This document shows, piece after piece, positions 1 through 64,000 of a stretch of 64,000 bases of DNA. The position numbers and the translations under genes are program-made. The stretch's first letter is position 1, and each line of letters begins with the position of its first letter. Under the pieces are notes generated by a model. It saw only the letters and a program-made list of their open reading frames with translations, searched no databases and was not told the DNA's origin. Source of the stretch: Endozoicomonas sp. (GTDB lineage Bacteria; Pseudomonadota; Gammaproteobacteria; Pseudomonadales; Endozoicomonadaceae); contig JBPCXN010000127.1 of the NCBI GenBank assembly GCA_051008495.1, forward strand, positions 15,273 to 79,272, read 5' to 3'.

Positions 1-260
1 TCATCACCAGGCACCACTGAAACATCAAACCTCAAAAGAGGTTTTTGGGTGGGTCTGTGCTGAAGAATATCGGCTCTGAGGTAGGACGGGGAGTCAAAAG
101 GCATTATAGAGTTCCGGTTCAACCGGCCAGGGTTATCGGCTTTACGAACGGCTTCTTTCAGATCCGGATCCAGCCTCTCAAAAGGCTGCCCTCCCTGGGG
201 GCCCTGCACATTTCCTGTTCCAAACATATTCCCTGTGGTTCCTCCCTGAAACCCGGCACA

Positions 261-293
261 AAAGAAAGGGCCTTAATAAAAGGCCCTTTCTTT
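261..293. terminator. Bidirectional intrinsic terminator
   Basis: Perfect 14-bp inverted repeat aaagaaagggcctt / aaggccctttcttt with A/T tails on both sides, ~85 nt downstream of the 379..2499 gene. Confidence 0.8.
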
Positions 294-378
294 ATTCCAA
301 ATCGACTAACAAGTGGGTGTTTTCAAACCTTTGTGTCTCTTCATTGTAGCTGCCTGCCAGCCTGCATGAATTAATCGT

Positions 379-2499
379 TTATCCCCTCATCCAGCTGTGA
401 TAGCGCTCTACCCACTTCAGAACCCCTTGAGGTGCATGGGCTCTTTTCCATTCACCAGCGGCGTATTTGTTGGACTCACTGAGCGTCGGATAAATGTGAA
501 TGGTGCCCAGGATCTTATTCATACCAAGACCGTGCTTCATGGCGCTGATGTATTCAGTGATCAACTCCCCCGCGTGGTAGCCGGCAATCGTCACTCCAAG
601 AATTTTATCCTTGCCGGGCACAGTGAGTACTTTCACAAACCCATGAGCCTCCTCGTCAGCTATGGCGCGGTCCAGGTCGTCTATCCCGTACTTTGTGACT
701 TCGTAGTCTATTCCCTGCGCTTTGGCTTCCTGTTCATTCAGACCAACCCGCGCCACTTCCGGATCGGTAAAGGTGCACCAGGGGATGACGGAATAATCGA
801 CTTTGAACTTTTTAAACTTTCCAAACAGGGCGTTGACCGCACAGTACCAGGCCTGATGAGCAGCCGTATGGGTAAACTGGTAAGGTCCGGCTACATCGCC
901 GCAGGCATAGATATTGGGGTATTTGGTCTGCAGATAATCATTGACGGCCAGGGTTCCCCGCTCTGTTATCTCTATGCCCAGATCTTCCAGCCCCATGTTG
1001 GTGGTATTGGCACGTCGACCTACAGCAAACAGGACCGCATCAAACTCTATTTCCACCTTCTCACCTTCAACGCCGGCTTCCAGCCACTGTCGCTCATCGT
1101 CTTTGTGGAATGATCGGGCTTCATGCTTCAGCCTCAGATCAACACCATCCTTACGGAACTGCTCCATGACCAGCTCGGAGACGTCTTCATCCTCCCGATG
1201 CAACAACCGGGTACCATGATCAACCTGAATGACCTTAACACCGAGACGCGAGAAAGCCTGGGCCAGTTCACAGCCAATAGGCCCACCACCCACTACAAGC
1301 AGGGTTCCGGGTTTTTCGCGAATTTCCCAGATGGTGTCGGAGGTGTAGTAAGTGACACTCTCAACGCCCGGCATTGGCGGCACGAAAGGTCTGCCTCCGC
1401 TGGCGATGATAATGTTGCGGCTGGTCATCCTGCGCCCGTCGACTTCCACTTCCCAGGGACTTAACACCTTCGCGGCCCCTGTCACACAATTCACTCCAAG
1501 TCCAGAGTAACGCTCCACAGAGTCATGGGGCTCAATCTGCTTTATCACAGACTGTACACGCTCCATGACTGCCTTGAAATTCACTTCGACACTGGCGTTT
1601 TCCAGTCCGAACTCATTGGCTCTCTGCACATAGTGAGCCATTTTGGCGGAGCGGATCAGCGCCTTGCTGGGTACACAGCCTGTGTTAAGGCAGTCGCCGC
1701 CCATCTTGTGTTTTTCGATCAGTGAAACCTTTGCTTTCACTGCCGCGGCAATATAACTGCTGACCAGACCGGCGGAACCAGCACCAATCACAGTAAGGTT
1801 GTTATCAAACTTCGCCGGTTTTCTATACCCCCTATAAACTCTCTGTCGTCTGATCAGTTCCATCGCCTGGCGTGCCAGCAGGGGGAATATTCCCAGAAGC
1901 ACAAATGAACCGATCAGTCCCGGGGTCAGGATGCCACTGAGCGACAGTTCCTCAACCTGCCCCAGCTGAGCGCCGGCGTTCACATAAACCATGGTCCCCG
2001 GCAGCATGCCCAGCTGGCTGACCCAGTAAAAGGTCCAGGTGCGTATGGGGGTCAGTCCCATGGCCAGGTTGATGACAAAAAAGGGCACTGCGGGAATCAG
2101 TCTCAGAGTGGCAAGATAAAAAGCTCCGTCTCTTTTTACTCCACTGTTGATGGTATCCAGGTAGCTTGAAAACCGGTTCTGAACCCAGTCCCGTAGTAAT
2201 GTTCTGGAGATCAGAAACGCCAGAGTCGCGCCTATAGTGCTGGCAAAAGAGATAATCATGAAGCCCGTGCCAAGACCAAAGATGGCGCCGCCTATCAACG
2301 TCAGAATGGCCGCACCCGGCAGGGAAAGGCTGGTTACCGCAACATAGACTGAAAAAAACACAGCCCCGGTTAAAAGAGGGTTGTCACGATACAGTGAAAA
2401 AAAGAAATCCCGTGTCAGGTACTGCTGGGCATCCAGGGAATAGAAGGCTCCGATGGCGGCAATCACAGCCAGCAAAAGCGTAACCTTGGTTTTATTCAT
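379..2499 (-). CDS. VTT/TVP38(DedA)-domain fused pyridine nucleotide-disulfide oxidoreductase (dihydrolipoamide dehydrogenase-like)
   Basis: N-terminal membrane domain (LSLPGAAILTLIGGAIFG, LRLIPAVPFFVINL), then GAGSAG FAD motif, redox pair GGDCLNTGCVPSK, GGGPIG NAD motif and HIYPT. Start moved to ATG 2499 (MNKTK). Confidence 0.88.
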   Translation of the reverse strand: MNKTKVTLLLAVIAAIGAFYSLDAQQYLTRDFFFSLYRDNPLLTGAVFFSVYVAVTSLSLPGAAILTLIGGAIFGLGTGFMIISFASTIGATLAFLISRTLLRDWVQNRFSSYLDTINSGVKRDGAFYLATLRLIPAVPFFVINLAMGLTPIRTWTFYWVSQLGMLPGTMVYVNAGAQLGQVEELSLSGILTPGLIGSFVLLGIFPLLARQAMELIRRQRVYRGYRKPAKFDNNLTVIGAGSAGLVSSYIAAAVKAKVSLIEKHKMGGDCLNTGCVPSKALIRSAKMAHYVQRANEFGLENASVEVNFKAVMERVQSVIKQIEPHDSVERYSGLGVNCVTGAAKVLSPWEVEVDGRRMTSRNIIIASGGRPFVPPMPGVESVTYYTSDTIWEIREKPGTLLVVGGGPIGCELAQAFSRLGVKVIQVDHGTRLLHREDEDVSELVMEQFRKDGVDLRLKHEARSFHKDDERQWLEAGVEGEKVEIEFDAVLFAVGRRANTTNMGLEDLGIEITERGTLAVNDYLQTKYPNIYACGDVAGPYQFTHTAAHQAWYCAVNALFGKFKKFKVDYSVIPWCTFTDPEVARVGLNEQEAKAQGIDYEVTKYGIDDLDRAIADEEAHGFVKVLTVPGKDKILGVTIAGYHAGELITEYISAMKHGLGMNKILGTIHIYPTLSESNKYAAGEWKRAHAPQGVLKWVERYHSWMRG

Positions 2500-2543
2500 T
2501 ATCTCGACCTTGCCAGGCACTGCCGAAAAATGCAGTACGTTAG

Positions 2544-3695
<1,152 letters not shown>

Positions 3696-3775
3696 GCACA
3701 GGAAAGGCAGTCTTAGTTTGATACAGAGGCATAGGCCTACCCCTCTGAGACTGTCATCTGGCTGTAACCAGACTC

Positions 3776-3784
3776 TGGTACAAT
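3776..3784 (+). promoter_or_regulatory. Possible extended -10 promoter element for ppk1
   Basis: TGGTACAAT (TGn + TAnnnT) ~110 nt upstream of the ppk1 ATG; motif match only. Confidence 0.3.
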
Positions 3785-3895
3785 ATTACAAAGCTATTCT
3801 TTATATTGATGCTTCAGGAATTCACCAGAGCCAGAAAGTGGAATTCTTAGCCACACAGGCGAAGGTATTGTCACAGTAAAGCAGTAAGAGGTCAC

Positions 3896-6067
3896 ATGGA
3901 TAACTCCCAGAATCAAGAGCTACCGGAACAGCATGAAGGCACCTCAAAACAGCCGGAAGCTTCACCAAAGCCCCCTCGCATTACTGACTTTGGCAACCCT
4001 GATTATTACATCAACCGGGAGCTGAGCCACCTGCAATTCAACTTCCGGGTGCTGGAACAGGCCCTGAATGAAGAGCACCCTCTGCTGGAGCGGCTGCGTT
4101 TCCTGCTGATTTTCAGCTCCAACATGGATGAGTTTTTCGAGATCCGTGTCGCCGGCCTGATGCAGCAGATCGGCTTTGGCAGAGAGCGGGTAGGGTTGGA
4201 CAAGATGGGCCCGCAGGCTGTCCTGAAAGAGATCAGCCGCCTGACCAAGGAGCAGGTGACCCGCCAGTACGAAATTCTCAACAGTATTCTGCTGCCAGCC
4301 CTGGCTGAGAAAGGCATCCGTTTCATCCGCCGCCAGGAGCTGACCGAAAAGCAGAGAGCCTGGATCAAGCGTTTCTTCTATCACGAAGTCATGCCGATCA
4401 TCAGCCCCATTGGCCTGGACCCGGCTCACCCCTTCCCGAGGCTGGCCAACAAGCTGCTCTGCTTTATCGTCTCCCTGGAAGGCAAGGATGCTTTTGGCCG
4501 GGAAACAGGCATGGCGATTATCCCAGCGCCACGTTCCCTGCCCCGGGTCGTCCGCATGCCGGAAGAGGTTTGTGAGGAAGACGGCGAAAACTATGTATTT
4601 CTGTCGTCCATTATTCACCTGCACATGCAGGATCTTTTCCCCGGCATGACCGTTAAGGGCTGCTACCAGTTCCGTTTGACCCGGAACAGCGACCTGGCGC
4701 TGGAGGAAGAGGTGGAAGATCTCGCCAAGGCGCTACAGGGTGAACTGTTGTCCCGGCGTTACGGTGAAGCAGTGCGACTGGAAGTTGTCGACAACTGTCC
4801 TCAGCCACTGGTTGACTTCCTGCTGCAGGAATTCGGACTGACGGAAGACGAACTTCACCAGGTCGATGGTCCGGTAAACCTGACTCGAATGATGTCCGTC
4901 TGCAACAGAGATGATTTTGAAGAACTGCTGTTTCCGCCATTCACTCCTGGCTATCCCAAAGTTCTCGAAAAGCGCCGCAATCGTTCAGTCAATATTCTTG
5001 ATGTTGTGCGTAAAGAAGACCTTCTGCTGCACCACCCCTTCGAGTCATTTACTCCTGTCATAGACATGCTCAGGCAGGCAGCTGTAGACCCGAATGTACT
5101 GGCCATACGGCAAACCCTGTACCGTACAGGTGCTCACTCCGAAATTGTTGATGCGCTGGTAGACGCAGCCCGTAACGGCAAGGAAGTCACCGTGGTCGTA
5201 GAGATCCGCGCCCGTTTTGACGAAGAAGAAAACCTGGCCCTGGCGCTCAGGCTTCAGGAAGCAGGGGCGGTTGTCGTTTATGGAGTAGTAGGGTACAAAA
5301 CCCATGCCAAGATGATGCTGATTGTCCGCAAGGAAGGTAAGAGCATCCTCCGTTATGCCCACCTGGGCACAGGCAACTACCATGCAGGCAACGCCCGCCT
5401 CTATACCGACTACAGTCTCCTGACCAGTGACAAGGACATTACCAACGACGTCCGGAAGATTTTCCAGCAGCTCACCGGCATGGGTAAAACTGTCAGGGTA
5501 CGCAAGCTGTTCCATGCCCCTTTCACTCTGAAGAAAAACCTGATTGAGCTGATCAATAATGAAGCCGCCAGGGCCAAGGAAGGACAACCGGCACGCATCA
5601 TCATGAAAATGAACTCCCTGACCGAGAGTCACCTGATCAAGGCGCTGTACAAGGCTTCCCAGGCAGGAGTGGAAATTGACCTGATCGTGCGCGGAATCTG
5701 CTGCCTGAGACCGGGAGTGGAAGGCCTTTCAGAGAATATCAGGGTTCGCTCCATTGTCGGCCGCTTACTGGAACACACCAGGGTATTCTACTTTGAAAAC
5801 GACAATGAGCACCTTGTCTACTGTTCCAGCGCCGATGGCATGAACCGGAACCTGGATTCCCGGGTAGAAACCTGCTTCCCCGTTGAGAACGCCAAGCTCG
5901 CGGCAAGGGTCAAGAAAGAACTGGAACTCTATCTGTCAGACAACGTTCGCAGCTGGCAGCTCCAAACTGAAGGCAGTTACGTTCAGAATAAACCTACCCG
6001 CGGTCAGCGTCGCCGAAACGCCCAGAGAAAACTGCTGGAATCCCTGGCCAATTACAATCACGGATAG
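3896..6067 (+). CDS. ppk1: Polyphosphate kinase 1
   Basis: [81 protein letters not shown]. Confidence 0.97.
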
Positions 6068-6074
6068 CTGTACG

Positions 6075-6905
6075 CTACAGTTTCCTGTGTTCCAGGCACG
6101 GCATTCTGGACCGGGTCTCAGTAATGAGGTCCAGGTTCAGTTCTGCCGATAGAACACAGGGTTCATCTCCCGCTTCTGCCAGAACATCGCCCCTGGGTGA
6201 GATGATCATGCTGTGCCCCCAGGTTTCCCTGCGGTTGGGATGCTCCCCCCCCTGATTAGGCGCCAGCACATAACACTGATTTTCTATCGCTCTTGCTCTC
6301 AGTAAAACCTCCCAGTGAGCTTCTCCCGTAGCCCTTGTAAAAGCAGACGGCACTGTCAGGATACTCACGCCCTGCTCTACCAGCTGCCGGTATAGCTCCG
6401 GGAAGCGCAGGTCATAGCAGATACTCAACCCCGTTCTGGCAAAGCCCATATCGACAACAACTGTCTGACTCCCCGCAGAGTAATCATCGGATTCTCTGTA
6501 GTTACCGGTGTTATCAGCCACCTCTACATCAAACAGGTGTATTTTGTCGTAGCGGGCAAGCTCCTGACCCTGCGGATCGTAAACAAAGCAGGAAGCCCTG
6601 GGGTTTTCACCACTCTCAAGATCGAAAGGAATGGAACCACCAATCAGCCAGGCATTGTAGCGACAGGCAAGATCTGCCATCCATTGCCTGACCGGTTCTG
6701 TATTCCGGCCAAGACCGGTCATATCTCCACCAAAACGGGCAAAACACTCCGGCAGAACGATCAGGTTTGCCGGCCCCTCCAGATCCCTATCCAGCAGGAA
6801 CTCAACCTGTTCAAGATTTTTCCGGGTATCAGCACCAGAACACATCTGGACAATAGCCACTTGAACGCTGCTAGTCACAACCTCCCCCTTCATGGAATAG
6901 CTCAT
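6075..6905 (-). CDS. Carbon-nitrogen hydrolase (Nit1/deaminated glutathione amidase-like)
   Basis: Nitrilase triad motifs VLPE, YDKIHLFD, LSICYDLRFPELY; LLRARAIENQCYV; TWGHSMII. Confidence 0.92.
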   Translation of the reverse strand: MSYSMKGEVVTSSVQVAIVQMCSGADTRKNLEQVEFLLDRDLEGPANLIVLPECFARFGGDMTGLGRNTEPVRQWMADLACRYNAWLIGGSIPFDLESGENPRASCFVYDPQGQELARYDKIHLFDVEVADNTGNYRESDDYSAGSQTVVVDMGFARTGLSICYDLRFPELYRQLVEQGVSILTVPSAFTRATGEAHWEVLLRARAIENQCYVLAPNQGGEHPNRRETWGHSMIISPRGDVLAEAGDEPCVLSAELNLDLITETRSRMPCLEHRKL

Positions 6906-6947
6906 CTGCTATAAACATTGTTCTTAAAATAACCGCAGTCCTGCTCT

Positions 6948-7685
6948 ATGGCATTCAGCAATTATGAATCGTCCCTGTTCAGGGGGATAGAAGAATCGCG
7001 TCCCTGGCAGATTCAGGATGAAATCCGTTCACTCTGCCGTCCCGAAGACCAGTGCCTGGATCTGGGCTGCGGCACGCTGTTCAAATGGTTACCACTTCTG
7101 GACTCAGTCGCTTCTGTCACCGGCCTTGAGTTGAACGATAACATGATCTGCGGCGCCCTGAAGAACATCCGGCAGCGGGGCAGGGGTAAAATGCGACTGA
7201 TCAAGGGGGACTCTGCCCGCCTGCCCTTTTCTGACAACAGTTTTGATCTGGTCACCGCTATCATGGCTCCCAGCGCGTTCGAGCCCGAGGTATCCAGGAT
7301 CCTACGGCCAGGGGGACGATACCTTCTTGAAACACCAACAGAGCAGGATCAGCGAAATATCAAAGAAGCCTTTGGCAAAGATGATGTGGGGTGGAGGTAT
7401 TCCCGTTGCTCACAGCTGCGGCACAGTACTTACGGTCAGAGGTATGACCTGGCGGAGCAGTTCTTTGACCATTTTTCCATTCGTCTTGGGCGCTGGAAAA
7501 CCTGGTATTCCAGGGAAGCATTGCTGTCACTGCTGGAACAGATACCCTGGATCAGAGATTATTCAGCGGAAAAAGACCAAAAGATCATTGAAACTCTTAT
7601 TCAGCTCTATGCCACTGACCAGGGAGTGGAAACAGTTAAGGAAAGAATCCTGCTGATTGCCAGCAAACAGGGTGATGGCCAGTAA
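6948..7685 (+). CDS. Class I SAM-dependent methyltransferase
   Basis: CLDLGCGT motif I, GDSARLPFSDNSFDLV, RILRPGGRYL. Confidence 0.85.
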   Translation: MAFSNYESSLFRGIEESRPWQIQDEIRSLCRPEDQCLDLGCGTLFKWLPLLDSVASVTGLELNDNMICGALKNIRQRGRGKMRLIKGDSARLPFSDNSFDLVTAIMAPSAFEPEVSRILRPGGRYLLETPTEQDQRNIKEAFGKDDVGWRYSRCSQLRHSTYGQRYDLAEQFFDHFSIRLGRWKTWYSREALLSLLEQIPWIRDYSAEKDQKIIETLIQLYATDQGVETVKERILLIASKQGDGQ

Positions 7686-7704
7686 GCAGGGTGATGGTCA
7701 GTAA
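7668..7704 (+). repeat. Tandem 18-bp duplication of the methyltransferase 3' end
   Basis: cagggtgatggccagtaa (7668-7685) and cagggtgatggtcagtaa (7687-7704), 17/18 identical. Confidence 0.85.
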
Positions 7705-7756
7705 ACGACGCTAACTGTTAACATGAGGAAAATAATTCAAGGATGTCCCCTGCAGC

Positions 7757-8572
7757 ATGTGCCTCATCGTTTTTTCCTGGCAGCCTGAAGCCGAATACCC
7801 TCTGGCCCTTGCCGCCAATCGTGACGAATTTTACCGGCGTCCGACCAGGCCCGTGCATTTCTGGGAAGACCACTCCGACATTATCGGCGGCAGGGATCTT
7901 GAAGCGGGCGGCACCTGGATGGCTTTCAACCGTGATGGCCGTTTCGCGGCTGTCACTAACTACCGGGAAGTACCACCTCCGCGCGGAAAATTCTCCAGGG
8001 GAAAGCTGATCAGTGACTACCTGAAAAACAGCCTGGCTGCCAGGGAGTACCTTGCCTCTGTTGCTGCAGTGATTGAAGATAGCCCGGATGACTGGTCCGG
8101 TTTTAATCTCCTGGCAGGGGACAGCTCTGGACTTTATTACTATTCCAACCGCAGCGACAGCATTCAGTCACTTGACCCCGGGCTTTACGGGCTCAGTAAC
8201 AGACTTCTTGATACCCCCTGGCCAAAACTTCAAAAAGCCAAACAGGATCTTCAGGCACTGCTGGACAGTCATAACTATGCAGCCCCTGAGCGCATTGTCT
8301 CGATAATGCACAACCCAACCCAGTACCCTGATGATCAGCTGCCTGACACCGGTGTGGAAATGAAAACAGAGCGACTGCTGTCAAGCTGTTTTATCGCCAG
8401 CCCTGACTATGGCACCCGCAACACCAGCGCCCTGGTTCTGCACAGCAGCGGCAAACTGCTCTGGCATGAACAGCTGTATGAAACGGAGGGCACCAAAGGT
8501 GAGTTTATGCAATTCGAACTGGCTCTCCCCATCGACTTAGCAGCAAAATTTTCTGAAGCGTCTACTCTCTAA
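7757..8572 (+). CDS. NRDE/TANGO2 family protein
   Basis: MCLIVF start, AANRDEFYRRPT, GRDLEAGGTW, AVTNYRE, SRGKL, GLSNRLLDTPWPK, YGTRNTS. Confidence 0.95.
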   Translation: MCLIVFSWQPEAEYPLALAANRDEFYRRPTRPVHFWEDHSDIIGGRDLEAGGTWMAFNRDGRFAAVTNYREVPPPRGKFSRGKLISDYLKNSLAAREYLASVAAVIEDSPDDWSGFNLLAGDSSGLYYYSNRSDSIQSLDPGLYGLSNRLLDTPWPKLQKAKQDLQALLDSHNYAAPERIVSIMHNPTQYPDDQLPDTGVEMKTERLLSSCFIASPDYGTRNTSALVLHSSGKLLWHEQLYETEGTKGEFMQFELALPIDLAAKFSEASTL

Positions 8573-8588
8573 GACTCTCACCTCCAAA

Positions 8589-8754
8589 CCCGGATATTTC
8601 ATAAATTGCTGCGATGATCGCGCAGAACCTTGTGGTACTAAGGAATTTTGCGATTGAGCGCCGTACTGATGTGTACGGTCGATTGAGCAAAATTTTCTTA
8701 GTGCTGCAAGGAGCAAGCGAGGACGCACGCAAATTTATGAAATATCCGGGCTAG
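8589..8754. mobile_element. Palindromic MITE-like element (RPE-like)
   Basis: Perfect 19-bp terminal inverted repeat cccggatatttcataaatt (8589-8607) / aatttatgaaatatccggg (8732-8750), ending in CTAG; internal cgtac...gtacg hairpin; no transposase. Confidence 0.75.
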
Positions 8755-8782
8755 TAAATCATTTAATGTGATTAATGGTTTA

Positions 8783-8893
8783 CGTCGGATTAGGGCTTGC
8801 CCGTAATCCGATATGACGTTACAGGCGTTGCAGGCCTTAACTCTTTCTGCGATCCATGTCGGATGACGAATTTTCAATTCTTATCCGACCTAC
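8783..8893. repeat. Two REP-like hairpins
   Basis: cgtcggatta-gggcttgccc-gtaatccga and gtcggatgacgaattttcaattcttatccgacctac. The reverse complement starts gtaggtcggataag, resembling GTAG-class REPs. A related copy is at 40523-40556. Confidence 0.65.
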
Positions 8894-8969
8894 AAGTCAA
8901 ACCTATTGTTTAGGGCATGTACCAGAGTCAAGAAGAGTGCATTCCCTTAACCAGAGAGTGTGACCTCCA

Positions 8970-9395
8970 ATGAAAAACAGCTTCCAGTCTCTCTCATACA
9001 AATGGTTTTTACTCCTGTTGCCACTTCTGTTGTGTCAGCCCGTCACGGCTGAAACGGCAATGGGCCCCTGGCAGTCTCTGGGCCGCCTGCACTTACTGTC
9101 CAGCAACGAAACAGCGACCCTCAAAGTCATCCACAAGATCCGGGAAACGCCTTTCCAGATCATAAAGTTCCATGCTTCCAGCGGCAGCGTCCATCTGCAG
9201 AAGGCTCGGATTCATATGGAAGATGGCAGGGTGATAAGGGTCAGTATCCAGAAGACGATCCTGGCAGGGCTGGATACCAGAGAGTTCCCAATCCCCTCAC
9301 AGGGACAGGGCATCAGGAAAATAGAACTGCACTACCTGATGAAGGAAAAACACCCTGTTGATATTACTGTTCTGGGGCAGAGTCAGGAGAGGTAG
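8970..9395 (+). CDS. Exported hypothetical protein, DUF2541/YaaI-like
   Basis: Signal-peptide-like N-terminus; W.SLG...V.I.K.I.AG.DTR...IRKIELHY pattern resembling DUF2541. Confidence 0.55.
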   Translation: MKNSFQSLSYKWFLLLLPLLLCQPVTAETAMGPWQSLGRLHLLSSNETATLKVIHKIRETPFQIIKFHASSGSVHLQKARIHMEDGRVIRVSIQKTILAGLDTREFPIPSQGQGIRKIELHYLMKEKHPVDITVLGQSQER

Positions 9396-9462
9396 TCCGG
9401 CGCTCCCATACTGGAGCAATGCTGGAGCAATGCTGGAGCACGGGAGCTTAAACGACAGAGTT

Positions 9463-9843
9463 TCACCAATGCCAGACCTGATCATATTGATTGAAGCAGA
9501 CGGCAATCTCGCCCCTGGAAACACAGGCCAACCCTTCAATCAGGCCTGAACGGTTGATTCCCATGGCCTCCAGATCTTCACTGACCACCAGCACCCTGCA
9601 GCCTTTTTCCAGAAGACTCTGGATATCCCCGGCAATGTCCGGCGGCTGGGTCTGTGAGCTGTCGCCTATTTTCAGCCCGGATGCGTCCTGGTCTATCAGG
9701 CCATAATTGACGGCATTGCCTTGCAACAGCACATCCAGATCTGCCCCCGCACCTTTCAGGGCATGGCTGAGCCAGACAATAGTGTCATCCTGTTCTTCCA
9801 GGGTGGCCCGGTAGGCCGTTTCAATGATGTTGAGAACTTTCAT
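9463..9843 (-). CDS. DsrE/DsrF-like protein (third of trio)
   Basis: MKVLNIIETAY...VLLQGNAVNYG...EDLEAMGI...GLIEG...YDQVWHW fits the DsrEFH fold pattern. Start moved to ATG 9843. Confidence 0.7.
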   Translation of the reverse strand: MKVLNIIETAYRATLEEQDDTIVWLSHALKGAGADLDVLLQGNAVNYGLIDQDASGLKIGDSSQTQPPDIAGDIQSLLEKGCRVLVVSEDLEAMGINRSGLIEGLACVSRGEIAVCFNQYDQVWHW

Positions 9844-9850
9844 CTCGACC

Positions 9851-10264
9851 TCAGCGGGTTGGTATAACGAGTGTGTTGTCAGACGCCAGAGCGAACTTCC
9901 ACATGTCTGCAGGGCTGCCACGCCCTACCCCCTCGACGCACTCGTCCATACCCCGCTCATCGACACAGAGCCCACAGTTGATCCATTCAATGCTGCCGCC
10001 GTTATCCGCAGCCAGTTTCTGCAGCGCTATCACCCATTTATGCGACAGGGGATGATCCTCTTCATCGACATCACGGCCATGAACAGCGTTCGCATGTGGG
10101 CGCTGACGGGCGAAAGACAATCCAACCGCACCTTCGTAGCCAAAGACCTTGATGTTGTGCCCACGTCTTGTGGCAATATCCAGCAACCGGAAAGCAGTCG
10201 CTGTGCGGGCATTTTCAAAAGGTGCATCCATCAGGGCAAAAGTCAGGGTTTTCTGATCAGACAT
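9851..10264 (-). CDS. DsrE/TusD-like sulfur relay protein
   Basis: LTFALMDAPF...AFRL...GHNIKVFGYEGAV and the Cys motif NCGLCVDERG at the TusD/DsrE persulfide position. Confidence 0.75.
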   Translation of the reverse strand: MSDQKTLTFALMDAPFENARTATAFRLLDIATRRGHNIKVFGYEGAVGLSFARQRPHANAVHGRDVDEEDHPLSHKWVIALQKLAADNGGSIEWINCGLCVDERGMDECVEGVGRGSPADMWKFALASDNTLVIPTR

Positions 10265-10279
10265 ACTCACTTTCCTCTC

Positions 10280-10603
10280 TCAATGCCAAAGCACCTTTCG
10301 ACCCTGTTCCAGTTGATCGATCACCACCTCCAGGGAAGCCACTTTTACACCGGCAGCCAGTCCCGCCGGATCTATGCCTCTTTCCTGCAGGGAGAAATCA
10401 TCCACCAGCACTTCCACTCCCTTACCGGCGACTTCAGTCAACCTGGCAGAAGCATTGCATTGTCGTGCAGGAAAGACACCATTCTGAACCAGGAAAAGGG
10501 TGACCCTGCCGCCACTGGCCACCAGGCTCTCTGCCAGTTCATGGTAGTGATTGCAGCCACTGTCGAAAGGATCTCTTGATTCAATCAAAAGATAATCTGA
10601 CAT
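10280..10603 (-). CDS. DsrE/DsrH-like protein (first of trio)
   Basis: LIESRDPF, VTLFLVQNGV, VDDFSLQERGI; DsrEFH-family pattern. Confidence 0.7.
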   Translation of the reverse strand: MSDYLLIESRDPFDSGCNHYHELAESLVASGGRVTLFLVQNGVFPARQCNASARLTEVAGKGVEVLVDDFSLQERGIDPAGLAAGVKVASLEVVIDQLEQGRKVLWH

Positions 10604-10689
10604 TGTTTTCGGCTCCTTGAAGATAAGGTGCCAAAAGAATAGTTAAGGAAAGGAAACTGTGCAGGGATTAGGCGCTTAGCAGAGCCTAT

Positions 10690-10882
10690 GAGCCTGTCGG
10701 ACTTACAACAATTTCAGCCTAAATTCCAGAAAGAACGGCCGCAGCCATGAGCGTTCTAGACAGTTCCGATGAATTCGATTAAATAGGTCAACTATTCGCA
10801 CGAATCCATCGAAAAATTTGACTCGATCTACTGACTCTTACCATGAAGAGCATGCTCGAAAGCATAAGTCGACAGGCTCCTA
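10690..10882. mobile_element. MITE copy A (IS5-like termini GAGCCTGTCGGACTTA)
   Basis: gagcctgtcggactta ... taagtc-gacaggctcc-ta; interior homologous to 13197-13363 and 40316-40482; its end contains the ptsP TAG stop. Confidence 0.85.
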
Positions 10883-13156
10883 AAAACTGAAACGCTTGCT
10901 CTTGATACCAAGAACCTTGCCAAGTCCTTCCTGGCAGAGCGCCAGTTCAAGGGAACTGCGGATAACCTGGGAGTTGTCCAGGGTCATGACATCATCGAGT
11001 ATTTCGCGGGCACGATCCAGGGTGATACGCCGAAGGGCCCATTTCACCTTCAGCAGGTTAGTCGCGCTCATGGAGAGCATATCAAAACCCATGGCCATCA
11101 ATAGCACCGCGGCTACCGGATCGCCAGCCATCTCACCACAGATACCCACAGTTCTGCCTTCTGCGTGACTGTCTTCCACCACCTTTTTCAAAGCCTGCAG
11201 CACTGCAGGGTGGAATGAATGATAGAGTTCCGCCACCCTGGGGTTGTTACGGTCAACGGCCAGCAGGTATTGAGTGAGGTCATTGGAACCGATAGACAGG
11301 AAATCAACTCTGCGGGCCAGTTCACGCACCTGGTACACGGCTGCCGGCACCTCAATCATCACACCCACTGGCGGCATGACTACGAGAAGTCCTTCGGCAA
11401 GAACCTCTGCATGGGCTCGATGAATCAGATGCAGAGCCTCTTCCACTTCAAACACGCTGGTGATCATGGGCAGCATGATCCGGAGGTTATCGAGACCAAC
11501 GCTGGCCTTGAGCATGGCACGAACCTGTACCAGGAAGATTTCCGGGTGATCCAGGGTCACCCGAATACCGCGCCAGCCCAGAAAGGGGTTGTCTTCTTTT
11601 ATAGGAAAGTAAGAGAGTGACTTGTCCCCCCCCACATCCAGTGTCCGCATGGTGACCGGCCGGGGTGCAAAAGCTTCCAGCTGATGCCGGTAGATTTTTT
11701 CCTGCTCCGATTCACTGGGGAAGCGATCACGGATCATGAACGGGACTTCCGTCCTGAAAAGACCAACGCCTTCAGCACCACGATCCAGAGAACGTACTGT
11801 GTCGGTCATAAGACCGGTATTCACCCAGAGCGGTATACGGTAGTTGTCGGGCGTTTCACAGGCCAGCTCACTGATCGTTTCCAGGCCGGCGGTAAAGGCT
11901 TTCTCTTCTTCCACCACCACTTCGTAATGTTCAAGCAGTTCCGGGGAAGGAGAGGAGTAAACCAGGCCAAGGTTGCCATCAACAATCAGCTGTTTACCGG
12001 AGAGCTTGTGATAGGGCAGATCAACTGCACCCATGACGGTCGGGATACCCAGGGCCCGGGCAAGAATCGCGGCATGGGAATTACTGGAACCCTGAACTGA
12101 TACCAGCCCTTCAAGACGTTCGTGAGGAACTTCAGCCAGCATGACCGCCGTCAGCTCTTCACTGATCAGAACAGTGTTCTCAGGGTATTCAATGTTGTCG
12201 TGGTCTTCCTTCTGGAGATAGGAAAGTACCCGCCGACCAAGATCTTTTACATCAACAGCCCGCTCACGAAGATAAGCGTCGTCCATCATATCGAAATTGT
12301 GGACATGTTCTTCTATGACCTGCCTCAGGGCACCCGGCGCCCAGTTACCCTCAGTAATCCGCTGCCGAATTTCCTGTCCCAGGGCATTGTCGTCCAGCAT
12401 TCGCAGGTAGACGTCAAACAGAGCCTGTTCTTCCACCGGCAGACGGTCCGCCAGCCGGGCGGCTGTGGCCTTCATATCGGCACGCACAGCCTCCAGGGCC
12501 CTGCCGATGAGATCAAGTTCCTGCTTCAGATCCTTGCAGGGGCGATCAGGCACAGCGCTGAGATCGGCCGGTGGTACCACCACCACACCTTCACCAATGG
12601 CCACACCGGCAGAGCCGGGATTGCCCTGGAATCGAGCCGTCTTTACCGGACCATTGGCCGCTACGTGCAGAGAGCCTGTCGCCTCAGCATGAGCGATTAC
12701 CCCCGCCAGCTGAGCGGACATGGTAACAAGGAAGGCTTCTTCGTGCTCATCAAAGCGGCGCTGTTCTTTCTGCTGGACCACCATGACACCGAGGATGTGC
12801 CGGTGGTGAATAATGGGCACACCGAGAAAAGCGTGGAAGCGCTCTTCGCCAGTTTCTTTGATGTATTGGAATTTAGGGTGGGAGGAGGCCTCTTCCAGGT
12901 TGATAGGCTCTTCTCTAAGCCCTACCTGCCCCACCAGGCCTTCAGAGTAGCCGAGGGTGGTAACCCCGACAGCCGACTTGTTCAGGCCTTCGGAAGCCAT
13001 GAGTGTGTAGCAGTTGCTGTCCGGGTTGTAGAGATAGACCGAACAGACTTCGGTGGCCATGGCATGACGAACTCTGCGCACAATAATCTGCAGCGCCGTC
13101 TGGAGATCCGCGGCGGCACTGACTTCCTGAACAATTATGCGCAGGGTGTTTAGCAT
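10880..13156 (-). CDS. ptsP: Phosphoenolpyruvate-protein phosphotransferase EI-Ntr (GAF + EI)
   Basis: MLNTLRIIVQEV N-terminal GAF domain, GSSNSHAAILARALGIP phospho-His motif, GLFRTE, RTLDVGGDK, NPFLGWRGIR, MIEVP, SIGSNDLTQYLLAVDR; downstream of rppH. Confidence 0.97.
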   Translation of the reverse strand: MLNTLRIIVQEVSAAADLQTALQIIVRRVRHAMATEVCSVYLYNPDSNCYTLMASEGLNKSAVGVTTLGYSEGLVGQVGLREEPINLEEASSHPKFQYIKETGEERFHAFLGVPIIHHRHILGVMVVQQKEQRRFDEHEEAFLVTMSAQLAGVIAHAEATGSLHVAANGPVKTARFQGNPGSAGVAIGEGVVVVPPADLSAVPDRPCKDLKQELDLIGRALEAVRADMKATAARLADRLPVEEQALFDVYLRMLDDNALGQEIRQRITEGNWAPGALRQVIEEHVHNFDMMDDAYLRERAVDVKDLGRRVLSYLQKEDHDNIEYPENTVLISEELTAVMLAEVPHERLEGLVSVQGSSNSHAAILARALGIPTVMGAVDLPYHKLSGKQLIVDGNLGLVYSSPSPELLEHYEVVVEEEKAFTAGLETISELACETPDNYRIPLWVNTGLMTDTVRSLDRGAEGVGLFRTEVPFMIRDRFPSESEQEKIYRHQLEAFAPRPVTMRTLDVGGDKSLSYFPIKEDNPFLGWRGIRVTLDHPEIFLVQVRAMLKASVGLDNLRIMLPMITSVFEVEEALHLIHRAHAEVLAEGLLVVMPPVGVMIEVPAAVYQVRELARRVDFLSIGSNDLTQYLLAVDRNNPRVAELYHSFHPAVLQALKKVVEDSHAEGRTVGICGEMAGDPVAAVLLMAMGFDMLSMSATNLLKVKWALRRITLDRAREILDDVMTLDNSQVIRSSLELALCQEGLGKVLGIKSKRFSF

Positions 13157-13196
13157 GGCCGTCTCTAATCCGGTCTGTTTATGCAATGACACGCCT

Positions 13197-13363
13197 TAGG
13201 AGCCTGTCGGACTTATGCTTTCGAGTATAAATTTCAGTAGAGCGAGTCAAATTTTTCGATGGATTCGTGCGAATAGTTGACCTATTTAATCGAATTCATC
13301 GAAAAATTTGGCCGCTCTTTCTGGAATTTAGGCCGAAATAGCCTTAAGTCCGACAGGCTCCTA
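13197..13363. mobile_element. MITE copy B, inverted relative to copy A, between rppH and ptsP
   Basis: TAG-gagcctgtcggactta ... taagtccgacaggctc-CTA; reverse complement aligns with the copy A interior. Confidence 0.9.
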
Positions 13364-13410
13364 CAGGCCACAACCGGTAACGGCCTGCCCCATATACTGC
13401 CTGTCAGCGG

Positions 13411-13905
13411 TCACTTACAATCATTGGCCTGTAATCGTCCTACCCTGGGGGCCAGCTCACGCAAAGCCCTTCGGTACACTTCTCTTTTGAACGACACCAC
13501 CTGTCCCAGCGGGAACCAGTAACTGACCCAGCGCCAGCCATCAAATTCCGGCGAACCGGTATGATCCACGCTGACACAATCATCACTGCTGAGCAGTTGC
13601 AGCAGAAACCACTTCTGCTTTTGTCCAATGCAAAGCGGGTGCTGATCCCTGCGGATCAGGCGTCTGGGCAATCGATATCTTAGCCAGCCCCGGGTGCACG
13701 CAAGAACCTCCACATCATCCGGCTGGAGACCTATCTCTTCGTACAGCTCCCGGTACATGGCCTGCTCGGGAGTTTCCCCGTCGTTGATCCCACCCTGGGG
13801 AAACTGCCATGCGTCCTGTCTGATACGCCGCGCCCAAAGGACCTGACCGTGATGATTTGCAAGGATGATACCGACATTGGGTCTAAATCCATCTTTGTCA
13901 ATCAC
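13411..13905 (-). CDS. rppH: RNA pyrophosphohydrolase
   Basis: [23 protein letters not shown], Nudix box [28 protein letters not shown]. Confidence 0.98.
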
Positions 13906-14126
13906 GCATGCGGCTACCTAAATTTAATTCATAACATGCATTGTTTCATAAACGGCGTCGGCACAGCAAACAGGATGCCACTTTCTTACCCTCTAAATGA
14001 ATTTTCTGACAGCCTTCACAACCCCTGCACTTACCCTGATAACATCGTTAGAATGTTCAGCAGTTTTCTTATACCTACATAGAAATAAAAAATCATTTCC
14101 AGCCAAGCAGTCTAGCAGGAGGCTCA

Positions 14127-14783
14127 GTGGCCCTCGCAATTTTTGATCTCGACAACACATTGATCGCTGGTGACAGCGATTATCTCTGGGGAGAATTCAT
14201 GGCCAGCGAGGGGATTGTCGATGCCGACAGTTTCCGCCAGCGAAACATGGAGTTTTATTATCAGTACGAAAGCGGTGAGCTCGATATCCATGAGTATCTT
14301 GCGTTCTGTCTTGAGCCGCTGACCCGCTATTCAATGGAACAACTGGACAGCTGGCATAACCGTTTCATGACGGAAATTATCCGGCCGATCATGCTGGACA
14401 AGGCGAAACAGCTTCTGGACAGACACCGGAAACAGGGTGATCACCTGATGATCATCACTGCCACCAACCGATTTGTCACCGAACCCATTGCAGAAGAATT
14501 TGGCGTCGACACCTTGCTGGCCATTGATGCAGAAATACAGGACGGCCGTTATACCGGCAGGGTCAGCGGCACGCCCACTTTCCGGGAAGGCAAGGTCATC
14601 AGGCTCAACCAGTGGCTGGAGAAAAATCCGGATTACTCACTGATCGGCAGTTACTTTTACAGCGATTCCAAAAACGACCTTCCCCTGCTGGAAAAAGTCG
14701 GCCACCCCTTTGCCGTGGACCCTGACCCGGAACTTGAGTCCACGGCAAAAGGACAGGGCTGGCCGGTAATCAGCCTGCGCTGA
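14127..14783 (+). CDS. HAD-IB family hydrolase (SerB-like)
   Basis: FDLDNTL motif I, IITATN motif [17 protein letters not shown] motif IV; divergent from rppH. Confidence 0.92.
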
Positions 14784-16191
14784 CGGCCTGTTCAGCAGGC
14801 ACGTCATGAACCGGGCAGAAACGTGCAGTGAAATGCCTCAGCATCGGGGGTTCATAAGTAAACTCGACACCCCTGATATTGTCTGCCCTGTTCCTGAGCG
14901 CAATGACAGCTTCGGCCACATAGTCCATGTGGTCATTGGTATAGACGCGCCGGGGGATAGTCAGTCTCAACAGCTCCAGGGGCGATGGCTTTTGCTGCCC
15001 GGACTCAGGATCTCTCCCGAGAAGCAATGAGCCGATCTCTACTCCCCTGACCCCGGCCTCAAGATACAACTCATTAGCCAGGGCGTGTCCTGGGAACTGG
15101 CTGGCCGGAATATGCGGCAGCAGCCGTCCGGCATCAATGAACACGGCATGCCCTCCCGCAGGATATTGAATAGGGATGCCGGCCTTTCTGAGAGACTCAC
15201 CAAGAGCAGCAACCTGGTTGATACGATAATCCAGAAAGTCCTCATCAACCGCTTCCCGCAAACCAATGGCCAACGCCTCCATGTCTCTGCCGGACATGCC
15301 GCCGTAGGTGATAAAACCTTCCATGGGCACACAGCGGGTCGCTACTTCACGGTACAGGGATTCATCATCACGGATGCAGCACAACCCTCCTATGTTCACC
15401 ATGGGATCTTTTTTGGCAGACAGTGTCAGCATATCGCCATGGCGGAACATCTCATGAACAATGTCTGTCAGAGGACTGTACCGGTAGTTTAAATCCCTCT
15501 GCTTGATAAACCAGGCATTCTCCGCAAACCGGGCTGAGTCCATGACCACCGGAATACCGTGCTCCCTAGCAATGGCACTGACCTGCCTTATGTTGTCCAT
15601 GGAAACCGGTTGTCCACCGGCACTGTTGCAGGTAATGGTGATGATGATCGCTGCGACCCTTTCCCTGCCGTACTGGTCAATGGAGTGTCGCAGCCTGTGC
15701 AGGTCAAAGTTGCCTTTCCAGTCGTCATAGACGCTTGTGGCAAAGGCTTTCTCCGTTATCAGGTTTACGGCCTGACCACCTGCCAACTCTACGTGGGCGG
15801 CGGTGGTATCGAAGTGGTAGTTGGAGAGAAACACTGGCTGGTCATGGTCGCACCGCTCAATCAACGCCGGAAACAGAATCTGCTCAGCACCCCGGCCCTG
15901 GTGGACAGGTATGACATGCTCATAACCGAACATCTCCCGGGCAGCCGCCTGCAGGTTTAGAAAGCTCTTACTGCCAGCATATGCTTCATCCCCCAGCATC
16001 AGCCCGGCCCACTGCCGGTCACTCATGGCGCCGGTGCCGGAATCGGTCAGCAGGTCAATATAGACATCCTCGCTCCTGAGAAGAAAAGGGTTAAATCCAG
16101 CCTCCTCGAGAGCAGCCTTGCGCTCCTCACGAGTGGTGACACGGATCGGCTCCACCATTTTTATACGAAAGGGTTCGGGCATTCTTTTCAT
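14770..16191 (-). CDS. tnaA: Tryptophanase
   Basis: [50 protein letters not shown] lysine [31 protein letters not shown]. Confidence 0.9.
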
Positions 16192-16233
16192 GTTGTTTAT
16201 CCCATAAGAGACAAGTTTACACTGGCAGACGGG

Positions 16234-16350
16234 CTAACCCGGGATAGAGGGCGAGGAGTAGGGACGGCAGGCAAAATGACTGGCATCGCTGGAATACCAT
16301 TGACCCTGCCCCTGAAAGGGGACGATCAGATCATGGACGATGAATATCAT
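16234..16350 (-). CDS. Candidate TnaC-like leader peptide (38 aa)
   Basis: MIFIVHDLIVPFQGQGQWYSSDASHFACRPYSSPSIPG*; AGGA RBS; W-x3-D-x6-R-P spacing as in E. coli TnaC; followed by a C-rich tract. Confidence 0.5.
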   Translation of the reverse strand: MIFIVHDLIVPFQGQGQWYSSDASHFACRPYSSPSIPG

Positions 16351-16499
16351 GAATTCATCCTGTTTCAGAAAAGGCACAAGTTCTTCACGTTTCTCATTAC
16401 AGTCTATCCACAATTGAAACGATTGCCTGAAAAACCGTTTGCAACGGAACATTCAACGCGGGCAGGTTAAGATGTTCCCAGGAAATCAGCACCGACACA

Positions 16500-18122
16500 A
16501 TGATGCCAGAAACTGACCTTCGCACAGACCTGCCACCGGGGTATTACCTGGATAACTTTGAAAAGCTGCGAGCCTTTGTCCACCAGCAGTACGATGACCT
16601 CCTTTCTCCTGCAGAACATGCGTTCTTTCAGTCCTGGGAAAAACTTTCAGAAGATGCCCGTAAACTTTATGTCAGGCTGATCTCCCGGAAAAGCCCGGTG
16701 TTTCGCTCAGACAAATTCAATTATGAGGAAATCCAATCAATTCCGGCTGCCGCTGATGAGCTGGACAGGAATGGTTTTCTGACAATCAACCCTGAGCTTT
16801 CCCTGGCTGATCTCTGTCAGCTGGTCACCAAACCTGAGTTAACCGGACTCTTTAGTGAGCACCTGTCGTCTTCCAAAGCAACCAGGAAGGCCGATCTGGT
16901 AGCAATACTTGAGTCTCTTGATCTCCCCATACCCGGACTGCCCTTCACCACTTACAAACCACTGTGTTCAGATACGATTCAACGTTTGCTGTTTCTGTTC
17001 TTTGGCAATACCCGACAGGATCTTACCGAGTTCGTTCTGCAGGACCTGGGCCTGACGGTTTTTGAAAACTATTCGCTGAGCTCTACTGACAGGTTGTTCA
17101 AAAGCAGGCAGGAGCTTGAGCAGGGGCTGAGTGTTAGCCGGCTTTATTACCAGGCCCTGGATGCCGAATCAACAGAGCTGCTTCAGCTGGCGCAGCAGAT
17201 ACCAGCCGCACCAGAGCACCCTGTTCTCTACCGGCGTTATTGCAAGCTGATCAACCTTGTCGCCAGAGAGGCAGAACGGACAGGTCAGCTGGAAAAAGCC
17301 CTGCCGTTGTTTACCCTATCATCGTTGCCCCCAGCCAGGGAGCGGTGCGCCCGAATTCTTGAGAAACTGGGCAGAAAGGATCAGTCACTGGTTGTCTGTG
17401 AGCAGATTATTCAGGAGCCCGCCGGTGACCTGGAGCTGGCTTTCGCAGAGCGCTTCCGGAACCGGCTGACCAGACAGAAACGGGTTAAGGCACAGTCCAT
17501 TCCAGAAAATCGTATCTCTCTGCCTTTGTCTGAAGAGCGGGTGGAAGTGGCTGTCCAGCACTACTTTCTGCAGCAGGGACAGGAGTGTCACTATGTCGAA
17601 AATACGTTGATCCCCGGACTCACCGGTCTGGCCTTCTGGGATGTGATTTTTGCGCCAATAACCGGAGCCTTCTTCCACCCTTTTCAGAACAAACCTGCTG
17701 ACCTGTTAACCCCGGACTTTTACCAGAAGCGCAGTGGAATGATCAGCCAGCGTCTGACAGAGCTTGGTGAAACGTCGATGCTGCCGGGTCTGAAAAAGAC
17801 TTTCAGGGAAAAACAGGGCATTGCCAATTCACTGGTGAACTGGTCCCTGCTCTCAAAAGAACTGGTAGAACAGGCTGTCCGGCACATTCCGAAGGAACAT
17901 CTGCTCCTGATGATCAAAAAGCTAATGCAGGATATCACTCATAACCGCAATGGCTTTCCGGATCTCATTCTGTTTGATCCGTCTGGCGGGGCGTATCGCT
18001 GGGTAGAAGTCAAAGGACCGAGTGACCGGCTGCAGGAAAACCAGAAACGATGGTTCCAATTTTTTCTGACGCACGGCATGCCCTGTGAGGTGGTTCATGT
18101 CGAGTGGTTGATCAGAAAATAG
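16500..18122 (+). CDS. FAN1-like VRR-NUC structure-specific nuclease
   Basis: YYLDNF, LYVRLISRK, F.FFGN..QDLTEFVLQDLG, C-terminal GFPDL...VEVKGPSDRLQENQKRW PD-(D/E)xK core. Confidence 0.9.
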   Translation: MMPETDLRTDLPPGYYLDNFEKLRAFVHQQYDDLLSPAEHAFFQSWEKLSEDARKLYVRLISRKSPVFRSDKFNYEEIQSIPAAADELDRNGFLTINPELSLADLCQLVTKPELTGLFSEHLSSSKATRKADLVAILESLDLPIPGLPFTTYKPLCSDTIQRLLFLFFGNTRQDLTEFVLQDLGLTVFENYSLSSTDRLFKSRQELEQGLSVSRLYYQALDAESTELLQLAQQIPAAPEHPVLYRRYCKLINLVAREAERTGQLEKALPLFTLSSLPPARERCARILEKLGRKDQSLVVCEQIIQEPAGDLELAFAERFRNRLTRQKRVKAQSIPENRISLPLSEERVEVAVQHYFLQQGQECHYVENTLIPGLTGLAFWDVIFAPITGAFFHPFQNKPADLLTPDFYQKRSGMISQRLTELGETSMLPGLKKTFREKQGIANSLVNWSLLSKELVEQAVRHIPKEHLLLMIKKLMQDITHNRNGFPDLILFDPSGGAYRWVEVKGPSDRLQENQKRWFQFFLTHGMPCEVVHVEWLIRK

Positions 18123-18162
18123 CGTCTATTCTTGCCCTAAGCTCACTTCTATTGTTACTCAT

Positions 18163-19233
18163 ATGTACCCTCTGGCAAGATTTTGTGTCGCGTTGCTCAC
18201 CTTTTTAAGCCTCTCGGTCTCTGCGGGTATGGATGAGAAAAACAGAAAGACATTTCCATTTCTGGCAGGAGCTGTAGATGCTTTTGAAGGTCAACAGCAT
18301 CTGGAAGTTGCTAACTGGGAAAGCGTGAATGATCTATTGACGACTAACCAAAATACCGCCCAATGGCTTAATACCATACAAACCTGGCAAGAAATACAAA
18401 GCTGGGACGGACTTATCCATACGGGACATTTACAAGCTGCGGCTGTCTGGCTGCTACCTGATATGAATATATGGCACACTCTGAATAATGGGCAGTTCCA
18501 TGACTTTTTGCTGTTGATCATTTATTGCCATGCCTACAGAGCGTTTGAACGCATTAATGTTTTACTCCTGTTACAATTATTGGTTCAGGATTCACAGGAA
18601 TCCAGTTTCAGCAATTCACTGCAGCTCCTCCTTATTCATGCACCTGAGACAGCCCAGGCTGTTCTAACCAATCTGGAGAATATTAAAGACAGTTCTGCAC
18701 AGTCCCTGAGTTTTTTCACACACCTTGTGCGATTCAACAGACTGGAAGCGTTGTTAAAAAGATTGCAGGATTCTGGCTACAATGCGTTAAAACACATCCT
18801 CCTAAAATGGTTGTTTAAAAAAAGCAAGGAAACTAGCTCACTTGAAGCAGCCCAATTAACCATTAATTGGTTAAACAGCCTTAACCAGAATAACTCCGGG
18901 CTTCTCTTGACGCTGAACCAACTCCCTGAAGAGCAGATACTGCAGGCTCTGGATACTCACCAGACCCCTGGCTTTTCTGTAAATGATCCGGAGGGTAATG
19001 TCGCCCCCCCTGAAGTGATCGTCCCCACGGGAGGGATTGTTATCGACGGTGGCAGCAACAACGAACAGCACCCATCGCTGGGCTCCGGGTTTAATCTTGA
19101 TGAGATAGAAGAAGCGCTCGCTGAGGCATTACAAGAGACAGCAGAGGATCCGCCAATTGCCGCCACCTTTCATTCACCATTTGATGCTGAGGTGGAGGAA
19201 TTCCAAGTGATCACCCCTGCGGATTGCTGGTAA
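18163..19233 (+). CDS. Exported hypothetical protein with acidic C-terminal tail
   Basis: 356-aa ORF; signal-peptide-like N-terminus (LLTFLSLSVSA), Leu-rich helical body, D/E/P-rich tail; no recognised family. Confidence 0.65.
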   Translation: MYPLARFCVALLTFLSLSVSAGMDEKNRKTFPFLAGAVDAFEGQQHLEVANWESVNDLLTTNQNTAQWLNTIQTWQEIQSWDGLIHTGHLQAAAVWLLPDMNIWHTLNNGQFHDFLLLIIYCHAYRAFERINVLLLLQLLVQDSQESSFSNSLQLLLIHAPETAQAVLTNLENIKDSSAQSLSFFTHLVRFNRLEALLKRLQDSGYNALKHILLKWLFKKSKETSSLEAAQLTINWLNSLNQNNSGLLLTLNQLPEEQILQALDTHQTPGFSVNDPEGNVAPPEVIVPTGGIVIDGGSNNEQHPSLGSGFNLDEIEEALAEALQETAEDPPIAATFHSPFDAEVEEFQVITPADCW

Positions 19234-19278
19234 CTGTGACTGTCTGTCGGCAAATATACGTTTAACGATCAGATTGCC

Positions 19279-19737
19279 TCAGTCTTTGCCCTCCAGAATC
19301 CTGCTCATCACAACCTTGTCAATGCCACTGATACCATCGGTGTATTCCCGCTCTACGGAATAACCCCGACCTTTATAGAACTGGATAGTCTGTTTGTCCG
19401 GCACATAGCATTCAACAGAGATACGCGGGTACCCTTCGCTGACCTGCTGCTCCACGGCATCCATCAGTTCCCGACCAATACCCTGGTTGCGAAATTCCAT
19501 ACCGATCCAGGTAACGTCTATTTTCCCGTCCCTGAGGGAAGCGAAGCCCGCCAGCCTGTCATCCAGCTGGGCCACCAGCATGGCTGGCCAGTTGCCGCGG
19601 ATATACTTGTCGATCTCGTTTTCACCGGACCACCTGTGGGCTCTGTCGCCGAAGGTCACTTTCAGGGACTCACGGCAGAGTCCTGCCAATGGTTCCATGT
19701 CGTATTCCCTGGCCTTGCGAATAACAATACTGCTCAC
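19279..19737 (-). CDS. GNAT family N-acetyltransferase
   Basis: FRNQGIGRELM acetyl-CoA motif A; IQFYKGRGY motif B. Confidence 0.88.
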   Translation of the reverse strand: MSSIVIRKAREYDMEPLAGLCRESLKVTFGDRAHRWSGENEIDKYIRGNWPAMLVAQLDDRLAGFASLRDGKIDVTWIGMEFRNQGIGRELMDAVEQQVSEGYPRISVECYVPDKQTIQFYKGRGYSVEREYTDGISGIDKVVMSRILEGKD

Positions 19738-19978
19738 TGGAGAAGACCTTAGCTAGAGAGGGGGGAGAAATCCGGAAGCGGAAAGACAAACCACAAGCCG
19801 GTCAGAAACTGCCTGGAGTTTGCACTAGTTACTATGTATGGCTGGTTGAGAAGGCTTTCAATGGCCAGCTGCCTGAATCAGCGAAATAAAGAAAATTCTA
19901 TCCTTTGCCGACAAAAGACCGAATTAAACACTATGGTGCGCTTTTTTCGCAGAATGTTCCGGAGAAAGGAAGGAATTC

Positions 19979-20791
19979 ATGATCAAGCTGACCAGCGATG
20001 ACTTCAAAGCCTTTGAACATGATGGTTATCTGGTGGTTCCCAACGTCATCCCGGCGGATCTATGCACGGCAGCCTCTGAGGTTATCAGCCGTTTTCTCGA
20101 TATTGACCTGGATAATCCCAACACCTGGTACGGAAAGGAGCTGGGCAGAAACGGCATAGTGCCGGTCCATCAGCACCAGGCCGTCTGGAACACCCGCCAG
20201 CATCCCAATGTTCATTCCCTGTTCGCACAGATTTTCGGTCAGGAAAACCTCTGGGTCAGGCTGGACCGCCTTTCCTTCAAGCCGCCCAGCCGGGAGGCTG
20301 AGTCTGAAGAGTCAGCAAACAGTTACATCCATGTGGACGCAGCACCGGCCACACTGAAAACACTTCGACTGCAGGGCATCCTTTACCTGAATGATACAGC
20401 GGAAAACCAGGGAGCTTTCTGCTGTGTCCCGAGTCTTTTCAGGGAAAAAAGCCTGCTTGAACAAAAGCGAGGCCTGGTTTTCAGTGCCGAAGATCTGGCT
20501 GACCATGACATCCTCAATATTCCCGGCCAGGCAGGCACAATGATTATCTGGAACTCCCTGCTGCCCCATTCCGGCGCCATCAATACTTCCGACCAGCCAC
20601 GACTGGCCCAGTACATTTCAATGATGCCGGAGGAAACGGAAGAAGATCGAGAAATTCGTATCCAACTTTGGAAAAACAGGCAGGCGCCAGAGAGATGGCG
20701 CGGGCTTCCCTCCCAGCAGGACCCGGAACCGGGAGAACCTGCGCAACTGACGAAGCTCGGTCGTAAGCTTTTGGGACTGGATAGCTGGTAG
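19979..20791 (+). CDS. Phytanoyl-CoA dioxygenase family Fe(II)/2OG oxygenase
   Basis: FEHDGYLVVPNVI, HVD facial-triad motif, LQGILYLND, GTMIIWNSLLPHS, RLAQYI. Confidence 0.88.
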   Translation: MIKLTSDDFKAFEHDGYLVVPNVIPADLCTAASEVISRFLDIDLDNPNTWYGKELGRNGIVPVHQHQAVWNTRQHPNVHSLFAQIFGQENLWVRLDRLSFKPPSREAESEESANSYIHVDAAPATLKTLRLQGILYLNDTAENQGAFCCVPSLFREKSLLEQKRGLVFSAEDLADHDILNIPGQAGTMIIWNSLLPHSGAINTSDQPRLAQYISMMPEETEEDREIRIQLWKNRQAPERWRGLPSQQDPEPGEPAQLTKLGRKLLGLDSW

Positions 20792-20792
20792 A

Positions 20793-29305: not shown

Positions 29306-31798
29306 TCAGTTTTCACTCAACACAATAGATGGTGATTGACGTATAACCCGGCGAACACCCAGGAACCCGGCCAGACCAATCAACAAAGCGGAAGACGCAG
29401 GCAGCATAATCCAGAGCCATACAGCAGGCTCCCAGCTCAACTCAAAGACGTAGACATTTAGCCACCAGCTGCAGAACTCGGTGCCAGCCACGGCAATGAC
29501 GCCGGACAGTGCGCCAATCAGAACAAACTCTCCTACCTGCATAGTCAGAAGCTGTCGTCGGGTACCGCCCAGGGAGCGGATCAGGGCGCCTTCCCGCAGC
29601 CTTTCATCCAGGCTGGATTCTATCGCCGAAGCCAGCACCAGCAAGCCGGCCAGCAACAAGGCCAGAAGCATGGCTTCTACGGCCAGTGTCGACTGTTTCA
29701 GCATGGCCTGAACCTGGCCGATGACGGCATCCAGATCCAGCAGAGTCATGGTTGGAAACCTGGTCACCAGGTCATTGAGCAGGATCTTGTTTTCCACCGG
29801 CAGAAAGAAACTGTTCAGCCAGGTGGCAGGCAGACCGTCGAGGGTCTGTTCGGGAAACATCAGGTAGAAGTTGGGTTGAAAAGACTCCCACTGCACCTTG
29901 CGGACACTTGTGATGGTTGCGCTGACAGGCTGACCGGATATCATGAAGGTGAGTTTATCTCCCATGCCAATCCCGAGATCTTCAGCCATTTCCGACTCTA
30001 CAGAAACCTGCCCCTGGCCATCACCTTCCCACCAGTCTCCCTCAAGTATCTGGTTCGACTCCGGCAGCTCCTTCGCCCAGGTCAGGTTCAGTTCCCGGTT
30101 CAGGGAATTGTGCTGTCTTTGTTCCTGACTGACAGCCTGGCTGGTTTCAACGTCATTGATATGCGTCAGCCGTCCACGAACCATGGGATAGAGTTCGGTG
30201 GATTCAATAGCGTTCTGATCCAGAAAGCCCCTGAAGTCTGCCACCTCGGCAGGCTGGATATTCAGGGCAAAGTAGTTGGGCGTATCTTCAGGCAATTGCT
30301 GTTGCCAACGCTCCAGAAGATCCGTTCGTAACAACAACACAATGGCCATCGCCATGAATGTCAGGGAGAAGGCCATTAACTGTGCGGAAGTCTGCCCCTG
30401 TTCCTGCAACAATCGTTTGAGCCCGAGTCGCCAATACAAAGGTACCGGGCGCTCGGAGATTCTCTGCTGGATGCGTCCGAGGCTTGCCTTGACACCCAGG
30501 GTAATCAGCAGCAGGACAGCACCGATGCCCAGAGTGATGCCAATGGTCATCAGCAGTTGCCCAGTGTGATACCAGAGCATCAGCACCATGGCAGCCAGCG
30601 ATAACCCATAGACCATCCAGGTTCTTGCCGGAGCGGGTGTCAGGTCACGCCTCAATACTCTCAGAGGGGTGACCTCCTGCAGGCGGAGTAAGGGCGCAAG
30701 ACCGAAGCCGGCCAGGGTGATCACCCCGGTTCCACCGCCAATCAGCATGGGCATGTAGCCTGCCTGTGGTAGCCAGGCGGGCAGGATTCCCGCCAGCATT
30801 CTCACGACACCGGCCTGCAACAGCCAGCCAATGGCAACACCGGGTATGGCCACCAGCAGTGCCACCAGCAGGAGTTCGCCAACCAGCAGTGTCATCACCT
30901 GGCTCTGGCGGGCACCCAGACAACGCATGACGGCAATGGCGTCAAACCGTCTCTCGGCAAACCGGCGGCTGGACATGGCCACCGCCACCCCTGCCAGAAG
31001 AATGGCGGCCAGACTACCCAGGCCTAGAAACTGCCTGAGCCTCACTACAGAGTTTCGAAGATCACGACGACTGTCATCAGCCATAATCAGTCTTTCACTG
31101 GGCTCCAGTTCCGGTTCCACCACCTCTTTAAAACGCTCCAGCTCCCTTCGTTCCCCGGCCAGCATGATCTTCCAGGTGACCCGGCTGCCGGGCTGGATAA
31201 TCCCGGTCTTGTCCAGGTCATCAAGGTTGAACATCAGTCGGGGGGAAAAGCTGTAGAAGTCACCGCCCCGGTCCGTTTCCAGGGTAATGACCCGGGCTAC
31301 TCTGAGCTCAGTTTCCCCAAGCTGGAGGCTGTCGCCTATTTTGACCCCCAGTAATGGAAAGAGTCGGGGTTCCAGCCAGGCTTCTCCAGGCAGTGGCGTT
31401 TCCTGAACGGCCCTGTCTTCAGTAAACGGCTGATCGGAGATACGCAGGTGCCCACGCAGAGGGTAGTTGTCCGTAACCGCCTTGGCGGATACCAGTTGCA
31501 TTTCCTCCCCGGCAATCACCACCGATGGAAACTCCAGCACTGTCGCTTCTGTCAGGCGGTGGTCACTGATGAATTCCTGGACTTTGTCCGACAGTGGTCG
31601 TGGACTGCGAATCACCATATCCGCCCCCAGCACTTCCGCTACCTGCCGCCCAAGGGCCAGCTGCAAACGTTCACTGAAAAGGGAGATAGCAGTACTGACG
31701 CTGACTGCCATCAGCAATGACAAAACCAACAACCAGAGTTCGCCAGAGCGCCAGTCTCTCAGCAGAAATCGCCAGGACAGTTTCAAAGAGTTATTCAT
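29306..31798 (-). CDS. ybbP: ABC transporter permease, YbbP/FtsX-like
   Basis: RDWRSGEL, YPLRG, RRFDAIAVMRCLGA, PNYFALNIQP, VQWESFQPNFY, LIRSLGGTR; follows the ATPase gene. Confidence 0.92.
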   Translation of the reverse strand: MNNSLKLSWRFLLRDWRSGELWLLVLSLLMAVSVSTAISLFSERLQLALGRQVAEVLGADMVIRSPRPLSDKVQEFISDHRLTEATVLEFPSVVIAGEEMQLVSAKAVTDNYPLRGHLRISDQPFTEDRAVQETPLPGEAWLEPRLFPLLGVKIGDSLQLGETELRVARVITLETDRGGDFYSFSPRLMFNLDDLDKTGIIQPGSRVTWKIMLAGERRELERFKEVVEPELEPSERLIMADDSRRDLRNSVVRLRQFLGLGSLAAILLAGVAVAMSSRRFAERRFDAIAVMRCLGARQSQVMTLLVGELLLVALLVAIPGVAIGWLLQAGVVRMLAGILPAWLPQAGYMPMLIGGGTGVITLAGFGLAPLLRLQEVTPLRVLRRDLTPAPARTWMVYGLSLAAMVLMLWYHTGQLLMTIGITLGIGAVLLLITLGVKASLGRIQQRISERPVPLYWRLGLKRLLQEQGQTSAQLMAFSLTFMAMAIVLLLRTDLLERWQQQLPEDTPNYFALNIQPAEVADFRGFLDQNAIESTELYPMVRGRLTHINDVETSQAVSQEQRQHNSLNRELNLTWAKELPESNQILEGDWWEGDGQGQVSVESEMAEDLGIGMGDKLTFMISGQPVSATITSVRKVQWESFQPNFYLMFPEQTLDGLPATWLNSFFLPVENKILLNDLVTRFPTMTLLDLDAVIGQVQAMLKQSTLAVEAMLLALLLAGLLVLASAIESSLDERLREGALIRSLGGTRRQLLTMQVGEFVLIGALSGVIAVAGTEFCSWWLNVYVFELSWEPAVWLWIMLPASSALLIGLAGFLGVRRVIRQSPSIVLSEN

Positions 31799-32499
31799 CA
31801 GGCGACCTCACGCTGCTCTTCGAGCTTGCCGCCAGTCAGGCGGAGAACCCTTTGACAACGGTGCGCGAGGTCAGAATCATGAGTAACGAGGATCAAGGTC
31901 GTCCCCCGCTCCCTGTTCACTTCAAATAACAGGTCGATAATTTTCTCACCGGTCTTTTCATCAAGATTACCGGTAGGCTCGTCTGCAAAGAGAATGTCCG
32001 GCTGACCGGCAAACGCCCGGGCAATGGCCACACGCTGCTGTTCACCACCCGACAGCTGTCTTGGGTAATGATCCAGCCTTGCACCCAGCCCGACTCTTTC
32101 GAGAAGGTCACTGGATTTTTTCTGGATGTCCCGGCTGCCTGCCAACTCCAGCGGCAGCATGACATTCTCAAGGGCGGTCAGGTTCGGTAACAGCTGAAAA
32201 GATTGGAATACGAAGCCAGTGTGGCCAGCCCTGACTGCGGCCCGTTCATCTTCATCCAGATGGTCTATTCGCTTGCCCGCCAGTGCCACCTCTCCGGTAG
32301 TAGGCAGGTCCAGACCCGCCAGAATGCCCAGCAACGTCGATTTACCTGAGCCGGATGCGCCGACAATGGCCACCGACTCTCCGGACTTGATCTGGAGGTT
32401 AAGTCCCGACAAGATGGTGAGCGAACCACTCTGGGCCACCACACTTTTAACCAGGGACTCTGCCGATACGGCAACGGGGGATTCAGTGCCAGTAGTCAT
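31798..32499 (-). CDS. ybbA: ABC transporter ATP-binding protein, YbbA-like
   Basis: GASGSGKST, FVFQSFQLL, LSGGEQQRVAIARA, LFADEPTGNLD, VTHD. Start moved to ATG 32499. Confidence 0.95.
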   Translation of the reverse strand: MTTGTESPVAVSAESLVKSVVAQSGSLTILSGLNLQIKSGESVAIVGASGSGKSTLLGILAGLDLPTTGEVALAGKRIDHLDEDERAAVRAGHTGFVFQSFQLLPNLTALENVMLPLELAGSRDIQKKSSDLLERVGLGARLDHYPRQLSGGEQQRVAIARAFAGQPDILFADEPTGNLDEKTGEKIIDLLFEVNRERGTTLILVTHDSDLAHRCQRVLRLTGGKLEEQREVA

Positions 32500-32572
32500 A
32501 CGCAATCGTTTATCGTCCTTTCTGTTTTTTATCTTGAGGCTGAAAGCCGGTTCAAGGCTGTTTACGTGCCTG

Positions 32573-33163
32573 ATGCTGGTTGCGGCTCTGGCCCCACAGA
32601 ATGTTTCTGCCGCCAGCAATAAAACCCTGCTGATTTACGGTGACAGCCTGAGCGCCGCCTATGGCATCGAAATAAAAAAAGGCTGGGTATCTTTATTACA
32701 GGAAAAGCTGCGGCAAACCAAGCCCGGCTGGAAGGTGGTCAACCTGAGCATCAGTGGTGAAACCACCGCCGGTGGCGTCAGCCGGCTGGTGCAGGCCTTG
32801 AAGAAACACCAGCCCGATCTGATGCTGCTGCAACTGGGCGCCAACGACGGATTACGGGGCACTTCGCTGAAATCTATGAAAGGCAACCTGGAAAAAATGA
32901 TTGTCCAGGCCCAGGGAAAAGGCGTCGATGTGGTACTGTTCGAGATGAGAATCCCGCCCAATTACGGCCCGGTTTACACCCGCGGTTTTACACAAACTTT
33001 TCACGATCTGAGTAAAACCTATGATGTTCCGGTGCTGCCCTTCTTCCTCGACGGTGTGGCCGGGCACAGTGACCTTAACCAGGATGACGGCATCCATCCC
33101 AAAGCCTTGGCGCAACCCAGGTTGCTGAAAAACGTCTGGCCCCACCTGGAACCATTGCTTTGA
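32573..33163 (+). CDS. tesA: Arylesterase / thioesterase I (SGNH hydrolase)
   Basis: GDSLSAAYG, SISGETTAGG, LGANDGLRG, IPPNYG, DDGIHP; divergent from ybbA. The start is uncertain and may be slightly upstream. Confidence 0.92.
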   Translation: MLVAALAPQNVSAASNKTLLIYGDSLSAAYGIEIKKGWVSLLQEKLRQTKPGWKVVNLSISGETTAGGVSRLVQALKKHQPDLMLLQLGANDGLRGTSLKSMKGNLEKMIVQAQGKGVDVVLFEMRIPPNYGPVYTRGFTQTFHDLSKTYDVPVLPFFLDGVAGHSDLNQDDGIHPKALAQPRLLKNVWPHLEPLL

Positions 33164-33169
33164 GCGATT

Positions 33170-34231
33170 TCAGAGAGGCCTGATTGTCTGCCGGATCCTG
33201 CCGCTGCCGGTCAGCTCCAGGAAAGCCTCCCCCAGTCGCTCACTTTCACGGATCACCACCCGCCAGTATTTGATGCGCTCATCTCGCGGGAGGTTTTTGA
33301 AATCATTACGGTCCGGGATCTTCCCGTGCGGCAGCCTGGAAACGAAGTCTGCCGAAGGCGACACCAGCACAACGTTATCGCAGTTCTCAGGCGAGGGCCG
33401 GCGCCACTTCAACCCCTTGTCGAACCATCCTGGAATCATATGACGGTAGAAATGCGGGTACAGAACCAGCTGGTCTTCTTCGGCAAATTTGATATCGAAG
33501 TGATAGTCTGTGACCCCACCATCTCTGTATATGCCAGCGGGCGCATCGGGAATATTCCGAACGCCTTCCATGACAATAGGAATAGAGCCTGAAGCCAGCA
33601 CGGCTTTAGCAAGGTTATCTTCCGACAGCTCCACCCTCTGGGTGCGAAGATCACTTATGGCATAAAAAGGGGCTTTCTCTCCCGGTGGGTGGAACAGCGT
33701 TCTGGTAAAGAAAGCGTTCAGGCTTTTGCGGCTGATCATGTTAGAAGCTGCCGCCAGACTCATTCCCGCCATCAGGGGCCCTTTGCGCTCACTTCGGCCA
33801 AGACCATGGCTGCGTACCGCGATCAGGTTGAAACGCATCACGGGGTTTTCAATGATTTCCCTGGCGCCATTCGTTCCCAGGATGTCCTTGACCAGCTGTC
33901 GTGCTTCCCGGCTGATTTCTGCTGCGTCAGGCCTGGCGGAATAGCTGGTCATCAGGTAGCCCTGTTCAAACCGTTCATGGGCCGCCAGGGCATCGTTCTG
34001 GGCATAACAGCAAAAGCGCCAGCTTCCTGCGGAAGTCCCCAGCAGATGCAGCGGACGCTGACGATCCTTGAAAAATTCACCCATCAGGGCCTTGTCCAGC
34101 CCGGTCAGAACAAACCACTTGGGACCGCCGGAAGCGCCGACCATGACATCCACACTGTCAGGGTTCAGGCCACATTCCCTGATCCGCTCAAGGGCTTTTC
34201 TGCCCGCCCTGATTTCCAGAACTTCACTCAT
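33170..34231 (-). CDS. Patatin-like phospholipase family protein
   Basis: GASGGPKW, nucleophile elbow GTSAG, ASGSIP, DGG. Confidence 0.85.
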   Translation of the reverse strand: MSEVLEIRAGRKALERIRECGLNPDSVDVMVGASGGPKWFVLTGLDKALMGEFFKDRQRPLHLLGTSAGSWRFCCYAQNDALAAHERFEQGYLMTSYSARPDAAEISREARQLVKDILGTNGAREIIENPVMRFNLIAVRSHGLGRSERKGPLMAGMSLAAASNMISRKSLNAFFTRTLFHPPGEKAPFYAISDLRTQRVELSEDNLAKAVLASGSIPIVMEGVRNIPDAPAGIYRDGGVTDYHFDIKFAEEDQLVLYPHFYRHMIPGWFDKGLKWRRPSPENCDNVVLVSPSADFVSRLPHGKIPDRNDFKNLPRDERIKYWRVVIRESERLGEAFLELTGSGRIRQTIRPL

Positions 34232-34243
34232 ATATCTTGCAAC

Positions 34244-34639
34244 TTACCGCTCTTGACTCTGAGCCAGCAACTGCTGACGTATATCCTCGGGAATACGCAC
34301 GGACTTCTGGTCGCTGTAATCATAGTGAATCAACACAGCCTTACCCCGGGCGACAAGCCGCTCTTTCTGCCAGACCTCATGAAGAATCACCATGGACGAG
34401 TTACCGACTTTTTCCAGGCAGGTTTTTATCAGGACATCGGAGCCGTAATAAATCTGGGCTAAATATTCCACGTCGATGCGGGCAAGAATCAGCTGCCAGT
34501 CATCGACTCTCATCGCGGGAGAAAACAACCTGAAGACTGGCTCGCGGGCTTTCTCAAACCAGACCGGCAGAGCGGTATTGTTGATATGTCCCAGGGCGTC
34601 TGTCTCACAAAAGCGGGGAGAGATGATTTCCTGCCACAT
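34244..34639 (-). CDS. Acyl-CoA thioesterase (4HBT/YbgC-like)
   Basis: PRFCETDALGHINN...WFEKAR, VGNSS hotdog-fold motifs. Confidence 0.9.
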   Translation of the reverse strand: MWQEIISPRFCETDALGHINNTALPVWFEKAREPVFRLFSPAMRVDDWQLILARIDVEYLAQIYYGSDVLIKTCLEKVGNSSMVILHEVWQKERLVARGKAVLIHYDYSDQKSVRIPEDIRQQLLAQSQER

Positions 34640-34719
34640 ACTGCATTCTTCTTATAAATGTTCAGGCTGGCATTATGGCCCGCAGCTGAGGATGAGATCA
34701 AACGTCTTGGCTCCTGCTA

Positions 34720-35442
34720 TCACCCTGTCTTCTGATACCTCGCTCTTAATTGGGTAGACATCCAGAGAACCACCTTAAGGATTTCCTGACAGATTAAACC
34801 ACCCCATACAACTAACCAGAGAAGGACTTCCGTGATCTCAAGGCAGGCAACACAACCCCATGGGACAAGGAACTTTGCAGCCTGGATTACCCTGGCAATC
34901 ATTTTGCCTGCAGCCTTTGCGGTAAACCAGACCAGCTTGGGTACTGATGGTAAATAAGGAAACATTCCGTGATGGTAAGAGAGCGCCAGCCCTGCAACAG
35001 TTGTTGCACTGATAGCACTAATAGCCAGCCCTTCCCAGGTAGAAAGCAAGAAAATGCCAGTCGCCATCGCCAGAGAAACCAGCTGATAATCACTGACATA
35101 TATTGACACCCACAGTGCAGCCAGAGGGACAAAGGCAGTAAACACCACTTTCCATCCAGCCTGTAGAAAACTTGCACAACTGGCTACTGGTGGGAGCTGA
35201 CCCAGAACCTGTAAACTGGATGGATCAGGGGTAGCTTCCGGCCCCGACTGAACAGATACCCATATTGCCGGGCAGTGATCAGAAAGAGGACTCTCTCCAT
35301 CCGGATCTGAATACTGGGGGTAAACAACTGATGAATTCTCCCTGGAAACCGGCTGCAGGTCCGTAACACCTGAATCTGCACTGGCTTGGAAACTCATAAG
35401 AAATAAGACAAGGGCCATAGTCACACGAATGAAGAACAGCAC
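34720..35442 (-). CDS. Hypothetical membrane protein with signal peptide
   Basis: Signal-like N-terminus, S/P-rich linker, several hydrophobic segments; no family recognised. Confidence 0.55.
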   Translation of the reverse strand: MLFFIRVTMALVLFLMSFQASADSGVTDLQPVSRENSSVVYPQYSDPDGESPLSDHCPAIWVSVQSGPEATPDPSSLQVLGQLPPVASCASFLQAGWKVVFTAFVPLAALWVSIYVSDYQLVSLAMATGIFLLSTWEGLAISAISATTVAGLALSYHHGMFPYLPSVPKLVWFTAKAAGKMIARVIQAAKFLVPWGCVACLEITEVLLWLVVWGGLICQEILKVVLWMSTQLRARYQKTG

Positions 35443-35507
35443 GGTAAACTATCCCGATAGAAACGATTAGCGTTAGTGTAGAAGAGAGTAGTGAAGACAA
35501 TAGATGT

Positions 35508-37814
35508 TCAATTGCCGGCTTCCAGCTGAATACCCGGAGTCCATTCCAACCACTCTTTCCTGGCTTTGTCGGCCAGTTCAAAGCGCATGCCGCTGGCAAT
35601 GGGGGGTGCTTTTGACGGTGTGGCGAAGGAGATACCGCCGGACAGCAGGGCCTCCAGTGATTCGGTACGAATCCTGGCACCGCTGAATAGACCTACATCA
35701 ACGTCTATACCACTGGCATTCCAGAATTGCGAATGCTCGGTTACCAGGGGGGCATAACGTTCATCGATATGAGCAATGATGATTACCCGATCCGCCGGGC
35801 TGTCCAGACGAAAGCCTGTCACTTTACCAACAGTAACTTCCCGGTAATACACCGGGTTGCCCCGACGGATCGAGCCCAGCCGCTTACTCAGCAGTTCCAC
35901 CCTGAGCCCTGAAGCCAGGGGCTGGTCATCCGGAATATCCGCTTCCACGATAAAACGTGTCTTGGTTTCTGCTTTCGATTCCGTGCCGGGAGCGACATTG
36001 ATGTACTGCCCGGTGACCAGAGTTTCCAGGTTGGCGGTATTGGTCAGCCCCAGCTTTGGGCGTACCAACCAGAAGCGGGAGCCTTTTCGTGCCATCCAGG
36101 CAGCATCTTCCTTTAGATGCACTGCCGCGACGATCCCGACTTCGCCCTCCTCCAGCAAAAGCTGCGTGATGCGGCCAACTTCCAGCCCCCTGTATTTAAG
36201 CAGTGTCCCCCGCTGCAGTCCCTCGGCGGTAGCAAAGTGCAATTGAATTTTTATGTTTTTTTCCCTGGCGCTGACCGCATCGTCATAGAGTGTAAAAACC
36301 TCTTCGTTTTTACTGCCCGCAGCGGCGGGGTCGGGAGAGTCAAATGCTATCCCCCCGGATAACAGGGAGTTCAGCGTGTCAGCCCGTATTTTGAAGCCCT
36401 GCAGCCCCCCTTCAAGGGTCAGACCGCTGACATTCCAGAAGCGGCTGCTGCTGTTGACCAAGTGACTGAAGCGGGGCTCGATCAATAGCTTAACAGTGAC
36501 GCCTTTCCCGCTTAATTCATGTGACTGGACGGAACCTACCGACATCTTGCGATAGAGTACCGGACTGCCGTGAGTGATGCCGGCCAGGGATTCCGCACGG
36601 AGCTCCAAGTGAAGCCCCGGGGCCGATGGGGATGCCGGAGGCTTATGAGTGTAGCCCTTGAAAGACCTGGCTGTTTCTGATCTGGACATGTCCACCTGAC
36701 TGACGTCCATGGCCACATAACGCCCGCCCAGCAATGTCTCAAGTCCCGAAACGCCTTTCAGCCCTATCTGGGGCTCAACAATCCAGAACCGGGCGCCCTT
36801 GACCAGGATGGCGTTAAAATCAGGCCGGATTACCGCCCTGGCCAGAATGCCGGCGTAATCACTCTTGAAATCAATCTCCTTGATCAGCCCCACTTCCATG
36901 CCATGGAACAGCACCCGGGTTTTCTCCCTGCCCAGGGCCACATCCAGTGGGAATTCTATAGAAACCGGGATACCCACTTCAGCTTCATCGTAATCCCTGT
37001 GCAGTTGAAAACGATTGCCATCACCTGCCAGAGGTTCAGGTTCTTCCCAGTCAGGCGTGTAAAAGGAAACGCCTCCCTGGACCATGGAAACCAGGGACTG
37101 AGTCCGAACCTTGAGATTGGTCAGGCTGCCGGAAACATCCACACCGCCGGCATTCCAGAAACGGGAGTTACGGCGCACCAGATGGCTAAACTCAGGCTTG
37201 ATAAAAACCTCGACATCCACGGATCGATCATCATCAGAGAGGTTATACCCCGATACCTCCCCCACTTTCAGGCGACGATAGTAGACCGGACTGCCCAGCT
37301 GAATCGACGACAGCTCTTCTGCTCTCAGGAACAGGGTCAGTCCCGCTTCACCTTCTCCCAGCGAAGGTGGCGATTTCAAGGCTATAAAGGTCTTCCGTTT
37401 AGATCCCTTCTCCGAAGGTCTGAACGCAATAAAGTTTCCGGAGACCAGGGTATCCAGGCCGGAGATGCCGGCTACCGTCACCTGGGGGCGAACCAGCCAG
37501 AAACGACTGCTTTCAGTCAGGTAGGGTTCCATGCGCCGATCCATCTCGATCTCCACATTGATCCCTTCCAGATCCTCCGTCATGGTCATGGCGCGGACTT
37601 TACCAACAGCCAGCCCGTTGTGACGGACTTCCGTCTTGCCCACCTTGATCCCCTGGCCGCTGTCAAAGCGGACATGCACCAGAACCCCTTCTTCCTGCAG
37701 AGTTTTCCAGCCCATCCAGACCACAGTGACCAGGGCTGCCAGCGGTAACAGCCAGATGGGGGAAAAACCGGGACTCTGTTTGACTTCTTCGTCGCTGGCC
37801 TGCAAGTCATCCAT
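35508..37814 (-). CDS. pqiB: Multi-MCE-domain intermembrane lipid transport protein (PqiB/LetB-like)
   Basis: SPIWLLPL TM, then repeated MCE units (GIKVGKTEVR..G..VG.V; FWLVRP...SGL.TL..G.YI; GSPVYYR...VG.V; FWNASG). Start moved to ATG 37814. Confidence 0.93.
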   Translation of the reverse strand: MDDLQASDEEVKQSPGFSPIWLLPLAALVTVVWMGWKTLQEEGVLVHVRFDSGQGIKVGKTEVRHNGLAVGKVRAMTMTEDLEGINVEIEMDRRMEPYLTESSRFWLVRPQVTVAGISGLDTLVSGNFIAFRPSEKGSKRKTFIALKSPPSLGEGEAGLTLFLRAEELSSIQLGSPVYYRRLKVGEVSGYNLSDDDRSVDVEVFIKPEFSHLVRRNSRFWNAGGVDVSGSLTNLKVRTQSLVSMVQGGVSFYTPDWEEPEPLAGDGNRFQLHRDYDEAEVGIPVSIEFPLDVALGREKTRVLFHGMEVGLIKEIDFKSDYAGILARAVIRPDFNAILVKGARFWIVEPQIGLKGVSGLETLLGGRYVAMDVSQVDMSRSETARSFKGYTHKPPASPSAPGLHLELRAESLAGITHGSPVLYRKMSVGSVQSHELSGKGVTVKLLIEPRFSHLVNSSSRFWNVSGLTLEGGLQGFKIRADTLNSLLSGGIAFDSPDPAAAGSKNEEVFTLYDDAVSAREKNIKIQLHFATAEGLQRGTLLKYRGLEVGRITQLLLEEGEVGIVAAVHLKEDAAWMARKGSRFWLVRPKLGLTNTANLETLVTGQYINVAPGTESKAETKTRFIVEADIPDDQPLASGLRVELLSKRLGSIRRGNPVYYREVTVGKVTGFRLDSPADRVIIIAHIDERYAPLVTEHSQFWNASGIDVDVGLFSGARIRTESLEALLSGGISFATPSKAPPIASGMRFELADKARKEWLEWTPGIQLEAGN

Positions 37815-38499
37815 GATTGCCTCCCTGGTCGGCTTTTGCTGCTGCATCCCACAACAATCTCGGATCAAAACTGATAGCTGCCAGCATGGTGAGCACCACC
37901 ACTGCGGCAAAGGCATAGGCTCCGGGCCCTGCTGAGACGGTTCCCAGCTGCCCGAAACGCACCAGGGCCACCAGGATGGAAATAATGAAGATATCCAGCA
38001 TGGACCACCGGCCGATCCAGGCAATCAGGCGATACAATGTCATCTGTCGTCTGACCGCCATCTGCGGAAAGCGTACCGAGAGCAACAGCCAGGTCATGCC
38101 GGCCAGTTTCAGCAGTGGCACCAGAATACTGGCGGTAAACACCAGCAGAGCAATGGGCACCATCCCCTGGTTCATCAAGGCTACCACTCCCGACATAATG
38201 GTGTCCGGCCGTCCCTGCTCAAACCGGCTTACTGTCATCATCGGCAGGATGTTGGCCGGGATGTAGAGGAGCGCCGCCGTCACCACCAGCGCCCAGCTTC
38301 TGGCCAGACTGTTTTTCCGCCGCACTTGAACGACTGCGCCACACCTTGGGCAATAACGCTCTTGATGAGAGCACACCTGCCGGCAATCCAGGCAGAGCTT
38401 CAAGCCCTGCCTGTGACCACTTATTCGAGGTCTGGCTTCGTTACTCGACACTGGACTGTTTCCTGTCGTAACCCAACCCTTCCCACAGATCATGCTCAC
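37807..38499 (-). CDS. pqiA: Paraquat-inducible protein A family (C-terminal-type half)
   Basis: C..C...CPRCG zinc knuckle, LYIPANILPMM, DTIMSGV, IGRWSMLDIF, SFDPRLLWD. The start is uncertain. Confidence 0.92.
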   Translation of the reverse strand: MSMICGKGWVTTGNSPVSSNEARPRISGHRQGLKLCLDCRQVCSHQERYCPRCGAVVQVRRKNSLARSWALVVTAALLYIPANILPMMTVSRFEQGRPDTIMSGVVALMNQGMVPIALLVFTASILVPLLKLAGMTWLLLSVRFPQMAVRRQMTLYRLIAWIGRWSMLDIFIISILVALVRFGQLGTVSAGPGAYAFAAVVVLTMLAAISFDPRLLWDAAAKADQGGNHG

Positions 38500-39118
38500 T
38501 CATGTTAATACTGATCCCCAGCTCTGCCAGCATCAGTCCGGCAAAAGAGAAGAGGCCAATGCCGGGGTGGACACTGGCCATATCCGCCAGCTTGATCACT
38601 GATACCAGGACACCGAGCAGATAGATTTCCACCATACCCCACTCGCCAAGGTGCAGATAGCCACGGAACAGTCTTCTTGCCAGCCAGCGCCCACGGTTAA
38701 GGAACACCGCCAGTAATACTTGCAGAAGCACCAGCAGGCGCACAAGAGGCGCAAGGACCGCGGAGAAAAACACAAGTGCAGCCACCCCGGTCAGCCCTTC
38801 TTGATACAAGCCCCGCACCCCATCCAGCATGCTGGCCTTCTGCTCACTGCCCAGGATCTCCATGGACAGGACCGGAAAGAGCATGGCGGGCAGAAAGAGC
38901 AGCAGGCCGGAAATCACCAGCGCCAGGCAACGCTCCTGTCCTCCGGGATTGTGGCAGTGCAGAACATGATGACAACGGGGACAGCAAACCCGCCTTTTCC
39001 TCCGGGACAACCGCAACCGGGACGCGGGGCGAATAAGCAGATCACACTCGGGACACAGCCACATCTGGCCGGGTAGATAGACGCCCGGATTTTCAGAGGA
39101 ACTGCTAAGATGACCCAT
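38441..39118 (-). CDS. pqiA: Paraquat-inducible protein A family (N-terminal-type half)
   Basis: CPECDLL, CPRCHH, LFLPAMLFP, EWGMVEIYLLGVLVS.IKL. Confidence 0.92.
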   Translation of the reverse strand: MGHLSSSSENPGVYLPGQMWLCPECDLLIRPASRLRLSRRKRRVCCPRCHHVLHCHNPGGQERCLALVISGLLLFLPAMLFPVLSMEILGSEQKASMLDGVRGLYQEGLTGVAALVFFSAVLAPLVRLLVLLQVLLAVFLNRGRWLARRLFRGYLHLGEWGMVEIYLLGVLVSVIKLADMASVHPGIGLFSFAGLMLAELGISINMSEHDLWEGLGYDRKQSSVE

Positions 39119-39362
39119 GGCTGTTTACCTGGCAGGTAGTGAATGATGGCCGGTACGGTAACTTTCGTTCACAACGGTTCCTGCTGACACACTGGTACAT
39201 TTCAGCCCGAACCAGTAGTTATTGGTACAATGCCGGGGAGAAACTGTCCACATTCTTGCGTATAATCCCCAGCTATTTTTAATTTGCTCTGTTATCTTCT
39301 TTTATCGGCAGTTCAGGTCAGTCCTCCGCTCCAGCACTGATAACCATCAGTCAGTAGTCTTG

Positions 39363-39419
39363 GGAGCCTGTCGGACTTAAGACAATTTCATGCTCGAAAG
39401 CTTAAGTCTGACAGGCTCC
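39363..39419. mobile_element. MITE copy C (57-bp internally deleted form)
   Basis: ggagcctgtcggacttaag ... cttaagtctgacaggctcc; the halves match the left and right ends of copy A. Confidence 0.8.
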
Positions 39420-39496
39420 AAGAGCGGGGCTGTCACTCCATGCCTGCAATGGATCATTTCCGTCAAAAGCAGGCGAACAGGGTACTGGACTCCCCT

Positions 39497-39530
39497 TAGG
39501 AGGCTGATCGAGAATAGCGATCAGCCTCCT
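39497..39530. repeat. Hairpin derived from a MITE terminus
   Basis: aggaggctgatcg-agaatag-cgatcagcctcct; taggaggctgatcgagaatag matches the reverse complement of the copy D right end at 19/21. Confidence 0.6.
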
Positions 39531-39559
39531 GGAAGAGCATTGCTTCAAGAGGTTACTTT

Positions 39560-48798: not shown

Positions 48799-49332
48799 CT
48801 ACTGATTTCCGGACAGTACTTTGCCCGTTGGCAGGTCGAAGGTGACCAGCCCGCCAGCTTCCAGCTCACCGCTTGCTGTTTCGTGCCAGTGCTTGACCTT
48901 GATCAGGTTGTAGGCAATCGCAATGGTTTCATTAGGCTGGTCGCTGTCTGCTCCGCTGATGGAATAGGAGACAATCCTGGCCTTCTCCAGTTTGACCTGA
49001 AGGTATACCTGCACCCCCTGTCCCTTTCGATCCGGTTTGGTGGCGATCAGATCAAACACCTTGCCTTCAGATCCCGGAATATAGAGACATGAGAGTATAT
49101 TTTCAGAAGCACCACAGAGTACCTTCTTGACCACCAGTTCCTGCATGCCAACCATCCCGGAATCTGCATTAAAACCATCGCCAATATCCATTCCCACCGA
49201 GCGGACAGCTCCCCACTGAAATGACGCAATGGTAAACCAGCCATCTTTAGCCAGGCTGTCGCCGCCCGTAAATTCGGCAGTCGATGCTCCTTTGGGGGTC
49301 TGCCCCTCTATACGCATATAAAGTGATGCCAT
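48799..49332 (-). CDS. hcp: T6SS tube protein Hcp
   Basis: YMRIEG..KG, SFQWG, E....K....AS, Y..VKLE.A.I.SYSISG, P.E.I...Y..I; between tssA and tssB. Confidence 0.9.
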   Translation of the reverse strand: MASLYMRIEGQTPKGASTAEFTGGDSLAKDGWFTIASFQWGAVRSVGMDIGDGFNADSGMVGMQELVVKKVLCGASENILSCLYIPGSEGKVFDLIATKPDRKGQGVQVYLQVKLEKARIVSYSISGADSDQPNETIAIAYNLIKVKHWHETASGELEAGGLVTFDLPTGKVLSGNQ

Positions 49333-49413
49333 AATTCAACCTTTAGTGAATGCAGGTGAAAGCGTTGGAACGATCGACAAAATCAAATACGAATTAAACT
49401 TCAAGGCCACTGT

Positions 49414-50610
49414 TTAAATAAGATCCTGTGTCAGAACTTTTCCAGGCGTTTCATGGCTTTCGATCTGCAACTCTGGAGGTTCGCCATGCTTCAGAGTGGT
49501 TGCATTCGTCTCCAGAGGTTCCCTATGTGAATCCTTGTGAGAAGAAGAATAGACCGAGGCAGGCGCATTTCCAGCTGAGTTGTCGGTAATCCTGTCAGTC
49601 AGTTCCGCCAGACCTGCCCGTCGACAGATTTCATTGTGTAGATCCTGTCGTTCACCGGTCATTTTGAACAACAGCTCGGGAAAACTGAGGTCAAGCCAGT
49701 CCAGCGCCTTTTCCAGCTGCCAGGAAACAGGGCTGTGAGGTTCTGCCTGACGAAAATAGGCCACCAGCTCCTGCAATCGGGTACGGGCTCGCTCTCTGCT
49801 CATACCCTCTTCCACGGCCTGCAATGGGACTGGTTGTTTCTGAATACTTTCTCTGGCCGTAATCTCTTCGACAGGATTGGCCATTTGAGTACCTGACTCG
49901 TTATACGCACCATAGACTTCTGCCGGAATATAATGCTGAAGAACGTCGATACAGCTATTTAAGCTAACGGCCAATTTTTTAATATGGGCAGGCTGATCCA
50001 CGGTCTGAAAATAAGCAGGTAGTTTATCCAGAATCAGCTTTACACTCTTCAGATCGTCGCAACTGGAACAAATCCAGTCCAGATCTGGCGACAGCTCATC
50101 AATATCCAGTTTTTTTACTTCGGTCAGAGAGAGTCCATTCACCAGCGCAGCATCCACCAGAGGCCCCAGAATGGGCGGCTCCCCACTCTCATCCAGCAGG
50201 ATACTCCCCAGTCGTTTAACGGCCGCTGTGTAATCTTCCGACTGTTCTGGGCAGTTCTGAAAAAATCCATCCAGTAACTTGAAGGATAAGGCCAGGTTCA
50301 TCCAGGGAGACTCAGTGAAAAGACTGCTGTAAGCCAGCCAGCCCAGCCATTCCGGCGACCACTGCCCTTTATTGAGAGCCTCAAGCAACCAGTCATGACA
50401 GTTCCGCCAGGCTTTTACCTGTACTTCCCTCAATCGACTGGCCTCTGCTTCCTCCGGCTCCTGTCGCCAGGCTCTGGTGGCAGAATGAGCTTCGGCCAGA
50501 AAAGTACGCAGCATCCGATACTCTTCCGCCGTCGTAGACAGCACCAGATCGCCAGAATCATTCAGGGCAGCCAGCCATGTCTGGATTAATTCATCATTTA
50601 ATGTCATCAC
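49414..50610 (-). CDS. tssA: T6SS TssA (ImpA-like)
   Basis: C-terminal SRE.A...L.ELVAYFR..EPHSPV...LEKA..W..LSFPELL motif; N-terminus divergent. Confidence 0.8.
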   Translation of the reverse strand: MMTLNDELIQTWLAALNDSGDLVLSTTAEEYRMLRTFLAEAHSATRAWRQEPEEAEASRLREVQVKAWRNCHDWLLEALNKGQWSPEWLGWLAYSSLFTESPWMNLALSFKLLDGFFQNCPEQSEDYTAAVKRLGSILLDESGEPPILGPLVDAALVNGLSLTEVKKLDIDELSPDLDWICSSCDDLKSVKLILDKLPAYFQTVDQPAHIKKLAVSLNSCIDVLQHYIPAEVYGAYNESGTQMANPVEEITARESIQKQPVPLQAVEEGMSRERARTRLQELVAYFRQAEPHSPVSWQLEKALDWLDLSFPELLFKMTGERQDLHNEICRRAGLAELTDRITDNSAGNAPASVYSSSHKDSHREPLETNATTLKHGEPPELQIESHETPGKVLTQDLI

Positions 50611-50708
50611 GGGAATAAATAACGTTCAGCATTTTATCTGCTAGGCTAGACCAAAAATTCACTGATTGATTTCTGATCAGCAATACGGCTCTGTCACGGG
50701 GAGTAAAA

Positions 50709-52712
50709 ATGGCAGCCACTGCATTAACAACAGATAACCGTCCGCTCATTGCAAAGGATGAGTCGGGGGCAGCTTATGTCGTCACACAAATGGAAGTGGA
50801 AGAAAAAATCAGTGAACCCTTTAAGGCAGAAGTGACGCTGATTTCGAATCAGTTTGACCAGGATAACGCCCTGGGCAGAAAATTGACCGTCACTTACCAG
50901 CCCGGTATTGGCCAGAACCGTAAAACAGCCTTTGTCATTAATGGCATTATGACCCGGATCACCGCGGTTTCACCGGCATCGGCATCAGCAAACTGTGCCT
51001 GGCAGATCACTCTGAAACCCTGGATTTCCATGCTGGAGCTGAGAAAACAGTGTCGTATTTTCCAGACGATGGATATTAAAAAGATCATCGACACCCTGTG
51101 TTCAGATTACAGCCTTGATACGCTCATAAAATTCGACACCAGGGACAGCTTTGAAACGCGTGAATTCTGTGTGCAATACAATGAAAGCGACCTGGACTTT
51201 CTCAGTCGACTGCTGGCTGAAGAAGGTCTGCACTATCATTTCCAACATTCAGACAAGAGCCATACCCTTACACTGGGCTCAGATAACCAGGCCTTTACCA
51301 CCTGTACTGATGGTAATATCGAGTATTCCGCTACCGCAAGCAACAGAACCACCAGTCTCCTGCAATGGCGTCCGCTTCGGGAGATTCATCCCCAGGATGC
51401 AGTGACCATAGGCTACAGTCGAGAGCAAGCCGTTCCAGTCAATAGCCGCTGCGCCCAGTCTGCCAGCGCAACTGGCCAGTCCACCGCCAGCACGAATACT
51501 CAGTGGCTCTCCCGACTTATCGCCCAGGAAGCGGCCGATCAAGCAGCCTTGTCTGCTATTCATCAGGGAGACTGCCAGAGCCAGAGAGTAGCTGTACAGA
51601 GTTCGTTTCCGGGCCTGCATTCCGGTGTTCGCTTTAAACTGGACAGCCACCCGGACTCGAAACAACAGGGAGAATATATCGTTGTCCAGGCTATCCATCA
51701 TTTCCATGCTGGAGAGAAATCCCGGCAGAAGGAGTACAGCAATGATCTGGTCTGCCTGAAGTCAGATTTTCCTTACGCCCCTCCCAGCCGACCCGGCCCC
51801 AGGATTTCCGGTGTTCAGACTGCAACCGTATCCGGCCCTGATGATCAGGAACTGTATACCGACGGCAGTGGCTCCATAAAAGTTCGATTTCACTGGGATA
51901 CCTCAGACAGTCAGGGTGACAGCTGCTCTGCCTGGATACCTGTGGTGCAGCCCCTGGCCGGTCAGGGTTTTGGTGCAAGCCTTCTGCCAAGAGTTGGCCA
52001 GGAGGTAGTCGTGAGCTTTGTCGATGGCGACCCTGACCAGCCCCTGATCACCGGCTGTCTATATAACGGCAAACATACGACACCCTACGACGATGGCAAT
52101 ATTATGGGCCTGAAGACCCTCTCCATGACCAGCGGCAATGGTGGTCATGAAGTCCGGCTGAATGACAAGAAAGACAGCGAAGAGTTTTACATTCGCTCCC
52201 AGAAAGACCTCCAGCTGGAGGTCATGAATGATATGAGCACAGCGATTACAGGCAATCTGAAAGAAGAAGTTGATAAAGACCACAATGTCGCCATAAAGCA
52301 GAGTTCTGTACTGAAAGCCGATCAGAATGTCGCCCTGGAAAGTGGCCAGAACTTTTCTCTCAAGTCGGGTTTAGACCTTAAAGTCAGGGCAAACGCTTCA
52401 GCCACTTACAAATCCACGTCGGATACGAAAATCAGTGGCACACAGGTTGCCATTGAAGCCCAGGCTGGCATCAGCCTTAAATGCGGAAGCAGTGAACTCA
52501 AGATGGATCCCGGCAGCATTACCATTAAAGCGCCCATGGTGACGTTAGAGGCCCAGGCCATGCTTTCCCTGAAAGGCCTGTGTGCTGAACTCAAAGGCAC
52601 GACCCAGACGGCAATCAGCGGACTGATTATCGACGTCAACGCAAACACCTGCCTCTGCCTGAAAGGGTCGGCTATGGTGATAGTTCAGGGTGGTTTAACC
52701 AAGATTAACTGA
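50709..52712 (+). CDS. vgrG: T6SS spike protein VgrG
   Basis: RIFQ, REFCVQYNESDLDFLSRLLAEEGLHYHF, P.I.G.QTATV.GP, VRFHWD, PRVGQEVVVSFVDGDPDQP.ITG.LYN; beta-helical tail with no evident toxin extension. Confidence 0.96.
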   Translation: MAATALTTDNRPLIAKDESGAAYVVTQMEVEEKISEPFKAEVTLISNQFDQDNALGRKLTVTYQPGIGQNRKTAFVINGIMTRITAVSPASASANCAWQITLKPWISMLELRKQCRIFQTMDIKKIIDTLCSDYSLDTLIKFDTRDSFETREFCVQYNESDLDFLSRLLAEEGLHYHFQHSDKSHTLTLGSDNQAFTTCTDGNIEYSATASNRTTSLLQWRPLREIHPQDAVTIGYSREQAVPVNSRCAQSASATGQSTASTNTQWLSRLIAQEAADQAALSAIHQGDCQSQRVAVQSSFPGLHSGVRFKLDSHPDSKQQGEYIVVQAIHHFHAGEKSRQKEYSNDLVCLKSDFPYAPPSRPGPRISGVQTATVSGPDDQELYTDGSGSIKVRFHWDTSDSQGDSCSAWIPVVQPLAGQGFGASLLPRVGQEVVVSFVDGDPDQPLITGCLYNGKHTTPYDDGNIMGLKTLSMTSGNGGHEVRLNDKKDSEEFYIRSQKDLQLEVMNDMSTAITGNLKEEVDKDHNVAIKQSSVLKADQNVALESGQNFSLKSGLDLKVRANASATYKSTSDTKISGTQVAIEAQAGISLKCGSSELKMDPGSITIKAPMVTLEAQAMLSLKGLCAELKGTTQTAISGLIIDVNANTCLCLKGSAMVIVQGGLTKIN

Positions 52713-52718
52713 CAGCTT

Positions 52719-53306
52719 ATGAGTATATTGATCAGCGATGATATACCAACCCTTCTTGGTCTTTTTGACAGCGATAATATCCGGGAAATGGCTCTGCTGC
52801 AGCCAGACGTAAATCACCTGCTGACCGAGTTGCTGAAGGCGCAGAGTTATGAACCTGCTGTCGCTTTTCTGGCCCATACTCTGCAGCCACAGTTTGCCAT
52901 AACCTGGGCCTACTTCTGCCTGGTTCACGCTCACATCCCATGGAGTGACGGCGAATCAGACATAATTGCCAAGGCCAGACAATGGTTGACAGAACCCGAT
53001 GAGAACCATCGCCGCCAGCACGAAACCAGCCTGGAAACAACAGGAGTCACCTCCTCCGCAGGCTGGCTGGGTCAGGCTATCTTCTGGAGCGGCGGCAGTA
53101 TAACGCCAGAAAAGGCTCCTGCTGTCAGCCCCCAGCCTTTTTTACTGGGCCATGCATTGTCCGGGGCAGTTCAGCTGGCGGCGACGGCGGACAATGGCCA
53201 GAGAAGTCATGTGCTTTATCCCCTGTTTATCAGAACCGGCTTGCGAGTGGTGCAGGGGCTACCCAGAGAGAAACTGCTTACTATCTGTTCGGAGTCCATT
53301 TCATGA
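52719..53306 (+). CDS. DUF6931-like T6SS-associated protein
   Basis: A..FLAH.L....A..WA..C, W...PDE..RR, WL..AIFWSGGSI.P; between vgrG and PAAR. Confidence 0.7.
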   Translation: MSILISDDIPTLLGLFDSDNIREMALLQPDVNHLLTELLKAQSYEPAVAFLAHTLQPQFAITWAYFCLVHAHIPWSDGESDIIAKARQWLTEPDENHRRQHETSLETTGVTSSAGWLGQAIFWSGGSITPEKAPAVSPQPFLLGHALSGAVQLAATADNGQRSHVLYPLFIRTGLRVVQGLPREKLLTICSESIS

Positions 53307-53599
53307 TGCCAGCAGCCCGGGCCACCGATATGCATGTCTGCCCCATGCAGACGCCTGCCCTGCCGCCTGTTCCCCATGTGGGTGGCCCTATACTGCCACT
53401 GCCTTCTACAGTATTGATTGGTGGCTTGCCCGCCGCAACTCTTGGACAGCCCTGTGTCTGTATCGGTCCGCCAGATCTTATTCTGTTGGGCAGCATGACG
53501 GTACTGGTTAATGCCCGACCATTGGCGCGGCTGGGAGACAGTACTGTTCACGGAGGCAGCATTGTGTCCGGCTGCCCTACAGTTTTGGTAGGAGGCTGA
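53303..53599 (+). CDS. PAAR domain spike tip protein
   Basis: MPAARATDMHVCP, PHVGGPI, VLIGGLPAA, V.VN.RP.ARLGD...HGG.I..GCPTVLVG. Confidence 0.95.
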   Translation: MMPAARATDMHVCPMQTPALPPVPHVGGPILPLPSTVLIGGLPAATLGQPCVCIGPPDLILLGSMTVLVNARPLARLGDSTVHGGSIVSGCPTVLVGG

Positions 53600-53603
53600 C
53601 CCT

Positions 53604-54068
53604 GTGATGGGAAGTAAGCCTTTGTTTCTGCTGCTCTGCCTCTGCCTCTCTGGCTGCGCCAGCTGGTTCCAGAAAGAGACCCAGGTCCGGCTCACCATCA
53701 AAGCTTCTGACCAGATCAACCCCGGCAATACAAGCGACAGCAATCCTCTGTTTATTCAGGTACTGCAACTGAAGGATACGGCCCGGTTTCAGCAGGCTGA
53801 TTTTCTGAACCTATATAAGAATCTGTCTGCGACGCTCGGTGACGAACTGGTTTATCTGCCCCCTGCCATCCCGGTCCGGCCCGGGGAAACGCTGGAACAG
53901 ATCATCAAGCCCGAGCCAGGCAGTCAGTACATCGGGCTGATCTATTTTTTCAGTCAGTACCAGCAGTCGACCACCCGACACTGGTTATCTATAGAGCCCA
54001 GCAGGGAACAGTGCATCCAGGTCAATCTGTCCAACACCCTGGCCACTATCAGCCAGAAGTGCCCCTGA
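53604..54068 (+). CDS. tssJ: T6SS outer membrane lipoprotein TssJ
   Basis: Lipobox LSGC; I.ASDQINP...SNPL.I.V.QL....F..ADF..L. Confidence 0.9.
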   Translation: MMGSKPLFLLLCLCLSGCASWFQKETQVRLTIKASDQINPGNTSDSNPLFIQVLQLKDTARFQQADFLNLYKNLSATLGDELVYLPPAIPVRPGETLEQIIKPEPGSQYIGLIYFFSQYQQSTTRHWLSIEPSREQCIQVNLSNTLATISQKCP

Positions 54069-54100
54069 TTTATTCGCAGTCGTTTACAGGAGATGCTGAC

Positions 54101-55417
54101 TTGAAACCCTATTCCGTATGCTGGCTGGAAGGTGCTTTTATGACTCCGCAACACTTCCAGCAACAGGAACGCTTTCTGACTCACTTCACCAGCCAGTATT
54201 ACGGACTGCTGAATCCGTCTCGATTTGGCTTCGCAACCCTGGACATTGACTCGGTTCTGCTGTCTGCAGGTAAGTTTGGCATTACCGGTGCGGCAGGGAT
54301 TTTTCCCGACCATAGCCCTTTCATTATCGATGAATTACTGGTGATTTCGATCCCGGAAAACACTTGCGACGCCATTGTTTACCTGACTCTCCCTATTCAC
54401 CGCTATGGTACGGCTGAGGTCAGTGAAAGCCCCAGCACCCGCTATCAGTACTATGCCGAAGATATCATCGACAGCATCAACCCCCAGTCCCCCGTTGCCC
54501 GTGTAGAAATGGCACGTCCCAGCCTTGAACTGATGATCAGCGATGATGATAGCGCCGGTTACACCCGGATTCAGGTGGCCCGTATTACCCATATAGACAA
54601 CGATGGAGCAGTTCATCTGGATAACAGGTTTATTCCTTCGGCCCTAAACCTGCGCACATCCCGTTTTGTACTGGACAAACTGGAAGAACTGTCTGGGCGC
54701 ATCAGCCAGAAAACCCGAACCATTGCTTCCCGCCTGAGAAGCGGACGGCACTTCAAAAGTGAGCAGTCACTCTGGCAGGATCAGTTATGGAGCGTCATCC
54801 TGGGTCAATGGAAAGCACGGCTGGGTGTATTGATGACACAGCCCTTTCTCTGCCCCTTTATTCTCTACAAAGAGCTGTTTGTGATGATCGGCAGCCTCGG
54901 TGGCCTGTCGGAAGAGACTCCACCAGAACCTCTGAACCTGCACCCGGACGCTCTGACCCAGATCATGCCTGAAGTGTTCAACTTTCTGCTGTCAGCGCTT
55001 GATCTGGCCTCCCGGGAATCAGTGATTGAACTGTCTCTGGATGACTCACGCTTTATCAGCAAACGAATACTGTCTGCCATGCTGCCGCTCCAGGTGAATC
55101 ATACACACCGCTGCATTCTTTCGGTCTCTGCTCCTGAGGATGCTGCCTGGCTGATGGAAAACATTCCCAGGTTTGTCACCCTCGCTCCGGAGACCCAGAT
55201 AGATGAGTTACTGAGAACTGCAATGCCAGGGCTGGAGCTGTCTCCTTTAACCATGCCTCCTGTTGAGTTGAGCCTTCCCGATTGCCAGACCTTTGTCGTA
55301 GACACCCTGTCCCAGGCCTGGAAACAGATGCTACAGGAAAATGGTCGTCTGAATGTCCATCTGGATCGACAGCTTGGAGAACCAGAAATCAGACTTTTCC
55401 TTATTCAACAGACATAA
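54101..55417 (+). CDS. tssK: T6SS baseplate subunit TssK
   Basis: V.W.EG.F.TPQHFQQQERF, G.FPD..PF, FIP.AL; TTG start at 54101 after an AGGAG RBS. Confidence 0.92.
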   Translation: MKPYSVCWLEGAFMTPQHFQQQERFLTHFTSQYYGLLNPSRFGFATLDIDSVLLSAGKFGITGAAGIFPDHSPFIIDELLVISIPENTCDAIVYLTLPIHRYGTAEVSESPSTRYQYYAEDIIDSINPQSPVARVEMARPSLELMISDDDSAGYTRIQVARITHIDNDGAVHLDNRFIPSALNLRTSRFVLDKLEELSGRISQKTRTIASRLRSGRHFKSEQSLWQDQLWSVILGQWKARLGVLMTQPFLCPFILYKELFVMIGSLGGLSEETPPEPLNLHPDALTQIMPEVFNFLLSALDLASRESVIELSLDDSRFISKRILSAMLPLQVNHTHRCILSVSAPEDAAWLMENIPRFVTLAPETQIDELLRTAMPGLELSPLTMPPVELSLPDCQTFVVDTLSQAWKQMLQENGRLNVHLDRQLGEPEIRLFLIQQT

Positions 55418-55482
55418 ATAGCCATGAGCAAAGGAAACGTTATTTCGTCCACAATGATGAAAAAGTTTCGCGGTGAACAGAC

Positions 55483-56310
55483 ATGAGCGATTTGGAAAGC
55501 GCCGATATTACCCAGGCCAGATCAGGCCATCTGATTCCGGCGGGGACGCCCCTACAGCCCTTTCTGCAGGAAATGATTCCCATCCTGACCGGGAACCCCT
55601 ATATCAACGAGGCCATACCCCTGCTATTGCTCATTACCAGCTTGCAACGGCTTGATCCACCCACCAGCATTGCCACCTATCATAAGCACCTGCTGAATCA
55701 TCTGGTGCTGTATCGGAAGAAACTGCTTGAGCAGGACGGCACTCGGGCTACCTTTGTCCTGGCTGCAACACTGGATGAACTCACTATGCAGAGCGAATGG
55801 AGCGCCAGCGACTGGATCGGGGAAACACTCTGCAGTCGTCTGTTCAAACGTAGAGACTCCGGACGCCAGTTTTTCCAGATTGTTAAAGGCTGGCTCAAGT
55901 CTCCCCAGGACAATATTGAGCCACTGCTGTTGGCCTACCTCTGTATCAAACTGGGTTTCAGGGGACAGTTTCGTTACCGAAACCAGGATGTCCTTGATTC
56001 TCTGCAGGTATCTCTCTATCACCTGCTCCTGCAGGAAGGCCAGCTGAACAAGATGCCTCTGGGCTTCGATATTCTGGAGAGTGATATTCACCCGGTACGA
56101 AGTGCTTACTATCGACGGTCCGCCTTGATTCTGGCCGGGCTGATCAGCCTGCTGGTCGCAGTGGGTGGCTCCTGGATCTTTTCCCAGAAAGAATCCAGTG
56201 TGGAATCACTGAGGCAGGCCAGCATTGTCACCAGTTATCCCACCCAGGGCTATCGTCGGGCCACACCGGAAGAGATTCATGAGCTTATTTTCCAGAAGCA
56301 GAAATATTAA
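55483..56310 (+). CDS. tssL: T6SS inner membrane protein TssL (DotU)
   Basis: A.F.LAA.LDE....W....W....L...F.....G..FF, YLCI.LGFRG.F, single C-terminal TM, no OmpA domain. Confidence 0.88.
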   Translation: MSDLESADITQARSGHLIPAGTPLQPFLQEMIPILTGNPYINEAIPLLLLITSLQRLDPPTSIATYHKHLLNHLVLYRKKLLEQDGTRATFVLAATLDELTMQSEWSASDWIGETLCSRLFKRRDSGRQFFQIVKGWLKSPQDNIEPLLLAYLCIKLGFRGQFRYRNQDVLDSLQVSLYHLLLQEGQLNKMPLGFDILESDIHPVRSAYYRRSALILAGLISLLVAVGGSWIFSQKESSVESLRQASIVTSYPTQGYRRATPEEIHELIFQKQKY

Positions 56311-59300
56311 TCTTGCCCTGATCATTTCCGCCATCCTGACCCTGCTGTTTGTGACAAGCTCTGTCACTGCCTGGCTGTTTCACTATCGATTGACGGCACT
56401 GATACTGGCCTGCACGACACTTGTCGCTCTGGTGCTGTTCGTTTTGAGCCTGCAACTGAAAAGAAAGGATAGTCTCGACAGCCATGAAAGGCTGTCTATC
56501 CGATCGCTCAACAGATACCTGACCATGGTCTTCAGTAAATCATCTGTCCGGAATAAATACAGCCCCCCCTGCTTTCTTGCACTTTCACAGAACGAGGAAA
56601 GCCCGGAAACGCTGTTCGAAAGTATGGGACTCGAGCATCTGCAATATCCTTCAGTCACCTGCTCCAGTGTTACAGCCTGGCGTAGCAGTCACTGCATGAT
56701 GCTGCATACCTGCACAGGGCAGCAGCACAGTAATGACAACGAAGACAGCGAATGGCAGGCCCTGCTCAGACAGCTCAGGCTCAAACGCCCTCGCCAGCCA
56801 CTCAGTGGCATTGTAATCATCCTTCCCACAAGTATTCTTACCGCCCGTGATGAACAGCATGAAGCTTATATGGATGCTACTGTTGCCCGATGTCACTCGG
56901 TTATCACAACCCTTAAGCAAAAGCTCCCCGTGATCTTCCTGATATCCGGAACAGGTCAGCTTTGCTGCATTCATGAACTTTGCCAGACCCTGCACCGGGA
57001 CGAACTGGCCTCTCCTCTGGGTCATATACGACCACTGACATGTATTGAATCAACTGAAAGCTGGTTCAACGCTTCCTGGCAGAAGTTGCTGCAGAAACTC
57101 TACTACCGGCAGACCGAATCCCTGGGCCAGATATACGATGACAGATCTTCCAGCAGCAGCCTGGGTGCGCTGTTCCAGCTGGCTTTGCTGGGGGATCAGG
57201 TCAAATCGGTTCTGGTCCGCTTTGCAACATCCTTTCTCAATGAAGAGCTGGATATTGCCGGGTATTTTCTCTGCCTGACCCCTGAAGACACTCAGCAGAT
57301 TGACCTGTCATCTCTCTATTGTCAGTATCATTTCGCTACAGGAAAGCATCCGGATAGCTACTCTGTTCAAAGTCAGCAAACCGCCTTTACCCGCGACCTT
57401 GTAGCACGGATTCTGATTCCCGTGACAGCACGAACCGGATTGAATAAACGTTCTGAGTTTATTTACCAGCTTTTTCGTTACACATGGTATTGCTTTGGAC
57501 TGGCCATGCTGTCTCTCTCGGCCTGGTGGTTATACGCGAACTACGCCCTGGAAAATCAGCTCAACAAGGCCACGACCTCGGTTGTCAGCCGTTATGTGGT
57601 AGAGAGCAGCAATAAAACCAGCTCCCTGTATGTAACCTTATCGAGTCTGGGTGCTCTCAGGGAACTTATCGATAAATACGACGACGTGCCATCATTATTT
57701 ATTCCTTCCCGAATGAGTCACAGGATCGTCAAAAAAGAGTTGACCCAATACTACCAGCAACAACTCAGACTGAGGCTAAGTCCCTATCTGATAGACGTAT
57801 TCTCCACCTCTCTGACAGTGCAGATCAGAAATGAAAATGCCCATGGCATCTTCGAAAGTCTTCGCCTGTACCAGATGCTGTTCGATGTCTCTGAACTCAA
57901 TCACTCAGAATTACATAAAGGCGCCCTGGCCCTGCTTATCGAACACTTCGGCCTGGACAAGCTTTCCAGTGAAAAGCTGGCGCTTCAGCTTCATGACTAT
58001 CTCGCCCTGCCCGATTACCCGACCTACCAGCCCGATATGCATCTGATCGCTGCTGCTCGAGGCAGGCTTCAGGGGCTGACCGACGCTCACCTTGTTTACC
58101 GTCGTATAAAAGTGATGCCCGAGTACCACCAGAACACTCCTCTGGAAAAAATGATGGGCACACACTTTAACCGGGTTTTTGCCATTGATGACGCAGCAGT
58201 GAGCGATTGTCAGAAAGGCCACTTCGCCCTGTTCACAGCCAGGGGCTGGAAAGCCGATCTGTCCCCGGATTCTCCCCTGATCATGAATAGCCTGCTGGAT
58301 ATCCGCAAGCTACAGGGAAAATATAAACCTGTTTCCTCCAAAACCGCAGTGACCATCAGCGACGCAGTCAGGCAGCGGTTTACAAAGGAATATATATCTC
58401 GCTGGAATGGCGTACTCAGCTGCATTTACATCAAGCCAGTCAACTCCATTGACGATCTGGAAGAAACCATCAGCTATCTCGCCCAGTGGGGCAAGTCACC
58501 GATGAACGATATTCTGGAAACGGTCAAAGCGAACACCTGGTTCCCTTCCGATATGATGCAGGCAGACAATACTGAAGAGTCATCTGGCGAGCCTCTTGAT
58601 CTACTGGCTACTGACAGGGTGAAAGGCGCCATCTTTAATGAGGACGATATCCTGACCGAAGCCTTTGCCGACTACCATCGACTGCTGGACGAAAAACAGG
58701 GCATAGTCTTCGCCCAGAGTTTCCAGCAACTGCTGGAAGAGATATACCACAACCTTCATGTAATGAGAGCTTCGGGCAACCAGCCCGAACTTGCTTTCCT
58801 GCAAATCAGGCAATTTGTTGCCGGGGCTCACCCGGTCAAGTCCCTTGGCTTCCTTGCCCTCAGTCAACCCAATGCTGTTCGCCGCTGGATAGAAGAAGTG
58901 ATATCCGAATGGGCAAGATTCCATATGCAACTGGCAGGGGAATACATCCAATCCCAATGGCTTGAAGAAATCATCCCCCTCTGGCGGCAATATCTGGACA
59001 ACCGCTTTCCAGTTGCTTCACAAGCGGGCAACCATATTGACCCGGATGATTTCCAGGACTTCTTTGGCCCGAAAGGGCAGTTACAGGCCTTCCATGATAC
59101 TTATATCAAGCCATTTATCAGCAAGAACCGACCTGCCCGCCTGATCGCCCAGCAAAGCATCCACTTTACACCCGCTGTGCTTGAACTGTTCAACAGAGTA
59201 ACCACCATTCGCTCTGTCTGTTTCGACAAACAGGGTCTGTTGAATATTAATATGTATGTGAGGGTGCAGTCTCTCAGCCCTGAGTCTACCCACTATGTAT

Positions 59301-64000: not shown

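Follow-up and report, generated by a model that had tools for sequence, protein, structure and literature searches.

TnaC, the tna leader peptide, is one of the few arrest peptides with structures showing how a small molecule is sensed in the ribosome tunnel, and to our knowledge almost all experiments on TnaC have been performed with the E. coli and Proteus peptides. The annotated E. coli peptide, MNILHICVTSKWFNIDNKIVDHRP, has W12, D16, R23 and P24. Its critical residues are W12, D16, I19 and P24; only medium-sized hydrophobic residues are tolerated at position 19, and an aromatic residue is required after the Trp (Phe13 in E. coli, which stacks on C2611) (PMC8429421). In the arrested complex the Pro is ester-linked to the tRNA in the P site (PMC8429421); TnaC blocks RF2-catalysed hydrolysis or peptidyl transfer (PMC3902921). 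The E. coli gene is described as having a UGA stop, with RF2-specific inhibition (PMC10941005), and the rut site immediately adjoins that stop (PMC10941005, PMC8429421). We noted in passing that tnaC of E. coli isolate 07-4299 (NZ_CP027462.1; positions 696-701 of locus L101) ends in CCT TAA and that a nearby base in its rut region also differs. In P. vulgaris, Rho dependence of tna was reportedly documented by Kamath and Yanofsky in 1997 (cited in PMC8429421), with a spacer longer than that of the locus described below. P. vulgaris TnaC is a peptide of 34 aa with W20, D24, L27 and P32 (PMC3902921) and is reported, after Cruz-Vera et al. 2009 (cited in PMC3902921; reference 28 of PMC10941005), to arrest during elongation; since sense codons follow its Pro, the arrest must fall in elongation.

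How representative, then, is the E. coli arrangement, in which the stop codon directly follows the Pro? We surveyed 42 canonical TnaC loci of other genera (among L003-L065, matching W[YF]NxD-x2-[IL]-x3-FP), and every one of the 42 ORFs continues for 1-5 sense codons after the Pro and has Ile or Leu three residues after the Asp (D+3). A preliminary description of the leader treated here had regarded a stop directly after the Pro as a general trait of TnaC, with the implication that codons beyond it are rare. The trait turns out to be a feature of E. coli, and the implied rarity is contradicted both by the 42 ORFs and by the published elongation arrest of the P. vulgaris peptide (cited in PMC3902921 and PMC10941005); judging from these sequences, a TnaC that reads on past the arrest site is nothing out of the ordinary beyond E. 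coli. All 42 of these ORFs also have Phe directly before the Pro (as DFP, YFP or FFP). The E. coli R23F variant is the hypersensitive mutant that was used for cryo-EM (PMC8429421), so the natural consensus resembles an engineered mutant.

The locus that we analysed lies in a 64,000-nt stretch of Endozoicomonas sp. DNA (GCA_051008495.1, JBPCXN010000127.1, positions 15,273 to 79,272), which we call the window and whose coordinates are used throughout. Its tnaA gene (14770..16191, minus strand) encodes a tryptophanase of 473 aa that scores 729.6 bits against NCBIfam NF009709 (cutoff 285) and 735 bits against the equivalog model TIGR02617, the latter under that model's strict cutoff. There is no tnaB 3' of it, the next gene being a convergent HAD-family phosphatase, whereas in E. 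coli tnaB lies downstream. The divergent gene upstream (16500-18122, plus strand) encodes a FAN1-like VRR-NUC nuclease of 540 aa. This nuclease is complete, with HTH, SAP and VRR-NUC domains, and two related loci carry in its place a VRR_NUC remnant of 69-70 aa (L081 1966-2175, L082 1953-2165). Farther along, the ptsP-rppH intergenic stretch at 13231-13327 matched, on either strand, a microRNA hairpin model of Rfam below threshold, which suggests a long near-perfect inverted repeat. An exact-protein lookup of the window TnaA returned no record, and among sequencing runs the window sequence was found in cave-metagenome DNA contigs only, identical over the region.

Upstream of tnaA on the same strand is a leader ORF at 16350..16234, with its ATG at 16350..16348, 38 sense codons encoding MIFIVHDLIVPFQGQGQWYSSDASHFACRPYSSPSIPG, and a TAG stop at 16236..16234. 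An AGGA Shine-Dalgarno sequence (16361..16358, minus strand) stands 7 nt before the leader ATG, and AGGA, the 7-nt spacing and the ATG are all kept in L081, L082 and L083. The stop is 42 nt from the first tnaA ATG (16191), which is the conserved start of that gene. The coordinates and the tryptophanase model score thus bear out the preliminary description of a TnaC-like 38-codon ORF with an AGGA ribosome-binding site upstream of tnaA. W18 (16299..16297), D22 (16287..16285), P30 (CCC, 16263..16261, preceded by R29) and Y31 (TAC, 16260..16258), all on the minus strand, define a putative sensor core, W18-Y31 (WYSSDASHFACRPY, 16258..16299, minus strand), delimited by an alignment of six loci and by a W/D/P spacing as in E. 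coli. Trp, aromatic residue, Asp, Arg and Pro (W18, Y19, D22, R29, P30) stand at spacing identical to that of E. coli TnaC, and the AGGA-type ribosome-binding site and tryptophanase target are shared as well. After CCC come TAC and 7 further sense codons. From the TnaC geometry and an invariant Pro-Tyr we place the candidate arrest point at 16258..16263 (minus strand), with the Pro30 CCC in the P site and the Tyr31 TAC in the A site.

The motif W-x3-D-x7-P occurs six times among the 128,000 codon starts of all six frames of the window, and its chance expectation on the tnaA strand of the intergenic region of about 309 nt is about 0.015; with an aromatic residue required after the Trp, the leader is the sole match in the window. 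Around it, a promoter scan predicted no sigma-70-like promoter in 16100..16600, no intrinsic terminator was found between the leader and tnaA, and an Rfam scan of 13000..19000 returned no leader family, only spurious sub-threshold matches. A small and weak hairpin, CCGTTGCAAACGG then TTTTTCAGG, with a T-run, lies 5' of the leader at 16435-16447 (minus strand), and a part of this element, GGTTTTTCAGG, is conserved in L081 and L082; as there is no gene upstream on the minus strand that would need a terminator, its role may be that of a promoter or an operator. Within leader codons 33-35, at 16246-16253 (minus strand), is CGCCCTCTA, similar to the boxA-like sequence CGCCCTTGA with which E. coli tnaC ends. 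It is absent from L081-L086, and the resemblance is therefore probably due to chance.

Is the leader conserved? Among species-representative genomes the nearest TnaA proteins, from Sansalvadorimonas, Parendozoicomonas and Endozoicomonas, are only about 70% identical, and a protein search of ENA metagenome assemblies found closer ones (89-74% identity). All fetched contigs but one have the gene order tnaA / HAD / NUDIX (rppH) / ptsP of the window, so that the loci are orthologous. Five of these syntenic metagenomic loci, with TnaA 76-89% identical, have a homologous leader in the same place: L081 (MTLIVHEPTAPFYGLGHWYSCDTSHFACCPYFSPVIPNPSDSEQNLV), L082 (MTFIVHDLTAPFYGLGHWYSCDTSHFACCPYFSPVIPNPSDS), L083 (MTFIAHDLKVPFQGLGQWYTNDASHFACTPYSSIFIPKKPLC), L085 (MMDLKPDYRCFLSRWYTVDPCRFARTPYFYFSVDC) and L086 (MMDLETINRCSQSRWYTIDPCRFACTPYFCPSADF). 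The preliminary description had staked its reading on the conservation of the ORF and its W/D/RP residues in relatives, and the ORF, Trp, Asp and Pro are indeed kept upstream of tnaA in these five. In the alignment of all six leaders M1, W18, Y19, D22, F26, A27, P30 and Y31 are invariant, and the N-terminal and far C-terminal parts vary. The W-x3-D-x6-R-P spacing that had been noted as that of E. coli TnaC consequently holds for W, D and P; the Arg is not conserved, the residue before the Pro being R/C/C/T/T/T across the six loci. The residues from the Pro onward are conserved as P-Y-[SF] (P30 as CCC or CCT, Tyr31 as TAC or TAT), and every leader continues for 8-17 sense codons after the Pro (8 in the window).

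These observations bear on the proposal, put forward in the preliminary description, that the leader is a recently broken attenuator of the E. coli type, in which the stop after the Pro mutated to TAC and the tail is accidental read-through. TAC is indeed one base from TAA or TAG. With Tyr31 invariant, with P-Y-[SF] conserved, and with canonical TnaC ORFs also continuing past the Pro, a recent break is nonetheless extremely improbable: all six loci have the Tyr codon and a tail 8 or more codons long, which refutes it. The alternative of an arrest at the second Pro-Gly-stop fares no better, that ending being unique to the window, whereas the relatives end in IPNPSDS.., IPKKPLC-stop, SVDC-stop and SADF-stop. 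What the comparative data favour among the options of that description is stalling during elongation, and they indicate that the post-Pro tail is an old, conserved trait of a small Endozoicomonas-like group. Not every relative has a leader: no recognisable leader ORF was found upstream of tnaA in L084, L087-L091 and L098, which are syntenic or near relatives, and L099 has a canonical TnaC there. The syntenic Endozoicomonadaceae tnaA loci that lack a leader include that of E. lisbonensis (L091), and some leaderless loci have only about 80 nt between tnaA and an upstream methyltransferase gene. On this distribution the leader is one that has been gained or lost within Endozoicomonadaceae. A degenerate-pattern scan of JGI metagenomes for W-Y-x2-D-x2-[HR]-F-A-x2-P-Y gave six matches, all within larger unrelated ORFs, and we regard them as chance matches.

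The substitution pattern fits coding in the leader frame. When the four close loci were compared pairwise across codons 1-37, substitutions at codon positions 1, 2 and 3 of the leader frame numbered 30, 37 and 70, and synonymous and non-synonymous codon differences stood at 38:64. The leader frame was the only one free of stops in all four loci (the others having synonymous shares of 8-20 of about 100, or 13 stops), and its synonymous share was joint-highest; synonymous changes fell at Y19, D22, P30 and Y31. Judged by this signature, the leader is evolving as coding sequence in this frame, with selection on its amino acids, and the sense codons that the preliminary description placed past the Pro are genuine. 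Two other ORFs were considered and set aside. An extended ORF of 72 aa from an in-frame ATG at 16452 is unique to the window, and the in-frame stops upstream in the relatives make the 38-codon form the conserved one. An antisense ORF of 64 aa (16276..16470, plus strand) has its third positions on the least variable sites, shows 8 synonymous against 94 non-synonymous changes, and is interrupted by stops in the relatives.

For all its likeness to TnaC, the leader departs from it at a position regarded as essential in E. coli. The residue at D+3, equivalent to Ile19 of E. coli, is His25 in the window and also His in L081, L082 and L083, and is Arg in L085 and L086. The curated models TIGR02616 (tnaC_leader) and PF08053 (Tna_leader) gave no match up to E = 10 with any of three clade members, and in controls E. 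coli TnaC scored 44.3 bits (TIGR02616) and 71.1 bits (PF08053) and a Klebsiella-type TnaC 40.5 bits (TIGR02616). An hhalign comparison with a profile of 20 TnaC sequences aligned only WYxxD, with a probability of 37% (P = 3.5e-4). As in TnaC, then, there is a short ORF with its own ribosome-binding site before tnaA, with Trp 12 and Asp 8 residues before the Pro; a medium-sized hydrophobic residue at D+3 and a match to a curated model are lacking, as are the stop right after the Pro and the long untranslated spacer of an E. coli-type attenuator. Could the ORF never have sensed tryptophan, or sense it no longer, with W, D and P as a relic and translational coupling as its only function? Ribosomes reading the leader would then melt a helix that occludes the tnaA Shine-Dalgarno (SD) sequence and pass on to tnaA, whose start is 16-42 nt further along. 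The His or Arg at the Ile19-equivalent position and the silence of the curated models fit such a role, as do the distance of 16-42 nt between leader stop and tnaA AUG across the six loci, the need of the helix to be opened, and the loci that have no leader at all. We nevertheless consider it improbable, for the residues that have stayed invariant across TnaA proteins of 76-89% identity are the very ones critical in TnaC (Trp, aromatic, Asp, Pro), at exact spacing; the N- and C-terminal parts are free to vary, and mere coupling would not constrain the peptide at all, whereas the synonymous pattern points to selection on its amino acids.

We conclude that the conserved leader is, on the comparisons made here, a divergent TnaC-like peptide and a variant not previously covered by curated models. 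Our preferred reading, to which we would give a probability of roughly 55%, is that it is a real, translated regulator of tnaA, a lineage-specific divergent TnaC whose elongation arrest masks a rut-like tract, together with an SD helix that leaves the tnaA start without ribosomes once the leader has been read through. In this reading we infer that tryptophan is the ligand, at which codon the arrest falls, that Rho is involved and what the helix does. W18, Y19 and D22 would form the ligand-sensing part in the exit tunnel, with P30 on the P-site tRNA. With free L-tryptophan bound, formation of the peptide bond to the invariant Tyr31 would be blocked, giving an elongation arrest as in P. vulgaris TnaC, and the ribosome, stalled midway along a tract rich in C and poor in G, would keep Rho off the transcript, so that RNA polymerase could read into tnaA. 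Without tryptophan the ribosome would proceed to the leader stop and depart; the post-Pro codons could then pair with the tnaA SD sequence, the tnaA start would be left free of ribosomes, and Rho would load and terminate transcription early in tnaA. The SD helix would in this way do the work that an untranslated spacer of 220 nt does in E. coli.

The tract on which the Rho part of this scheme depends, likened in the preliminary description to a Rho utilisation site, is real as far as composition goes, and its position relative to the Pro codon is that of E. coli. It spans 78 nt (16206..16283, minus strand; 30 C, 14 G) and is centred on the Pro codon; the sequence between this codon and the tnaA SD has 41% C and 18% G. 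When the tract was located in each locus as the 78-nt stretch with the highest C/G ratio, this peak, at ratios of 1.9-2.9, began 20-30 nt ahead of the Pro codon at every locus except L086, where the distance was 61 nt; in the window the ratio, a measure of composition only, is 2.14 and the peak begins 20 nt before the Pro codon. That of the E. coli tna leader, which begins 33 nt before its Pro codon with a ratio of 2.30, is similarly placed. In our model the footprint of a ribosome at Pro30, about -12 to +15 nt, would fall where the C-rich tract is densest, in keeping with the way Rho is masked in E. coli and Proteus.

The second element of the scheme is a complementarity between the codons after the Pro and the tnaA SD region. 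In the window the candidate anti-SD, TATCCCG (leader codons 35-37; 16240..16246, minus strand), is complementary to TGGGATA (16198..16204, minus strand), in which GGGA stands 8 nt before the ATG; the window shares the conserved SD region sequence GGGATAAACAA with L081, L082 and L083. In all six loci the 30-nt stretch that follows the Pro codon is complementary to the locus's own tnaA SD region, with these 5' and 3' (SD region) arms: UAUCCCG and UGGGAUA in the window, UUAUCCCGAA and UUUGGGAUAA in L081 and L082, UUUAUCCC and GGGAUAAA in L083, UCUGUCGA and UCGGCAGA in L085, and CCU(U)CUGCUGA and UCAGCAGAGG in L086. Duplex energies range from -9.3 to -17.4 kcal/mol. Among 2000 mononucleotide shuffles per locus, the fraction doing as well was 0.096 for the window and 0.015, 0.019, 0.058, 0.017 and 0.001 for the others, values that are not independent because the loci are related. 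The anti-SD encodes IP in the window type, VD in L085 and AD in L086, and its 5' arm is shifted by 2-4 nt between the subclades; since the arms differ in sequence and in encoded residues between the two subclades, it is at the RNA level that the pairing is kept. Opening the tnaA ribosome-binding site was predicted to take more energy than in mononucleotide shuffles at four of the six loci (p at most 0.01 for L081, L082, L085 and L086); the excess was borderline in the window (0.055), and L083 had none. The minimum-energy fold of the window is not the anti-SD helix: it is a local hairpin (UUGUCUC, a UUAU loop and GGGAUAA) in which TTGTCTC at 16208..16214 (minus strand) serves as an alternative, window-specific SD partner.

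Would the output of such an arrest have to pass through Rho at all? A Trp-sensing arrest might act by translation alone, in the style of ermC or secM-secA, with the post-Pro codons sequestering the tnaA SD and a ribosome arrested 1-3 codons past Pro30, or at successive codons, freeing the tnaA ribosome-binding site. The presence of anti-SD complementarity in every locus despite differing arms and residues speaks for this, as does the constant distance from the Pro codon to the tnaA ATG (72, 72, 72, 72, 69 and 68 nt in the six loci, though the stop codon shifts), along with a spacer too short for termination before tnaA. The anti-SD helix begins at +16 to +18 in the majority of loci and at about +11 to +13 in L086, and masking by an arrest at Pro30 is predicted to change the opening energy only modestly. 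In favour of the translational output, moving the P site 1-3 codons further on is predicted to bring this energy, 12-15 kcal/mol in L081, L082 and L086, down to about 6-8 kcal/mol (7.2-8.6 in L082), and that of L083 from 7.6 to 3-5 kcal/mol. A later arrest register is also hinted at by the leaders of related genera that lack the Pro and end at W+14, two residues later. On the other side, the edge of a ribosome with Pro30 in its P site falls short of the helix, the opening energy in the window stays near 7 kcal/mol in every modelled state owing to the local hairpin, SD sequestration is not significant in L083, and the C-rich tract, placed as in E. coli, would be left without a role. Overall we hold an exclusively translational output to be possible but rather unlikely.

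Set against the whole of this evidence, the divergent TnaC acting through Rho and the SD helix has in its favour the W/D/P spacing, conservation in six loci, the coding signature, the 68-72 nt geometry, the C-over-G tract and the SD complementarity. Several observations do not sit easily with it: the His or Arg at D+3, the silent curated models, the 37% profile match and the unpredicted promoter; the weak complementarity in the window (p about 0.1) and the lack of excess sequestration of the ribosome-binding site in L083; a distance from Pro to tnaA AUG of only 72 nt, which leaves no spacer for Rho termination before tnaA; and a ribosome edge at about +15 with a helix starting at +16 to +18, so that the scheme gives no account of how the SD would be opened with tryptophan. 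Rho, SD unmasking, or both are our candidates for the output path. A bolder proposal, which we offer only tentatively, is that in this clade the TnaC sensor serves as a compact switch, purely or mainly translational. Its tryptophan-dependent elongation arrest, at or just past Pro30-Tyr31 and at a fixed 68-72 nt from the tnaA start, would govern pairing between the codons beyond the arrest and the tnaA SD, with no spacer Rho terminator, and its tunnel-binding segment, D-x-S-[HR]-F-A-x-x-P-Y, would be one without an Ile19-type residue.

Other types of leader also precede tnaA in related organisms. Those of Endozoicomonadaceae and Parashewanella relatives (L001 2723-2833, L002 2704-2814, L006 2749-2889, L011 2757-2924, L005 2789-2944; examples are WYTQDERLSASLLRF, WFVIDESRAAFRLHF, WYVIDQSRTAARLNF and WFTKDHQIAASSLHF) have the form W[YF]xxD-x9-F-stop, with Leu at the position of the TnaC arrest Pro and a stop fixed 15 codons after the Trp, and on this pattern may be a Pro-less TnaC-like family. 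Vibrio-type leaders (L031, L040, L054, L055, L059, L064, L067, L068, L075, L077, L078 and L013), of the form W-Y-N-[LIV]-D-[YF]-x-L-S-L-L-[SN]-K..., have Lys at the Pro position followed by 3-6 more codons, and retain Leu at D+3. The Halioglobus leader (L047, WYNRDFRLAFARFCH) is also without the Pro.

Three features go beyond what the preliminary description contained: His or Arg at D+3, a very short spacer of fixed length, and complementarity of the post-Pro codons to the tnaA SD. A natural variant that keeps the Trp, the aromatic residue, the Asp and the Pro, has another residue in place of the 'essential' Ile19 type, shows an invariant Tyr at the A-site codon and has a far more compact leader would help to establish on which TnaC contacts sensing truly depends, and would show whether a TnaC sensor can drive a translational instead of a Rho-dependent output. 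For annotation, leaders of the window type are invisible to current curated models. The general picture of tna regulation is unchanged, and the interest of the variant is moderate and largely for specialists.

Where, then, does the leader stand among the systems already described? Relative to E. coli tnaC, in which the stop directly follows the Pro and arrest is RF2-dependent, the window has TAC and 7 more sense codons at that point. The distances from stop to tnaA and from Pro to AUG are 220 and 226 nt in E. coli but 42 and 72 nt in the window, so that an untranslated spacer of 220 nt with Rho termination sites stands against one of 42 nt, and the essential Ile19 stands against His25. With ermC and secM-secA, where an arrest peptide precedes a gene whose SD pairs with leader-proximal RNA, the likeness is one of mechanism only and does not extend to sequence; there the ribosome stalls over the 5' arm of the helix, whereas in the window clade a ribosome with Pro30 in its P site would end 1-3 nt short of the helix. 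The canonical TnaC of Klebsiella, Photobacterium, Chromobacterium, Yersinia, Photorhabdus and others shares with the window the W/D/P spacing and the continuation past the Pro, but has Phe where the window clade has a variable residue before the Pro, places its Pro 91-294 nt from the tnaA AUG as opposed to 68-72 nt, and shows strong SD sequestration at only a few loci. The post-Pro tail of the window clade is the longest among the TnaC-type leaders that we examined. P. vulgaris TnaC resembles the window leader in lying upstream of tnaA, in its W-x3-D-x7-P and in its sense codons past the Pro; it differs in having few such codons and Leu27 at D+3, where the window clade has 8-17 codons, His or Arg, and an invariant Tyr after the Pro.
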